This document shows positions 1-64,000 of a stretch of DNA of 64,000 nt, one piece after another. The notes below the pieces were generated by a model, which saw only the letters and a program-made list of their open reading frames with translations, did not search any database and was not told the DNA's origin. Source of the stretch: Leptolyngbyaceae cyanobacterium (GTDB lineage: Bacteria > Cyanobacteriota > Cyanobacteriia > Phormidesmidales > Phormidesmidaceae); the NCBI GenBank assembly GCA_965263355.1, contig CBDHHL010000029.1, positions 1-64,000 on the forward strand, read 5' to 3'. A program made the position numbers and the translations under genes. Numbering within the stretch: the stretch's first letter is position 1; each line of letters opens with the position of its first letter.

Positions 1-905
1 CCACCGGCAACGTGGTTATAGTGAGACTTCACCAGGTCGAACAGCTGATCAGCAATGACCAATGGTTTTGGTATAGAGCGACAGATGACAGGGAACCGGA
101 ATAGCCCTGATGTGGTAGAAAAGATCGGTTGATCCTCCACCTTCGCGTCAATAACTGCATTGCTCTCGCTTAGCGCTAGCAAATCTTTCCAGCCAAAGCT
201 AGGCATGCTACTGTAATCAACGACCTTGTCATCCTGAGAATTACGAACGGTATAGATTGAAGTCGTGATTTGTCCGTTACTCTCGCGTTGGTAAATCTGG
301 AATTCATGCAGCCGCACAGGCTTAGCGTCCCAAGACGGTCTCTCCTCTCGATACGTGTGAAGTTTGGCGTAAATTAAACCCTGGTTGTCACTTGCCCAGT
401 CCCATAATTCCTCGCGCCTTCTAAGCACGACATAGGCTGAATCTCCTCCATTGGCCTGTTGCTCTGCCAGAGTTTCCCCCTCAGCGTTGACAGTATCGAC
501 CTGGGCAATCATCTTCCCTTGCACTAGACCCTGTAGCATTTCTCTGATCAGCAGCGACTGCAGCGATTGCCTGGGGTCCGATTCCTCATCACTCAGTACG
601 CCATTAGGGAAAAACTCATCTTCCCAGAATGGATCAGTGCTGCCTTCATAACTGGCCTGATCCTGAGTAATCTGACTAACCAGCTTCATCAGGATTGAAC
701 CCATAATAGGCTCGTAGGGGGCTAGTCTGATCCGAGTGTTATAAACCTCGGGCTCTGCATCATCCGGGTTGATAAGCAACTTCTTTTTTACGTTGTCATC
801 GACCGCACATCCACCCTCCGCCAATGCAGACAGCAGCATCCATTGTTCTGCATATTTCTCATGCTCAGAATGACGTCGGACAAGTTGTTTAAGGGTGGGT
901 GGCAT
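1..905 (-). CDS. Probable portal protein, 3' end beyond window (absent from ORF track)
   Basis: Manually translated open frame from ATG 905 to the edge: MPPTLKQLVRRHSEHEKYAEQWMLLSALAEGG...YNTRIRLAPY; lies downstream of TerL; resembles DUF4055-type portal N-termini. Confidence 0.7.
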   Translation of the reverse strand, partial: MPPTLKQLVRRHSEHEKYAEQWMLLSALAEGGCAVDDNVKKKLLINPDDAEPEVYNTRIRLAPYEPIMGSILMKLVSQITQDQASYEGSTDPFWEDEFFPNGVLSDEESDPRQSLQSLLIREMLQGLVQGKMIAQVDTVNAEGETLAEQQANGGDSAYVVLRRREELWDWASDNQGLIYAKLHTYREERPSWDAKPVRLHEFQIYQRESNGQITTSIYTVRNSQDDKVVDYSSMPSFGWKDLLALSESNAVIDAKVEDQPIFSTTSGLFRFPVICRSIPKPLVIADQLFDLVKSHYNHVAG

Positions 906-909
906 AGTG

Positions 910-1278
910 TTAGGAGTATCCTTTGAACGGGTTGAATTGCTCTGTCGATAAAACATTGATTATCCCAAAGCCTTCAGAATTGTCGTCACTTACGATGAAT
1001 TGCACATAGTCGCACTCAAAGGCGTCGATAAGTGGGATAGTTTCGCGAATATTTTTTACCCATTGGTCGATATCTAGATGGTTGAACGTACCAATGGCAA
1101 TATTGGTTTCTGCCATTTTCCCATTGGCATACCATCCGTCTGGCAATGTATTGCTATCAATATGCGTTAACTTGCCAAAAGTTGGGCAGCATTCATTTAT
1201 CTTTTCTAAGATCTTTTCATTATTAAGATCATTTGCGCAAAGTCCGTATGCGCAAATCACCTCAGTTACTGCGCTCAT
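910..1278 (-). CDS. Hypothetical protein inserted between terL and portal
   Basis: ORF with GGGAGG RBS before ATG 1278. Confidence 0.6.
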   Translation of the reverse strand: MSAVTEVICAYGLCANDLNNEKILEKINECCPTFGKLTHIDSNTLPDGWYANGKMAETNIAIGTFNHLDIDQWVKNIRETIPLIDAFECDYVQFIVSDDNSEGFGIINVLSTEQFNPFKGYS

Positions 1279-1300
1279 TAAAGTACCTCCCCTTGATGGA

Positions 1301-2803
1301 TTAGCTGACAATTCCTTTCAGTCGTTGACGGGCTTCGCGTGGCCTGTTGGCTTGAGTGCCACGATACGGCCAAAGTGTATCAACCATGTATCGTAGCTCA
1401 TCCGCTAGGTGAGAGCGTAGCAAGTCTTTTTTGTCAATATCATTACCCTTCCACTTCAAGGACTCTAAGTCTTTGATCAACTCAGGGCAGGACTCGCCAT
1501 TAATAAATACTTTGCCCTGCTTAAATGCAATTTTGACTGAGTTAATACTATCTTGGACGCTTGGGTTAGAGCGCCCATAGCGCTTGATAGCCTTAATCCT
1601 ATACTCGCTAAAGGCAGACCAAACAATAGACCAATTTGACTGTCTGCTGTTGGCGGTGCGCTGATTCCCTGTTGCATCGCCATATACATAGACTGGCTGC
1701 TTATGCCCTTGCAACTCCATCCACTGGCAAACAGTCTCAGCAACCTGAAAAGTATCGGTATCTCGAATAAACCATTCTTTAAGAACCCTTAGTTCTTTAT
1801 CAATAAGCTGTGCTGCGATCGCCGTGCCTGGATCGTGGTTGAAGTCAAAGCTGATGTGTAACGCTTCTTTGGTGTTGTAACTGCACAGAACGGCATCTTC
1901 ACCAAACAGGGCATGAATAGAGCGATCAAACGTATTGAATATTCGCCCACTGGTGACGGTGGCATACTCACCAAGTATCTCTATACGGTAAAGCTCATCA
2001 GTTAATGCAGCGGCTTGAGCTTCGATATAATCATCGTCTAGGTGTACATTTTCAAACGTACTAAGCGGGATGCTGACGAATTTCTCAACTTGCTTTTCCC
2101 CTCGATTAGGAGCGTCAAACAAGTCATATGCCCAGTTATAAGGGTTGTTTTTGTTGATCGAGCTGGTAATCACCCCCAATCCTTTTAGCGTCCCAGCACT
2201 ACCACGGCCTAAGCGGGTATTTAGGGTATTAAAAGCACTGCCATCAGCATAGGCAAATTCATCAGCCCATGCCCATCTAATTTGCAACCCGCGACCTCTT
2301 TCTTGCGCTCTTTCTGTGGTTCCTGTAAATGCATCGGCACTGAGCACCAAGACAGGAGCTTCAAATATTGTGCATAATCGACTGGCCGCAATCCGTTTTG
2401 CGGTCCTATCAGGCCATTCTGGAGAATCCACTGGAATGTTGGCGCATGGGGAGAGAGGCACCTTGAACATCCGGCAAAACTCAGCTAGAGCTACTAAGGT
2501 AGAGGTTTCAAGCTGCCCATAACTGTTGGCGGTTATTAAACCCCGTGACTCTGGGTCTCCCAACGAACGCCCACAGGCAAACGCAGCGCCGATAAAACTT
2601 TTACCTGAACCCACCCCACCCCTTAGCCATAGCCATCGGGCATCAGGTGATTTTGGAGGATGTATACCTACCAGTGTGTCAAACTGCTGTTGTCCTCCTT
2701 GGTTGGGGGCGAATGCGTCGGGGAATGTGCAGGACTGCTTAAGAGATCTCCGTCTACGCCGCTCCCGTTCCGCTAGCGCTCGCTCTCTAAGTGTCGCCAT
2801 CAA
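1301..2803 (-). CDS. terL: Terminase large subunit
   Basis: Walker A GGVGSGKS, Walker B WAWADE, RNase H-like SFDFN / YGD / HLADELRY. Confidence 0.92.
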   Translation of the reverse strand: MMATLRERALAERERRRRRSLKQSCTFPDAFAPNQGGQQQFDTLVGIHPPKSPDARWLWLRGGVGSGKSFIGAAFACGRSLGDPESRGLITANSYGQLETSTLVALAEFCRMFKVPLSPCANIPVDSPEWPDRTAKRIAASRLCTIFEAPVLVLSADAFTGTTERAQERGRGLQIRWAWADEFAYADGSAFNTLNTRLGRGSAGTLKGLGVITSSINKNNPYNWAYDLFDAPNRGEKQVEKFVSIPLSTFENVHLDDDYIEAQAAALTDELYRIEILGEYATVTSGRIFNTFDRSIHALFGEDAVLCSYNTKEALHISFDFNHDPGTAIAAQLIDKELRVLKEWFIRDTDTFQVAETVCQWMELQGHKQPVYVYGDATGNQRTANSRQSNWSIVWSAFSEYRIKAIKRYGRSNPSVQDSINSVKIAFKQGKVFINGESCPELIKDLESLKWKGNDIDKKDLLRSHLADELRYMVDTLWPYRGTQANRPREARQRLKGIVS

Positions 2804-3311
2804 TAATTGCGTTTAATTCCGCGTCAGACATGCCCTTGAAATCTATTTCTGTTTTACTGGTGGCCATGCCTTCGATAATGCGCTGCATTTCTATGCCAAA
2901 CTTAGCGAATTCTAAAAGCTCTCGGGGCTTCATCTGTTTTGCCTTAGCAAAATTATTTAGCTGAAACTCCTTAATGCCCGCAGCGCCTATCCCGATCAAT
3001 GCTTTAGCGATCGCATTGTGTTGAGTAAGCATCTCGGCGGTGTCAATTATCTTGTCCGTCCGAGCAATCGCATCTTCGACGCTTAAACTTACTCTATCTC
3101 CCCCAACAGACTCTTTAGCTAATTCTTTTCTATACTGCTTCCTTAAGTCGGCCCAGCTCGGCTCATTGCTGTCTTTTGGGGGGCACGCTTTGTTCCTAAT
3201 TGTAGAGAATGCTGGCGCGCCATCCAGCTCAGATAAAGACTGAAAAGTAACCGAGTCATCCCCAGCTACATAAAGGCCTCGCCAATGTTCCCAGTCAACG
3301 CGTTTACCCAC
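2787..3311 (-). CDS. Probable terminase small subunit
   Basis: Directly upstream of and overlapping terL; N-terminal HTH-like region; C-terminal MSDAEL motif typical of TerS. Confidence 0.65.
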   Translation of the reverse strand: MGKRVDWEHWRGLYVAGDDSVTFQSLSELDGAPAFSTIRNKACPPKDSNEPSWADLRKQYRKELAKESVGGDRVSLSVEDAIARTDKIIDTAEMLTQHNAIAKALIGIGAAGIKEFQLNNFAKAKQMKPRELLEFAKFGIEMQRIIEGMATSKTEIDFKGMSDAELNAIIDGDT

Positions 3312-3367
3312 GGAAAGTATAAGAAAAGTACAGTACGATATGTCTAGAATCCTAGCAAATCGCCGTC

Positions 3368-4573
3368 ATGGTCACCACAGCAGCAGCCGACCTCCTTCAG
3401 TTATCCATAAACTATCTGCTTCTTTCTGAACTCTCAGAGAAGTTTCTGGAAGGCAATGCAAAGCGACATGATATTGGCGCTATTTCCACCTCAATTAAGC
3501 GCTATGGTTTTCGCGATCCACTAGCTATAGACGCTGCATTGAACAATGGCAAAGGTGGAGTTGTCGAGGGGAACGGCAGGCTAGAAGCGCTGCTGTGTCT
3601 GCGTCAACAAGGCGAGGTGCCACCAGCCTATATCAAGCTCACCGAATCAGGAGACTGGGCCGTGCCTTGCATCGTTGGGGGCAACAGTGCCACCGAAGCC
3701 GAAGGATTGGCATACAGCCTGGACCACAATAGCCTCACTATGGCGGGCGGAGATTTCACTGCGCTGGATATCTCTGGGCTATACAATCCTGCTGAGTATT
3801 TAGAGGTGCTTGAGCGATTAGCCCAGACTGATTCGTTGCCCGTAACAGTGGATGGGGATGATTTGGATTTGCTGATAGAGATGATTGGCAATGAAAATGG
3901 TCAGGACGATAGGGGCAGTGGTAGTGATGATGACAGTGAGTCAAACTCCGAACCCGAACCCAACGACATATTCCCGTCGTCCAACGACTGGGGCATCCCC
4001 GATCTAGATCTCAGCATGCAGCCTGATACGACAGATATTGACTGGCTAAAGTGGGGGGTTCAGCAGAGGACAGCCACGCATGACGGCGGCATTCACTTCT
4101 ACACTGACGACTATAAATTCAGCGCAGTATGGGATAAGCCCGACGACTTATTAGAGACTGGCTGCAGCGTAGTAATTGAGCAAAACTTCTCCACCTGGGC
4201 GAATATGCCACGAGCGTTAGCCATGACAGATATCTATAAAAAGCGATGGTTAGCCCGCTATTGGCAGCAGCATGGGGTTCGGCTGTGGGTGGATGTGAAC
4301 ACGTCGCCCCATCTGCACGATCTAAATTTCCTTGGAGTGCCAAAAGAATGGCGCTACTTTGCAACTCGATATCTTGCCAGCTTCGATGATGGCAACGTTG
4401 CCGGTTACGACGCAACTATGAAGGACTGGCAGGCGATTGTTGACTACACTGGAACAGATGAGTGTGTTTTGTTAGTCTATGGGGCAAGGCCAACAACATT
4501 TCAGGATGCGCCTAGTCAATGGATTTTGCAGTTAGAACACAGTGATTCTATAAGAGGGAACTACAGTGGGTAG
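3368..4573 (+). CDS. ParB/Srx-like N-terminal domain fused to DUF4417-like domain
   Basis: NAKRH..SIKRYGFRDP..VVEGNGRLEA (ParB-like), acidic linker, then GIHFYTDDYKF..W..P and RWLARYWQ (DUF4417-like). Confidence 0.65.
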   Translation: MVTTAAADLLQLSINYLLLSELSEKFLEGNAKRHDIGAISTSIKRYGFRDPLAIDAALNNGKGGVVEGNGRLEALLCLRQQGEVPPAYIKLTESGDWAVPCIVGGNSATEAEGLAYSLDHNSLTMAGGDFTALDISGLYNPAEYLEVLERLAQTDSLPVTVDGDDLDLLIEMIGNENGQDDRGSGSDDDSESNSEPEPNDIFPSSNDWGIPDLDLSMQPDTTDIDWLKWGVQQRTATHDGGIHFYTDDYKFSAVWDKPDDLLETGCSVVIEQNFSTWANMPRALAMTDIYKKRWLARYWQQHGVRLWVDVNTSPHLHDLNFLGVPKEWRYFATRYLASFDDGNVAGYDATMKDWQAIVDYTGTDECVLLVYGARPTTFQDAPSQWILQLEHSDSIRGNYSG

Positions 4574-5249
4574 AAGCAGTGGAGGAGGGGGTAGAAGTTC
4601 AGGTGGTGGTGGGGGTGTTAGTGATCCCGAAATCGAAGCAGCCAAAGAAGGATACAAGGATGAGTCTTCAGGTTCGAACTCGTCTGATGTCGGGAACCTG
4701 GTTAGCTATATAGATAATGGAGAGACCGACACAGGGAATGCCAAGGCAGACGCTGCAATGGTCGCTGCATTTCGTCGTGGCGAAGTAAACAATAACCCCG
4801 CATTAGTAATTGAAACAGGAATAGATCAGTACAAAGCTATTGATGCTCGTAGCGCAACTATCATTAAGTCAGCTGATGCAGCCGGGGTTAAATTTAATTC
4901 GATTATCGTCAAAAATGACCCCAAGCATATAAGCGCTGCCAGAGAAACTAATAGAATTCAAAGCAAAAATGTGTCTTTTAGGAAAAGGCAACCAAGGACC
5001 GCTCAAAATAATATTGGGAACCTGTCTAGCTTCTCAGGCTCAACATTTAATGGAGGGTCTACAAAAGGCTATTCGGAAAAAGACGTTAATAGAGCCGCAA
5101 AATCTGTCCTGAATAACAATAGTCGTGTTTGGGCTCCGGTTCATGTAAAGGCCACCGGGGCTGATAGTTATAAAGTTATTGGTTCCAGGTTCGGGCTTGA
5201 TGTAGCCGCAAAAGCTGGCGTTAAACCATGGTTTATTGAAGTGGAATAA
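4566..5249 (+). CDS. Gly/Ser-leader protein with two degenerate ParB-like repeats
   Basis: MGRSSGGGGR start; PALVIETGIDQYKAI..AAGVK and PVHVKATGADSYKVI..AKAGVK. Confidence 0.55.
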   Translation: MGRSSGGGGRSSGGGGGVSDPEIEAAKEGYKDESSGSNSSDVGNLVSYIDNGETDTGNAKADAAMVAAFRRGEVNNNPALVIETGIDQYKAIDARSATIIKSADAAGVKFNSIIVKNDPKHISAARETNRIQSKNVSFRKRQPRTAQNNIGNLSSFSGSTFNGGSTKGYSEKDVNRAAKSVLNNNSRVWAPVHVKATGADSYKVIGSRFGLDVAAKAGVKPWFIEVE

Positions 5250-5289
5250 AAGATGGGAAGAAAGATGTTTGTAACTAAAGTTGGCAATT

Positions 5290-5628
5290 ATGGGTAGAAG
5301 TTCAGGGGGTGGGGGTAGGACATCAGCAGCCTCAAGCTCACCAACAACAGTCACAAAAGCGTCAGTAGAGACCGCTTATAACAATCGCGTTCGTGGTTTA
5401 GACCCCAGGGTTGCAATTGCCGATATCAAGGAGGAACTCGGTGTCGAAAGCAACACTGAGCTGCATCGCACCCTGCGAGAATTGCAGCAAGATGGGAGGG
5501 TTTCACTTCGTGGGATTGAAGATCCTACAGAAATCACTCCTCGCATAAGGGCAGCGGCGATCGACCTCGGCGCTGATGATTTCGCTATTGGTGGGCGAGA
5601 TCTAAGAGTATTCGTTCTTTTTAGGTAG
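5290..5628 (+). CDS. Gly/Ser-leader protein with probable winged HTH
   Basis: MGRSSGGGGR start; RVAIADIKEELG..LHRTLRELQQDGRVSL. Confidence 0.5.
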   Translation: MGRSSGGGGRTSAASSSPTTVTKASVETAYNNRVRGLDPRVAIADIKEELGVESNTELHRTLRELQQDGRVSLRGIEDPTEITPRIRAAAIDLGADDFAIGGRDLRVFVLFR

Positions 5629-5826
5629 ATTTCGCTATCATCACAGCTTCACACCACTGCAAGGCTCTCATAAAGCTTGCTGAACCTTGGCTTAGCCCCT
5701 GTATAAAGTAAGGCTGAGTCAAGGTAAGTCTATGAAATTGCGTCATCGGGGGAGCGGGCGGTAGTCCCGAACGAGTCTTGCTGCCACTGAAGTATAGCTA
5801 TACTGTCCTTATGAGATATCAAGCTA

Positions 5827-6260
5827 TGCTCAAATATTTTTTGCCTACCATTCTGGCCCTTGGCGTTAGTAGTCCTGCGATCGCTAACCCTTTCTGCTAC
5901 ATGATCACAGACCAGGGAGAGCTAATCAACCTGGAAAGCATATGCAGCATCAGCGAGCCACAGCCAACTATCGCAGCAAGTGGCAGTAAGCCCCCAGCCA
6001 GGGAAGCAGAGTCCCCATCAACCCAGCCTATCGCATCATTCCAGGTCGTCCGCATCGCCCAGGATGGGAAAGCAGTTGGGCGAGTTACGTTCACCAGGGC
6101 AGCAGAGGAAGGGGCCACAGTTAATCCCTACGTGCTCCATCAAGATGGCCGTACATGGAGTGTTGGCACGGTCAGGCGCGAGCGTGGGCAGCGCAGAGTT
6201 GAGATAGAGTTTAGGCTGCCTGCGGGGACCAATACTAGCGAGGTTGAGGGCGGGGTTTAG
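5827..6260 (+). CDS. Secreted protein (moron-like)
   Basis: Signal peptide MLKYFLPTILALGVSSPAIA then CYM..G.LINL..IC, a motif seen in cyanobacterial exported proteins. Confidence 0.55.
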
Positions 6261-6284
6261 ATTGAGGCGAATTTCGTCATATTT

Positions 6285-6548
6285 CTAATCTCGATCAAGA
6301 AAATAATCAAGTGCCACATGCATAGCGCTGATATCCCGATGTTCCCTCCCGCTGTGAGCGTTCGCTATCAACAGGCTCACTATCTGAGGCTTGGTTAATC
6401 CGTCATGGGCGGAAGTACAGCCTTCCGCTGCTGCCAGAGCTAGCAAATCAGCCTTGCGGTACTTCTTAATCAACAACCTCTTGTTCTCAGCTGTTTCTCT
6501 GGTGGGGCCATGGTCTTTCTCGAAAAAGTATTCAGTATAGTTGCTCAT
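6285..6548 (-). CDS. Hypothetical phage protein
   Basis: ORF in a coupled leftward operon. Confidence 0.5.
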   Translation of the reverse strand: MSNYTEYFFEKDHGPTRETAENKRLLIKKYRKADLLALAAAEGCTSAHDGLTKPQIVSLLIANAHSGREHRDISAMHVALDYFLDRD

Positions 6549-6785
6549 GGTTTATTGCTATCATTGTCAATCCGATCCATCGCTAATAACCTCGCGGTTG
6601 TTTCCTCGACGAGCTGCAAACCGTATTCATTTAAGACGGCTTCAGCCCGCCATAGTTCAGTCGGCTCAGTCAGAAACCATAAGCCTCCAACGTCAATACC
6701 GCATTCAATTCCTCTTTGCTTCAGCTCGCCTAAAGCAGCGACGTCGTTCTGATAGTCGCCTGTTGCGTCGGCTTTATATATCTTT

Positions 6786-7226
6786 TCAGCCATCATTAAG
6801 TTCAAATACGAATCCGTCAACTGAAAATTCACCGTCACTCTCGATTGCCTTGTGCTTGATTAGCACGGGTTCTCTCGCTGACCCTGGTGCCAAATGAACG
6901 TAGTAAACGTACCATTCACCATCGCTATAGATAGCGTCAATCTGCCAAAGCCGACGCTTAAAGCAAGTGGCAGCTGCGTGGGTGATGCGGTCTTTTAACT
7001 CAGGTGTGTTATCCGTGGTCATATTGAGGAAAACTTCTTGAGCAAACCGCTCATTGAGCTTTTGAACCAACGCATCAGTCCGTTCTAGAACGGATTCGGC
7101 TATATCGTCAGGCTCATTGAGAAACCCAGTGCATGCATGCAATCCGTTAGCAACCTGACCAGCGAGGGCCAGATACTCCTCCCTGGTCACATCGTTTCTA
7201 TTCATTCCATTCTCCGTTATCAACAT
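6786..7226 (-). CDS. Hypothetical phage protein
   Basis: ORF in leftward operon; N-terminus (TREEYLA..LAGQ..) resembles the 42285-42584 ORF (TKREHFAGLAMQG). Confidence 0.5.
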   Translation of the reverse strand: MLITENGMNRNDVTREEYLALAGQVANGLHACTGFLNEPDDIAESVLERTDALVQKLNERFAQEVFLNMTTDNTPELKDRITHAAATCFKRRLWQIDAIYSDGEWYVYYVHLAPGSAREPVLIKHKAIESDGEFSVDGFVFELNDG

Positions 7227-7746
7227 AAAAGGCAGTTTAACGCCATACCTGGGGCGATTTGAAGACTCACATTAAGGCTACATTCGCTGTGAAGAGAAGC
7301 AAAAGGTAGCCAATGATGAAGAGATTATCCATTGGTTTATCCTCAAAGATTCTAGGCGGCATTGATAAGGCTCAACACCGCGAAAGCCCTTGCTGACTAC
7401 ATCTCAGCTCGCCAGGATGACACGCGATTATATAGCTCGGTGTGCCCGCTAATGGGTTCCCAGTTCGCCCTAACATGTGTCGCCTATTGCACCGAAGCGC
7501 TCAACGGGTATGCTTTGGGCTTGCTGTTCTTTTAGTTAGTCATTTTGTTTGTCCTCCCACCTTCGGCTTCTTTCGAACTTTACGACCGACACCGTTTGGT
7601 GTGGTACCGCGATGAGTAGGCGGTTACTTCCGCTATATCAGGGTGTGAACCCGTCGTTTATCTTGACTAACCCCAAGAGTTAAAATGCGTATCTCCCCTC
7701 GCCAGTGGCTTTGACTGCGGGGTTGCATCCCGTCTCTCACATTTCT

Positions 7747-7775
7747 AATATAGCGAATCTCTTTTTAAGTGTCAA
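7747..7775 (-). promoter_or_regulatory. Sigma70-type leftward promoter; its -35 is the left arm of the inverted repeat TGTCAA-N8-TTGACA (7770-7789)
   Basis: TTGACA-17bp-TATATT on minus strand. Confidence 0.7.
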
Positions 7776-7788
7776 GTAATTTATTGAC

Positions 7789-7829
7789 AAAAAAGAACCC
7801 CGCTAACCGGGGTGTAGTTAGCGGGGTTT
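7789..7829 (-). terminator. Rho-independent terminator
   Basis: AACCCCGCTAAC/GTTAGCGGGGTT stem followed by a U tract on the minus strand, right after the 7828-8160 ORF. Confidence 0.75.
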
Positions 7830-8160
7830 AGAGTCCTGCTTTTATCTTGTTCGCCAGTTGGTTTGCGAACCAATTGGACAAAACAATTGCTTTTTCTCCG
7901 TCTTGAACCAGCTCTTCTTTGATCTGAGATTTTGGAACCCATAACTCAGTACCGTGAGCATGCCCCGTCCAATTACCTCTAGAAGGAAGAAACCATGAAC
8001 CCTCAATCAATAAAGCCTTTTCAGTTTCCTTTTTAATTGACAGAACTTCACAACCGAATTTATCGCCAGAGCAAAGCAATTCAGTTACAGCGTCTACCCC
8101 AGGACCAGCGCTTAGTAAAGCGTTAACACTTTCGTCAGACAGGTTAGTAATATCAATCAT
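7828..8160 (-). CDS. Hypothetical phage protein
   Basis: AAGGAG RBS; ETEKALL..WVPKSQI motif common in small phage proteins. Confidence 0.65.
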   Translation of the reverse strand: MIDITNLSDESVNALLSAGPGVDAVTELLCSGDKFGCEVLSIKKETEKALLIEGSWFLPSRGNWTGHAHGTELWVPKSQIKEELVQDGEKAIVLSNWFANQLANKIKAGL

Positions 8161-8352
8161 AGCTGTTCTCCTTAGTTAGTTATGCTGCTCAGGCTTTTTC
8201 GGCTATGTCCTTTCGGGGGAGCCGGTACATGCCCTGCTTGCTTTGTTGCTAACAAGCATGCCTTTTTTATTTTCAGATGTCAAGTAATTGCTTGCCTATT
8301 TGCAAGATTAATTTTGCTTTGCTATAGTCCAGATGTAAATCATAAACTTGAC

Positions 8353-8619
8353 ATGAAATTAAGCGAATTTCTTGAGGCGTTGCCAAAAATGCTGATTGAA
8401 TGGAGGAAGAAAGAATTCCCGGTTTATTCAGACGCCGCGAGGGCGATAGGGTTGACCAGGCAAGGTTTTGCTGCCAAAGAGGCCAAGCTTCCCAACGCCC
8501 AATTTAGCTCAATAATAGAGTTTGCCTGTATGCTTGAAGAACAGGCCGGAACTAGTCCAGAAGTGATCATTATGCCAGTAAAAGGCTTTACACAAAAGAC
8601 TTCTGGCGATGTTGATTAG
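8353..8619 (+). CDS. Cro/XRE-like HTH regulator
   Basis: YSDAARAIGLTRQGFAAKE helix-turn-helix pattern; divergent from the leftward operon. Confidence 0.55.
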   Translation: MKLSEFLEALPKMLIEWRKKEFPVYSDAARAIGLTRQGFAAKEAKLPNAQFSSIIEFACMLEEQAGTSPEVIIMPVKGFTQKTSGDVD

Positions 8620-8670
8620 TTGCCCTGGACGCAACTAATCAAGAAAAGAAAAATACTTAGGAGAAAAACA

Positions 8671-8991
8671 ATGGCTATACATATCGGAAAGGTCTCAGGA
8701 AGATACTTCGAGTATTCAGAAGTTACGGACGCTCCTGCGTCTATACTCATGAGCCTGGAAGAATTCCAAGAATTCTATCTTGAAGAGTATGGCAGAGCCT
8801 CCATATGGAGCTTACAAGAAAGACTCGACCGTGCGGACCGTAAAGGCACGTCTTCAATGCTAGATGACTCTTTTGAGGGCATGATTTCGGGCAATCGATA
8901 CGGGGAAGGAGGGGCGTGTTTAAGCCCAGAAGCTTTTGTAGCTCGCTTAGAAAAGGAAACTCAGGAGCTTTTGGACCATGGACGCAGCTAG
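8671..8991 (+). CDS. Hypothetical phage protein
   Basis: AGGAG RBS before ATG 8671. Confidence 0.6.
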   Translation: MAIHIGKVSGRYFEYSEVTDAPASILMSLEEFQEFYLEEYGRASIWSLQERLDRADRKGTSSMLDDSFEGMISGNRYGEGGACLSPEAFVARLEKETQELLDHGRS

Positions 8992-9591
8992 TCAAGAAAA
9001 GAAAGAAGAACATTAAGGAGAGAAAAGGGCAAATAGTCACCTTGCGAATGACAAGCCTAGACGACCCAGCCAACTACTCTGATAGACGGGTAAAATTCTC
9101 AGGCGATAACACTTTTAACAATCCAGTAGGCGAACACGGCATTCCTAGTTGCTGGCATCTTAATTTCAGTGCCAACCAACTGAGTACGCGTTACTCAGGG
9201 CATGAATTCACACTGTGGGAATGCCGCGATCTCTCAACGCCAAAGCATGGATGGAGTTATGAGTAAAGTACTTCACCAAGGAAAGGTTTGGAGGGTGCTT
9301 AGCGTTCACTCAGGCGGGCTTGGGCTGGGTGGATGCGCCTAGTCGACCGTATAAGCCAAGCCAGGGAATCTTTCCAATATGAACTACCGCATAAACCGTC
9401 GAGTCTAAAAGCTTGGCGGTTTTTGTTTTTCACAAATGTCTTCCCTAACCCACCAGCACCCACCCTCAGGCTTCTCTACGAACAGATAACCAGGCATCGA
9501 CCATGGGGGAGGCTTCACCGTGCCATACCGTGGCCTAGGTTTACTGTTGGCTGATAATTGCGCTTCTGCAATTAATTGCTACAATGCAATT

Positions 9592-9909
9592 ATGAATTAC
9601 GAAAAACTCCGTCAAGCCGTGCGGAATAAAGCAGGCGATAAAACGGCCAAGAATCTATCTCTTGCGATAAGGGTTAGCGAATCGACACTTAGCCGCCTGC
9701 TCTCTGGTGGGTCCGTCACCTTGGAGACTTACGAGCGCCTGTGTGACTGGCTAGGTTGTTCTATGGACGAATTCAGGGAAGCCCCCGTTGAGTCTATGGG
9801 TGAAAGAATGCTGAACTTAGCTGCTCGACTAGAGGGTTATTCGACTGCTGCTAAACCCATTGAGGTAATGATGCAAGCAATTATTGAGGAATTCGGAGAT
9901 CATGACTGA
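9592..9909 (+). CDS. XRE-family HTH transcriptional regulator
   Basis: LSLAIRVSESTLSRLLSG..VTLETYERLCDWLGCSMDEF. Confidence 0.8.
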   Translation: MNYEKLRQAVRNKAGDKTAKNLSLAIRVSESTLSRLLSGGSVTLETYERLCDWLGCSMDEFREAPVESMGERMLNLAARLEGYSTAAKPIEVMMQAIIEEFGDHD

Positions 9910-12055
9910 CTTACTAACTGGCCAGGTGCGTTCTGTCCGATTCAAGGCAGAGGATACAGGGTATGTAGTTCTCGCTTTTGACCCACATGACGAATTCGAC
10001 ACCATCACCATTGTTGGCACTATGCCTGACGTTCAGCAGGGTGTTGATGTTGAGTTAAAGGGTGACTGGATAGAGCATCCAAAGTATGGGAGACAATTCA
10101 AGTTCGACCGATATAAGTTCCCCCAACCATCTTCAAAAGAAGGCGTCATTGCCTACCTGTCTACTCTCAAGGGCGTTAAGGAAAGTTTAGCTAGACGGAT
10201 TTACGAGAAATTTGGCGATGCTGTTTTTGACTTGCTAGACAACAATCCTGATCGGTTGATCGAAGTGAGAGGAGTTGGGCCTAAGACACTGCCAAAGATG
10301 ATTAAGTCTTACCAAAACTCCAGGGAACTGAGAACTATTATCGAGTTTCTTCAGGAGTTAAGCGTGAGCGCTGGTTATGCGTCAAGAATCTGGAAAGAGT
10401 TTGGGGATGCAGCTGTTGGCGAGATTAAAAAAGACCCCTATAAACTATGCGATCGCGTTCGTGGGTTTGGGTTTAAGCGAGCTGATGAGGTAGCTCTTGG
10501 CCTGGGTATTGGTGCTGTTAGCAAAACTCGGCTAGCCGCTGGGATTAAGTATGTCTTGAAAGAAGCCGCTAGCTTTAATGGGCATTGCTATCTCCCCACT
10601 GACGAGTTGCTGGCCAAAGCTGCAGCATTACTGAAGTTGCCAGGGGTGGCTATCCAGTCCAGTGATGTGGCCGCAGTATGCCAAAAAATGCAGTCCATTA
10701 TCCAAGAAAGAGATCGAGTTTACCTTGACAAATATTGGAAGGCTGAGCACGAATTAGCTGATGCCATTGTTGCTCAGTGTGGCGCGCTGCCACACGACCA
10801 AGGGCTTAATCTGTGGTTGGACAAATACGACCTAACCAATGCTTTCCCATTAGGGAGTGACCAGCGTAAAGCAGTTCAGATGGTCGCACAAAGTCAGCTG
10901 TCAATCATCACAGGTGGTGCTGGTGTGGGCAAGTCCAGTGTGGCAAAAGCCATCATTGAATACTGGGATAGTCAGGGCAAAAAGATTGTCAGCTGCGCAC
11001 CGACCGGCAAAGCTGCTCAGCGGATCAAAGAAGCGACTGGGGTAAGTGCATCGACTATCCACCGGTTACTTGGTTGGACTGGCCATGGGTTTGAGAAGGA
11101 CGGCGAGAACCCAATTGAGTGCGATGCCATCCTGATCGATGAAACCTCTATGCCCAATCTGGAGTTAATGAACTCATTGTTCAGGGCAATTCCTGCGCAT
11201 GCTTCAGTGTTGATGATTGGTGACCCTAACCAGCTGCCTTGTATTGGAGCGGGCAATGTCTTAAAAGACGCGATCGAAAGTGGACTGCTGCCAGTCAAAG
11301 AGTTAACCCAGGTATTTCGACAATCTGGCGACAGCCGGATTATTCAGGTATCTCATGACATCAATGCAGGTCGTTTCCCCTGCTTTCAGCGGGTATCACG
11401 TAACACTGAGATTGTGACTGACGCACTGTGGGTGGCATGTGATCAGGCAAAAATACCAGTAGCTATTCAATGGTTGCTTAGAGAATGCTTGCCAACAATG
11501 GGCATCCCCAACAGCGACATCCAGCTACTTAGCCCGCAACATCGTGGTGATGTGGGCAATATTGCACTCAATCAAATGGTGCAGGACATATGGAATCCCA
11601 AGCCTGTCCAGGAGCTATCTGGATGGCGATTAAATGACCGAGTGATACAAACCAGTAACGACTATGACAAAGGCGTATTCAACGGCGACATAGGTGTCAT
11701 CGAGGGGATCAACACCGAAGACAAGGAGTTTACTATTCGGTATCCCTGTTCGGAGTCACCCGACGGTAAAGCTGTAGTGTATGCCAGTGGTGAGATGTCT
11801 GATGTGATGCTGGCTTACTCAATCAGTGTCCACAAATCCCAGGGCTCTGAGTTCCCTGTGGTGGTTATCCCAGCAACGATGCAGCATTATATGATGCTCA
11901 AGCGGAACCTGTATTACACCGCCGTCACCCGTGGCAAAAAGCTGGTGATTATGGTGGGCGAGGAAAAGGCGATCCAGGTGGCCGTTAAAACCCAAACGTC
12001 CGATAGTCGGAATACGACTTTGGTGGATAGGCTTTATCAGCAGCTAAAGGGTTAG
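9902..12055 (+). CDS. recD2: RecD2/TraA-family SF1B DNA helicase
   Basis: N-terminal OB-like region (HPKYGRQF), HhH motifs, GGAGVGKS, IDETSM, GDPNQLP, AYSISVHKSQGSEF, YTAVTRGK. Confidence 0.92.
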   Translation: MTDLLTGQVRSVRFKAEDTGYVVLAFDPHDEFDTITIVGTMPDVQQGVDVELKGDWIEHPKYGRQFKFDRYKFPQPSSKEGVIAYLSTLKGVKESLARRIYEKFGDAVFDLLDNNPDRLIEVRGVGPKTLPKMIKSYQNSRELRTIIEFLQELSVSAGYASRIWKEFGDAAVGEIKKDPYKLCDRVRGFGFKRADEVALGLGIGAVSKTRLAAGIKYVLKEAASFNGHCYLPTDELLAKAAALLKLPGVAIQSSDVAAVCQKMQSIIQERDRVYLDKYWKAEHELADAIVAQCGALPHDQGLNLWLDKYDLTNAFPLGSDQRKAVQMVAQSQLSIITGGAGVGKSSVAKAIIEYWDSQGKKIVSCAPTGKAAQRIKEATGVSASTIHRLLGWTGHGFEKDGENPIECDAILIDETSMPNLELMNSLFRAIPAHASVLMIGDPNQLPCIGAGNVLKDAIESGLLPVKELTQVFRQSGDSRIIQVSHDINAGRFPCFQRVSRNTEIVTDALWVACDQAKIPVAIQWLLRECLPTMGIPNSDIQLLSPQHRGDVGNIALNQMVQDIWNPKPVQELSGWRLNDRVIQTSNDYDKGVFNGDIGVIEGINTEDKEFTIRYPCSESPDGKAVVYASGEMSDVMLAYSISVHKSQGSEFPVVVIPATMQHYMMLKRNLYYTAVTRGKKLVIMVGEEKAIQVAVKTQTSDSRNTTLVDRLYQQLKG

Positions 12056-12130
12056 TAGAATTGCTAAAATATAAGCACCGCCTACGTTTTGGAGCCGTTG
12101 CGGTGCTTACTGGAGTTTCGAATTTTCATC

Positions 12131-13411
12131 ATGAGTATAACAGATTTTATGCAGGGTTGGCTTCAGAGTGAAGAGTCCGCCCGTGACTGCATTAACGTCA
12201 AACGCATTTACATCGATATCAACGATGGGAACCTAAATGACGGGGTAATTTTCAGTCAAATCATGTTTTGGCATGGCAACAACCTAGAAACTGGTCAACC
12301 CCGACTAAAGATCAAAAAGCATGGCCACCTTTGGCTGGCTAAAGCCTACAAAGACTGGGTTGATGAATGCAGGATTAAGCCAAGAAGAGCTAGGACCGCA
12401 ATTGAGAACATTGAGCAAAGAGGGCTAATAGAAACCAACGTCTGGAAATTTAACGGGACGCCCATGCTCCACATCAGAGTTAAGTGGGAGGCGCTGGAGT
12501 CCGCCATTAAGGACAAAAAGAGCAAAAACAGGGCTGAAACCATTGGAAACACTGGAAGTGGCAGAAATCGTCAAATCGATGTGGCAGAAAGTGGCAGATC
12601 GAAGTGGCAGAAATCGTCACTTCCATTAACAGAGACTACTAGCAAAGAACACAAGTCAGCTGCTACGCAGCTTTATACAGTAGCTCCGCTACTTTATAAA
12701 GAGACAGGCAAGCTGCCTCCGCCTAAAGTGATTCCTGAGGAATGCACTGCCGCTGACTCTTCCTTTTTTGATTTGTCTGGCCAGGGAGTTCAAGACTCAC
12801 CACTGACCCAAGGCGATCAAGTAGCATCACTGACCGACTACGCCACTGACCCCAATGATTCTTCTGGCCAAAAAGCAATCACCCTACCGGAGATTGAAAA
12901 GGTTCCGCAACGTTCGAAAAGACTGAACAAACGTGGAGCGCATAGGACTAAGCTTCAGTACGACAAGCGCGGATGGCTGCAGCTGCCCTATGGGAAGCTT
13001 TACAAACTCCCCCGCTGGATGGCAACACGCATCATGCAGTATGAGCTAGCTTTTGACTACTTGGACTATGAGCTAGCTGGAACGGCCCCTGACGGCAGTT
13101 TAGTGGTTGAAGGTAAAGATGGGACCATGACCCTAGATACAGCCTTTGGAGGGCCGCACAGCGGCGGCAGGTTGCCTTTGCAGCTGCTTAGGGATTGTGC
13201 GACTCAAGATCGTGGCCAAAGCCGCACAATCGATCAGGAGTGGTACAACGAAGAGCTGCAGCTTCAGTTTGAGCAATGCGTAAATTGGTGCGAACGCATG
13301 GGGCCTGATGCGTTGACTGTAATCAATGAAAGAGGGCTACTAAGTCTATTCACCGAGTATGCAGAGGGTGCCGACAATCGACGCTATGAATGGGACGAGG
13401 TTGAGGGATAG
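12131..13411 (+). CDS. Phage replication initiator-like protein (N-terminal wHTH)
   Basis: IFSQIMFWH..WLAKAYKDWVDEC..ARTAIENIEQRGLI wHTH pattern, followed by internal iteron-like repeats. Confidence 0.6.
   Translation: MSITDFMQGWLQSEESARDCINVKRIYIDINDGNLNDGVIFSQIMFWHGNNLETGQPRLKIKKHGHLWLAKAYKDWVDECRIKPRRARTAIENIEQRGLIETNVWKFNGTPMLHIRVKWEALESAIKDKKSKNRAETIGNTGSGRNRQIDVAESGRSKWQKSSLPLTETTSKEHKSAATQLYTVAPLLYKETGKLPPPKVIPEECTAADSSFFDLSGQGVQDSPLTQGDQVASLTDYATDPNDSSGQKAITLPEIEKVPQRSKRLNKRGAHRTKLQYDKRGWLQLPYGKLYKLPRWMATRIMQYELAFDYLDYELAGTAPDGSLVVEGKDGTMTLDTAFGGPHSGGRLPLQLLRDCATQDRGQSRTIDQEWYNEELQLQFEQCVNWCERMGPDALTVINERGLLSLFTEYAEGADNRRYEWDEVEG
12555..12619 (+). repeat. Iteron-like repeats (putative origin) inside initiator gene
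   Basis: GTGGCAGA x4, including two identical GAAGTGGCAGAAATCGTCA (12555, 12601). Confidence 0.7.
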
Positions 13412-13483
13412 CCTAATGACGTGCTGAGCTATTACTTTTGGGAGGCTTGGGGAAGGGCTTTGCAGAGGATTGCTTGATGAGTA

Positions 13484-13885
13484 TTAAGCCCTAGTCCAGA
13501 TTGCTGTGAACTTTTCCCCGATCTTCTGAGCTGCGGTTGGATTGGATAGGCCAATACTGCACTCAATTCGACCACTGCCTAGGTCAGGGAGTGTGCATTC
13601 CCCGATAGGTCGCTGCTGCTGTCTGAGTTCTTTGGGAAATTTATAATTCCGTCTATCGTTTATCCAGCCCCAAAACAGATAGTCATATGTATTGGCCCCA
13701 GGGAATTGGTTTTGGATGATGTTGTTAGCGTCATTCGCCCCAGTGATTGGCACTAGGCGCACTGGGATGACCAACGAACTAGAGCCAGACGGTGCGCCAC
13801 CTTCTCCATCGTCAGAGATCGCCCTGGCTAATCGGAATGTGATATCGACGGCGGTTGCACCAGTGTTTTTGGCAATCCAAGTCAT
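13484..13885 (-). CDS. Putative head-closure/neck protein
   Basis: Size and position after the adaptor-like gene; beta-rich; function inferred only. Confidence 0.35.
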   Translation of the reverse strand: MTWIAKNTGATAVDITFRLARAISDDGEGGAPSGSSSLVIPVRLVPITGANDANNIIQNQFPGANTYDYLFWGWINDRRNYKFPKELRQQQRPIGECTLPDLGSGRIECSIGLSNPTAAQKIGEKFTAIWTRA

Positions 13886-13910
13886 GGTTTTATCCTATTT
13901 AGTCGTGACT

Positions 13911-14249
13911 TCAGCCCCTTTCCCATACTTCATTACTCAGTACATAGGGCTCCCCTTGCCCGAGAGTATAGACCAGCGTCTTGTTCGCATCCATAGAAAT
14001 CCGCTTCACTTCTGACGGATGCATTGGGACAATTTCTTGGTTTCTGTTGGCCCACTGTGCTGTTATCAGTGTGGCTGCTTTCCGCTGGACATCTTCCCAA
14101 CGGCTAGAGAAATACAGCAGATAAATGAGATTAACAACAGCAGTCATCGTTGCGCTATTAGTACTCCCGCCTACGAGGTCTGATATTTGTTGCCAGCGAT
14201 CACATACCGCGTCAGATAGTCCGGTCGCTCTAATCTCTTTGTTAGCCAT
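13911..14249 (-). CDS. Putative head-tail adaptor
   Basis: VQRKAATLITAQWANRNQE resembles the HK97 gp6/SPP1 gp15 adaptor motif. Confidence 0.4.
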   Translation of the reverse strand: MANKEIRATGLSDAVCDRWQQISDLVGGSTNSATMTAVVNLIYLLYFSSRWEDVQRKAATLITAQWANRNQEIVPMHPSEVKRISMDANKTLVYTLGQGEPYVLSNEVWERG

Positions 14250-14312
14250 TGCGATTTTCCAGGATATCTGGAATTTTAACTTAATGGCAGGATCTTCAGC
14301 CATGCTGTACTC

Positions 14313-14714
14313 ATGGCTACTGTACTCATCAACCAACCAGCTATTTACAATGCACTGATTAGCGGACTGCAGGACACAGCCCGCGAACTTGATCAGGCGT
14401 ATACGACTGCCATCGAATCCCCTCGCTATGGATGGCCAGGAGAAACACTCCGACGGTCAGGAGAACGCGCTGGGACAACTAGAAATATCGTTGACCTGGG
14501 GGCATTCCGCGACTCTCAAGAATATCGATTCATTAATCCATTCTTAGCGGAATTTAGCTGGGGAGGAGGCAGCGTGGACTATGCCCCACAAGTATTTTTT
14601 GGCTATACAACCACTGCCGGGAACAGCTTCCCCGCCCGCAACCCAGTAGCAGAAGCCCATAAAATTACAGACCCTACTGAGTTATTTGGCGATAGCGTCA
14701 GGAGGTATGCGTGA
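14313..14714 (+). CDS. HK97 gp10-like neck/tail completion protein
   Basis: RNIVDLGAFRDS and DYAPQVFFGY motifs. Confidence 0.6.
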   Translation: MATVLINQPAIYNALISGLQDTARELDQAYTTAIESPRYGWPGETLRRSGERAGTTRNIVDLGAFRDSQEYRFINPFLAEFSWGGGSVDYAPQVFFGYTTTAGNSFPARNPVAEAHKITDPTELFGDSVRRYA

Positions 14715-15154
14715 GCGTCACTCTACAAGAACTCCGCAGCCGAATAGCAACAGCGCTGGCCAGCGAGTTAGGGACCAAAACATATATGGTTCGGGGTGGG
14801 GGAGAAGTGACGGTTCAGGCGCTCACTGTCGATGATGGCAGTGTAAAAACTGTTGGTGGGAAGACCTGGGAACAAAAACCCGTTAAACATACTGGCCTGG
14901 AATGCGTAATTGAGCCAGAGATTGACAGCAATATTCAGCCGTTAATTACCCCTGGCGACTATTTCCTAACTCACACTACACGGATCACGCTGAAGCAGTT
15001 TGACCTGTCTAGCACTGTAAAAACTGCGCGGTCTCTTTTGCTGCAGGAATTAACAAGCTTAATTGACGTTGTAGGGCCACGCATCGTTAGGAACGCTGGA
15101 ATTCAGTCAGTTGAGCAACAAAGTTTCGAAATCATTCAAAACGCGAGGTCTTAG
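14711..15154 (+). CDS. Putative tail terminator
   Basis: Position between gp10-like and tail tube genes. Confidence 0.4.
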   Translation: MSVTLQELRSRIATALASELGTKTYMVRGGGEVTVQALTVDDGSVKTVGGKTWEQKPVKHTGLECVIEPEIDSNIQPLITPGDYFLTHTTRITLKQFDLSSTVKTARSLLLQELTSLIDVVGPRIVRNAGIQSVEQQSFEIIQNARS

Positions 15155-15423
15155 CTATGCCATCACAGCCGCAAAACAAAGAAATTACAGATCCAACCTT
15201 GGTTTTAGGTTTTTTAGATCCAACTACAGGGCAACTTATCGCGACAGCTAGCATTGAGCTTTTGCCAGCATCGAACTTGCTCAGAATTATTGCTCTAAAA
15301 GATATCCCTGAGGGAGCTACCGCTTGCCTGCCTTTGAATCAAGCTTCAATAGCGCAAACCCAGTCTACTCAGACTCAAACTCCAACGTTTTCTAGTTTTG
15401 ACCATAAATAGGAGAGATTAATC

Positions 15424-16134
15424 ATGCCTGCTGCTGGACAACCGTTCACTCCGCCACAAGCGAAAAATGTTATTCCTCGATGTGCACTTATCCCAACGGG
15501 AAGTACAGCCAGACCCGTAGCTGGCACCTTCACCACATCAGGCTCAACAGATGTAACGACCGAGGGAACCGCTGAGTCAGTTACAGCTACGTTGTCAGCC
15601 GCCATCAGTAGCGTTGTCCAAGTTGGGCAATGGCTTGAGTTTGTTGCCCCTGCTGGAACCTCTGTCTTAGCTCAAGTCCGTACTCTGTACAACGCAGCAG
15701 GGACTAGCCTTGAGCTAACAGCTAATGAGACTATTCCGACAGGTTCTACAGCTGTATTCCCGGTCGTAGGCAGAATCAGGCAGTCAGCTGATTTGGCTGA
15801 GACTGTCGCGACTACAGCGTTTAGCTCATTTGATCACAGCTCTTCTGACGTGAGTATCGGGGAGGGCTCAGGGACATTAACTGTCAATGGTGGTTACAAC
15901 TACTATGACGCGTTTGTCGCGACTGCTAAATACGCCAAAGACAACAACCAGAAGTTGTATGTTGAGCGAGAATTGCCATCGCCCGATGGCAGCGTGTTTA
16001 CTACAGGCCCCATCGACTGGGCGATCGCAATCCTGACGGGGCTAACCTCCAACGCTCAGGATGGTTCTAACGTAGGGGCAGACACGACATTCACCATCTC
16101 TGGTGCTGTTAACCGCATCGAGCCTCAAACTTGA
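15424..16134 (+). CDS. Probable major tail tube protein
   Basis: Strong AGGAG RBS; T/S/A/G-rich beta protein upstream of the chaperone and tape measure genes. Confidence 0.65.
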   Translation: MPAAGQPFTPPQAKNVIPRCALIPTGSTARPVAGTFTTSGSTDVTTEGTAESVTATLSAAISSVVQVGQWLEFVAPAGTSVLAQVRTLYNAAGTSLELTANETIPTGSTAVFPVVGRIRQSADLAETVATTAFSSFDHSSSDVSIGEGSGTLTVNGGYNYYDAFVATAKYAKDNNQKLYVERELPSPDGSVFTTGPIDWAIAILTGLTSNAQDGSNVGADTTFTISGAVNRIEPQT

Positions 16135-16335
16135 TGAAGATTTTTAGTAACCGTGACGTGTTTGTGCTTGGTGAGGTTCGACCTGGCGGGATTTGGGCTA
16201 ATGCTGTTTGGCTGAGGCTCAAATCCATGCCAGGGACTACTCAAGAGCTATGGAATCGCTTAGAGCAAACTATCCATGGAACGGTTGAGATTCCTCAAAA
16301 AACAGACCAGATCCACACTGACATTTTTTTGCCTT

Positions 16336-16803
16336 ATGTTACTGCCCTGGAAGATCGAGTCCAAGAAACGAATAATTGAAGCTGATGGCATCAAGATTGA
16401 GTTGCTTGATTACGGGTCTTTACTGATCGGTGAAATGGACTTCTTGAGGGCATTATCGACCGACAAGAGTTTGTCGGATCAACAATTTGCCAAGCAGTTT
16501 GTTGCTTACTGCCTTCGTTTCCGCTACGAGATTGCGGAAGAAATAACAGACGAGGAAATCCTAAAAGGGATGCCTGTTGTGTTACTGACTAAGGTTTTTA
16601 ACTTTTTAGTGTACGGAGATGAAAACAAAAAGCTTGCGGAGGTAAAGCCAGCCACAAAAAAGCCAAAAGCATTGATACAGGAGGACTCTACTGGAGACTG
16701 CAGCTCTACTATCCAGGACACATCTACTTTGGCCAGCACTTCGAGCGATGCCCCATTAACGTTGCCAGCGCAGCAATCAGAACGTATGAAGAAAATCGCC
16801 TAA
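16336..16803 (+). CDS. Tail assembly chaperone (gpG-like)
   Basis: Position before tape measure; contains in-frame slippery A AAA AAG at 16656-16662. Confidence 0.65.
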   Translation: MLLPWKIESKKRIIEADGIKIELLDYGSLLIGEMDFLRALSTDKSLSDQQFAKQFVAYCLRFRYEIAEEITDEEILKGMPVVLLTKVFNFLVYGDENKKLAEVKPATKKPKALIQEDSTGDCSSTIQDTSTLASTSSDAPLTLPAQQSERMKKIA

Positions 16804-17060
16804 ACCAACTTAATCAGGAGTCAAGGGCAATCGCAAAACTTGGAGTAATTGTTGCCAGTTTAGCTGGGGTCAAAAACCCAGATACAGCATGGATAAATGA
16901 GTTTGAATTGGAGCTTAGGAAGCAAGAAATCAATGAGCTATTCTCTCCAACCTTGGCCCAAAGATATTTAGAGTTACGAGAGCAACGCATTATCCCCGCA
17001 TGGGTGGATGAGATGACTGATTTAGACACAATGAAATTAGCTGCATTTGAGTATGGTTGA
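16656..17060 (+). CDS. -1 frameshift extension of tail chaperone (gpGT-like), absent from ORF track
   Basis: The -1 frame is open from 16623 to TGA 17058-17060 (KSIDTGGLYWRLQLYYPG...AAFEYG) with no ATG until its last 16 codons. Confidence 0.7.
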   Translation, partial: KKAKSIDTGGLYWRLQLYYPGHIYFGQHFERCPINVASAAIRTYEENRLNQLNQESRAIAKLGVIVASLAGVKNPDTAWINEFELELRKQEINELFSPTLAQRYLELREQRIIPAWVDEMTDLDTMKLAAFEYG

Positions 17061-20000
17061 CGCTGGTAGAGTTATTTTTCAGGTTGGGATTGATCGCGTA
17101 TCAGCAGATCGCGCTATCTCTCAGCTTGAGCAGCGCTTTGCTGGGATTGGCGATATTGACCTAAAGATTCCTGATGCAGGCCCAGCAGCTAGAGCGGCTA
17201 GAACTGTTCAGGATGCTTTTTCGAATATCCAAATCCCCGAGTTTAATTTCAGCGCAAATACTCAGCAGTTGTCTCGTTCTGTTCAGTCAGCAAAAGATGA
17301 GCTACTGACCCTGGAACAAGCTATTGAGGGTCTGCAGAGGCAACGGATCGATGTTGAACTCAAAGTTGCCCGTGGGGACGCTGACTTAGCTAGGCTTGAC
17401 TCACAACTCCAAGGGCTCCGAGACAAAAGGATTCAGGTCGACGTTAATGCGCGGGCTGCAGCGGCTGAAGTGCAAGCTGTTGACGAACGGCTTAAGGCGC
17501 TAACTCGTGATGCAGTGCGGCTTGAGTTGGATGTTGAATCGGAGGAAGCCCAGCGCGAGCTGATAGATGTTAACGCTCGGATCGAAAAACTTGAATCACG
17601 TCGCGTCAAAGTGCAAGCGACGATTGACAATGTTGATTCTGAAGCAGCTAAATTTGAAGCAAAGATCAATGAGTTAGAAGCCCGCAGTATCAAAGTAGAG
17701 GCCAATACAGGAGATGCGAGGGCTCAACTAAACCAGCTAGATAGAACATTGGAGGGGCTTAGCGGGGATGATGCGGCTGCGACGTTAGACAGGCTGCAGC
17801 GAGAACTAGGCAGCACTGCCGACGCGGCCAAAAAAGCTGAGAACGAGACCAAATCTTTTAGCTCTGCTTTGTCTGGGCTTGCGGCTGGGGCTGCTTTTGC
17901 GGTGGTCGATCGGCTGGTTGACGCGTTTGGGGGCGCTGCTGAAGCGGTCGTTGGGTTCGTCTCCGAGACGCTTCAGGTCGGAGGGGCTGCACGGTCTGCA
18001 GAGTCAGCCTTGACTACGATTTTAGGCTCAGCTGAGGAAGCCCAATCGGTCCTACAGGATCTGTCAAACTTCGCTGCAACCACACCATTTGACTTGCCTG
18101 GCATTCGCTCGGCTGGCCAGCAACTTTTAGCTTTTGGATTTAACACTAATGAATTAATCCCAACGTTAGAGGCTATAGGCAATGTTGCGGCAGGCGTTAA
18201 CGTCCCCTTTGATGAACTAGCTGAAATATATGGGAAGGCAAGAGTCCAGGGTCGATTGTTCGCAGAAGACATCAATCAGCTAACAGGGAGAGGCGTCCCG
18301 ATTATCGCTGAGTTCGCGGCTCAATTTGGAGTGGCAGAATCTGAAGTTCGCGAGCTGGTTGAGTCTGGCCAGATAGGATTTGCTGAGCTAGAGCAGGCAT
18401 TTGTTAGCCTCACGGGGGAAGGCGGAAAATTCTTCGATCTACTAGGAACCCAGTCAGGAACGGTCGTTGGCCAAATCTCCAACCTAGGGGACACGGTCAC
18501 TCAGTTTCAAGAGCAATTATTCAAAGCATTCGAGCCTGCGCTGGGTGCTGGGCTCCAAACACTAACCGCAACATTAGAGGAAACCGCCAATAGCTCAGAA
18601 GCTTTAGATATTTTGAGTGCTGCTGGGGATCGACTCGCTGAATCTTTAAGTGCAAATCCAGAATTAACAGAACGACTAGGGGAAGCTTTGGCGAGCTTAG
18701 CAGATAGTGGCGCATCGGCTGTTGCTACGGTTCTTGACCGAATAGGCCAAGCACTAGAGAACCCTGAAAATATAGAAGCATTTGCGGAGGGAATTGAGAC
18801 ATCAGGGGAAGCGCTGGGGAATTTAGTAGAAATTGGCATAGCTGTAGCCGATGCCTTGATATTGGTAGGCTCAACTTACTCGTCACTTGTTGACACTGAA
18901 GCAGTTGCCTCAGGGCTAGGAGGCTTGGCTGATGCACTGCAGGCGATAGTATCTGTAGCCAGTAACGTTGTTGATGGACTTGGCTCAATCGCTGATGGCG
19001 TCGAACGGGTGTCTGGAGCTGTGCCAGGTTTGCGGAATGCGGTTGAAAATGTTGGCAGATTTGGCCCAGTCATTGGGACTGCAAAGACGGCGTTTGATAG
19101 CTTTTTTGGGGGCCAGGAAGCTGTAGCCGCCCCCGAAATTGATATATCTAACGCGGTTCCACAGCAAGATGAGCTGGATAAATTTGTAAGAGCCGCGAGA
19201 AGCAGCAATGAACAGATAGCCGCCGATTCTATTCAAGCTGCCAAGGCGGCAGCGCAGGCCAGATCTCGGGAAGATAAAAAGGCTGCTAAGGAATTCGAAG
19301 AAGCCCAAAAAGAAGCTTTGGCCAATATTGACATTGCCCAACAAAACCGCATTGCTGCTGTACGGCAGAATCAAGCGGCTGGCAATATTTCTGAGGAGCA
19401 GGCAGACGCACAGGTCAGTGAGATTGAGTCTGATGCAATTCGGGAGAGAATCCAACTGCGTGAGGATGAAATAGCGAAAATTGAAGACTTCGCTAGTCGG
19501 CAGGCCATCTCTGAAAAAGACGCTACGGATCAGATTAGGGCAGCCAGGGAGGAGATAGCAGACCTGACACTGGAAAGCATTGAAAGTGAAATTGATGCGC
19601 AAGATGCGGCTAGAGAGGCAGCCGAGAAAAAAGCAGAGGCAGCCAAAAAAGCCGCGTTAGAACAACTGGATGCGCAACAACGGCTAAACGACCTGCAGGC
19701 ACAGCAGGTTTCTATTCAGTCTGGAATCGCGTCAACTGCGCTCCAAGACCAGGCCAACCTGATAGGCGCTCAGGTTTCTTTAGAGCAATCTCGCCTGTCA
19801 CTTTCCCGTCAAACGCTCGAAGGGAAATTAGCTGAAGCGGAAGCAGCTGAAGACGTTGTGGCCGTTGAGGAAATAAGAGATCGGCTGCTTCTTAACCAGC
19901 GGCGATCTATACAAGCTGAATTCAACGCCCGCCGTCAACAGCTACAGATACAGCAGCAGCTAACCCAGCTAGACGCAGATCGACAGCTCAGACTAGGAGA

Positions 20001-20823
20001 GATTGCGGAAGCTGAGGCCAGGATAGCGGTTGAGCGTGCTAGAGCAGAGGGCGCTAGTGCTGATGAGATTCAGGCATTGCAGCAGATAGCGAGACTGAGA
20101 GAGCAAGAAACCGAAGCGCTACAAAGTCAAGCTCAATCCAAAAAAGATATCTTATCTATTCAGTTTGAACAACTAGACGCCGATCAAGAGCTAGCCAACC
20201 AGCGGGCGCTCCAGGAGAGGCGAGAACAAGCGATTCAGTCCTTTAGGGAGCAACAAAAAAAACTAGCTGACGAGCAGCTAAAGGTAGAAAAAGATATTGC
20301 GAGTGAGACGGAGCGACGAGAGCGGGCGACTTCTAACATTGTGTCGGCATTAGCTGGGTTGTCTGACATTTCATCTGAGGATGCGCTGGGGAGCCTTGAT
20401 CAATTAGAAGACAATGCTCGAACTGCCAGGAGAGCTGGCGCATTAGATGCCGATCAATTCGGTCAGCTGCAGGGTGCTATCGACCAAGCTCAAAGATTTA
20501 GCCGTACTGGCGATGGATTCAGCGTCGAGGAGGCTTTTAGATTCGCTGAGAACAATGCGAACAATCCGTTTGCGGCAGGCATCCTTGACCTAGTTGGGTT
20601 GGGGGGAGTCAGCTCGCTATTGGATTCGCAGCAAGAAATTGCAATCGCAGAGAGTCAAATAGAAAGGCTAGCCAATGGCCTAACAGAGATAAAAGAAGCC
20701 ATTGAGAATAGCCCAGCAGGCATAGAAAGCCTAACCGTTTCAACGCCTGATCCGGTAGCGGATGCTGCGCAAATTACAGCCGATCTAACTCGGCAACAAC
20801 AGATTGCGGAGGGAGTTATCTAA
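17053..20823 (+). CDS. Tail tape measure protein
   Basis: About 1256 aa, Ala-rich coiled coil; tape-measure domain GSAEEAQ..FAATTPFDL..GRLFAEDINQL. Confidence 0.9.
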   Translation: MVDAGRVIFQVGIDRVSADRAISQLEQRFAGIGDIDLKIPDAGPAARAARTVQDAFSNIQIPEFNFSANTQQLSRSVQSAKDELLTLEQAIEGLQRQRIDVELKVARGDADLARLDSQLQGLRDKRIQVDVNARAAAAEVQAVDERLKALTRDAVRLELDVESEEAQRELIDVNARIEKLESRRVKVQATIDNVDSEAAKFEAKINELEARSIKVEANTGDARAQLNQLDRTLEGLSGDDAAATLDRLQRELGSTADAAKKAENETKSFSSALSGLAAGAAFAVVDRLVDAFGGAAEAVVGFVSETLQVGGAARSAESALTTILGSAEEAQSVLQDLSNFAATTPFDLPGIRSAGQQLLAFGFNTNELIPTLEAIGNVAAGVNVPFDELAEIYGKARVQGRLFAEDINQLTGRGVPIIAEFAAQFGVAESEVRELVESGQIGFAELEQAFVSLTGEGGKFFDLLGTQSGTVVGQISNLGDTVTQFQEQLFKAFEPALGAGLQTLTATLEETANSSEALDILSAAGDRLAESLSANPELTERLGEALASLADSGASAVATVLDRIGQALENPENIEAFAEGIETSGEALGNLVEIGIAVADALILVGSTYSSLVDTEAVASGLGGLADALQAIVSVASNVVDGLGSIADGVERVSGAVPGLRNAVENVGRFGPVIGTAKTAFDSFFGGQEAVAAPEIDISNAVPQQDELDKFVRAARSSNEQIAADSIQAAKAAAQARSREDKKAAKEFEEAQKEALANIDIAQQNRIAAVRQNQAAGNISEEQADAQVSEIESDAIRERIQLREDEIAKIEDFASRQAISEKDATDQIRAAREEIADLTLESIESEIDAQDAAREAAEKKAEAAKKAALEQLDAQQRLNDLQAQQVSIQSGIASTALQDQANLIGAQVSLEQSRLSLSRQTLEGKLAEAEAAEDVVAVEEIRDRLLLNQRRSIQAEFNARRQQLQIQQQLTQLDADRQLRLGEIAEAEARIAVERARAEGASADEIQALQQIARLREQETEALQSQAQSKKDILSIQFEQLDADQELANQRALQERREQAIQSFREQQKKLADEQLKVEKDIASETERRERATSNIVSALAGLSDISSEDALGSLDQLEDNARTARRAGALDADQFGQLQGAIDQAQRFSRTGDGFSVEEAFRFAENNANNPFAAGILDLVGLGGVSSLLDSQQEIAIAESQIERLANGLTEIKEAIENSPAGIESLTVSTPDPVADAAQITADLTRQQQIAEGVI

Positions 20824-21314
20824 TGGCCGCCCCAACGACTACAGGACGGGGGATTGTCCTAAACCATGCTGACTACAGCTTGAGTATCACAACATTTGGC
20901 CGTTATCCTGGCAAGTATCCACGGGTTGATGGTCGTTATAAAGGGATCGTTCGTGGCAAACGGGGGGGAGCTGCTAGGACAGGGGCACAGACTAGATTTG
21001 CTATTTGGAATTTTGTTGGGAGTTTAACTCTTGAGCAGCAAGAAACATTAGCCCGAATGGAAGCTGCTTACTGGGGCACTCCTGGCCCATGGGTCATATA
21101 TGACTATACAAATTATTGGTCTGAGAATGGGACGACAAACACTAGAGCGATTGCGCCCAATAGCACAACAGCAGCTGACGCTAATACGATTTGCTACTAT
21201 CCGCAATGGCAAGCCGAGCCAACGAATGAGAGGGGATTTGAATATACTGAGCAATCTGATGGGATTGATAGTGTTCAGTTTCAATTTACCGAATCGGGGG
21301 TTATCGCTGCATGA
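20823..21314 (+). CDS. Putative distal tail (Dit-like) protein
   Basis: Directly follows tape measure; 163 aa. Confidence 0.5.
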   Translation: MAAPTTTGRGIVLNHADYSLSITTFGRYPGKYPRVDGRYKGIVRGKRGGAARTGAQTRFAIWNFVGSLTLEQQETLARMEAAYWGTPGPWVIYDYTNYWSENGTTNTRAIAPNSTTAADANTICYYPQWQAEPTNERGFEYTEQSDGIDSVQFQFTESGVIAA

Positions 21315-24300
21315 CCTCTTTTACTGTTGATGCTCAGGATAAAGACTGGACAGCAAGCTTGGAGATTTTAGACGCTAATCGAGCTTTGATTAGTGGCCCG
21401 CATGATATTTCTGACGCTTTGATTAGCGTCGATATTGACTTTTCCGAACTGAGATCGGGAAACAGGTTAAACGGTTGGTTGGCATGGGAATGCAGTGTTG
21501 TATTAAGCCCAGAATTGTCTACAACAGTTAGCCTTGATAACCGCGATACTGCCTCTAATCCGTCGGGGGCTGAAGTGTTGGCCATGGGAAACCGGATCAC
21601 ACTGAGCATGTGGACGGGGGCAAGTTATGAAAGATTTTGGCCACCGTTTTATATCTTGAGGGAAGCTTCCCCTAGGATAGAAATCCCTACAAGCGATTCT
21701 CAAGCTCAGATCACAATTGACTTAGGGGATCTTGGCAAATCACTAGACTTATTTACCCCAGAAAATAATTACTCAGGAATCACTCAGGGAACAACTACAA
21801 CGCCCACAACGTTAATTCGTAATATCGCGACTCAGATAGGCATCCCAACATCATCAGATACGATCGCGGGCGGTTATTCAGTCAATACAGCTGTCCAGAA
21901 AAAATCTACCCGGTCACCAGTGCGTGAGATTGGGGAAATAGCAGCAGCTCAAAAATATGTTGCTTGGCTTGATTCCAATGAAGAATTAAGACTCACCCCA
22001 GCCGACTTTACGCTCAAAACAGCTCCTGATTTTAGTCTAACTATCGGCATTGGAGGAGACGCAGTTGGCGAGAACGGATGGGAACCCGTCAACCTTGAAG
22101 AACGTCCACCGGGGGAATTAACGGTAACGGGCGGTTCAGACCTCGCTCAAGAGATTGAAAATCCTAGCGTAATCGATCGCACTGTTCCTGGCCCTGGATA
22201 TACATCCCTGACCAGCACTGAAACTAAAACGATAACGCCAGTTGGGGGCGCACCTCAGACAGTAATTACGTATGAAGAACGCCAAGCTGAATTACAGATA
22301 CAGCCTAGGGTGATCACCACGGATAACTCTGGCGTTGTTCCGACGTTGCTGACAGATGTCGATAATACGAATAATGGTCTGCAAGATTCTGAAGATAGTT
22401 CGATCACCCATCGATATAACGGAATCACTAAACGACTGACTGAAACGGTTGAGCTGATTCGTAAAGCACGGGGGCTTAGTGGTGGCGATGCATTCAGAGA
22501 GGAAGAAAACAGCTCAGCACTGACACTACTTGACAATAGTCAAACGACCACGACCTACACTTACGACAATATTTTAGGCGTAGTCAGCTCAAGAAATATC
22601 ACAGAACGTAGGCCGTGGTGCCTCTGGGAATGGGGGGAAGTCACGCCTACCAATTATGATTTGAATCGCTTTTTAGAACGTGATTATTCAATTCAAACGA
22701 CCACTTGGACTAGAGTACTTGACGTTAGTGGAGATCCTACGATTGAGGCGTGGCGCGTTGAGCAAGTTACTCAGCAGCCAAGGGGCGTAATCTTCAAAAA
22801 TTACACGGGGGCATTCCCTGAGACCCTGATAATTAACCCTGACCCTGAATTAACTTTCACTTTGCAGGCCAGTGACGGTTCAACGAGGCCGCCGGATATT
22901 GAATATCAGGAAAGTATTTATACAGAGGAACACCAAGAATTTACGGGGTCAGTGCAGATTGAGCCAATCTCTGGGAATGCCCATAAATGGAAGGAAGGGG
23001 CAATCCGAGTTAATGCTGACGTTATTGTGAGCGATCGCCAGTGCAACGACCTAGCAGAATGGGCGGCAAAATGGCAACACGGATTGAGCCTGGGTCGTTC
23101 ATTTATTGGAGCAATCCCGACAGAATTGTTTACTGCGTTTGACCCGGTATCGCGGGTCGATGTGACTGTTGATGGAAATATTGAAGCTTACTTTTTGAAC
23201 GGGTTTAGCATCTCGTCAAATTTAACTGAGACTCTATTTGGATGTAACGTTGGTTTGATTGGCGAAGTTGGGGCAACGCCGGATGTGGTAACTAGTCCAA
23301 TCACGACAACGACGCTATTGACCCTTAATGTTGAACTCCCTGCGCTAGATGTTGATGTGACAGCGGCGGTTGTTGCAACACCATTGACCCTAGACATTGA
23401 ACTCCCTGCTTTAGATGCTGGCTTAACAATATCAACGCCGACAGTATTAACCCTAGACGTTGAATTGCCTGCTTTAGATGTTGATTTAACCGCATCAACG
23501 CCGACAGCATTAACGCTTGATGTTGAACTTCCTGCGTTAGATGCTGATTTGACGTTTATAGAGAATGATCCTGATGCAGATAATTATTTGGCTGCATTAA
23601 ACGGGACATATACGACAGCGCAGGAATCGGCTATAAATCAATTCTTTGTCACGCTGAAGTCAGACAATACTTATTCAGGACTAGATAGATTGTTAATCCT
23701 AGCTGGTCAAGATGCTGCAGATGCATTGATTGATCTGAAAACTGCAACCACTGTCGCCAATGTCGTTGGCACAGGAACATTTACTGCGGGAACTGGCTAC
23801 ACACTAGGGGATGGGTCGGTAGGAGATGCTTATCTAGAAACTGGTTTTATTCCGTCTAGTCCTGCCAACAATTGGGCTCAAAATTCAGCCACAATTTTCT
23901 GGGGGACTGCTTCTGGGCTCAATGACTCTGGCGTAACGGTTGATATTGGCGGACGTAGCGGAAGTCTGCAAGATGCGGTATTCGTCAAGGCAGACGACAG
24001 CGCAGCGGGCACCTTTACAATTAACAATGACAATAATATTCCACTGCAAAATATATCTGGTACTACGACCATTGGAGTTCATGCCGTACAAAGGACCGCT
24101 GCAACAACAACAACCTTGTATAAAGATGGTTCTGTTGTTGGGTCTCAATCAAATACATCTACTGGCGTTCCAACCGTTGAGCTATGGCTAGGGGGCTTCA
24201 ATAATGGCGGTTCGTTAAATTTCCAGGCAAATCAAAGGACGTATGAAATCGTTGCTTTTGGCGATAGTACAGTTAACGTGGTCACATTAACTAATGCTTG

Positions 24301-24325
24301 GAATACACTAAAAACTGTGTTGTAA
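21311..24325 (+). CDS. Tail hub/tip protein with repeat linker and C-terminal LamG/concanavalin-like domain
   Basis: 1004 aa, Thr-rich; C-terminal YLETGF..HAVQR..TLYKDG..LWLGG pattern. Confidence 0.6.
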   Translation: MTSFTVDAQDKDWTASLEILDANRALISGPHDISDALISVDIDFSELRSGNRLNGWLAWECSVVLSPELSTTVSLDNRDTASNPSGAEVLAMGNRITLSMWTGASYERFWPPFYILREASPRIEIPTSDSQAQITIDLGDLGKSLDLFTPENNYSGITQGTTTTPTTLIRNIATQIGIPTSSDTIAGGYSVNTAVQKKSTRSPVREIGEIAAAQKYVAWLDSNEELRLTPADFTLKTAPDFSLTIGIGGDAVGENGWEPVNLEERPPGELTVTGGSDLAQEIENPSVIDRTVPGPGYTSLTSTETKTITPVGGAPQTVITYEERQAELQIQPRVITTDNSGVVPTLLTDVDNTNNGLQDSEDSSITHRYNGITKRLTETVELIRKARGLSGGDAFREEENSSALTLLDNSQTTTTYTYDNILGVVSSRNITERRPWCLWEWGEVTPTNYDLNRFLERDYSIQTTTWTRVLDVSGDPTIEAWRVEQVTQQPRGVIFKNYTGAFPETLIINPDPELTFTLQASDGSTRPPDIEYQESIYTEEHQEFTGSVQIEPISGNAHKWKEGAIRVNADVIVSDRQCNDLAEWAAKWQHGLSLGRSFIGAIPTELFTAFDPVSRVDVTVDGNIEAYFLNGFSISSNLTETLFGCNVGLIGEVGATPDVVTSPITTTTLLTLNVELPALDVDVTAAVVATPLTLDIELPALDAGLTISTPTVLTLDVELPALDVDLTASTPTALTLDVELPALDADLTFIENDPDADNYLAALNGTYTTAQESAINQFFVTLKSDNTYSGLDRLLILAGQDAADALIDLKTATTVANVVGTGTFTAGTGYTLGDGSVGDAYLETGFIPSSPANNWAQNSATIFWGTASGLNDSGVTVDIGGRSGSLQDAVFVKADDSAAGTFTINNDNNIPLQNISGTTTIGVHAVQRTAATTTTLYKDGSVVGSQSNTSTGVPTVELWLGGFNNGGSLNFQANQRTYEIVAFGDSTVNVVTLTNAWNTLKTVL
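23318..23555 (+). repeat. Four about 63-bp coding repeats (LTLDVELPALDxDLT)
   Basis: Visible in DNA (GTTGAACTCCCTGC-like cores) and in protein. Confidence 0.85.
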
Positions 24326-24335
24326 GGAGGCAAAA

Positions 24336-24704
24336 ATGGTTTCAATTCCACTTTCTGATTCAGCAAAAGAGGCGCAAGTTATAGCCGCGTCAAACGATTT
24401 AGCCAATGGTTCCAGTCAGCCCCCCAGGTGGGAATATGGCGACGGGGTTGGCTTTGCAACAACACTAATTCAGTTTGACCTGGACTTAACAAATCCCTAT
24501 GCTGTCGGCAGCATTACAGCTGGGGCCACGGGTTTGACTAATAGCCCAGTGACCGGGACAGGATTGGCGAACGGGACTGCTACTCATGCCCGTGGAGTTG
24601 ACCGAACAGGCACGGTTATTTGGGGGCCGCTAGCTCTGCCATCAAGTGTATCTGTAACGACTGGTCAAAGCTTTACTTTAGCTTCAACCCTCACTCAGCT
24701 GTGA
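24336..24704 (+). CDS. Virion structural protein
   Basis: AAGGAGG RBS; NGTATHARG..VTTGQ motif of small phage structural proteins. Confidence 0.55.
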   Translation: MVSIPLSDSAKEAQVIAASNDLANGSSQPPRWEYGDGVGFATTLIQFDLDLTNPYAVGSITAGATGLTNSPVTGTGLANGTATHARGVDRTGTVIWGPLALPSSVSVTTGQSFTLASTLTQL

Positions 24705-25684
24705 CTGCCCTAACCCAAAGATTAGCCAGCAAAAATAAGCAACGCACGACTCAACGCATTCAATCTCAAATGGTTGAGGCGAGAATCGGTGCTGCCACTA
24801 TTACTGGCACGCTCACGGGCAGCAGTGCCGAGGGCATCACACTTAGAACAGAATCAGGTGGTTTTCTCACAGTCCCTAGGTCTACTGTTCAAAAACTTTC
24901 ACGGCAACCAGCGATCGGGCAGTCTCGGCAGTTATCGACCGGGGGGCAGTTAGAACTATTAGGCAGCAGTACGGAAACGGTTAACCAGCCTGTTAGTCAA
25001 GCACAACCGCAAGTTAGATATCCTCTTAGGCCGCCTACTCAGGGAGCAGACTTTGGGGCCAATGGCGATTTATGGCTTGAACAAACTGGCATTCAGGGCA
25101 ACTATAACGAAGCCAATGCTTATGTTTGGATACAAAAGTTAGGCCAGTTTGTAAAGTTAGCATCTGGCGGCGTAGTTGTCGCGTTTGAGCCCAATGGCCC
25201 GATCACGTCAGGGACAGTAAACGGTCAGCTGCACTACAACACGACTGATAATTCTTTATCTATTTACGACCAAGCTGCTGATGTGTGGCGGACTATTAGT
25301 AGTGGCGGCGGCGCAACTATTAACTATGTCGCAGGGCCGCCCCCTACGCCAGCTCCCCCAGGCACTGTTAATGGGGAAGGGCATCACGATACTGTGGTTG
25401 ATCGCTTGTGGACTTATGATCTAGCCAATACGACTTGGCGGGCTTCCGGTTCAAAAAACTTCTTCCAAGGGGTTCCGTCGTCTGACCCTAATTCGTTTAT
25501 CAGGGGAGACATGGTTACCATATATCAGGAGGATGGGACGCCTTGCGTTTATATTTGGTCGGATCAATTAAGTGATTGGCTATTGGCGACCTGTTGTCCT
25601 GGCTGCGCTGATGACTTCTTTAATAGTCGATGCGACGATGACGAAGGGTTTAACGGAAATCTTTGTTCTCCACTGCCGCCCTAA
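24701..25684 (+). CDS. Putative tail fibre protein
   Basis: Repeated GDLW / GQLHYNT / GEGHHDT modules; Cys-rich C-terminus. Confidence 0.55.
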   Translation: MTALTQRLASKNKQRTTQRIQSQMVEARIGAATITGTLTGSSAEGITLRTESGGFLTVPRSTVQKLSRQPAIGQSRQLSTGGQLELLGSSTETVNQPVSQAQPQVRYPLRPPTQGADFGANGDLWLEQTGIQGNYNEANAYVWIQKLGQFVKLASGGVVVAFEPNGPITSGTVNGQLHYNTTDNSLSIYDQAADVWRTISSGGGATINYVAGPPPTPAPPGTVNGEGHHDTVVDRLWTYDLANTTWRASGSKNFFQGVPSSDPNSFIRGDMVTIYQEDGTPCVYIWSDQLSDWLLATCCPGCADDFFNSRCDDDEGFNGNLCSPLPP

Positions 25685-25687
25685 ACT

Positions 25688-26590
25688 ATGCAACTTTATT
25701 CTCAATTTCCTCCTGACAAACTGACCACTCAACAAGTAATCAGAAACAACGGCATCAAGCCTGTGATCTCGGCTGATTTCAGAAAGATCTATGGCCTTAC
25801 TTTGTCAGGAGACAATTTTGGTGCTTTTGGCACTAACCCAGACTTCAGTGAGTTGGACAAACAATTTGACCAGGCTACGGGCTTAGACGTTCATATTCAC
25901 CCAATTGTCTGTCGCTATCCTGAGCTAAAAGGCCGCGACTCGTTAGCATTGAAAGGACGTGTTGACAATCTAGCCAGACCAATTGTTGATCATTGCGTCA
26001 GTCGAGGCATCAAAAAAATAACCCTGGCAGGAGAATTAACCCTATGCGGGGACGCTGAGCTTTGGGCAGAGATAGTTGCTTTTTACAAGGCCATCCATGC
26101 GGAATATCCAGAGCTGGAACTTTGGATTTCATCACATAGAATCCGTCAGCAAGGCGATCGCGATAGTATCCTAACTCGACTGGAAGACTTACAGGGCATT
26201 GCCTCAGGTTTTATCGGGGCTGATTATATTAGCCTGTATCGAACAAAGTCTGAGATCCCTGAGCAGATTGGGCCGGTGCAGTGGATGAAAATTTCAGCCA
26301 TGGGAACAGTTTCTCTAATGCGGCTAAATTATCTCCCCCCATTCTGGAGAGAACTGCAAAGCGCTGGGCTTAAGGTCGCGTTTGAAACATCGGCATTGTC
26401 TATGGTTGACCTGCCTATTATTAGAAAAGCACAAACCCAGATATATAGAGAAATCAGCGCCAAATGTGAACATCATGGCGCTGATTTATGGTTGTGGAAT
26501 ATTTGTGAGCAAAGCTCCCGAGACCACCAGGGCAACCATAGTTACTCTGGTATCTGGGACGATCTCGGGAACATGAGACTGAGTATTTAA
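25688..26590 (+). CDS. Hypothetical protein, possible glycoside-hydrolase-like TIM barrel
   Basis: Alternating beta/alpha pattern with glutamates at ITLAGE and KVAFE; weak evidence. Confidence 0.3.
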   Translation: MQLYSQFPPDKLTTQQVIRNNGIKPVISADFRKIYGLTLSGDNFGAFGTNPDFSELDKQFDQATGLDVHIHPIVCRYPELKGRDSLALKGRVDNLARPIVDHCVSRGIKKITLAGELTLCGDAELWAEIVAFYKAIHAEYPELELWISSHRIRQQGDRDSILTRLEDLQGIASGFIGADYISLYRTKSEIPEQIGPVQWMKISAMGTVSLMRLNYLPPFWRELQSAGLKVAFETSALSMVDLPIIRKAQTQIYREISAKCEHHGADLWLWNICEQSSRDHQGNHSYSGIWDDLGNMRLSI

Positions 26591-26893
26591 GTCAAAACCC
26601 TAAGATGCCTTCCCGTTGGCTTTCCGCTTTTCAACGCTGCCTCAGGGAACTCTGGCAACGATACCTCATCAGGGGGCTGAAACACGCCTTTTCGATATCT
26701 GCCGAGATATTCGCCCGTTTCAGAATCAAACTGATAACCCAGCTTAAGAGCTAATTCTTGCCGTTCTTTTGGAATGTCTGAAAGATTCGCCATTGCTAAA
26801 AATCCAAAATAAAACCCCCAGCCGTAGCCGAGGGTTGAAAGAAGTTCCCATTCACACAAACTAAATTCGTGTAAATTACTGCTCGATCTTATC

Positions 26894-27202
26894 CTAAAAA
26901 CCCATGGGCTGAGTCCGGCCATTGATGACCCTGTATGAGTTATCGCCGTAGTGCAACCAGAACTGACGCTGCAGCGGAAAAACAATGCCCCAGCTGTCAG
27001 CGGGGATATCCCAATTGCCCCCTAGTGCTTTGTTCCCGCTATGGATGAACGGGAATGGCAGGTTGTCTCCGCCTACCCCAAGCTTATCCTTGGCCCATTG
27101 GTTTAGCCCTTTAGCAGTGTCGACATCAACGTCCTGCACTGTGGGCTGTTTGACGGCCTCAGTTAGTAGGCCGAATCCGATCTGCTTGATAAGGTTGTTC
27201 AT
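26894..27202 (-). CDS. Hypothetical protein
   Basis: ORF coupled to the upstream gene by an ATGA overlap. Confidence 0.55.
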   Translation of the reverse strand: MNNLIKQIGFGLLTEAVKQPTVQDVDVDTAKGLNQWAKDKLGVGGDNLPFPFIHSGNKALGGNWDIPADSWGIVFPLQRQFWLHYGDNSYRVINGRTQPMGF

Positions 27203-27399
27203 GAGTTCTTGATCAACTCTTTGAGCATGTTCGCTTCAGTGGACTGGGAGTTTTCCTTGATCTCTTGAACGAGATCAGAAACTACGCGGCCTGGTCGTGT
27301 GGTTTGGGTGTAGCTGTACAGCAAGCCTAAGGCTAGTAGGACAATATCATTGCCCAGCCAGGTGGCTAGGTGGTCTGTGAAAAAAGAGGCATTTTCCAT
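27199..27399 (-). CDS. Small single-TM protein (possibly holin-like)
   Basis: Hydrophobic IVLLALGLLYSY segment; 66 aa. Confidence 0.4.
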   Translation of the reverse strand: MENASFFTDHLATWLGNDIVLLALGLLYSYTQTTRPGRVVSDLVQEIKENSQSTEANMLKELIKNS

Positions 27400-27666
27400 G
27401 TCTGTGAAAGCTGAAGGTTCACCTCAAGGATAACAATTTGCTCAGGCGATAGTGTCAATAAGGCCATACGCGCAAAAAAGAACCCCGTCGGTCGGGACGG
27501 GGCGATCACAGGAGTATTTGTTTCGGAGATTTCAAGGCCATTCTAACAAAAAAGCCAGCATTGGCGCTGGCTAAGTTAGTACTATATTTCTGATGTCACA
27601 GAGAAAGAAGTCGCCTACTTGGTCAAAGACTCTGTGGGATGCTCCAAAATTAGTGACGAGACTATT

Positions 27667-28029
27667 CTAGTCTCCCAGTAACTCAACAGCCAACAAACCC
27701 AATCCCATAAGACAACCCCAAGACAAAATCACCCGAATCACGTCACCTCGCCATAGTTCCAGCTTGCTAGGCACTCGCGTATCGTTCCAGGTGTATGGCC
27801 GTTTGGTGTGCCGAATCAGTCTCCTTTCTGCCTCATGGATTGCGTCTTTGTGCATAGTGCAGTACGCAATCCTACACCAGGGTAGTCGTTTTGCCTGGGG
27901 GTATCGGTGGTGGTCCTCCCATCGGCTTCGTAGGTTCACCGACTTGCCAACGTACCAAGTAATAAAAAGCCAACGCACGGCGTAGAGCCCAGGTTTGCTG
28001 GGGAGCCTGTCACGCTTTGTCAGTGGCAT
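27667..28029 (-). CDS. GIY-YIG nuclease-family protein with C-terminal TM helix
   Basis: PGLYAV..WYVGKSVNLRSRW..HH..EAERRLI..WN; hydrophobic tail. Confidence 0.75.
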   Translation of the reverse strand: MPLTKRDRLPSKPGLYAVRWLFITWYVGKSVNLRSRWEDHHRYPQAKRLPWCRIAYCTMHKDAIHEAERRLIRHTKRPYTWNDTRVPSKLELWRGDVIRVILSWGCLMGLGLLAVELLGD

Positions 28030-28289
28030 TGATGCCCAAAATAAAATCATTTTTTGGATCGAACTCTATGTGTCGAGAGATCAAGGACTCTTGAAAAATC
28101 ACAATCTCTTCTAAGGCTTCTAGCCGTTGGGTGTGATTTTTAAGGATGTTCACTTGTTTATTTAGTTCGTCAATTTCTTCTTGCAAGAAAGCAATTTTTT
28201 TATTTTGCTTTCTGCTAGCGTCAGAAGTGAAGATGTTTTCTATCGCCATGATAGCCATGGCTATTAAGCCAAATAACAGAATATCCATT

Positions 28290-28451
28290 TTAATCATCGC
28301 CTCGCATGCGTTTCATTAACTCAACCTGATCTCGCTTATCCATCCCCATGGGCTTATTGCCTTGGCCGCCATTACGACCGCCTGGACCATCAGGCATAAG
28401 AGTCCACAGAATTCCTGCTAGCAAAAATCCCAAAATAGCTTCTGGTGGCAT
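28290..28451 (-). CDS. Small membrane protein (53 aa; below ORF-track cutoff)
   Basis: Manual translation MPPEAILGFLLAGILWTLMPDG...RGDD; fills the operon gap. Confidence 0.5.
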   Translation of the reverse strand: MPPEAILGFLLAGILWTLMPDGPGGRNGGQGNKPMGMDKRDQVELMKRMRGDD

Positions 28452-28453
28452 GG

Positions 28454-28819
28454 TCATTTAGCTCCAAAATAAATTCCTAAAAACACTGAACCGACAAACA
28501 AACTAACGCCTACTAAAACCCCAAATCCCCAAGCACCAACTAACCCACAGGGTGCGCCTAACAATAAAACAGTCCTAAGAACTTTGATCGCGAATTGCCT
28601 TTGAGCTTCAAGCTTTAACGCGGCCAGTTCTTCACCGCCTTCTTCTGACATATGGATTTGAGTCTGCCAGAAATTAGTTATCCCTTGTTCGTATCGTTGA
28701 TGATACGAGTCTTTAAGGATGCTTAATTGTTGCTCTGCCAGGGTAGTTCCCAGTTTTCCTGTTGATTCAATAAGCCGATTAGCAGATGCGGATTTGAGCT
28801 GTATTTCCGTGCTTGCCAT
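28454..28819 (-). CDS. Membrane protein
   Basis: Two C-terminal hydrophobic helices; GGAGG RBS. Confidence 0.55.
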   Translation of the reverse strand: MASTEIQLKSASANRLIESTGKLGTTLAEQQLSILKDSYHQRYEQGITNFWQTQIHMSEEGGEELAALKLEAQRQFAIKVLRTVLLLGAPCGLVGAWGFGVLVGVSLFVGSVFLGIYFGAK

Positions 28820-28885
28820 CCTGACCAACCTCCCAATACATACATTCCCGTCATGCAGGCAAGGAACAATGCGACTTTAATGCTT

Positions 28886-29167
28886 CTAATCATCGATCTT
28901 CCTCCAAACCAAATAGCCAGTCACTAGCGCTGCTATGCCGCTGGCTCCTGATGCCGTATCAATACTTCTGGCTCGATACTCTTTCAAGTCGTGGGATGCG
29001 ATCGCCAGCAATACCTGAGCGACAAACACCATCCCGAAACACGCGCCAGCACCGTAAGCAATTGCTTGCCATCTCGGTGTTTTGATAGTTTCGGCGGGAA
29101 TGTCTATCGTCTTTTCTATCCACCCAGGAAGGTGGCCATAATCAAACGGATCATGAGGGCTGTTCAT
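28886..29167 (-). CDS. Membrane protein (2 TM)
   Basis: Hydrophobic segments; overlapping operon arrangement. Confidence 0.55.
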   Translation of the reverse strand: MNSPHDPFDYGHLPGWIEKTIDIPAETIKTPRWQAIAYGAGACFGMVFVAQVLLAIASHDLKEYRARSIDTASGASGIAALVTGYLVWRKIDD

Positions 29168-29453
29168 ACTGCCTCCATGACTGCGGCTGATATTCCTGGG
29201 TGGGGCGAGTGACCCAGCTCAGCATTAGAAACACCAAAAAAATGGCAACTATACCCCAAATGAGGGGCTGCAGTCGGTTGAATACCGTCGCCCACCGATA
29301 CAGTTGCTCAACAGTTAGCCATGGTTTTCTCGCTTTCTCTAACTGCGAGAGAATGACGCTCAACTCTTCGGCTGGCCCTGAATACTCAACTGTTGAGCCG
29401 TCAGGGCGATTGATTTTAATTTGGGCATTGTTCGCCCTGACGATATTTGACAT
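29151..29453 (-). CDS. Membrane protein (1 TM)
   Basis: LIWGIVAIFLVFLMLSWV. Confidence 0.6.
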   Translation of the reverse strand: MSNIVRANNAQIKINRPDGSTVEYSGPAEELSVILSQLEKARKPWLTVEQLYRWATVFNRLQPLIWGIVAIFLVFLMLSWVTRPTQEYQPQSWRQYEQPS

Positions 29454-29458
29454 TTCCC

Positions 29459-29830
29459 CTAGTCTTCCTCAATCACTAATAGATCTTCAGCAATGGGTGC
29501 ATATGCATCTTGGACGGAGGCAACAAGCATGTTTGCTACTTGCGTATTCACATCTTGCATAAACTTCACAACGTCTTGTGCAGCTGCATCCATCTCTTTT
29601 AAGTAGGCGTTAGCTGTAGCCGCTTTCCATGCGGTTGCGTTGGAAATAGCAATTTGCTCTGGCGTAACCGGAGCAGACACTTCAGTCTTGATATTCTCTG
29701 CAGCCTGAGAGCCGTTCAACTTGGCAGTACTACGCTTTTTAGTGCGCCGTTCAATTTTATTGCTTTGACCGGCGTTAGCAGTAGCTAGCGCGCCATCCTT
29801 AGGTTTTGCCTGAAATTCACTCATTATCAT
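29459..29830 (-). CDS. Hypothetical helical protein
   Basis: ORF in operon. Confidence 0.55.
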   Translation of the reverse strand: MIMSEFQAKPKDGALATANAGQSNKIERRTKKRSTAKLNGSQAAENIKTEVSAPVTPEQIAISNATAWKAATANAYLKEMDAAAQDVVKFMQDVNTQVANMLVASVQDAYAPIAEDLLVIEED

Positions 29831-30213
29831 TCTCCCAATAATCGTTTTCTTTTTTCAACTAATGCTTGCTCGAAGCGACTTTCAAGATCATCGCGTGACC
29901 CACCGACTAGATCCACATATCCCAGCTTCGTCTCATCAGTAGGGCAATCAATCGCGTAATCCTTGCGATCACCTCGCCAGCATGGATTACAACTTGACTT
30001 CCAAAGCTTCCAACAAAGGAATGCATACAAAATCCAAGCATCATGACGATCAATACAACCGTTAGAGCAATTCGCCCTAGAAACATCAATCCTCAAATAC
30101 TTGCAATCTTGGGCCAAGGCAGAATGCGAACGACCAAAAAGCTGTCCCGCTTCTCTTAGCGTTAGTAAGTTAGGAGGCGATTCAACTTTTTGGACACTCA
30201 ACCAAGGCAACAT
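29827..30213 (-). CDS. Possible HTH DNA-binding protein
   Basis: LLTLREAGQLFGRSHSAL; preceded by TTGACA-16-TAAGAT (30241-30268, minus). Confidence 0.45.
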   Translation of the reverse strand: MLPWLSVQKVESPPNLLTLREAGQLFGRSHSALAQDCKYLRIDVSRANCSNGCIDRHDAWILYAFLCWKLWKSSCNPCWRGDRKDYAIDCPTDETKLGYVDLVGGSRDDLESRFEQALVEKRKRLLGE

Positions 30214-30518
30214 CTTACTGCTTTTTGACTTTCTGTCAGTATCTTAGCAGCAAAAACCAGCCTGTCAACGGTTTATTTTTGGTGCGTGCGGTATGCACTC
30301 GATGTTTTTGCCCTGTTCTGTATAATTCGCTACCGTTTTAGCCGTATAACATGCTTCACAGAATAATTCTGACTTAGGATAAATTCTTTAACTGGAAAGG
30401 GTTCTAAGCTGTAAAGGGTCGTCGTAAGGGGTTAAGGACAAAAAGTGCAGATTTACAGCAAAAAGCCCATCTTTTTGGGTAAAGATGGGCTGAAAAAATA
30501 TTTAGTTGTGTCACGCGG

Positions 30519-31730
30519 TTAGACTTTTTGAGCGCTGTACTTAGCTAATGTGTGCTGATCAACGCCGACAGGCATCCAAGCCCCATCGATAAAGCAGATG
30601 CGAGAATGACCCGCTAAATCTGCAGAGACGGGCGGCATTGTAATTCCCTTGAAGTTTCTGGCAACTTGTTCATAAAGTCCTTTGTCAAACGTAAAGGTTT
30701 GCCCTTTCCATTCGATAGAATCTGTAGGCGATACGGAGACGTAACAAAGGTTTAATTTCTTCACTGCCTTAGCATCGTCTACCAGGGTCGTTGCCGTGAA
30801 CTCTGGCGCAAGCGTCCAAATAGCCCGTTGTCTTTTTGCGCCTGCACTGGTTAAAGTTGCAATTTTATCAGCGACAACATGCATCAACTGATCTAGTGTC
30901 TCTGAATAAATATTACTAACTGAACCCGTGTAAGCCAGTTCGTCAAATATTAATAAGCTGTTCGGTTCCTGAAACCATTCCAGTACTAACGCGATCGCAT
31001 CCTGAATTTTATTGACGGCAGTGTTGGCATCGACAGAGGATAAATCGCAGCGGACAGATTTTGCGTGCTGCCAGTATACGCCGTCTTCCTCTTCGCCATA
31101 GCTGCATAGATTTATGTGAAATACTTTAGTTTGCTGCAGCCGATGTAGCGCAAGCGAAGCACAAGCTGCCAGGTAACTTTTGCCTGTTCGTTGCCCTCCA
31201 AAGATAGCTCTAGAGATGAATGGCGATTTTAATAATGTTAAAAATGCGGTTGGCTTCGTCCTTTCAACCGGTTTAGCTGCGGGTTCGGCTTGAATCTTAG
31301 GCAGTGCCATAACTCCTTTGACTGATAATTCAGCTAATTTAGCCTCAGCTTTTGTCGCGGCTGCTGACTCGGCAACGGGTCGCATTGCCTCTAATTCACT
31401 TGCAGTAATTAACTGTTGCTGTTGAACTTCAGCGTCTAAAATTACAGCCTGAGTCGCCAGTCTGATTTCTTCGAACTCTTCAGCCTTACCAACCAGAAAA
31501 AATGCCCATATTGCCATACCAAACCCAGCGGCAGAGGCAATAATCTTTAGCCAACCATAGCTAGGGCTAACGTCAATAACTTGTTTATTAGTCGATTGAG
31601 CAACAGTCCATGAACTGACTTGCTGTCCATCTTGCAGGGTATACGTGGGTTCTAGCTGCCCTACACCTGCTAAAAGAGTGAGGCTAACCGACGCGGCTCC
31701 AACGATTGCAGCTTTAATCCTTCCGTCCAT
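30519..31730 (-). CDS. Membrane-anchored P-loop ATPase (FtsK/HerA/coupling-protein-like)
   Basis: Two N-terminal hydrophobic segments, coiled linker, Walker A GGQRTGKS, Walker B LLIFDE. Confidence 0.7.
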   Translation of the reverse strand: MDGRIKAAIVGAASVSLTLLAGVGQLEPTYTLQDGQQVSSWTVAQSTNKQVIDVSPSYGWLKIIASAAGFGMAIWAFFLVGKAEEFEEIRLATQAVILDAEVQQQQLITASELEAMRPVAESAAATKAEAKLAELSVKGVMALPKIQAEPAAKPVERTKPTAFLTLLKSPFISRAIFGGQRTGKSYLAACASLALHRLQQTKVFHINLCSYGEEEDGVYWQHAKSVRCDLSSVDANTAVNKIQDAIALVLEWFQEPNSLLIFDELAYTGSVSNIYSETLDQLMHVVADKIATLTSAGAKRQRAIWTLAPEFTATTLVDDAKAVKKLNLCYVSVSPTDSIEWKGQTFTFDKGLYEQVARNFKGITMPPVSADLAGHSRICFIDGAWMPVGVDQHTLAKYSAQKV

Positions 31731-32124
31731 TGCTCCGGCCCTCGCTCAAAAATACAAATGCTCCAATAATTCCGATAACTCCAATTGCTACCCAGTGCTT
31801 AAGCCCGACTAACTGCAATATCTCAGCCGCATCCCAAGCCCCTAATGCAATCCCTGACAATTTAGCCAAGCCCGCCAACGTAATAGATAATCGTTGATCA
31901 CCTGGCGTTAGTGCTGCCCATGCCAATAACGCGATCGCGCTAGCTCCCATAGCGATACCAATCACAGGGGCAATAGGCGGCATAGTCCTAGCCAGCTGTG
32001 TCAAAAGACAACTAAGTGATGCCGTCCCTACATAAAGGCACGCACGACGGGATCGGCCCCATACACTTAACTGTGTTGCCTGTAATGGCGGTTGTGCGTT
32101 GAATAATTGTTGTTGTAAATCCAT
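31714..32124 (-). CDS. Multi-pass membrane protein
   Basis: Three to four hydrophobic helices. Confidence 0.65.
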   Translation of the reverse strand: MDLQQQLFNAQPPLQATQLSVWGRSRRACLYVGTASLSCLLTQLARTMPPIAPVIGIAMGASAIALLAWAALTPGDQRLSITLAGLAKLSGIALGAWDAAEILQLVGLKHWVAIGVIGIIGAFVFLSEGRSNGRKD

Positions 32125-32576
32125 TAGCTAAATAATCTCCTCAATCCTTTTTGTTTCCCGCCCTGCAGCCGCTTGTGATGTTTTCTGCCTAGCTCAATTA
32201 AGAGTCGCTGACGCTTTGTCTGTTCAACTTCAACATCACTAGCCGCTTTAGCTTGGGATAGCTGCTTAACAGTTTCTGCCTTGGCCTCCATAGTGGTCAT
32301 ATGCCCTTGGTGGCCTAGGCTAGACTTCAGCATTTGTAATTTTTGTTTGTCAATTTCTCTGAGTTGCTCGTCAGCTGTTTTATATAGATCAGCTTGAGTT
32401 TTAACCGTCTTAGAGATAGACCTGAGCTTAGATTTAACAGCCCTAGCGTAAACGGTGGCATACTGAGCCTGTACTTTTGCTAGCTCAGCAGACTGAGCCA
32501 TTGCCGTTACATCTTCGGGCTTTACGTTAGTTAGGTCCGTAATGACGCCAAGTTGCTGAAGTCTCTGGTCTAGCAT
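32124..32576 (-). CDS. Coiled-coil protein
   Basis: Q/K/A-rich heptads; first gene of the ATPase operon. Confidence 0.6.
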   Translation of the reverse strand: MLDQRLQQLGVITDLTNVKPEDVTAMAQSAELAKVQAQYATVYARAVKSKLRSISKTVKTQADLYKTADEQLREIDKQKLQMLKSSLGHQGHMTTMEAKAETVKQLSQAKAASDVEVEQTKRQRLLIELGRKHHKRLQGGKQKGLRRLFS

Positions 32577-32626
32577 ACACTTAATTAATACTGAATTTAG
32601 CTTAGTTTAGCTCAATTGATACTCGC

Positions 32627-32842
32627 ATGGGAACGAATGAATCTGACAAGACACTGCGCATCCAGGGGATAATCGAGCCAGGAATGGCCGCTGCTATTCG
32701 TTCCTATATGGCATTGGCTGGGATTGACTCTCCGACTGCAGCAGCGATCACGTTGCTCAGGAATTATCTGTATAGCCCTGAGTATCAAAAGTTCTTGGAC
32801 AATGTCGCGTCGCACCCAAGGCAGAAAAGTTACGAAGATTAA
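32627..32842 (+). CDS. Small putative (RHH-like) regulator
   Basis: Strand-helix-helix pattern; divergent from the ATPase operon. Confidence 0.4.
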   Translation: MGTNESDKTLRIQGIIEPGMAAAIRSYMALAGIDSPTAAAITLLRNYLYSPEYQKFLDNVASHPRQKSYED

Positions 32843-33361
32843 CCCACCCGGACTGACATCACAGAGGTAGCCTTGTAGGCTGGCCTTTTTCATCCCAATA
32901 AAAAACGAGGACCCCGCAGAGTCCCCGTCACCGAAGCTTATTTGTTTACTCTATCAAGTCGAACCCTTCTCCTGCTGCACAGGCTTGATCTGCGCAAACT
33001 CTGCTATTCGTCGGATCTGCCATTCAGACATGTTGGTCCGTGCGGCTACCTCTGCAGCCTGTTCTTTGCTTAATGCCATTTTCTTGAATTCCTTAGGGTT
33101 TACAGGCCGACCACCGAAGTGGGGTGATCGGCTATGGATGTGGATTGTGATTAGCCGTTGTAGAAGGCTAGTGCTGCGTGCATCTCAGGGGTACGCAGCT
33201 GCGGAGTAGCTAGTAACTCATCCAGCGTGGTCCCCACATCAGTCAAAAAGGACTCTACGCTTGCCTTCGGGATGCGATAGCTTTGGTCGGTGGTTTGGCA
33301 GTCGGCATACAACTGACCAAAGGTAGTGTTTATAGTGAATGTGATCATTTGGTGCCCCTCC

Positions 33362-33835
33362 CTACGCTGCGATCGCTTGACGACGAACAGGCTTGCGAGT
33401 CCAGCGGATGCATAGCCTACCTGTGTACTTGTCGGGGAATAGCTCCACTACAGAGCCCTTAACCAGGTTGCGGGCAAAGCTGACAGGGGCTAGCACCTCA
33501 TACACTTCATCGTCCACTTGCACAGTGACAGTGACCTCGTTGTGGCTGCCAGACACACGCCAAGACGTGCGACGGTGGACGTAGGCAGGCTTAGCGTCGT
33601 CTGCAATGTGGCTTACAGTAGCGACACTTGGCTTAGGTGCGTTGTCCTGGCGAGCAGCTTCTTTGCAGTGCTCAAGTGAGCCTACAGCGCTCACAGACTG
33701 GCCGTAGCCGTTGTACTCCCAGCGATAAGCAGTCAGGTTGTAAGCGATGGTACCGACGTTCTGTCCGTCGCTATAAACGAGAAATTGGCCTTTAGACTCA
33801 CGGAATTCTAGTGCGCTTTGGGTTAGAGTTTGCAT
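33362..33835 (-). CDS. Hypothetical early protein
   Basis: ORF in leftward operon. Confidence 0.55.
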   Translation of the reverse strand: MQTLTQSALEFRESKGQFLVYSDGQNVGTIAYNLTAYRWEYNGYGQSVSAVGSLEHCKEAARQDNAPKPSVATVSHIADDAKPAYVHRRTSWRVSGSHNEVTVTVQVDDEVYEVLAPVSFARNLVKGSVVELFPDKYTGRLCIRWTRKPVRRQAIAA

Positions 33836-34152
33836 AGTTCGAATTGCTATTGGTTTGAGCTGCAAGCCCTGGTGTAGTTGGTAGCTCCCCAGGGCTTTGT
33901 TATGGAATTTAGTGCTGCTGCTGATTGAATGCGTAGGACTGAATCAGCTGCATTCGGTCGGTTAGCAAGTCTTGGTACTGCTCAGGGGTATTGCCATCTA
34001 GGGTCACCTGCAAGCGAGCGTTGGACAGCAGGTGTAGTCGCTTGGTGGTTACTGTGCGGCCACGCTGGTAGTCAGCGGCGGTGTTTTCCAAGGATTTTTG
34101 TAACTGAGAAAGGTTGATCATGTGGCTCCGGTGGTGTTTGCTTGCTTGACTT

Positions 34153-34214
34153 AATAGTATCAAGCCTACAGTCGACTGTCAACAGTTGTGCGTAGCTTTT
34201 ATTTAGGCTATAGT
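34153..34214. promoter_or_regulatory. Divergent sigma70-type promoters
   Basis: Minus: TTGACA-17-TACTAT; plus: TTGTGC-17-TATAGT. Confidence 0.6.
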
Positions 34215-34537
34215 AGGTTGTAACGGGTTTACCGTTGGCAGTAAACACACGAAAATACAGGCAATGACGACAACATTGGTTATTGAAATGCCTAAGCGTG
34301 TGATCGATATTTCTGAGTACTGGCCAAAAGATGAAAACGGGGCTGAGTACACAGTCAATAAAGTTTGGACAGACAGTGATCTAAACCCTGAAAAGATCGG
34401 TCGCTATACGCTTCAGAAGGCAAAGGCAGGTGAGTTAGGTGGTGGAGAAATCGGCACTCTCTATGATCTCGTGGCAGCTTGCTCTAGATGGAGTAACAGA
34501 GTTTTGGAGTTGAAAGATCTTATAAAAGAGGTCCCTA

Positions 34538-35368
34538 ATGAATGAAAACACTTTGACCGTACAGGTTCGTCAAGCTATCGAATCAGAAAGCCTCGTGGAA
34601 TTTATTAGAGAAAACCTGGAGGGCGAGAATTTAAGCATTAAAGGCGTTGCTGCCCTATGTGGTGTCGCTGACACTTCTATTATTAGGGGCGCTGCCTTTA
34701 ATGCTGTTGCATTGGCTAAAAAGCTTGAGGCTAAAGGGTTTGAAGCCGCTGCTTTAGTCGAAGAGGGATTCGACCCTGTTGCTACGTGGCTAACGATAGA
34801 TTACTTTGCCAATGAATCGAAGGCTAAAGCTGTCTTTGCTAAAGCAATCGCTAATACGTTTGGCGCATTTGGGGTAAAGACAGCTTTCAATCAAATTTCA
34901 GGCGAGAAGTTTGATAAACGCATCCAGCCAGAAGAGCCTAAGCTGATTGCTGGTTTTGTTGATGCAGGGATGGCGCTAGGTATGATGTTCGGCCCTGCAT
35001 ATGGGGAGAGTTTTACGTTGATAAACATCAAAAAACATTGCCCCAGTGTGGCCCTCCCCGAAGTTCCCGCCAAAGACCGCTCCTCTCTGAAATCTGCTGA
35101 AGCGCTGATGACGCCCACTGAAATAGCTGAGGTGCTTGGATTGGCCTATAAAAGCAGTGGCAAACCTAATCCTAGGGCTGTCAACAGCATGCTCGATACA
35201 TTGGGCTATCAGGAAAAGATTGAAGGCAAATGGTCTGCCACAGAGAAGGGTGAACCCTTTAGCGAGCGCAAGCCAGTGTCAACTAACAGCAAGTCTGACA
35301 AAGACCAACTGTTTTGGTATGCCAGCATTATTGAGGAACTACGTGGTGGTATGGAGGTAGCGGCGTGA
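34538..35368 (+). CDS. Antirepressor-like DNA-binding protein
   Basis: N-terminal HTH (LSIKGVAALCGV); C-terminal TPTEIA..VNSMLDTLGYQ..WSATEKG, KilA-C-like. Confidence 0.6.
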   Translation: MNENTLTVQVRQAIESESLVEFIRENLEGENLSIKGVAALCGVADTSIIRGAAFNAVALAKKLEAKGFEAAALVEEGFDPVATWLTIDYFANESKAKAVFAKAIANTFGAFGVKTAFNQISGEKFDKRIQPEEPKLIAGFVDAGMALGMMFGPAYGESFTLINIKKHCPSVALPEVPAKDRSSLKSAEALMTPTEIAEVLGLAYKSSGKPNPRAVNSMLDTLGYQEKIEGKWSATEKGEPFSERKPVSTNSKSDKDQLFWYASIIEELRGGMEVAA

Positions 35369-36366
35369 GTGGTGACAACGAAAAGCCATGGATACAAATA
35401 CCTGATTCCATATTTCAAGACGCTAAAAGTTTTGAACGTTCCGAGCCCCCATATGCTGGGGGCTCGGAAAACTTAGTGTCAGCAGGGCGATTTAAAAGAA
35501 TAAATTTCAATAGCTTTCAGTTCCCTGAAATTTTTGAAAGACGCTACAAAATGCCCAAAGGATTCCCTGATTTTTCAAAGCTTTTGGGATGGAAGCATAC
35601 TAAGCTCCTTTACATTGCAGGAGAGCATTTGGAAAGAGCTAGAGCCGCAGGGTATGACCGCGCAGATGATCGCGGCTGTTTTGAGGTTTATGAAAGGGAT
35701 GACGTGTGGGACAGCAAGCTACTTGAGGATTGGCAGGCTGATATCGCAAGAGCCCTTTTTTATTGCCTTCACTGCAATCCGCCAGTTTTTTGCCTTGATC
35801 TACATCTGCTTAACAAATTCCAAAAAACAAATCCAACTTTTTTGCAAGAGTCGCCTTTCCCTAGTTTTGCCTTATGCATGAAAGGTCCAGGATTAGGGAA
35901 CGACTCTATTGTTTTTGCATCATGCCACGGAGAATACATGGTCTGTGGCTGGGTGATTATTACGGGCAGCGAGCCACCCCAATCCAATACGTGGAAGATT
36001 GGCTTTGGGGAGAAGCCTTGTCAAGAAGATTTAATGAATAACATGATATGCCACACCATTGCCTATATGAATACTTACAAAGATTCAGTAGAGGCAATGG
36101 AGTCCGTCATCCAATCAAGCAAAGGCATAGGCTTTAGCAGCAAAGCTAAAAGTAAGCCCACGGAGTTCGTCAGACCTAGGATGATTAGCTCCACCCAGCG
36201 CGTCGTAGTGCGTCACAAACCCAGAAGCACTACGACAGATCGCGACTCTCCGTCAGCTCACTGGCGACGCGGGCACTGGCATAAATATTGGACAGGAAAG
36301 GGGCGAAAAGAAGAGAAGTTTAATTGGATTGAGCCAATATTAGTAGGAGCTGGCGACGATGAATAG
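35365..36366 (+). CDS. Hypothetical phage protein with C-terminal HWRRGHW motif
   Basis: SPSAHWRRGHWHKYWTGKGR..WIEP. Confidence 0.65.
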   Translation: MSGDNEKPWIQIPDSIFQDAKSFERSEPPYAGGSENLVSAGRFKRINFNSFQFPEIFERRYKMPKGFPDFSKLLGWKHTKLLYIAGEHLERARAAGYDRADDRGCFEVYERDDVWDSKLLEDWQADIARALFYCLHCNPPVFCLDLHLLNKFQKTNPTFLQESPFPSFALCMKGPGLGNDSIVFASCHGEYMVCGWVIITGSEPPQSNTWKIGFGEKPCQEDLMNNMICHTIAYMNTYKDSVEAMESVIQSSKGIGFSSKAKSKPTEFVRPRMISSTQRVVVRHKPRSTTTDRDSPSAHWRRGHWHKYWTGKGRKEEKFNWIEPILVGAGDDE

Positions 36367-36999
36367 CGGTGATATCGAGTCTTTGAAGGTTAATTTTGAA
36401 GCGCTAAAGCAGTCTTTGTCCAAAAAGTTTGAAGACGACTTTGATGAGGACTTGTGGTTACAAAGGCTGACTGAAACCATTGATTGCATTTTAGCAAGAG
36501 TATAAACCATGCCCCACATACTGCACGAATTAAGCATTGAATCGACTCAGTTCTCAACCGAGCTAGAGATCGTGTTGCGTCAAAGCAACAGCTGCCTAAC
36601 AATCAGCGCCAGCTCAACCCAAAGGGGACTTGCCTGGGCGTTTGCGTCTTGTTTAAGCGAGCTGATTGGGACTGAGGTAGAGGTCCATGTCACTGAAACC
36701 CAGGTTTCAATTGGCGAATGTCTGCTGCCTGGGGATGTGCTTAGTGAGTTGACGACGTTTGAAGAGGCTAAGACAAATGACACATTGTTTGAAAAAATCC
36801 GGCGTGTTTCAAAAACACTTATCCCAGGAGAAAGCGAGTGCGAAGAGGTTATTGTGTCGATGATTGATAGAAATGATTAGAAAAATATTGTGCGCCATTG
36901 GCTGGCATAAATGGACTTGGCTGCTGTCTGAAGTCGGTTATATAGATCTGGATGGGCCACCTCCAGACTGCGCAAAGTGTAAATATTGTGGCGTGAGGT

Positions 37000-37497
37000 A
37001 TGGGAAAGATGAGCCTAGCTGAAGCTATAAGGGAACGAATCGACTACGCGCAAGGCAAAATCACTTCATGGTCATTTACCAAGGAATATATTAATCGAAG
37101 TGAAGTTCCTCATGAAATCCTTGTCAAGCTAAACAGCGGCAAGACTCATGCCAAAAGTACAGAAAGTCATATCTCTTGGTATGAGCAGGATAACGAAGGA
37201 AAGATTTTTAAGTGGATCGAGGTTAGGGGCGTTATTTGCCCAAATCTAGAAAAGTGGTCCGGTAAAGTGCCAAAAATGTCTGACAGACGGCAAGGCGTCC
37301 CAGTGATTCAAGGCTATTGGATCAGGCAAACTGAATGTCGCAAGTGTGAGTTTTACAAAACACGAAAACAATCAAGCCTAAAATTTCCGACCTGTGATTG
37401 GGCCAAAAAAGATAGATGCGGCGATGAAAGCCCTAGTGTAGTTGCCCGAAAAAATCTTAAAAAAGATGTATTGGAAGTAATGAAATTCATCTCATGA
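37000..37497 (+). CDS. Hypothetical protein
   Basis: ORF in rightward operon; Cys motifs. Confidence 0.5.
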   Translation: MGKMSLAEAIRERIDYAQGKITSWSFTKEYINRSEVPHEILVKLNSGKTHAKSTESHISWYEQDNEGKIFKWIEVRGVICPNLEKWSGKVPKMSDRRQGVPVIQGYWIRQTECRKCEFYKTRKQSSLKFPTCDWAKKDRCGDESPSVVARKNLKKDVLEVMKFIS

Positions 37498-37914
37498 ATG
37501 AAGACGACCTGAAGCAACTTATTTACCATCTCTGCGATGTAACTATGCGGCAGTATAGTTGCCGACTTGAAGCGCTGGCCAAAGATGACGATGCAGATTG
37601 CAGAAAGCATCTATCTGAGCAGTTCCCCATAATTCAGGGAACGAAGCTGCAGCAAACGCTTAGAAAGCTTGGCAACCGTGCGTCAAACAAAGAAGCTGCG
37701 AATCGCGCGATCGCGCGACTGACTGAGGAAGCCTCCATGCAGGAGTTGGCCGAATGACCAAGCTATCTGACGCTGAATACGAACAATGGGGGCAGCACAT
37801 CTGCCCTTGCCTTAATCCATACTGTGAGCCTAAGCAGCGGGCATTGTGCATCAGTCGAGCCTATCCGCAGCATAAGGCCAGTGTGCGGGCGTGGTTGAAA
37901 GAAAAAATAAGAAA

Positions 37915-38319
37915 ATGACCAAAACCAAAGCATTTAGAAAAATGGCTCGCGAGCACTTAAAAAGCGAGTCGGCAAAATACCCCAAAAACGGGCTGGTTGA
38001 AATCCCTAAAGAAAAGTGGCCAACAACCAAGGGCAAGCCACCCTTTAGAGTGCTAAGAGGTCGCAAGTTCTTTGTTCAGCTTTACCTGGAGCCCAATGGC
38101 GTTGTTAGAATTAGCGTTACCAAGGCTGAGCTAGGCATGGGCCGCACGTTTGCTGACGGGATTTCTTGGGATGAATTGCAGGAGATTAAGCGTTGGTGTG
38201 GTTATGGGGATTTGATGGCCGTAGAAATATATCCAGCTGACTGCAACATCGTGAACGACGCGAATATGCGCCATCTATGGGTATTGAATGAGCCTATACC
38301 TGTTGGATGGGTGTTGTAG
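37915..38319 (+). CDS. Conserved-looking phage hypothetical protein
   Basis: ISWDELQEIKR..AVEIYP..NMRHLW motif. Confidence 0.65.
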   Translation: MTKTKAFRKMAREHLKSESAKYPKNGLVEIPKEKWPTTKGKPPFRVLRGRKFFVQLYLEPNGVVRISVTKAELGMGRTFADGISWDELQEIKRWCGYGDLMAVEIYPADCNIVNDANMRHLWVLNEPIPVGWVL

Positions 38320-38677
38320 CACGTAATTCGCTACCATAGACCTGTAGCACTTGGAGCAACATCATGATCGTAATCGGCGGCATTGCAGGCGACACTGGCC
38401 TTATTGGTGGGGATACTGGTTATTTGGGTGGGAGCACAGCAGGCTAATCAAATGACCATCAAATAGCCAAGACCTTACACATGGCCAGATTCGGCATCTC
38501 TCCGTAATTCATTACGGTACCACCCAAAACAAAAACTCAACCCCAATAAGCCCGCTGCCAGCCCTAGGCGTCTGATATCGCGAAAGCAGCGGGCATGGCC
38601 ATTGTAGCGGAGATTCCTCAGACATAGAAAGGGAGGTCGTGAGAAGATTAACCTGTAAACCACTCCCTAAACAAGCA

Positions 38678-39118
38678 ATGAATGACATTGAATCAAGGCT
38701 AGCTTCTCCTGAGATATTGGAGGAGTATTATGACTCTAAAACAGACGATCAGCTCTCGGCACTTAATCTGCTTTGGTTGGCAGAAGTTACATGTGAATTG
38801 CCTAAAATCTTGTACAAAGACGACGATCCAATCCTGATGCAGACTCTAAGCATGAATGACACGTTTGGGTGGGCACTGGCGATGAGTGAATACGTTCCTG
38901 ACGAGGATTTGCATGAGGTCGCCAGACTTTATAAGCAGTACGGGCAAGGTGGGCTTATCTATTGGGTTAGTGAACGCAACAATCAAATGCGTAGCGAATT
39001 TCCTGCAATAAACCGACAGATAGAGTTCGTCAGGCAGGAAGAGATTTTGCGGTCTGAAGCCCCAGATTTATCCCAATGGGCTTATAGAAAATTTTCGTAC
39101 TCGATTGGTGAGCAATGA
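38678..39118 (+). CDS. Hypothetical protein
   Basis: ORF ending before a hairpin at 39161-39184. Confidence 0.55.
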   Translation: MNDIESRLASPEILEEYYDSKTDDQLSALNLLWLAEVTCELPKILYKDDDPILMQTLSMNDTFGWALAMSEYVPDEDLHEVARLYKQYGQGGLIYWVSERNNQMRSEFPAINRQIEFVRQEEILRSEAPDLSQWAYRKFSYSIGEQ

Positions 39119-39209
39119 GCGCTTAGCCTGACGACGAACTATATCAATAGTCCAACAAAAAACGCAGCCTCGAAAGACTGCGTTATCTATCCATCAGGTT
39201 GGCTTTATT

Positions 39210-39392
39210 CTAGCTTGGGGTTCCTGATGCGATGGCTATTACCAGGGCCAAAACGGTCCTCCCAGCTTTAGCCTTAATTAAGCTGTCGGGAGTTTTGCCC
39301 TCTAGTTCTCGGTGTGGGGTTTTGAGCCACTTTTCGGCCCCATCGTCGCTGTATCCGTAGCTAATCAGAAGGCTTTTTATTTTTTGTCTCAT
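39210..39392 (-). CDS. Stand-alone Xre/MbcA/ParS antitoxin C-terminal-like protein
   Basis: AEKWLKTPHRELEGKTPDSLI..GRTVLALV..IASG. Confidence 0.65.
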   Translation of the reverse strand: MRQKIKSLLISYGYSDDGAEKWLKTPHRELEGKTPDSLIKAKAGRTVLALVIAIASGTPS

Positions 39393-41056
39393 ACTGTCTC
39401 CAAACTCGCAAACTGAAAATTAAGCATCGAGCCGTTGGCGAATCTCACTCTGGCTGTTGTCAGGCCAACGCTAATAACAGTACCTGTCTGACCTGCGTAC
39501 CGGGCTTGACACCGAGTTAACCTTGTAGCGTCAGAGTCTATAGTCACTGTGTCGCCTGGGCTCATCGACTTGCCCCTCCTAGCGCACATTCTCCGCAGGG
39601 TTCGGGCGCTTGGTCGTCGTCTGTAGGCCAGAATTCAGCCCTAGGGCAAGACCGCGCACTGCAGAGCACGTCATCACTTGGCAATCCTTGCCGGGTTTCA
39701 GCGCCCGCTGGGGTTGCAGCAGTTAGTAGTAGCATGGTCACGCATAATAGTCGTATCATCGATTTATCCTTCCTTTGTGGTGGGTGCCCGGTGGAGAGTT
39801 GGTAGCTGGCCACCGGGATGAACTTAAACTTTTTCTATCGTCGAGTTTGGATAATCGGCTTTAGCTTCTCGAAAAGCTTGGCCGATATTTTCGTGTGAAT
39901 ATTTCACAACCAATCCGTCAATCAGAAAGCTGTACGTTGTTGTCTGTTGTCTTGCTTGGGTCATAAGTCTTTCCAAAAAGTTCAAGCAGTAGCGACTCCG
40001 AAGAAATCACTTCTGGCTTTGCCTCCGCATCGACAGCAGCACGTTTTAACGCCGACTCGATGCTCCTTCCTTCTAACAAAGAGCTGAGTAGTTCCATTAA
40101 ATAAACTTCCCCGTCCCCTCTTTGGACCCGCGAGTCCGAGTTGTCCTCCAACGGCCCTCATATTTGTTAGGGTCGCCGAATGGGAGGGGCTTCGGAGTAG
40201 GCAGGGGCTTGGTGATCGATTGCTGAAGAATGCCGATCTGCCTTAAAGCAACTTCGTCCCACCAGCGGCCATAGAGCAAGGTTTCGCCAGTGGTTCGGTC
40301 AAAGTTCAGGTTGATAATGTCACCTGAGCTATTTCGATAGGGTCGTTGGATGACCCTGGGTGTGTTTTGTTGTTGTTCCATAGTTCAGAATAGTTGTGGA
40401 TATCAGAATAGTTGTGGATGATCTGCGATCGCTTGCCGGACCACTCTGCCGCGTTCTTCTAGTGTGTTTGCTGGCAGTCGAACCAGCGATGCGTATATGT
40501 TTATCGATTGGTCCAGTGTCTGTTGGTCCCCAGTTGGGTCTATGTTCTGGGCTATAGCCTGGGCCACCTGCTTCTTCCACTGCTCAGGGCTAAGAGTTTT
40601 TGCCATGCTTCCCCCGGTGGATTTTAGGCAGCACCACGCTGCATACCTGAGCCCTGAGCCCAAGCAACTCGCCCGATTGATATGCAGTTTCAGGCTGCTC
40701 TACCACCCCATTGGTTGGGGGTGCAATTGGTTTGTTTTGCATATTGTTCTCCGTTGTCAATTCTCCCTTTTCAGGGAATGCCCCATGTCCGCACTGCCCG
40801 GACGGCCACGCTGTCTGTGGTGGCTGCACTGTGCTGGGGTGGTCGTTAGATGTTGTCGTCTATCTCTATCTGGCTTTCAACCCGTGGCCAGAACACCACG
40901 TACAATGCCCCAATAATTAACGGTGTGGCGAGGACCACAGTCGCTACCAGGATTACTGCTTCAAACATTCGAGAACTCCTTCAAAATCACCCAACCGCTG
41001 AGGGCAACGGCGATCATTAACAACAGCTGGGCTATAGATAGTGCGGTGTGCATAAC

Positions 41057-41494
41057 CTAAGCCCCCCAGTTCAGCTCATCGCCAAAACGGTTGAATGGAA
41101 TTTCATCGTAATCAACACCCCCAGCAGCAACAGGTTTAGCCGCAGGTGCAGGTGGGCGGGATTGCTGTTGGGGGCCGTCGTCTTTTTTGGAGCTTAGTAG
41201 CTCCACTTGGTTGAATGTGGGCACGTACTTAAACCGATCTTTGCCAGTCTCTTTGTCCTGCCAGGTTTCTTTTTTTAACTGACCTGTCAAAGCCACCTTA
41301 GAGCCCTTTCGGCAATAGTCGGCTATCACTTCAGCCGCCTTGCCCCATGCCTTGCAGTTGTACCAGTCCGTAATTTTCTCCCCACCTTTTCGACTATTAA
41401 CTGCCAAAGAAAATTCAGCTAGAGTGTTGCCAGACTCGAAATATCGAATCTCAGGATCTTGCCCAAAGTTGCCAGTAAGAATCAATACGTTCAC
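41057..41494 (-). CDS. ssb: Single-stranded DNA-binding protein
   Basis: NVLILTGNFGQDPEIRY, FSLAVN, W.NCKAWGK.AE, KGSKV, acidic DEIPF tail. Confidence 0.93.
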   Translation of the reverse strand: MNVLILTGNFGQDPEIRYFESGNTLAEFSLAVNSRKGGEKITDWYNCKAWGKAAEVIADYCRKGSKVALTGQLKKETWQDKETGKDRFKYVPTFNQVELLSSKKDDGPQQQSRPPAPAAKPVAAGGVDYDEIPFNRFGDELNWGA

Positions 41495-42063
41495 GCCGCT
41501 TTACCTCCCTGTACGCCTTTCTCAAATGCCTTAATCACTTCGTCGTACTTAGCCTTTGTCACATCATCACTGGATTCAAACCCAAACGACTTGAGCAAAC
41601 CCTTAGAAGAGTCCTTGTCAAACCCATTCTGATTAGCGATCGCATACAGTCGTTTGCGCTGGCCCTCACTAATTAAGTTGGGGTTTCTTTTTGGGGGTTG
41701 AGCCGCGTTACCATCGTCGTCCTCGTCTGCGCTAATCCCAAGGATCGCCGATAGAGAATAACGACGGGCGTAGGTGATTGCTGCGCCCAGCTTCTGCATA
41801 TCCTGAATGTTGGGCAGCATTAGGAAACTTTCCAGCTTTTCCCCTGATGAATGCCAGAGCGTAGTTTTAACCCCCTGACCAGAGTCCATAGGCTCAGTAA
41901 CCTGGGTTACAACCAAATCGTTCTCACACAGAGCATCCAGCACCGCAGTATTGACGCTATCCAAGCTTGCGTAACGGTTCTTGAAATGCGGATTTACCTT
42001 ATCCTTTTTTATTGGCTTAAAGCCTTTCCTGGCCTTAATCAAAGCCTTAATCAGATTTTCCAT
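41491..42063 (-). CDS. erf: ERF-family single-strand annealing protein
   Basis: NPHFKNRYASL, GAAITYARRYSL, DEDDDG. Confidence 0.88.
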   Translation of the reverse strand: MENLIKALIKARKGFKPIKKDKVNPHFKNRYASLDSVNTAVLDALCENDLVVTQVTEPMDSGQGVKTTLWHSSGEKLESFLMLPNIQDMQKLGAAITYARRYSLSAILGISADEDDDGNAAQPPKRNPNLISEGQRKRLYAIANQNGFDKDSSKGLLKSFGFESSDDVTKAKYDEVIKAFEKGVQGGKAA

Positions 42064-42588
42064 AGCTCATTGTTCATTCGCAAACAACTCTGGCCACTGC
42101 AGCCACCCAACCACTAAGGCAGGTTGCGCCATGGGGTTAACTAACTAACTCTCCTGCTTCATAAACTGCAGCCCAGTTCTGATAATCCTCCCTAGCTTCC
42201 TCTTTGCTGGCAAACAACACATCCGACTGCACTAACGCAGTCTTCCAACACCAAAGCCCGAGGGAGTTTCGCTGGAATACTGGATTATTCATTGGCTAGC
42301 TCCGTTAACAGAGCATCGGCAAACTTGACCGCCTCTTGGGCTAAGTACTGATGCAAATCATTGTGGGCAGCGCTAAACCCAGCCTTGGACAGTATCCCCT
42401 GCATTGCTAGGCCAGCAAAATGCTCACGCTTGGTTAGACCCTCGTGAGCATTACCACCGAATGAGTCCCCGAACTGAAAAGGGAAAGCTAACTCATTCTC
42501 ATTTCCATTACTCACAATCTTTCTCCAAAAAACAACAACAGAAAAGCCCTGGCCGCATAGGCAAGTCAACGATGGCCAGGGCAAAGCG

Positions 42589-42921
42589 TCACGCTACTCC
42601 TACATAACTAAATTCCGGTAAATCGCTCCCATGCCGAATCGCATCAGGGAACCTCACCCACACCCCTTTGATACCAACCACATACCACTCAGACGGATAC
42701 GCTCTTAGCAGTGATTTGACCGTCGTCCCCGCAGCCTTGGCGTTGATGTGAGTGAGCTTAACCCTGCCGCCCTTCCCCTCACAGTGGGACCAGCACAGAA
42801 ACTTCTCTCCTGGCCTCCCAGCATTGCGGCCTGGTAAATAGCTGTAACGATGCTGCCTATACTCAGGGACTTCCCACAGCGCAGAGGCAGCCTGCCTGTA
42901 GGTGTGGATGCGGTACCTCAT
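42589..42921 (-). CDS. Hypothetical protein
   Basis: ORF in early leftward operon. Confidence 0.5.
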   Translation of the reverse strand: MRYRIHTYRQAASALWEVPEYRQHRYSYLPGRNAGRPGEKFLCWSHCEGKGGRVKLTHINAKAAGTTVKSLLRAYPSEWYVVGIKGVWVRFPDAIRHGSDLPEFSYVGVA

Positions 42922-42923
42922 GA

Positions 42924-43319
42924 CTAAAATGGCTCGTCTTCAATCTGCCAATCCGAGAGATAACTCTCCCAGTCGACATAGTTGACCAGGGTTGCATCAG
43001 GGATGTACTGAGACAGCCAGTATTGGATCATATTGGCCGCTAGTCCAAAACCAGCACCGATAGTGAGCTTCATCGAGAAGTCCTCGGAAAAGCCCTCGCT
43101 ATCCTCGAGGATTGCGGTAACCCAATAATCCACGACAGTATCGGCATCCAGTACTGAAGCATGAATGCCATAGGACAATTCTCTCCAGCTGCCATTAACA
43201 TCGCAGCATGGGCCGCATGGGGTGAGCTGGGATACTGGCAATCCACATCGAGGGATAACTTTAACTCGGTCGCCCAGGGGGGCTATATATTCCGCTTCGT
43301 GGGGTGCGGCGGTGGTCAT
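42924..43319 (-). CDS. Hypothetical protein, first gene of leftward early operon
   Basis: Preceded by TTGCAT-17-TAAACT (minus); acidic EDEPF tail. Confidence 0.55.
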   Translation of the reverse strand: MTTAAPHEAEYIAPLGDRVKVIPRCGLPVSQLTPCGPCCDVNGSWRELSYGIHASVLDADTVVDYWVTAILEDSEGFSEDFSMKLTIGAGFGLAANMIQYWLSQYIPDATLVNYVDWESYLSDWQIEDEPF

Positions 43320-43715
43320 ATTGCTTGCGATTCCTGCGAACTGAGTTCAGTTTAGCAACTACTTTGCAAAAATGCAATAGCTTTGCAAAAATAACAATCG
43401 CCTGAATTCAATGCCTGCTAGCAGTACCCTATTAATAAAGTGTTAAGACCGACAAGTTTCTTAACTAATTCGCATCACTTTTTTTTATAGCCTGGATCAC
43501 AATGCGCTCTAATTGAACATGCGATTTTTATATGTGTACCCTGAGAATCAAGGTTTATATGCAATATCTGGTTATAAACACTGAGTTAAAAAATGCAGCT
43601 AGGTCACTAAACGAGGCGCTGTCAGAATGCCAAAAAATATGCGGAGAACCAGGCGCTCATCTGGTTCTCCGCAGTAACACAGGGCTAAATGTGCAGTGGA
43701 CTAAAGAGGCATTGG

Positions 43716-44144
43716 TTACCCTTTTGTGTAAGGAGGATTGCCCCTTATTAAGCGGACTAGCTGGAGCGGATCAGTGATCGGGCGACCATTTTTATCTTTG
43801 ATTATTCTGCAATGAGCAATTGCCGTGATCAGCAAAATGTCTTCGCCTGCGCTTTTTTCAGGGGATTTCGCCCATTGAGAGTAGCGACCTATCCGGGTTA
43901 CGTATTCGCTATGGTCTCGGGAGCTATCAGCCATCTCTGGGATGCCAGCTTCCTGGGCCATCCAATCTACGAGCATTGAATAAGTGGGCTGCTGGTAATT
44001 GCCCCTGAAAGGCTCGAAGTACGCGCTAAAGCTTTCTGGCCAGAGTGAACGGTCGCCCAGAAAATCCTTAATGCACCTAGCAAACGTGCGTCTCCCTCTA
44101 TAGATCTTTTCATATTTTTGTGAATTCACGGTACAGCAAATCAT
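43716..44144 (-). CDS. Hypothetical protein in repressor position
   Basis: Lies between the divergent early operons; no recognisable domain. Confidence 0.4.
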   Translation of the reverse strand: MICCTVNSQKYEKIYRGRRTFARCIKDFLGDRSLWPESFSAYFEPFRGNYQQPTYSMLVDWMAQEAGIPEMADSSRDHSEYVTRIGRYSQWAKSPEKSAGEDILLITAIAHCRIIKDKNGRPITDPLQLVRLIRGNPPYTKG

Positions 44145-44301
44145 CTATCTTGCTCCCTGATTGTATAAATGCGGGCTTGATATAGAAAGGCTTTGACGAT
44201 TTTGGCAGGAAGCCCCAATAAAGGCGGGTGGCAGTATTTTTGAAAAGTAATTGCAAATTTGCAAAGCTGCCGATATACTGAACTCAGTGATTGGCAAAAT
44301 A

Positions 44302-44463
44302 ATGGCTAGACAGTCAACAACAAAACAGATCTGGGTCGAACCAGAAGCTATAGAGGCGATCAAGTCGTATAAAAAGCGGCGCAAAAGTTCGCTGACAATT
44401 GGCCAAATTGCTGCGGCTATCATCCTTCAGTTCTTTGACGAATATAACAGCGACGCAGCATAG
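44302..44463 (+). CDS. Small Cro/RHH-like regulator
   Basis: TKQIWV + helix-helix; preceded by TTGCAA-17-TATACT (44251-44279); followed by a hairpin. Confidence 0.5.
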   Translation: MARQSTTKQIWVEPEAIEAIKSYKKRRKSSLTIGQIAAAIILQFFDEYNSDAA

Positions 44464-44839
44464 GAAAAGGCCACAGGATAGCCCTGTGGCCTTTGTTCGC
44501 AAGTAAATAATTTACTAGGCCCATGATACCTATCTCCATAGAATCTTTGTCAGCAGTTTATCGCAATTTCATCAAAACTACGTGTGGGGTACGTGCCCTA
44601 CGCGACATCTACTACGGATACATCGACTGCTTCGAAGCCGCCGAAGAGTGGCGGGACACCCTGGCCGTTCATCTGGACGAGCCTGGGGATTTTGAGTTTT
44701 TCAAGGTTCTCCGACTGGATACTTTCTGGCAGTGCTTAGGCGTGCCTGGAGAGCTGCCAGACTATCCAACGCCCTGGGATGCCTATCTAGAGCGGCTGGA
44801 GTGTGGGGAAAGGTATAAGTCGTTGTTTGTAGGTTCAGA

Positions 44840-45208
44840 ATGAGCGTTTACACCTTTGAACTACTTGGCCCAATCGTCCCCAAGGCCAGGGCAAGAACAA
44901 CTGCCAACGGCACCTACCACCCCCATCGGTATAACGAGTGGAAGCGTGGGGCGATAGCGGATATCTCCAGCCAGTATCGGGGGACTCCGCTAGAGCGGGC
45001 CGAAGTCACCATCAGCTTGACAGGCAAGCACAACCGCCAAGGCGATGCTGACAACGTAGCTGGTTCGATTCTGGACGCGTTGGTTCAGGCAAAAGTGCTA
45101 GTGGACGACAACATGAAACGGGTGCCCAGCCTGACGATTGCGTTGGACTGGAAAAAGAAAGCTGCCCCTAGGGCTGTAGTTGTTTTAAGTACGTCAGAGG
45201 AGTCATGA
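44840..45208 (+). CDS. rusA: RusA-family Holliday junction resolvase
   Basis: PKARAR, GDADNVAGSILDAL, VLVDDN. Confidence 0.85.
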   Translation: MSVYTFELLGPIVPKARARTTANGTYHPHRYNEWKRGAIADISSQYRGTPLERAEVTISLTGKHNRQGDADNVAGSILDALVQAKVLVDDNMKRVPSLTIALDWKKKAAPRAVVVLSTSEES

Positions 45209-45991
45209 AAATAATCCATGATCTGCAGCCAATCGAGCTGGAATACTATTCGCTCGACGAGCGACTGAATGAGGCGAATAAAAGAATTATGAGGCTGCCC
45301 GAGCTTGGCATATTGCGCCGAGAGTTTGCGGGCAGTGCGCACAGCGTACCTGTATGTTTCGGGCTGAACAGGATGATTGGCAGTAACAACGTCGAGCGCT
45401 ACCGAAAGGCTGTATTCCGGGTGTACAAAGAGTTTGGGCTTGAGCTGTTGGAGGGTTTCTGATGAATCACCCACCGACACAATGCAGTAAATTCCTGGAC
45501 GAGAAAGGCAACCCCTTGGTTGTCACGTCCGACGATATCGACAAGGCGGTTAGTTGGTATGAGGCCAACTGGATGACCGTTTCTATGGCCCTGCCAGTGA
45601 CTGTGTGGGGCACTGTCTACTCGGTGCGCTGGCGAGAAAGATTTGACAGCCAAACGCTGCCACTGTGGCGAGATGGGAAGCTGCGGCTAAACCTGGCTGT
45701 GGCGTATGTCTATGCCGCATTGAGAAGGCTGTGCACTGCGCTAAAAAGCAAAGCCAAGCCCTAGCCCGATTCCATCTACCGTTCACTTCAAGCACCTGTT
45801 AATCATCACTGAAAAATGAGCAAGTACGAGCAGGCCATAAAAGCAGGTCACAAGATTTTACGCTCTTTTGTGGGCGATGACCCTATAAATCAAGCGATTC
45901 GAGCTGATGCAGAGCGCTTATACGAAAACCTAATAATTCTGCCTTGTGAGTTGATGACGCTGGTCACTCGCAAGATTGAGAGGGGGGATCT

Positions 45992-47002
45992 GTGAGTATC
46001 ACATGGTTTCGTCTGTATCACGACATGCCCAATGACAGGAAACTTAGAAAATTCAGTCCACAGCAAAAATGGGCGTGGGTAGTGCTTTTGTGTTTAGCCA
46101 GCGACTCCAAAGAAAGGGGGTTTGTGGATACGGGGGATGAAGAAGACCTAGCGGATTATTGCGGATTCGAAAGTACGCAAGACTTTCAATTTTTTTTGGA
46201 CAAACTTCGCCAAAAAGGAATGATCGAACCGTTCCCAGGAAGGCTAAAGATCACCCACTGGGAAGACAGGCAGTATGAAAAACCTAGCGACAAACCAGAG
46301 GCGATAAAAGCCCGTGTAGCAAAGCATAGGGCTAAGAAAAAGGCTCAAAAAGAGGGTGTAACGGTAACGCCTTGTAACGCGTTACAAACGCTAAGTAACG
46401 CGGATGAAACGCCAAAGAAACACCCTGTAACGGACAGAACAGATACAGATACAGATACAAAGAAGAAAGAAGAAATAATGTCACCTGAAGGTGACTTGTC
46501 ACGCGTGGCATCGGATAAGTCTAAAAAGCGGAAGGATGCAAGCTACTACCTGAAAAAGTGCTCTGAAGCCTACAGGAGTAAGTTTGAGGATTGGTGGACT
46601 TGGTACAAGTCCAGGTGCGAGGATCTTGGCTCTCACTACGGCTCAAAGGCCAGCGCAGCTCAAGTGTGGGCTCAGATGGAAAAGGATTTTGACATCGAGC
46701 AATTCAGGCTAGGGTGCTCGACTTGGTTCAAGGAAGCTAAAGCCAAAGGCAGCAAAGCGCCTCATGGATGCATTTTTCTTAAGGGCAAGGATACGCACAA
46801 AGACCCGTACTGGGTAGCAGCGCTGGAGTCGCTGAAGCCGCAGCAAAAGTCAGACTTTCTTGCCACATCGCCAGTGCAAACACTCACGATTACTCCAGAG
46901 CAAGAGGCTGAGTTGAGGGCTAAAGACCCAATGGAATTAACCGACGAAGAGTTCGCCTTGCTCAATCCAGGATTCAAGATTTACGGCAAGGGGGCAGCAT
47001 GA
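45992..47002 (+). CDS. Phage replisome organiser / replication initiator
   Basis: WFRLYHD..DRKL..WVVLLCLA, ITHWEDRQ, RVAKHR; directly upstream of dnaB. Confidence 0.8.
   Translation: MSITWFRLYHDMPNDRKLRKFSPQQKWAWVVLLCLASDSKERGFVDTGDEEDLADYCGFESTQDFQFFLDKLRQKGMIEPFPGRLKITHWEDRQYEKPSDKPEAIKARVAKHRAKKKAQKEGVTVTPCNALQTLSNADETPKKHPVTDRTDTDTDTKKKEEIMSPEGDLSRVASDKSKKRKDASYYLKKCSEAYRSKFEDWWTWYKSRCEDLGSHYGSKASAAQVWAQMEKDFDIEQFRLGCSTWFKEAKAKGSKAPHGCIFLKGKDTHKDPYWVAALESLKPQQKSDFLATSPVQTLTITPEQEAELRAKDPMELTDEEFALLNPGFKIYGKGAA
46356..46459. repeat. Iteron-like GTAACG cluster and ACAGAT x3 (putative origin)
   Basis: GTAACG at 46358, 46364, 46374, 46395, 46427; palindrome TGTAACGCGTTACA. Confidence 0.65.
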
Positions 47003-48498
47003 CAATTGCGTTCAACATACTGGACCACGTTGGCCAGCTCACCCCAGTGGAAGAACGGGGCAAAAATGGGTACTACCATTGCCCGGTGTGTGGCGACGAT
47101 AATTTCACGGTCTCCAAAACAGGCGCTTATCAGTGCTGGGGCAATCAGTGCAAGCCTGAGGATATCCGCAACGCAGTTAGCCCACTGAAAAAGGCAGACA
47201 GGCTAACCTCAGTTCAGCGAGAAAAGATAAAGCTCAGCAAGCAATCCAAAGAAGCCGAACTTGGCACTGCTGAGGTAAAGGCTCAGGCTGAACATTACAT
47301 GCTCATGGTGGCAGAAAAAGTCATCTCAGAAGCTGAGGCCTATCTGAGGCTTTCTGAGTGGTGTAAAAGCACCCGTCATGATGAGTTCAACGCTAAGCGT
47401 ATTCTAAAGGGCTTCCTGGAGCTGCTAGGGCCATCTGATGGAACGTTAGACCCGACAGAGGATGCTAAAGTTTTGAAGTCGCTAGTCAAGGCTTATGCTG
47501 AAGAGCGTGATTTGACTTGCAAGTATGTTTTGAAGGGTCGCATTACGACTCGCTTTAAGCTCAATGACTCTCAAATCGAAGCGCTTCTTGAGCAGGTTGC
47601 CCCATCAGCGAACTTAGATTTTCGGCACTGTTCAGAAGACTTTGAGGATCGTGATTACTTAGCCCAGTTAGAGGCGCTTTCTAGGAATGAGATCCCTGCT
47701 GGCTTAAGTACTGGTCTGCTAGGGCTTGATCGAGTGCTGGGAGGGCTTGAAGAGAAATCTCTTTACATCATTGGAGGTAAGCCGTCTCAAGGAAAATCCG
47801 CCCTTGCCCAGACTGTTACTCGTGAAATATTAAAAAAATATCGCATCCCTACGGCTGTGTTCACTCTTGAGATGCCTGCGCGGCAATGGAAGGGGAGATG
47901 GCTGTCAGCGGAGAGAAGCATTGATTACACAAAGATTCGGCTGGGCACTTTTTCAGAGTACGAGTGGGGGCAAGTGCTTGATTGCATGGCTTATTTCTAT
48001 GAACTCCCGTTGTTCCTTTCAGAAATTAGCGGGATCACCCCTAGCTACTTGCGTAGGAGTTGTCTAGCTATTTCTGAGAAATGCAAAGAGCAGTACGGTC
48101 AGGGGCTTGGCTTAGTTGTCGTCGATTACTTGAATTTAATGCGCTGCCCTGGCCATGCAAATCGGACTCAAGAGGTGTCGCAGATCGCTAGAGAACTGCA
48201 ATCTTTAGCGAAAGAGATTGGGTGCCGAGTAATTGCCCTAAGCCAACTTCGGAAAGGTGATGGCGTTGCGTCATCGAAAGAGCCTGGACTTGATGATTTG
48301 CGTGAGTCTGGAGAGATTGCCCAGGTTGCTGATGGGGTTGTTTTAGTGCATCGGCCAGGCCGCTATGACGAGACTGTTCCAGATAGCGTCAGTAAGTTGA
48401 TTGTGGCAAAAAATCGCCATGGGAAGGTTGGTGAGTGTGAGGCAGTGTTTGAAGGAAAATACATGAGGTTTTTGGACGCAAGCGGGAGGATGGGTTAA
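46999..48498 (+). CDS. dnaB: DnaB-like replicative helicase with N-terminal zinc-binding domain
   Basis: GGKPSQGKS, FTLEM, VVVDYL, ALSQL, LRESGEIAQVAD, KNRHG; N-terminal CPVC..C....C. Confidence 0.88.
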   Translation: MTIAFNILDHVGQLTPVEERGKNGYYHCPVCGDDNFTVSKTGAYQCWGNQCKPEDIRNAVSPLKKADRLTSVQREKIKLSKQSKEAELGTAEVKAQAEHYMLMVAEKVISEAEAYLRLSEWCKSTRHDEFNAKRILKGFLELLGPSDGTLDPTEDAKVLKSLVKAYAEERDLTCKYVLKGRITTRFKLNDSQIEALLEQVAPSANLDFRHCSEDFEDRDYLAQLEALSRNEIPAGLSTGLLGLDRVLGGLEEKSLYIIGGKPSQGKSALAQTVTREILKKYRIPTAVFTLEMPARQWKGRWLSAERSIDYTKIRLGTFSEYEWGQVLDCMAYFYELPLFLSEISGITPSYLRRSCLAISEKCKEQYGQGLGLVVVDYLNLMRCPGHANRTQEVSQIARELQSLAKEIGCRVIALSQLRKGDGVASSKEPGLDDLRESGEIAQVADGVVLVHRPGRYDETVPDSVSKLIVAKNRHGKVGECEAVFEGKYMRFLDASGRMG

Positions 48499-49355
48499 TG
48501 CAAAAGAAATTTACTTATTGGTATGTCGATGGTGACTACGTAGTCACCGATATTTCAGGGGTTGAGTACGACCTGCATCTGCCAACGATGCGGGCAAATC
48601 GAACGACATTCGAGGGTGTCCTGCTTTGCTTAGAAGACAAGTGCTGGACTAATGATTTTTTGATTCAGGAGTTCAAGCAAATTGTTCAGGGCAACAAAGA
48701 TTGTTCAAATGCAGCGTGAGGATATAGAGGGGAAGACGTTTTTTAAAGAAGTTAGTGAAATGGCGAGGAGAAAGACATGAGTGCAAGGTTCGAGGTTAGA
48801 GATAGCGAGGTAAATTTTGAAATTGAGAACATTTCAGCTGAGTATATCCAGTGCCAAGACTGCAGCTGGATCGGCAAAACGGAGCACGCACTAATGCCGC
48901 CGGGTTATGGTGGTCTGCTGTCATGCCCTGCCTGTAGCTGTATGTCGGTTGAGGAGTATACAGGGCCGAGAACGGTTGGGATTCCCGTTGAGCTGCTAAG
49001 TGCAGTCAACTCAAAGCTTATCAACGCCTTCATTTACCTGAAGGGTGACTGGGATGAGGAAATGAAAGAAATTCAGCGCGATTGCACCATCGAGGTGTGG
49101 AAGCAGCTTCGCGAATTCATGAAAGGGCAGGGACTGTTGATTGAAAGGGAGGAAGATCAATCATGAAACGAGAAACATTTGACGAAAATTGGATTACGGG
49201 CACTCGCTACCAGTTCTTTGAGCCCAAATTGTGGCGATGGCATTGGCCGAAGCTGTCGAAGACTGAGAACGAGATCTTATGGGTTCTGCCGACTATGAGC
49301 GTGAGGTGGTTTAGATGACTTGGGATAGGACAGTTAAATTTATGGAGTTAATAGC

Positions 49356-49730
49356 ATGACGATAACATTGACCACCGAGCCCGGCACCGTGCCAGGGCAA
49401 CTGACTCATGAAGATCTCAGTGAAGTTGAACCGAAATACAGCCGAGCACCGATCAAAGTGAGCCAAAAAGACTTAATCCGCTGGTGGGATCAGGGGGTGA
49501 TTAACACCGCTCACTTTATCCGCTTTGCCCTTATGGTTGAGCGGGTGGGAGAGGATGGGCTAGAGAATTTTGATATTGAGAAATTCTGTGGCGATTGGGT
49601 GGGGACCAAGAAAAGCGGAGACGAGCGCTTTGTTACGCCTAAGCAAGTGATGGCTGAAATTCAAGCGCTGCAGCAGTGTGGGGCTGCTCACGTCGAGACA
49701 ACTGTACAAATGAGCTTGGATTTACGATGA
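49356..49730 (+). CDS. Hypothetical protein
   Basis: GGAG RBS; in operon. Confidence 0.55.
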   Translation: MTITLTTEPGTVPGQLTHEDLSEVEPKYSRAPIKVSQKDLIRWWDQGVINTAHFIRFALMVERVGEDGLENFDIEKFCGDWVGTKKSGDERFVTPKQVMAEIQALQQCGAAHVETTVQMSLDLR

Positions 49731-50178
49731 AGCAAATAACTTGGCAAAAAAGCACGGCAGACAGGGCATATCCAGTCTTTCGTGATACCCCAACCGAGCC
49801 ATGGCAGCCGCTAAATAAGCACGCGTGGGCGGTTGGGTTAACTGACTTTCAGAGGTTCCAGGCTTTGCTGAAGCAAGGCTATGTGGCGGTTGTGGAGGAG
49901 GGTGAGGGATGAAGTTTACTGTATGGCAGGAAGTAGAGGTAGAAGTAGATTTAGGCTCTCAGGAGCTGCAAAGCTTTATTGCGGAACATTGGAGCGCAAT
50001 TGATGAAGACGGCTTCCCCGTTCGAGACAAAGTTATTAGCGTTGTGACACTCTTCAGTGATTTATCTGATGAGCAGCTCAAATCTTTTTCAAGTAAATCA
50101 TTGTCCACAATTGCGGCGGAGTTGGACAAGCAGGCTGGAAGGTTAAGACGCTTAATCCAGGAGGTTGAGGGGAAATGA

Positions 50179-50469
50179 ATGACAGAGAGATACGAGAAAA
50201 CTGGAGGCAGCATGAATCCACTTGAACTAACGCCAAGACAGCACAGCATTGTTTCAATGCTGGCTCAGGGCATGCATAACAAAAAAATTGCGAGCCAACT
50301 GGGAATAACCACTATTGTTATTCGCTCTCACATCAAGCTAGCTGTTGATAAAGTAGGGGCTCAATCGACAGCCCAGCTCATGTTTTGGTACGGGCAACGG
50401 GGGGCAATCACTAAAGATTCGCGAGGCCGAAATAATCAATTTGTCCAGCGACGACGGGAGGCAGCATGA
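50179..50469 (+). CDS. LuxR-type HTH regulator (possible late activator)
   Basis: LTPRQHSIVSMLAQGMHNKKIASQLGI..VIRSHI..KVG. Confidence 0.82.
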   Translation: MTERYEKTGGSMNPLELTPRQHSIVSMLAQGMHNKKIASQLGITTIVIRSHIKLAVDKVGAQSTAQLMFWYGQRGAITKDSRGRNNQFVQRRREAA

Positions 50470-50780
50470 CAGTCTGGAATCAAAATGAAATGAATTTACA
50501 ATATCCTCGCACTGAGCCTGAGCCTGATGGTGCGTCATGGCCGGAAATAATATTCGGGATAATTATCTTGCCATTCGCTCTGTTGACTGTTGGGATAACG
50601 ACGATGATCGTCTATTGGATATCCCTGCAAGATCAGCGACGCACGGAGCAGTGGCGGGCAGCTGCAAAGATGGGGCCTGAGGAGCATTTAGAACGCTGTT
50701 TTAAGCTGGGAGGAAAACGGTGACGAGTGCTAAAGAGATCTTCACGCAAAGAGCCAAACAGTATTACGAGAAAAAATACC

Positions 50781-52241
50781 CTAACGGTAAAATTGAACCT
50801 TTACCCGTTGTTGTGGCGAAAGTTGTTTCCCATGAACAACAACCTGCTTGATTAGTGAGTCAAGAATTATCCTTAGCTCACTGGGGGCTAGTTCTTCCCA
50901 GAATTCAGGATCCGCAGCAACCGTTTCGTAAATGTCAACGTCGTTTGGATCTACGTCTTGCCCAGTGGCTTGCTCTAGTTTTGATAGTTGCTGCTGCTTA
51001 GCCTGGATCACTCCACTCAATTCCGGATCCGCCATTGCCTGCAGCTGCTGTATCTGGTTTCTGAGTTTTATTATTTCTGGGTTCACTTCAGTGTTCGGCT
51101 CAGCAAATTCTTGAGCAATGTCGAGTGCCCTAGCGCAAACCTGTGAGATCACTTCCTTGAAGAATTGATCCGTTTTAATTGAATTCTTATAAGGGCACTG
51201 CCTTTTCACTCGGCTGTTAATGGTTGATTCTGCTCCTCCACGGCAAACCAGATATGAATACGTTTTTCCCTGCCTATGGACAGTACTATTATTGTGTCTG
51301 CCGCCGCATAAGCCACACTTAATTTTGCCAGCTAATGGCTTTCTGCTCCTGGGGAATCCATTGTTCATTGGATTAGGAGCAGAGGCAATATTTTCGACAG
51401 TTACTTGCACAGCTCGCCATCGGTCAGGATCCATAATCGCTTCATGGTCTCCCTTCCTGACTAGCTCATTAGGCTTGCCAGGGAAATCAACCAGATAACC
51501 ACGAATCACGGGAGACTGGACCCATCGCATAAATCCCTTAGTACTGACAGGGAAGTTTTTAGCAACTCCCCATCTCTCAGGATGCTTTTCGCTATAACGA
51601 CCGCACATTGCCCGAATAGTGGCCCGGTATCCTCCAAGCTCAATTAACGTATCGATCATTTCGATAGCGATTTCCCGATAAGTCTTTCCGTCAGAACCAG
51701 GGAAAATATCATCATTAATTACTAGCCGCTGATCGCTGTCCTTTTTATAGCCAAATGGCGGATTAACTATCCTGTTTTGACTACGCCTGAACGCATGCCC
51801 TTTTACACTGTGCTCCCGTGCTTGGTCTCGTTGATGCTGCGCAAATGTGGCATCCAGGTTAGCTTGCAGGTTCCCGGCTGCACTGGTCAGGTCGATAGGC
51901 TTGATCCCTTTGTCCAGCTCGATTAATTCGCAGTCATTTTCTAAAAGTGCATCCCTGATTTTTACCCACACTCCAATATCTCGATGCCCCCTGGAGTGAT
52001 ACGGGACTACAAAGTATTTCTTATTAGGATCTTTCAACCTGGCTAATGCTTTTTGTAAATCCTTGCGTTCGAATATGCCGCCGGATTCAGCATCAGAATA
52101 AATATCAGTAGGAGCAATGCCGACCGCTTCAAGACGCTCTAAATAACGCTCGGGACTATGGCCCTCTTGCTCCTGCCGTTGCGTCGAAACACGATAATAC
52201 CCAATGGCCTGAGATGGGTCGAAACTACTGTTTGCGGTCAA
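50781..52241 (-). CDS. Large serine recombinase (integrase, XisF-like)
   Basis: GYYRVSTQRQ catalytic motif, DAESG, SRGHR, PPFGY recombinase domain, CGLCG zinc ribbon, coiled coil. Confidence 0.92.
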   Translation of the reverse strand: MTANSSFDPSQAIGYYRVSTQRQEQEGHSPERYLERLEAVGIAPTDIYSDAESGGIFERKDLQKALARLKDPNKKYFVVPYHSRGHRDIGVWVKIRDALLENDCELIELDKGIKPIDLTSAAGNLQANLDATFAQHQRDQAREHSVKGHAFRRSQNRIVNPPFGYKKDSDQRLVINDDIFPGSDGKTYREIAIEMIDTLIELGGYRATIRAMCGRYSEKHPERWGVAKNFPVSTKGFMRWVQSPVIRGYLVDFPGKPNELVRKGDHEAIMDPDRWRAVQVTVENIASAPNPMNNGFPRSRKPLAGKIKCGLCGGRHNNSTVHRQGKTYSYLVCRGGAESTINSRVKRQCPYKNSIKTDQFFKEVISQVCARALDIAQEFAEPNTEVNPEIIKLRNQIQQLQAMADPELSGVIQAKQQQLSKLEQATGQDVDPNDVDIYETVAADPEFWEELAPSELRIILDSLIKQVVVHGKQLSPQQRVKVQFYR

Positions 52242-52413
52242 CGTTAAACCTGCTTAACACACCACAAAGCATGATATCATCATTGTTGTACGCCAAGGGT
52301 TTAGCCCTGGCTTAGGAAATAATGCACAACTAAGACGGCATAATGGTTAGACCTTTCTCACCATTCGTGAGTTAGTGAATGCAGCTGCTGGCAGCTGAAA
52401 ATCGGCATCTACC

Positions 52414-52617
52414 TTATGGCTGGGCCGATTGCTCTATCCAGCTTGGGACGTAATCGGTTCTATCGCAGTTCATTCCGTATTCCTGAATCAAAGGCAGTAG
52501 AATCCTGTCGGCCACCCTTGATAGCTCCTCGCTCAGCAGATCTTCAACCGGAATGTTTAGCTGTTGAGCTTTTCTGAGAGTAGCTGAGTCCACTGGGATC
52601 GTAATATTCGCTTTCAA
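52414..52617 (-). CDS. CcdA-like RHH antitoxin-type protein
   Basis: ANITIPVDSATLRKAQQLNIPVEDLLSEEL. Confidence 0.5.
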   Translation of the reverse strand: MKANITIPVDSATLRKAQQLNIPVEDLLSEELSRVADRILLPLIQEYGMNCDRTDYVPSWIEQSAQP

Positions 52618-52912
52618 AATTAGCCTCCAACCTCATAGTTGGGCTGCATCTTGCAGGACTTTCCAACTTGATTCTTCTACAACAAAAGTCTCGGTGCCGG
52701 GGGCACTACATAAAGCGTATCCTTTACGCTTCAACCCTTCTTCAGTATCCTCAAAAGACAAAGGATCTTCAGACCAAGGGAAGACTTCTGCAAAGTCTTC
52801 TCCCTTGTAACCCCAATAGCATCCGAGGTCGTCTTTTACGATTCGGTCGAAAGTGTAATGATTGATTTGAGCAGACATAATTTTTAACTCCGTTCTCACT
52901 TAACTTGCCCTG

Positions 52913-52986
52913 ATTGTATACGTTACATTTTTGAGTGTCAACACTTTTGTTGAGGACTTGACAAGTCATCTTTAAGCGCTTATCTT
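52913..52986. promoter_or_regulatory. Divergent sigma70-type promoters
   Basis: Minus: TTGACA-17-TACAAT; plus: TTGACA-17-TATCTT. Confidence 0.65.
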
Positions 52987-53381
52987 TTGATAGCAATCAA
53001 TGATTTTATTGAGGCGCATGAGCGAAGAGATTACACCTCAACAGCTGTTAGATGCAGTTGAGAACCCATACAAGCTATTAAGTAAGTGGGTTCTAATGCG
53101 TGGTGGCTGGACTGCTTTGTATAAGGTTTTTGGCTATGTTTCAGCACAAAGCTTTAATGAGGCTTTTAGTCGTAGGGCCACTAAAAACCGATGGACTGGG
53201 AAGGGGCTGAGAACTCATTTGTCCATACTGGTTCATCTAGACAATAATAGTCCAGAATTAGTCCAAAAAAATAGCACTCTCAATGAAAATGTTGAGGAAT
53301 AAGGGGTTTATTGGGCTGATTAGTTGCGGTTGCAGCAGCAAGTCAAAGATATGATTTTTCGGAAGTAAAAAAAGTACTTTA

Positions 53382-55076
53382 TCATTCCGTAATTCCTCTT
53401 TTCTTGTGGTTCTTTGCGGCGTTAACATCTGCATTTTGCTTCTGTTCAAATAGGCTACAGCTCTCATTTACGCAAATAAACGTGTCTTGGGCTGGCCTGA
53501 TGCCTTTCCCTCCGCAACAATGACAGCGTTGTGATGAGTATCTAGCCTCCGTCTCTATGTATAATTTCCCGGCTTCCTCTAATTTAGATTTTGTTTTAGT
53601 TCTAAGGTCGCCCATACAGGCTATTTTCAATGATCTGTTCAATCCTGCCTTAGCTGTTCTGCCGTTTTGCTCGTAATAACTTCCATCTTCAGCTAACTTA
53701 GGCGTTGTCTGCCTCCCCATGTTAGTTAACGCCGTAGCCTCCCAGGCGATGACATCATAAGTTCTGGCTAACCTGGTTGACAGCTTATGATTGAAAGCAT
53801 TTGAACTATTAACAGCTCGCTCATGCAGCCTGGATATTTTATTCCTAAGTTTTTGCTCGTTATTAGTGGCTTCACGCTTCCCACGCTTCCATATTTGTCC
53901 TAGCCGCTTATCATTTTTTTCAGTCATAATGTCAAGCTTGGATTGCAGCTTTTCAATATGATTGTGTATTCGTTGTCTGCTTTCGTTAGGATTAAATAAA
54001 TGACCTTCGTCAGTCGCTACAATTGCCTTAACGCCAGGGTCAATGCCCGCCATATGCCCGGTTCGTTTAGCGCATTTTGAGTCTTCTATTAGCAAGTATG
54101 GCAGCTCATTTTCTATTGACTTTTTCTTGGCTAATGCCGCTTGATAGTCTTCACTGTTAGCTAACGCCTTGGCTTGCTCCTTTTTCCCTTTAATGCCATC
54201 AATAACTTTTTTCTTGATAGCGATTAAAACTCTTTTTTGCCGTTTAAGCTCTAATCTATTTTCTTCTTCCGCTTCACTTTGAGTAGTTAAGCATAGATAG
54301 AAGCCACTCGGTTTTAATATCAGTTTGTAAGTCTTTATTACATAGCCTTCGAGTCTTTTTGAATAGCTACGATCGCACGGTTCTAAAACTAAGCCTTGAC
54401 CGTCGAATTGCCCTTTTTTGAACGGGATGGCTTTTTGATTATTGTTCAGCGTGCTAATTTTACACTGCTTGCCGTCCTTGTACTTTGGCTGCTTTCTAGC
54501 GGGCAGTTTCCCGTCTAAATAAGCCCTCCAGGCAACCTCAAAGTCAGCTAGTAGCCCCCCAACAAAATCGCTATTGCACGTTAATTCATCAAGACCCTGA
54601 GAACTTCGTGACGCATTTAGCAACGCCATATTGTCTAGTCCCCATGATTTCCCCTTTAGCTCACGTATTAATGGGACGCCTTCCTTGAAATAAGGGACTT
54701 CGATATATTTATGGGGTTCTGGCTTTATCCGCCTATATGGCTTATCCCCAGTCACTAACTCATAGCCAAGTTTTGTTTTGCCATCGCCATAGTGAATCAA
54801 AGGGGCTTTATCTGACTTCTTAAAATACGGACCTCCTTTAGCAATCTGACAAGCTGCGCCATTCCAACCGCCACTCTTTGAAAAGCGTAACGGCGTTCTA
54901 ATGCAGCCTGATAAGTCGACGCCTTTCTTTTCTACCCAGGCATACCACTCAAGGCAATGATTATGTAAGGCTACGGCCCGTACATAATTCCACAACCATT
55001 CAAGCTCTCTGCAAATTTTCTCGTATGTAATTAGTGTTTCAGGAGTCGGCTGGACTTTTACCTTGATCGTCTTCAT
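53382..55076 (-). CDS. TnpB-family RuvC nuclease, probable compact type V CRISPR effector (C2c8/V-U2-like), 564 aa
   Basis: MKTIKVKVQPT..WLWN N-terminus; RuvC-I GIDPG, RuvC-II IAWEAT, YSSQRCHCCG..CVNESC zinc finger, RuvC-III NADVNAAKN; CRISPR array about 540 bp away. Confidence 0.85.
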   Translation of the reverse strand: MKTIKVKVQPTPETLITYEKICRELEWLWNYVRAVALHNHCLEWYAWVEKKGVDLSGCIRTPLRFSKSGGWNGAACQIAKGGPYFKKSDKAPLIHYGDGKTKLGYELVTGDKPYRRIKPEPHKYIEVPYFKEGVPLIRELKGKSWGLDNMALLNASRSSQGLDELTCNSDFVGGLLADFEVAWRAYLDGKLPARKQPKYKDGKQCKISTLNNNQKAIPFKKGQFDGQGLVLEPCDRSYSKRLEGYVIKTYKLILKPSGFYLCLTTQSEAEEENRLELKRQKRVLIAIKKKVIDGIKGKKEQAKALANSEDYQAALAKKKSIENELPYLLIEDSKCAKRTGHMAGIDPGVKAIVATDEGHLFNPNESRQRIHNHIEKLQSKLDIMTEKNDKRLGQIWKRGKREATNNEQKLRNKISRLHERAVNSSNAFNHKLSTRLARTYDVIAWEATALTNMGRQTTPKLAEDGSYYEQNGRTAKAGLNRSLKIACMGDLRTKTKSKLEEAGKLYIETEARYSSQRCHCCGGKGIRPAQDTFICVNESCSLFEQKQNADVNAAKNHKKRGITE

Positions 55077-55239
55077 TATTTTGTACGTCGTTTTGTGGCA
55101 GCTCTGGCAGCATATCAATAAAGCGTTCCAATAGGTCTGCTATCGATATATCCCAAAGTCTACAATACTGCTCTAGCTTTTGTTTGCGACTTTGCTTGAT
55201 GCGCGCGTAAATCCTGCCTTCTCTATTCTCTTTTCCCAT
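55039..55239 (-). CDS. RHH/CopG-like regulator overlapping the effector start
   Basis: RIYARI..RKQKLEQYC..SIADLLERFIDMLP. Confidence 0.7.
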   Translation of the reverse strand: MGKENREGRIYARIKQSRKQKLEQYCRLWDISIADLLERFIDMLPELPQNDVQNNEDDQGKSPADS

Positions 55240-55255
55240 TTATATTAAAAAATAC

Positions 55256-55284
55256 TTGGCGTACAAAATATAACACGCTAATAT
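55256..55284 (+). promoter_or_regulatory. Promoter for tracr-like RNA / array
   Basis: TTGGCG-17bp-TAATAT. Confidence 0.55.
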
Positions 55285-55290
55285 AAGGAC

Positions 55291-55481
55291 ATCGCAGTTT
55301 GGGCGACAAGGCAGCGGAAACGTTGTTGGATGGCTTCAGCGCTAAGGTTCTCTAGGGGGCTATGGGTATCTTCTGTCGGGAAACCGATAAACACCAGCCG
55401 AAAGGCAAGATAGGAGCAAAAGGAGTCCGTAAGGCCCTTATAGATTCGCCGGATCTATGGCGAACAGTCTCAACTTTTTTT
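55291..55481 (+). ncRNA. Putative tracrRNA-like structured RNA
   Basis: Several GNRA-capped hairpins, a three-way junction, and a terminal hairpin plus T7 run, between effector and array. Confidence 0.55.
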
Positions 55482-55612
55482 GGCAAAGCTAAGCGAGGCC
55501 AAAAGAAGAACCTTGAAAAACAGGGATTAAAGCTTTGGCAAAATTGCCATTTTATGAGCTTTGCCAGAATCGCTCATAAAAGCCTTGCGGCTAAAGGGAT
55601 GCAGCTGTTTAA

Positions 55613-55995
55613 GCTGCCAAATCTTTTATCCCTACCAAGGGACTGAAACCATGATGGGGCGATTCTGGATATTGATTCCCTACCGCTGCCAAAGCTTTAA
55701 TCCCTACTAAGGGACTGAAACGCGGCAAAACCATTTGCTTTAGCTACGTCATCGCTGAGGCTGCCAAAGCTTTAATCCCTACTAAGGGACTGAAACAGCA
55801 GGTCAAAATCTGGAGAATTAGCAATCGCGATGGCTGCCAAGGCTTTGATCCCTACCAAGGGACTGAAACTAGCAATTGATAGCGATGAGTAAGGCATCAC
55901 GGGCTGCCAAAGCTTTAATCCCTACCAAGGGGCTGAAACGAGTCAATCTCTTGGATCACAGCCAAGCTTTTCTTGCGCTGCCAAGGGACTGAAAC
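55613..55995 (+). CRISPR. CRISPR array: 5 full 37-bp repeats + degenerate terminal repeat, 5 spacers
   Basis: Consensus GCTGCCAAAGCTTTAATCCCTACYAAGGGACTGAAAC at 55613, 55685, 55760, 55833, 55903; remnant ending 55995; unique spacers of 35, 38, 36, 33, 37 nt. Confidence 0.96.
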
Positions 55996-55999
55996 TTTA

Positions 56000-56872
56000 T
56001 CACTCCGTAATTCCTTTTAGCCCGAGTATAGTTACGACTGACCCCACGATCAGCGTAGACCACTCGAATATGTTCTTAATAGTTTCGTGGTCCAGGTTCA
56101 GTGCGAACGCCGCGATTGCAGCCAATGATACGCCAAGTACAAGCATGCCAAGCTTGATTTTTTTCTCAGCCTTGCGACGGGCGAGTAGCTGGGATTCTTG
56201 CTGACGGTTTAACGCTCGCTCTTGCTCCAGCGTGCTACTAAGGTCTAATAGGACACTGCTTTGTTCATTGAGCTTTTGGCCAAACTCCTCACGCTCTTTG
56301 GAGTATTGGACTTGCATCCGGCCCATGGCTTCAGTGAGCTTTTCTAGCTGATGCTTGGCCTGTGTGGCTTCCTGTTCGTAGATCCTCCGCTCCATTTGGA
56401 TAGCTTGGAATTGCTGCAGCGTTGGGGGGTCCGTATCATCTCCCGGCTCTTTTTCTGCAGGCCACTCAAGGATGCAATAGTATCGTGAGTTAATTAAATC
56501 ATTTTGGAATTTAGGGAAAATAGTGATACTTCCTGCAAGGCCAGGACGGAGCTGCATGAATCCAGTCACAGGACGATGGCCAACCCATACTCGTTGTTTC
56601 GACGGCTTCCATTCGCCGTCGACTAAGTGGCCATCGTGAACAAAATAATCCCAGCCCCTGGGACTTGCCTGGTTCTCTTCTGCTAACAAAGTGCATTGAC
56701 GAGAGCTGATCCAATTTTGGCAGCGGGCACCGACACCAATCTGAATGTGGTTTTCTGCAGGTTCAGCTCTGCCAATCGTAATTGGCCCACGCCTGAGTCT
56801 TTCTAGTGAGATTTCGTGTTGCTGATCACTCCCGCCTATTTCGGTGATCAGCAGATACTCTTCGGCTTTCAT
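56000..56872 (-). CDS. FHA-like domain + coiled coil + 2 TM protein
   Basis: ITIGR..ISSRQCTL..DG..S..VWV FHA pattern; heptad region; two C-terminal hydrophobic helices. Confidence 0.7.
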   Translation of the reverse strand: MKAEEYLLITEIGGSDQQHEISLERLRRGPITIGRAEPAENHIQIGVGARCQNWISSRQCTLLAEENQASPRGWDYFVHDGHLVDGEWKPSKQRVWVGHRPVTGFMQLRPGLAGSITIFPKFQNDLINSRYYCILEWPAEKEPGDDTDPPTLQQFQAIQMERRIYEQEATQAKHQLEKLTEAMGRMQVQYSKEREEFGQKLNEQSSVLLDLSSTLEQERALNRQQESQLLARRKAEKKIKLGMLVLGVSLAAIAAFALNLDHETIKNIFEWSTLIVGSVVTILGLKGITE

Positions 56873-56936
56873 ATTGGGCTATAAATACTCTCTTATAGGC
56901 TAACCTATAAAAGAATCTTTCTCCTCAGTGCTATCT

Positions 56937-57461
56937 ATGGCCACTATCCCAGACAGTTCAGGGTTACCGACAAGCGGGACAGGCACTGGACGGAGACTTA
57001 CTCGCGCTGATCTCCAGGCAATGATCGACAAATCGGTCACAAGCAGTATAGGCGAGGCGTTTCGACTCTCTGGGCAAGCTGACGAGCGGAATGCTGCTAG
57101 ACTCCGAGACTTGGAAGCCAGGATGGAGACTTTAATAAAGAAAGTCTCTGACAGCAGCTCGACAATAGCAGAGATAAAGGCTGGCTACGACGAATACAGG
57201 GAATGGGGCAGCAAAGTGGCTGAGGCTGTAGCGGCCACTGGAGGAGATGCTAGAACGCTGCACAGGACTATGGAACGGGTTGATGGCCTTGTTGAGATTG
57301 CTCAGTTGTTATTGAGAGTGCTAGAGCCAACAAGCAGGGCGATCAATTGGATGATCGACCGACTGCACCGGCTGGACAAAAGAACATACAGTCACAAAGA
57401 CGGGGCGGATATCACTAACCTAGTGAATGGCCCCCGACGAAGATCGAGTGATCGCGGGTAG
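56937..57461 (+). CDS. Coiled-coil hypothetical protein
   Basis: Helical heptad pattern; lies between the FHA and EAL genes. Confidence 0.55.
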   Translation: MATIPDSSGLPTSGTGTGRRLTRADLQAMIDKSVTSSIGEAFRLSGQADERNAARLRDLEARMETLIKKVSDSSSTIAEIKAGYDEYREWGSKVAEAVAATGGDARTLHRTMERVDGLVEIAQLLLRVLEPTSRAINWMIDRLHRLDKRTYSHKDGADITNLVNGPRRRSSDRG

Positions 57462-58510
57462 TGGCGCAGGGCGACCGAATAGGTAACCCTGCGCCATGTC
57501 ACAGCCGATTGCCTTAAGCATGTCGGCCTGTTGCTGGGTTTCCACGCCTTCAGCGATAACTTTGATGCTGAGTTTTTGCGATAGCGCCACAATTGCGTCA
57601 ACCATTACTCTGGATTCGCGAGCAGGCAGGCCACTAATAATAGATCTGTCGAGCTTTACCAGGTCAACTTGACCCTTCAGCAATCTATCGTAGCTGCAGT
57701 ATCCGGTGCCGAAATCGTCCAGGGCGATCTTTACGCCTTTCCCCCTAGCTGACTGAATCCGGCTCTGAATCTCCTCAGAAACAGCCTCAGTCTCCAATAT
57801 CTCCATATGCCCTCTAGCAGGCAGCTTTTGATCGTGCCAATCTGCTCTAGCTAGAGTGAATGGGCTGATATTAAAGCTGATCCACTGGCCAATCTTGCTT
57901 GAATCTGCCTGGGTTCGCTCGATTACCCAGTAGCACAGCAAGTGTTCACTGTTTGCCTTTCTCAGTAAAGGCAAGAAATCCCTGGAAAGATTAATGCATT
58001 GTCTTTTGCCCATCTTGACAACGCCTCATAACCAACGGTCTCATCGGATCTTAGGTCAACTATCGGCTGATAATGCAGGGCAAATCCGTTGTGGTTAATT
58101 GCGTATTTTATTTCTGAAAGCCTTTGTGTTTCAACCTCTGTCAGCTCTTTGTCGCCAAGTTTGCTGACTTGGGAAAAGAAATAAAGAAATTCTCCAGACT
58201 CAGAATGGAATCCTTCACAGTGCAACGTGCAAGAGATCCATTCTGCTGTTTGTCCATGCTTATAACGTTTTTTCAGTGTGAAAGATTTAAGTTCTCCATT
58301 GATTACGCTGCGGAATGGGTTGACCTGAGGCGTTAGATCGTCAGGATGACTGATTTCCTGAAACGTTAGGCGCAGCAACGTTTCTCGTTGATAACCCAGT
58401 ATTTCACACAGAGTCTCATTTACATCCCAGAACTTTCCGTCTGGCCCAACAATAGCAGCCCCTATCAGGCTGTTCCGTTTAAGTAGCTCTGGGATTCTAT
58501 GCATCATCAA
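57420..58510 (-). pseudogene. PAS-EAL c-di-GMP phosphodiesterase split by a single frameshift near 57981
   Basis: PAS (VNETLCEILGY..ISHPDD), YQPIV..GYEALSRW in one frame; FNISP, EILE, LDDFGTGY, VKLDRS, AEGVET, QGYLFGRP in the next. Confidence 0.8.
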
Positions 58511-58666
58511 AAATACCTAATCCTGCTTCCGCATTTTGGCTGCTAGTTAAATTTTAAGCTTGGTTACGCTTTCTGCCCTCGTCGTTATTGGTTTGACGTG
58601 GTTGATAGATTATTTAGATATTGTCGATGTGGTCAAGACACTAATCCCCTGATTGATGATTGAGGC

Positions 58667-59845
58667 TTAGCTTGCAAGTAAATCCAATAAGCTTAGCTGT
58701 TGCTTTTTGGGGGCTTCCTCAGTCGTTGCGGTCTGTTGTTTTAGCCAGTCTAATCTAGCCTGCTGCGATACAAAGTTTTGTTCTTTGCCGACTTTGCTAC
58801 GGGCTACATCTGCCCAATGAGGATCAATATCAATCCCGATAAAATGTCGTCCATGCTTTTTGGCCGCTACTAGAGTATTGCCGGAACCACAAAAGCAATC
58901 TAGAACTACTGAATTAGGTTTAGAACTAGCGTTTATTATGTGCGCCATCATGGCCAATGGCTTCTCGCATGGGTGCTTACCTGGGTAGCTTTGCACTGTC
59001 GGGAAGTCCCATATATCCGTGTAGGGTACGTCTGACGATACAATAAACGGTCTACGTAGTTCTTCGTATTGCTGACGTAGTTCTTCGTATTGCTGACGTA
59101 GTTCTTCGTATTGCTGACGTAGTTCTTCGTATTGCTGACGTAGTTCTTCGTATTGCTGACGTAGTGAGTTAGGCCCAAACAATTGGCGTAACCATTGATA
59201 ATTATGTTTTGTTGGCAATGCCCATTGAATAGAGGTGAACCAGTGGCCAGCCATACCCGTTACTGTTCGGCTACCTGTTTTTTTTTGAAAAGCTTCAGCA
59301 ACTTGTCTTATTGAAAATCCAGCCTCCATTCTCTCTCCATCCAAATACGCCCGCAACGGTTCAAAAACAAACCCGCGCAACTCATCACACTTTGCCTGAT
59401 AACCTGCTTCGCCTTTAGCTGCGTTATCTGCGCCGTAATGTTCACAAAAGATAATTGATTCCGATGCAGGGAAATAGCCTCTAAGAATTTCTTTGCATGA
59501 TCCTTTATGAAATCCTTGTTCCTTTCGCCATCGAATATTGTTCAGCACATTAAACCGATCGCTCAACAACACCTCAACTCGTGCTGACATTTTTGTGCTC
59601 GCGAAACAATACAGGCTGCCATTAGGTTTTAATATGCGTTGCCATTGCGCGGCTAGCTGGTCAATCCATCTCAAGAATTCTGCTGAATTATCCCAGGCGC
59701 GATCCCACCATTCGAATTTGCCTTTAGAACCGCCCCCTTTTACCTTAAAAAAAGGCGGGTCAGTTGCTATTAGATCAATGCTGCTATCAGGGATGCCGTT
59801 CATCACTTCCAAGCAATCGCCTTGAATAACTTGATTTAATTCCAT
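58667..59845 (-). CDS. Beta-class N4/N6 DNA methyltransferase
   Basis: IQGDCLEVM, TDPPF, HPCEKP, VLDCFCGSG, FIGIDI. Confidence 0.92.
   Translation of the reverse strand: MELNQVIQGDCLEVMNGIPDSSIDLIATDPPFFKVKGGGSKGKFEWWDRAWDNSAEFLRWIDQLAAQWQRILKPNGSLYCFASTKMSARVEVLLSDRFNVLNNIRWRKEQGFHKGSCKEILRGYFPASESIIFCEHYGADNAAKGEAGYQAKCDELRGFVFEPLRAYLDGERMEAGFSIRQVAEAFQKKTGSRTVTGMAGHWFTSIQWALPTKHNYQWLRQLFGPNSLRQQYEELRQQYEELRQQYEELRQQYEELRQQYEELRRPFIVSSDVPYTDIWDFPTVQSYPGKHPCEKPLAMMAHIINASSKPNSVVLDCFCGSGNTLVAAKKHGRHFIGIDIDPHWADVARSKVGKEQNFVSQQARLDWLKQQTATTEEAPKKQQLSLLDLLAS
59054..59165. repeat. Perfect 21-bp tandem repeat x5.3 encoding LRQQYEE
   Basis: ACGTAGTTCTTCGTATTGCTG at 59054, 59075, 59096, 59117, 59138. 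Confidence 0.95.
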
Positions 59846-59849
59846 ATCA

Positions 59850-61937
59850 TCAAAAATATCTAATCCTGCTTCCGCCAACTGGGCCGCGTGGAAGTGCCAA
59901 TATCCGCTTATCCCATTGTGTTCGCATCGCAGTCCAGTTAGGAGGGGTGATTGATCGATTGCTTCCAATGCTGCCCACCCCAGTCCCCCCAGATCGGCTT
60001 AGATCGCCCTGAAGAATATTGCCTGAAAACTGCGGGTCTTCCTGATAGCTGTTGTCATCGAGCAGAGCTTTACCCAGGCTGTTCCAGTTGGTTAGCCCAT
60101 TGTATTGGACGTTGTCGATTAGCACGCTCGGAGTACTGTCTGTACTGTCCCACAAAATATTGTTGTCGGCGGTTATGAAGTCGCCTGTGTTGACCGCTTC
60201 GTAGAGGTTCCCGTCGCCTTGCAGGATGCTGTCCCTGATGTCTGGCAGGCTAAATGCAAATGAGCCGGTGTGATATTTCACTACAGGCTCATTGTCCAGC
60301 TGCGTCGTGGTGACATTCCTAACTGTAGTAGTCCCGTTTCTGCCCCAAAACAAAGCCGTATCCACACTAGTCAGTGAGCCTACAACGGCGTTGCGGACTG
60401 TTGTGTTTGCAGTAGCTGAGTTTAAATTATTCCTGACGATGTATCCGTCAGTGCCCCCATTGATAGCCATGAGCCCATCAACCTCTATCGACTCGTGCCC
60501 AGAGAGTACAACCTGAACGTAACCATCAAAATAGCAATCTTGGATGTCCAGCTCTTCGCAGTCGTCAGCTTGAACTCCTCGCGTCCCGTTCAGTGCATAG
60601 CAATCTTTGACCAATAGTTTTTTGAGATCATCAGTCCCATTACTGGCATGGCAAAAGAAACTAGCGCCCGTACTGAGTGTATTGGGCGAATCTACAACGC
60701 AGCCTAGATAGGCATTCAACGCGGGCTCGTCATTGCTGCTTTTGAATATGACAGCAGGAGTACTAGACGGGATGCGAGAGTCGTTAACAATATGATCTTT
60801 GTAAAAGGCGCAATTCTCGAATATGCCCGATCCGATTTGCGCAAAATGGCTGTTCCCAAACTTAAAAAGACAATTTCTTACAATTGTCCCTCTAGCCGTA
60901 AAATACAGAGCGCCATTATCTCCAGTAGCAGTATCAATCTGGAAGCCATCAACGATGGACCCGTCGCCAGCGTTGTGAAACGCATACTGCCTAACCCCAC
61001 ACTCATAGACTTTCCCATTAGTGCGGACATCAGAGCTGTCAGAAGCGTGGATATACAGTGGAATTGTTGCTGCTGAGTTGGCATTTACATTGTCATGACC
61101 GGTGTATGTATAACTCCCCGCAGTCGTTTGACATGTCGCCACATCAGCCACGTACGTCAGTAGTTCGTCGTCCTCGATAACAATTGGGAACGATTCAATT
61201 GCAGTGATCGTGTGACTGATGTTGATCGTCCATGCATTACTGCTGGCATCGCTGAAGTTGGCGTTAGTCAGCACGTCAGCCGTTGTGACTCGCGGCAGTG
61301 GCCTGTCAGTTGATTCAGCCCGAATTGTTAGCCGTTTCCCGCCAAGATCACATTCCTCCCTAAAGGTGCTGTTGGTGCCATCAGCCGTATTGCGGACAAT
61401 AATGGTGTCTCCGTCAGACGATGCCGCAATCGCCGCTGAAATAGTGGCATAAGGAGCATAGTAATTCCCTGCTATCCCATCAGTAAAACTATCGTTGCCA
61501 ATAGCAGCGCTGACAAACACTGCAGTAGAGTCAATATTCAACGTCGCTTCTACTGCTGCTGTGGGGGCTGTAATCGTAAAGCTGCCAGTGAAGTCAGTGT
61601 CATCATCGCCTGCAATTTTTGTCCCCCCAATAATGCTGGCCGCTTCCCAGTTGACCAGCACGTCGGTCGCGGAGTTATTGAGTAGCGTGGCCTTATGAGT
61701 GGGGCTGATTAGTGCAGACCATTCTTGCTTGTTTGCGTTGTCGACAACCTTGGTCAATCCGTCGCCTTCAGTTAATTTTACGACTTGAGAACCAGCTGTG
61801 AGGGTTAATTCGAACCCAGCATTTAGTAATGAATCTTCTGTTTTGCGGACAAGGAAAACTTTTTTGCTGCCATATCGCCAACTGACGATAGACCCGTTGA
61901 ACAATTTATCGGCATCAGTGCAGACCATTAACAACAA
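59850..61937 (-). CDS. Beta-helix (pectate-lyase-fold-like) virion/depolymerase-type protein
   Basis: PYATISAAIAASSDGDTIIVR cap motif; repeated VRNC / FENC / IQDC strands; DPQF near C-terminus. Confidence 0.6.
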   Translation of the reverse strand: MLLMVCTDADKLFNGSIVSWRYGSKKVFLVRKTEDSLLNAGFELTLTAGSQVVKLTEGDGLTKVVDNANKQEWSALISPTHKATLLNNSATDVLVNWEAASIIGGTKIAGDDDTDFTGSFTITAPTAAVEATLNIDSTAVFVSAAIGNDSFTDGIAGNYYAPYATISAAIAASSDGDTIIVRNTADGTNSTFREECDLGGKRLTIRAESTDRPLPRVTTADVLTNANFSDASSNAWTINISHTITAIESFPIVIEDDELLTYVADVATCQTTAGSYTYTGHDNVNANSAATIPLYIHASDSSDVRTNGKVYECGVRQYAFHNAGDGSIVDGFQIDTATGDNGALYFTARGTIVRNCLFKFGNSHFAQIGSGIFENCAFYKDHIVNDSRIPSSTPAVIFKSSNDEPALNAYLGCVVDSPNTLSTGASFFCHASNGTDDLKKLLVKDCYALNGTRGVQADDCEELDIQDCYFDGYVQVVLSGHESIEVDGLMAINGGTDGYIVRNNLNSATANTTVRNAVVGSLTSVDTALFWGRNGTTTVRNVTTTQLDNEPVVKYHTGSFAFSLPDIRDSILQGDGNLYEAVNTGDFITADNNILWDSTDSTPSVLIDNVQYNGLTNWNSLGKALLDDNSYQEDPQFSGNILQGDLSRSGGTGVGSIGSNRSITPPNWTAMRTQWDKRILALPRGPVGGSRIRYF

Positions 61938-62212
61938 TCCTCCGCTAATAGATCGGGTTCAGCGTCAAGCGCTGATGTCATAGGCTCAACTCCCACAAAA
62001 AAGCTGATCGGATCTCCTGCTATGGCAGCAATTCCAGGGCCATTGTCCAAAACGAATAACAGCGGGCTTCCGTCAGCAGCTAGCAGTTTTGGAGCGCATA
62101 TGACGCGGTTGTCGAAGGCAGCGATAAAATCTCCCAGGATTCCCCGAGAGATAGTACTCAGTCCGCCGAAGCCAACACCCCTTCTGATTGTACTTAATCC
62201 GTTTGGCATCAT
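61928..62212 (-). CDS. Small hypothetical protein
   Basis: Overlaps both neighbours; internal GLSTIxRG repeat. Confidence 0.5.
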   Translation of the reverse strand: MMPNGLSTIRRGVGFGGLSTISRGILGDFIAAFDNRVICAPKLLAADGSPLLFVLDNGPGIAAIAGDPISFFVGVEPMTSALDAEPDLLAEDCC

Positions 62213-64000
62213 GCCCCCTGCACTGTGTAACTATCACTCCCGTTGTCTGTGATAGTAGTTGACCCGTCGCCGTCACTGACCGTGATTGCCGTTGGCGTGT
62301 GTGTCGCTGTTACGCCAGCAACCAACCCTAGTTGTTTGGCCATAGGGCGGGTGTGACCAAGGATTAAACCCACATTTGATTGGATCGTGGAGATGTCGAT
62401 CAGATCGTTGGGCGCTTGTCCAGCTGCATAGCCCCCAACCGTGACCGTGCCCCCCATGGACCCGGTCGTTACTTGCCCGCTACCGTCAATAGCCAGTAGG
62501 GCAAAGTTGCTTGGGAAAGCCTGAGTGAGACTATAGCCGGATTTATCATTGTTGGTGGCCACGACAACTTGGTCCGACGCGTGGTTGAACGTACTTAACC
62601 CAGACACGTCAGCAGTGGTCCATGAGGCATTGCCTTGAGTGAGAATGCTGTTTATATCGCTCGTCAACTCTGCTCGCGTTGGGGGATTATAGGCATTCAA
62701 TGATGCGGTCGCAGCCGTTTGAACATCAACGCTGGAGAGGTTATTGAATGATGCCGGGAATGTAACGCCTGTAACACCCCCTACATTGCCTGAAACGGAT
62801 CCAGTGGTGGTCACATTGGCAACCGTATCCGCAGCAGGGTCAAAATAATCTGCTGAAGCCAGCGTGCGGGCGTTAAACTCAGACACTGTTGGAATATCTC
62901 CTAGCTGAGTGTCTAAATTAGCAGACGACAGGCCAACGGCTGTTCTGATATCTGCCTGAGATATGTTGTTAAGTGCTGAAATCGATGCGGGGATATCTGT
63001 TCCAGTGTTGGCAAGAATGGCAGCTAGTTGAGTGCTGTTGGCGTCTATCTCGGCCCGTACGTCAGCAGCGCTGTGGGTGCTGAAGCCAGTAGCTTTAAAT
63101 GCGTCCTCTCGGCTTGAACTGGTGAAATAAGTGTAGATTGTGGCGGCATCATCTCCACCCCCACCTCCTGATGGGGCCTGCTCAAGAGCATTTGCTGTGA
63201 ATCGGTAAATCACTCCGTCTAGTTCCGTCAGGTCATCCAGCTTTGCCAAAGTGGCGGACTCCCCCGATGTCAGCCCGCTCACGCCTGTCTCGACGGTAGC
63301 GCCTGTCCCTAAGGCAAGGGCATTGAAAGCAATGCCACCACTACCTGTTTGTGGCTGGGCCAGAAGAGACGAGCCGTCGATTGTCCTCGCAATTCCTCCA
63401 ACGATAGCTAATGGGGTAGAGCTGATGTTGTCAAATTGAAGGTTTTTAAGATCAAACGTCCTGAGGTTTACTGCGGTGAATGTGTCAGCGTTCACTAGCC
63501 GTATCCCGGATTCGGTCGACGTAACAAACACTCCCCAGGCGTATAGATCTTGCCAAATAGCAATCCCATCGGAGTCATTTGAATTTACTTGGAGCTTCCC
63601 GCCCCCGCCTTCCAAGACAAGGCCATAAACAGAGGATAAAGAGGAGCCATCGTTAGTAGGTGTAACGCTTGTCACACCTACTCCGCTTGCGTTTTTGATT
63701 TCTCCATCTAACTCCAGGTTGGTCAGGCTGATTATTCTGTTGTGAATCGTATCGACTTCGCTAGAAACGTTGACAACTTGAGGGTCGGACACTCCAGCAG
63801 TCGCGCTCCAAGTAAACCGCTGGATAAATAATGGGGTTGCCATTGTTGTTCCGCTGTTATCCCAATAGATAGCCTTTCTTAGTACGCTAGTACCATTAGA
63901 AAGAGACAGTGTTTGAAATACGCCACTACCGCCACTCACTGATGCGTTATACAGCTCAGTCTCAGCAGCTGCTGTAAAGACAGAGCCGCTACTATCTGTT
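62209..64000 (-). CDS. Large T/S/G/A-rich structural protein; 5' end lies beyond window
   Basis: Frame stays open upstream of the track start 63939 to the edge (TDSSGSVFTAAAETELYNAS). Confidence 0.65.
   Translation of the reverse strand, partial: TDSSGSVFTAAAETELYNASVSGGSGVFQTLSLSNGTSVLRKAIYWDNSGTTMATPLFIQRFTWSATAGVSDPQVVNVSSEVDTIHNRIISLTNLELDGEIKNASGVGVTSVTPTNDGSSLSSVYGLVLEGGGGKLQVNSNDSDGIAIWQDLYAWGVFVTSTESGIRLVNADTFTAVNLRTFDLKNLQFDNISSTPLAIVGGIARTIDGSSLLAQPQTGSGGIAFNALALGTGATVETGVSGLTSGESATLAKLDDLTELDGVIYRFTANALEQAPSGGGGGDDAATIYTYFTSSSREDAFKATGFSTHSAADVRAEIDANSTQLAAILANTGTDIPASISALNNISQADIRTAVGLSSANLDTQLGDIPTVSEFNARTLASADYFDPAADTVANVTTTGSVSGNVGGVTGVTFPASFNNLSSVDVQTAATASLNAYNPPTRAELTSDINSILTQGNASWTTADVSGLSTFNHASDQVVVATNNDKSGYSLTQAFPSNFALLAIDGSGQVTTGSMGGTVTVGGYAAGQAPNDLIDISTIQSNVGLILGHTRPMAKQLGLVAGVTATHTPTAITVSDGDGSTTITDNGSDSYTVQGA

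Follow-up and report, generated by a model that had tools for sequence, protein, structure and literature searches.

The DNA analysed here is a 64-kb stretch (the window) with a phage context: genes for a tape measure protein, DnaB and replication initiators, an XisF-like serine recombinase, and a CRISPR array beside the gene of a small effector (Table 1). The recombinase is of the large type (50781–52241, minus strand; 254 bits against a cut-off of 375) and is probably the phage integrase, and the phage's host we infer to be cyanobacterial from the named relatives. Neither cas1 nor cas2 was present among the ORFs scanned. A DNA methyltransferase gene (58667–59968, minus strand) carries a tandem 21-nt repeat at 59033–59186 (QQYEELR units), a 30-nt direct repeat occurs at 58503 and 59846, and two overlapping ORFs (57420–58510, minus strand) are possibly a single gene split by a frameshift; these ORFs presumably read like PAS-domain and EAL-domain proteins.

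Table 1. The effector, RNA and array module and its boundaries, in positions of the 64-kb window.
Feature	Position	Strand	Remarks
Cas12p-type effector gene	53382..55076	-	564 aa; RuvC triad D346/E446/D550, zinc finger, thioredoxin-contact Cys76; REC and C-tail both short
66-aa ORF, immediately upstream of effector	55039..55239	-	candidate small regulator
Predicted promoter TTGGCG-17-TAATAT	55256..55284	+	6 nt ahead of RNA position 1
tracrRNA core	55291..55471	+	5' end placed by homology
tracrRNA stem 1	55292..55306	+	GUUU loop 55297–55300, to repeat 3' AAAC (pseudoknot, R:AR-1)
tracrRNA stem 2, 7 bp, GAAA loop	55310..55327	+	pair probabilities 0.86–1.0
tracrRNA stem 3	55333..55417	+	GCUU 55333–36 with GAGC 55414–17, insert inside
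Lineage-specific insert, 77 nt	55337..55413	+	hairpin 55342–65; GAAA hairpins 55374–89 and 55397–406; possible closing helix 55367–72/55407–12
tracrRNA stem 4	55420..55439	+	GNRA loop GUAA 55429–32, GUGA in allele; corresponds to G76-C77-G78-A79 of solved RNA
Last internal stem UUCGCC-GGAUCUAU-GGCGAA	55445..55464	+	model, pair probabilities and covariation
Anti-repeat CAGUCUC	55465..55471	+	pairs with repeat −5 to −11 (R:AR-2)
T7 run and leader hairpin TTTTTTTGGC...GCCAAAA	55475..55504	+	no terminator called here
Perfect 19-nt complement of repeat nt 3–21, in leader	55522..55540	+	sequence match
CRISPR array	55613..55995	+	5 repeats (37 nt), 5 spacers (33–38 nt), terminal repeat
Terminal CRISPR repeat, 19 nt, internally deleted	55977..55995	+	end of array
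25-nt direct repeat, left copy	53376..53400		supplies effector's last codons
25-nt direct repeat, right copy	55994..56018		3' end of 290-aa ORF, immediately after shortened repeat

Searches with residues 2–564 of the effector identified Cas12p as its closest solved relative (PDB 9JFS, E 2.9e-111, 43% identity), in an alignment that runs end to end except for a gap of about 47–51 aa. The protein of locus L008 is identical to 9JFS over 613 aa and shares 230 of 533 aligned residues with the window effector. By alignment the catalytic triad is intact, and comparison with the L008 protein shows all four aligned PAM residues to be identical, 8 of 14 thioredoxin-contact residues, including the cysteine, to be identical (the other six differ, and W102 is absent), and two of seven basic TB.b residues to be kept (five differ). 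The effector falls within the size range given for Cas12p (500–700 aa) and has its WED-REC-TB-PI-RuvC-ZF domains and D-E-D triad. Its top match among both NCBIfam and PADLOC profiles is C2c8, scored at 172.6 bits by NCBIfam NF038192, below the curated cut-off of 350, and the C2c8 protein of cyanophage CL131 covers only 38% of the query at 32% identity. The sequence of the neighbouring gene product marks it as a relative of Cas12p (type V-P).

In a quick tree of 30 proteins two clades lie side by side, one of 12 members (support 98) that includes the window effector and one of 14 members that includes L008. The REC span, measured between the WxxW motif and the TB cysteine, is 32–46 residues in the window clade, where measurable, versus 73–86 in the L008 clade with the exception of L088 (37), and the C-terminal tail is short in the window clade too. 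The catalytic motifs GIDPG and WE are present in all 14 close proteins checked. The second orthologue, Cas12p-2, which the text of the Cas12p preprint describes as divergent (10.1101/2025.01.20.633832), may belong to this short clade.

The original prediction placed a GNRA-rich structured RNA between effector and array, as the tracrRNA or scaffold of the effector, and every string on which it was built lies where it had been placed: GCAGCG-GAAA-CGTTGT (55311–26), TGTCGG-GAAA-CCGATA (55374–89), GCC-GAAA-GGC (55397–406), TATCTT (55367–72) with AAGATA (55407–12), CC-GTAA-GG (55427–34), TTCGCC..GGCGAA (55445–64), CAGTCTC (55465–71) and the T7 run (55475–81). We built a covariance model (R1) from 16 distinct RNA copies, taken from loci with full-length effector relatives, and left the window out because a MAFFT alignment that included it misplaced the insert. 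On the window, R1 matched 55291–55475 of the plus strand from end to end (52.4 bits, E 8.8e-13); the runner-up scored 10.4 bits, so there is no second RNA copy downstream of the effector. Among 36 loci, five further copies outside the training set were recovered (two each in L001 and L002, one in L165), as well as one in L015 that duplicates a training sequence, and none of 16 distant TnpB-like loci gave a match at E ≤ 1. Across 21 distinct RNA rows, aligned by fitting to the model and hence leaning toward this result, 98.9% of the cells are paired and double-sided changes occur in 16 of 22 pairs, a result that none of 500 shuffles and no slid control reached. A comparison with Rfam returned no match at the gathering score in the 64 kb and none at E ≤ 1 in 55200–56050.

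The solved RNA is described in the text of the Cas12p preprint (bioRxiv 10.1101/2025.01.20.633832; the journal version is given as Wang et al. 2026, Nat Microbiol 11:81, in PMC13728456) as a 185-nt tracrRNA construct, with 118 nt modelled, that forms six stems and pairs its bases G7–U10 with the last four bases of a 37-nt repeat in a pseudoknot; the PAM is GTN. The stem numbers used here are our own mapping onto that text, and the RNA of L008 contains the paper's numbered bases (G7–U10, U42, U43, G64, C77, G78 and A79, counted by hand). All core stems are conserved in the window RNA: stems 1, 2 and 3 (GCUU/GAGC), stem 4 with a GNRA loop, and the last stem, which the AUAGA linker precedes. Its first pair in stem 1 is U-A where related RNAs have C-G, the GUUU loop lies at positions 7–10, and both stem 1 and the last stem show compensated changes. 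The bases of the contact between stems 4 and 3 are present at the sequence level (GUAA 55429–32, U55335, U55336 and G55416), with the middle bases of the stem 4 loop differing from C77-G78 of the solved RNA.

In folding energy, the stretch 55290–55481 has z = −0.97, with 27 of 200 shuffles as good, and 55291–55471 has z = −1.31; the predicted structure thus exceeds chance by homology, without support from folding energy alone. Mean pair probabilities lie at about 0.8–1.0 in the last stem and in the three GAAA hairpins (about 0.6 for terminal pairs). The minimum-energy fold pairs 55349–72 with 55421–44, disrupting stems 3 and 4, and the homology fold is 6.4 kcal/mol worse than this optimum, compared with 10.2 for an allele described below and 0–7.9 for the relatives.

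The promoter of the original prediction is in place, and its register (−35 box, 17–18 nt, −10 box, 6 nt, position 1) is conserved in 13 of 20 related copies, which have TTGACA and at least 10 of 12 consensus positions. The window's boxes (TTGGCG 55256–61, a 17-nt spacer and TAATAT 55279–84) match 8 of 12, with three of six in the −35 box; the −10 box is the same as at the locus of the solved Cas12p. A consensus promoter scan did not include the window's predicted promoter among its calls. A palindrome, GCGT..ACGC at 55259–55278, spans the spacer of this promoter, and the 66-aa ORF has a weak PHROG repressor match (E 0.003) and only three near-identical proteins among those found; together they could form an autoregulatory operator between back-to-back promoters, which is possible. 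At ten loci (L004, L005, L008, L010, L086, L087, L089, L163, L164 and L232) the TTGACA −35 box of the RNA promoter lies within the effector's last codons (e.g., KKRLTK), an overlap that may explain why the effector tail is conserved though disordered.

Two contacts with the repeat are predicted. The pairing of CAGTCTC with GGGACTG had been foreseen and corresponds to the second repeat:anti-repeat helix of Cas12p tracrRNA relatives (R:AR-2), with 7 of 7 pairs in the window; the defining pseudoknot, GTTT at 55297–300 against the AAAC that ends the repeat (4 of 4 pairs), had been missed. R:AR-2 covaries across 15 RNA–array pairs, where cognate repeats form on average 6.8 of 7 pairs versus 5.3 with swapped repeats and none of 20000 permutations is as good, a p value that is optimistic because the best of 8 registers was picked and the loci are related. 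The pairs differ on both sides between L008 (CAACUAU:AUAGUUG) and the window (CAGUCUC:GGGACUG).

Taken together, the R1 match, the Cas12p-type effector and the pairing with the repeat support the assignment of the RNA to the adjacent effector: on the plus strand, 55291 to at least 55471 is homologous to the Cas12p tracrRNA and very probably serves the neighbouring nuclease as its tracrRNA. What is proposed for transcription, for formation of the RNP, for PAM and targets and for dependence on thioredoxin is read across from the solved relative, which by the preprint's account depends on thioredoxin (10.1101/2025.01.20.633832). By this analogy, the tracrRNA would be transcribed from the promoter at 55256–84 and would pair with each crRNA repeat twice, through GUUU:AAAC and CAGUCUC:GGGACUG, while being held by the effector's WED and RuvC domains. 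The spacer would then direct DNA cleavage beside a GTN PAM, with host thioredoxin as the probable cofactor and competing mobile DNA as the probable target. No spacer target turned up in searches of phages and plasmids, of viral contigs (for spacer 2 only, as an exact 22-mer) or of the window itself.

The T7 run had been taken for the 3' end of the RNA, which the analysis does not support. We rejected an intrinsic terminator at this point: the T run lies 10 nt past the stem of the last hairpin, a terminator scan made no call there, and the run opens a leader hairpin with counterparts in 9 of the 20 related copies of the RNA (one more match, the tenth, is unrelated). The leader also has a perfect anti-repeat of 19 nt (55522–40), 40 nt past the run, which fits the internal repeats better than the first repeat; in the other 14 leaders the longest complement to the repeat is 5–12 nt, and in 5 of 15 cases the cognate repeat comes out top. 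The repeat's own hairpin is worth −10.3 kcal/mol, and binding to the repeat in trans is estimated, by subtraction, at about −3 kcal/mol for an RNA with a short 3' end versus about −25 with the 19-nt element. These folding results suggest that the primary transcript continues past the T7 run and that the 19-nt leader anti-repeat may open the repeat's hairpin, helping repeat capture. In Cas13 systems, leader–repeat hairpins that block extra crRNAs are described in one report (PMC13187072).

Read-through of this kind raises the question of whether there is a separate tracrRNA at all: promoter, scaffold, leader and array could form one transcript, folded in cis as a natural single guide and trimmed later, which would differ from a tracrRNA acting in trans only in RNA ends and maturation. 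Between the core and the array no terminator was called, bar weak terminator-like sites at 55536–49 and 55601–17, and when 55445–55649 is folded, CAGUCUC binds the first repeat in cis and AAAC stays free. Relatives include natural single guides of the same geometry, L088:718 (minus strand) and L002:2006, the latter with a compensated pseudoknot (GUUC:GAAC). In the Cas12p RNP, however, tracrRNA and crRNA are separate components according to the preprint (10.1101/2025.01.20.633832), and five spacers would demand pairing in trans, or processing, for all guides but one. We consider a single cis-folded transcript a somewhat unlikely account of this locus.

Stem 3 spans 85 nt in the window versus 18–50 in the other 21 rows. 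Assignment of the insert to stem 4 was rejected since the AGC-AA-[20 nt]-AUAGA pattern at 55415–44 has the exact family spacing, which leaves the insert in stem 3. Two of the GAAA hairpins and the three-way junction first proposed fall inside this insert: the hairpins are well predicted, but they lie outside the conserved scaffold, and the closing helix TATCTT/AAGATA is the weakest element, with a pair probability of about 0.05 in the whole RNA. Folded alone, the 46-nt junction, a stretch picked post hoc, has z = −3.4 (3 of 500 shuffles).

An allele present in runs X1–X3, all from one study, carries 10 substitutions in 55291–55471, nine in the insert and one in the 104-nt core (binomial p 0.003), and the single core change, GUAA to GUGA, keeps the GNRA loop; the core is spared. 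Within the insert five of six touched pairs are kept, one via a double-sided change; the pair that breaks is the terminal one of the closing helix. Random transitions preserve insert pairs equally well in 11–38% of trials, so that the evidence from the allele for selection on the insert's predicted fold is weak. Besides this allele, no further locus with the insert was found in searches of viral contigs, by patterns and in cyanobacterial genomes. A single-protein scan of viral contigs and a long-gap pattern search each returned no long variants, a loose pattern search gave one Cas12p fragment among the matches listed, and 401 genomes of the cyanobacterial phylum yielded one match, already known. 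One candidate long variant, L379 (16 bits), was rejected as a chance match inside a coding gene; the same pattern otherwise returned the contig of L003.

Could the insert nonetheless have a function, either replacing protein that is missing in the sub-clade (about 50 residues of REC and 25–45 of the C-terminal tail) or holding the scaffold off until the effector binds? The longest three cores (185, 160 and 146 nt) belong to the three loci whose C-terminal tails are short (8–11 aa), compared with 118–139 nt at long-tail loci, the alternative helix of the minimum-energy fold has 20 pairs, and the four allele changes in or near that helix, outside the 55374–89 hairpin, hit positions unpaired in it. 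Yet these loci represent two independent lineages at most, with dissimilar insertions in different stems, and L088 combines a short REC with the shortest core. The insert also receives 9 of the 10 allele changes, and the alternative helix would pair the AUAGA linker, which is single-stranded in related RNAs. We consider a functional insert quite unlikely; most likely it is an extension at the periphery of the tracrRNA that is tolerated.

The layout of the module also departs from that of its relatives. In 13 of 13 distinct related array loci the RNA and array lie downstream of the effector on the same strand; in the window they are back-to-back with it, pointing away. There are partial precedents: at L011 a second RNA–array set lies 2.1 kb upstream on the opposite strand, and at L088 a back-to-back single-guide copy adjoins a 51-aa ORF. 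A 25-nt direct repeat flanks the module of candidate regulator, effector, RNA and array on both sides (the copies agree at 23 of 25 positions). The window has three such pairs outside the array, and through this one the effector and the 290-aa ORF both end in GITE-stop-stop. Of 14 close proteins, six end in GITE and eight otherwise, two C-terminal types that look as if the cassette occupied different sites. No joint skipping the module between the direct repeats was listed among the alleles. The contigs of runs X1–X3 diverge from the window at 53348 and continue with other DNA, indicating that related phages carry something else there.

At the end of the array (55977–56018), the terminal repeat has lost 18 nt between two CCAA copies and is followed by the right 25-nt copy, which could be taken as a guide directed at the left copy with 1 mismatch in 20. 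Cas12k homing guides, as described in bioRxiv 10.1101/2021.02.06.429022, likewise consist of a shortened terminal repeat followed by sequence matching the module's other boundary, but the window, unlike those systems, has no transposase, and the GTAC before the match puts the GTN PAM one base off. Homing by the shortened terminal repeat was rejected on account of this flank. A further scenario would join these features: protein traded for RNA in the sister clade of short REC and short tail, with a 77-nt GAAA-capped stem 3 domain in place of the missing helices; leader read-through with the 19-nt anti-repeat loading crRNAs; a cassette of regulator, nuclease, RNA and array moving between phages, bounded by the 25-nt repeats; and a shortened repeat that makes the insertion site a guide. 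We regard this combination as very doubtful. The last alternative, a decaying relic whose module was rearranged and whose insert misfolds the scaffold so that the system no longer works, would fit the short array with its shortened last repeat, the weak −35 box, the broken stems 3 and 4 of the minimum-energy fold and the lack of targets found, but is scarcely credible against an intact ORF with its triad in the window, GIDPG and WE in 14 of 14 close proteins, a core spared in the allele, and compensated base changes in both stem 1 and the last stem.

Several related loci show arrangements of their own. Cyanophages CrV-01T and Cr-LKS4 have a Cas12p-like ‘transposase’ with two RNA copies upstream and no array nearby. 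Array-less copies lie at L001:1795–1912 and 2368–2488, and at L002:2006–2126 and 2368–2488; the L002:2006 copy has a GUUC loop and a GGGAAC end, and the next 20 nt match the phage's own neighbouring gene with 2 mismatches. The CrV-01T and Cr-LKS4 loci look like single-guide intermediates. At L088:600–718 (minus strand), the scaffold is followed by a self-paired anti-repeat hairpin, GAAAC and a guide starting with ACTTGACA (−35-like), back-to-back with the effector, and the 51-aa ORF lies between single guide and effector. L008 (L008/L009, downstream of 4890) has a single effector and two tandem arrays of different repeats, and L011 (upstream of 892) has one effector and two RNAs, each matched to its own array.

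Compared with Cas12p-1, also called ‘Cas12 hacker’ (9JFS, 9JG3), the window shares a 37-nt repeat ending in AAAC, a 5' stem with the GUUU(G) pseudoknot loop, stems 2–5, the GNRA loop and its U-U-G partner positions, a CA-started anti-repeat directly 3' of the last stem, a TAATAT −10 box 6 nt ahead of position 1, the catalytic and PAM residues, and a phage setting without cas1 or cas2 among the ORFs scanned. The two differ in core length (185 nt in the window versus 123) and stem 3 span (85 versus 26), in the place of RNA and array (upstream on the opposite strand versus downstream), in the effector (a sister-clade protein at 43% identity whose REC and C-tail are shorter) and in the perfect leader anti-repeat (19 nt versus 7 nt in L008); a further difference is that the 66-aa ORF and the 25-nt direct repeats are part of the window module. 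The window RNA therefore adds about 60 bases and a back-to-back layout to an already described tracrRNA. In the text covered, from one primary Cas12p paper and reviews, no enlarged or back-to-back Cas12p tracrRNA was found.

Type V-U2/C2c8 systems (cyanobacteria, cyanophage CL131) resemble the window in having a small RuvC effector that adjoins an array in a cyanophage, but the CL131 paper, in its available text, found no tracrRNA (PMC6293099), whereas the window effector has a tracrRNA homologue. The ISDra2 TnpB omegaRNA is called structurally consonant in the Cas12p preprint (10.1101/2025.01.20.633832). TnpB omegaRNA shares with the window RNA a pseudoknot between the 5' loop and the 3' end and the layout of stems, and the array-less copies of L001 and L002 and the copy at L088 (718, minus strand) resemble single guides of the omegaRNA type. 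Unlike omegaRNA, the window scaffold is split from a five-spacer array, and no match to the TnpA family was found among the flanking ORFs scanned.

The window locus reveals no new kind of system. It does supply the predicted guide scaffold of a Cas12p orthologue of 564 aa, whose clade shares only 43% identity with the solved enzyme; the orthologue thereby becomes testable at once, and the alignment marks 77 nt that can probably be removed. For the family, the locus suggests that peripheral scaffold stems and locus layout are plastic at the transition from TnpB to Cas12.
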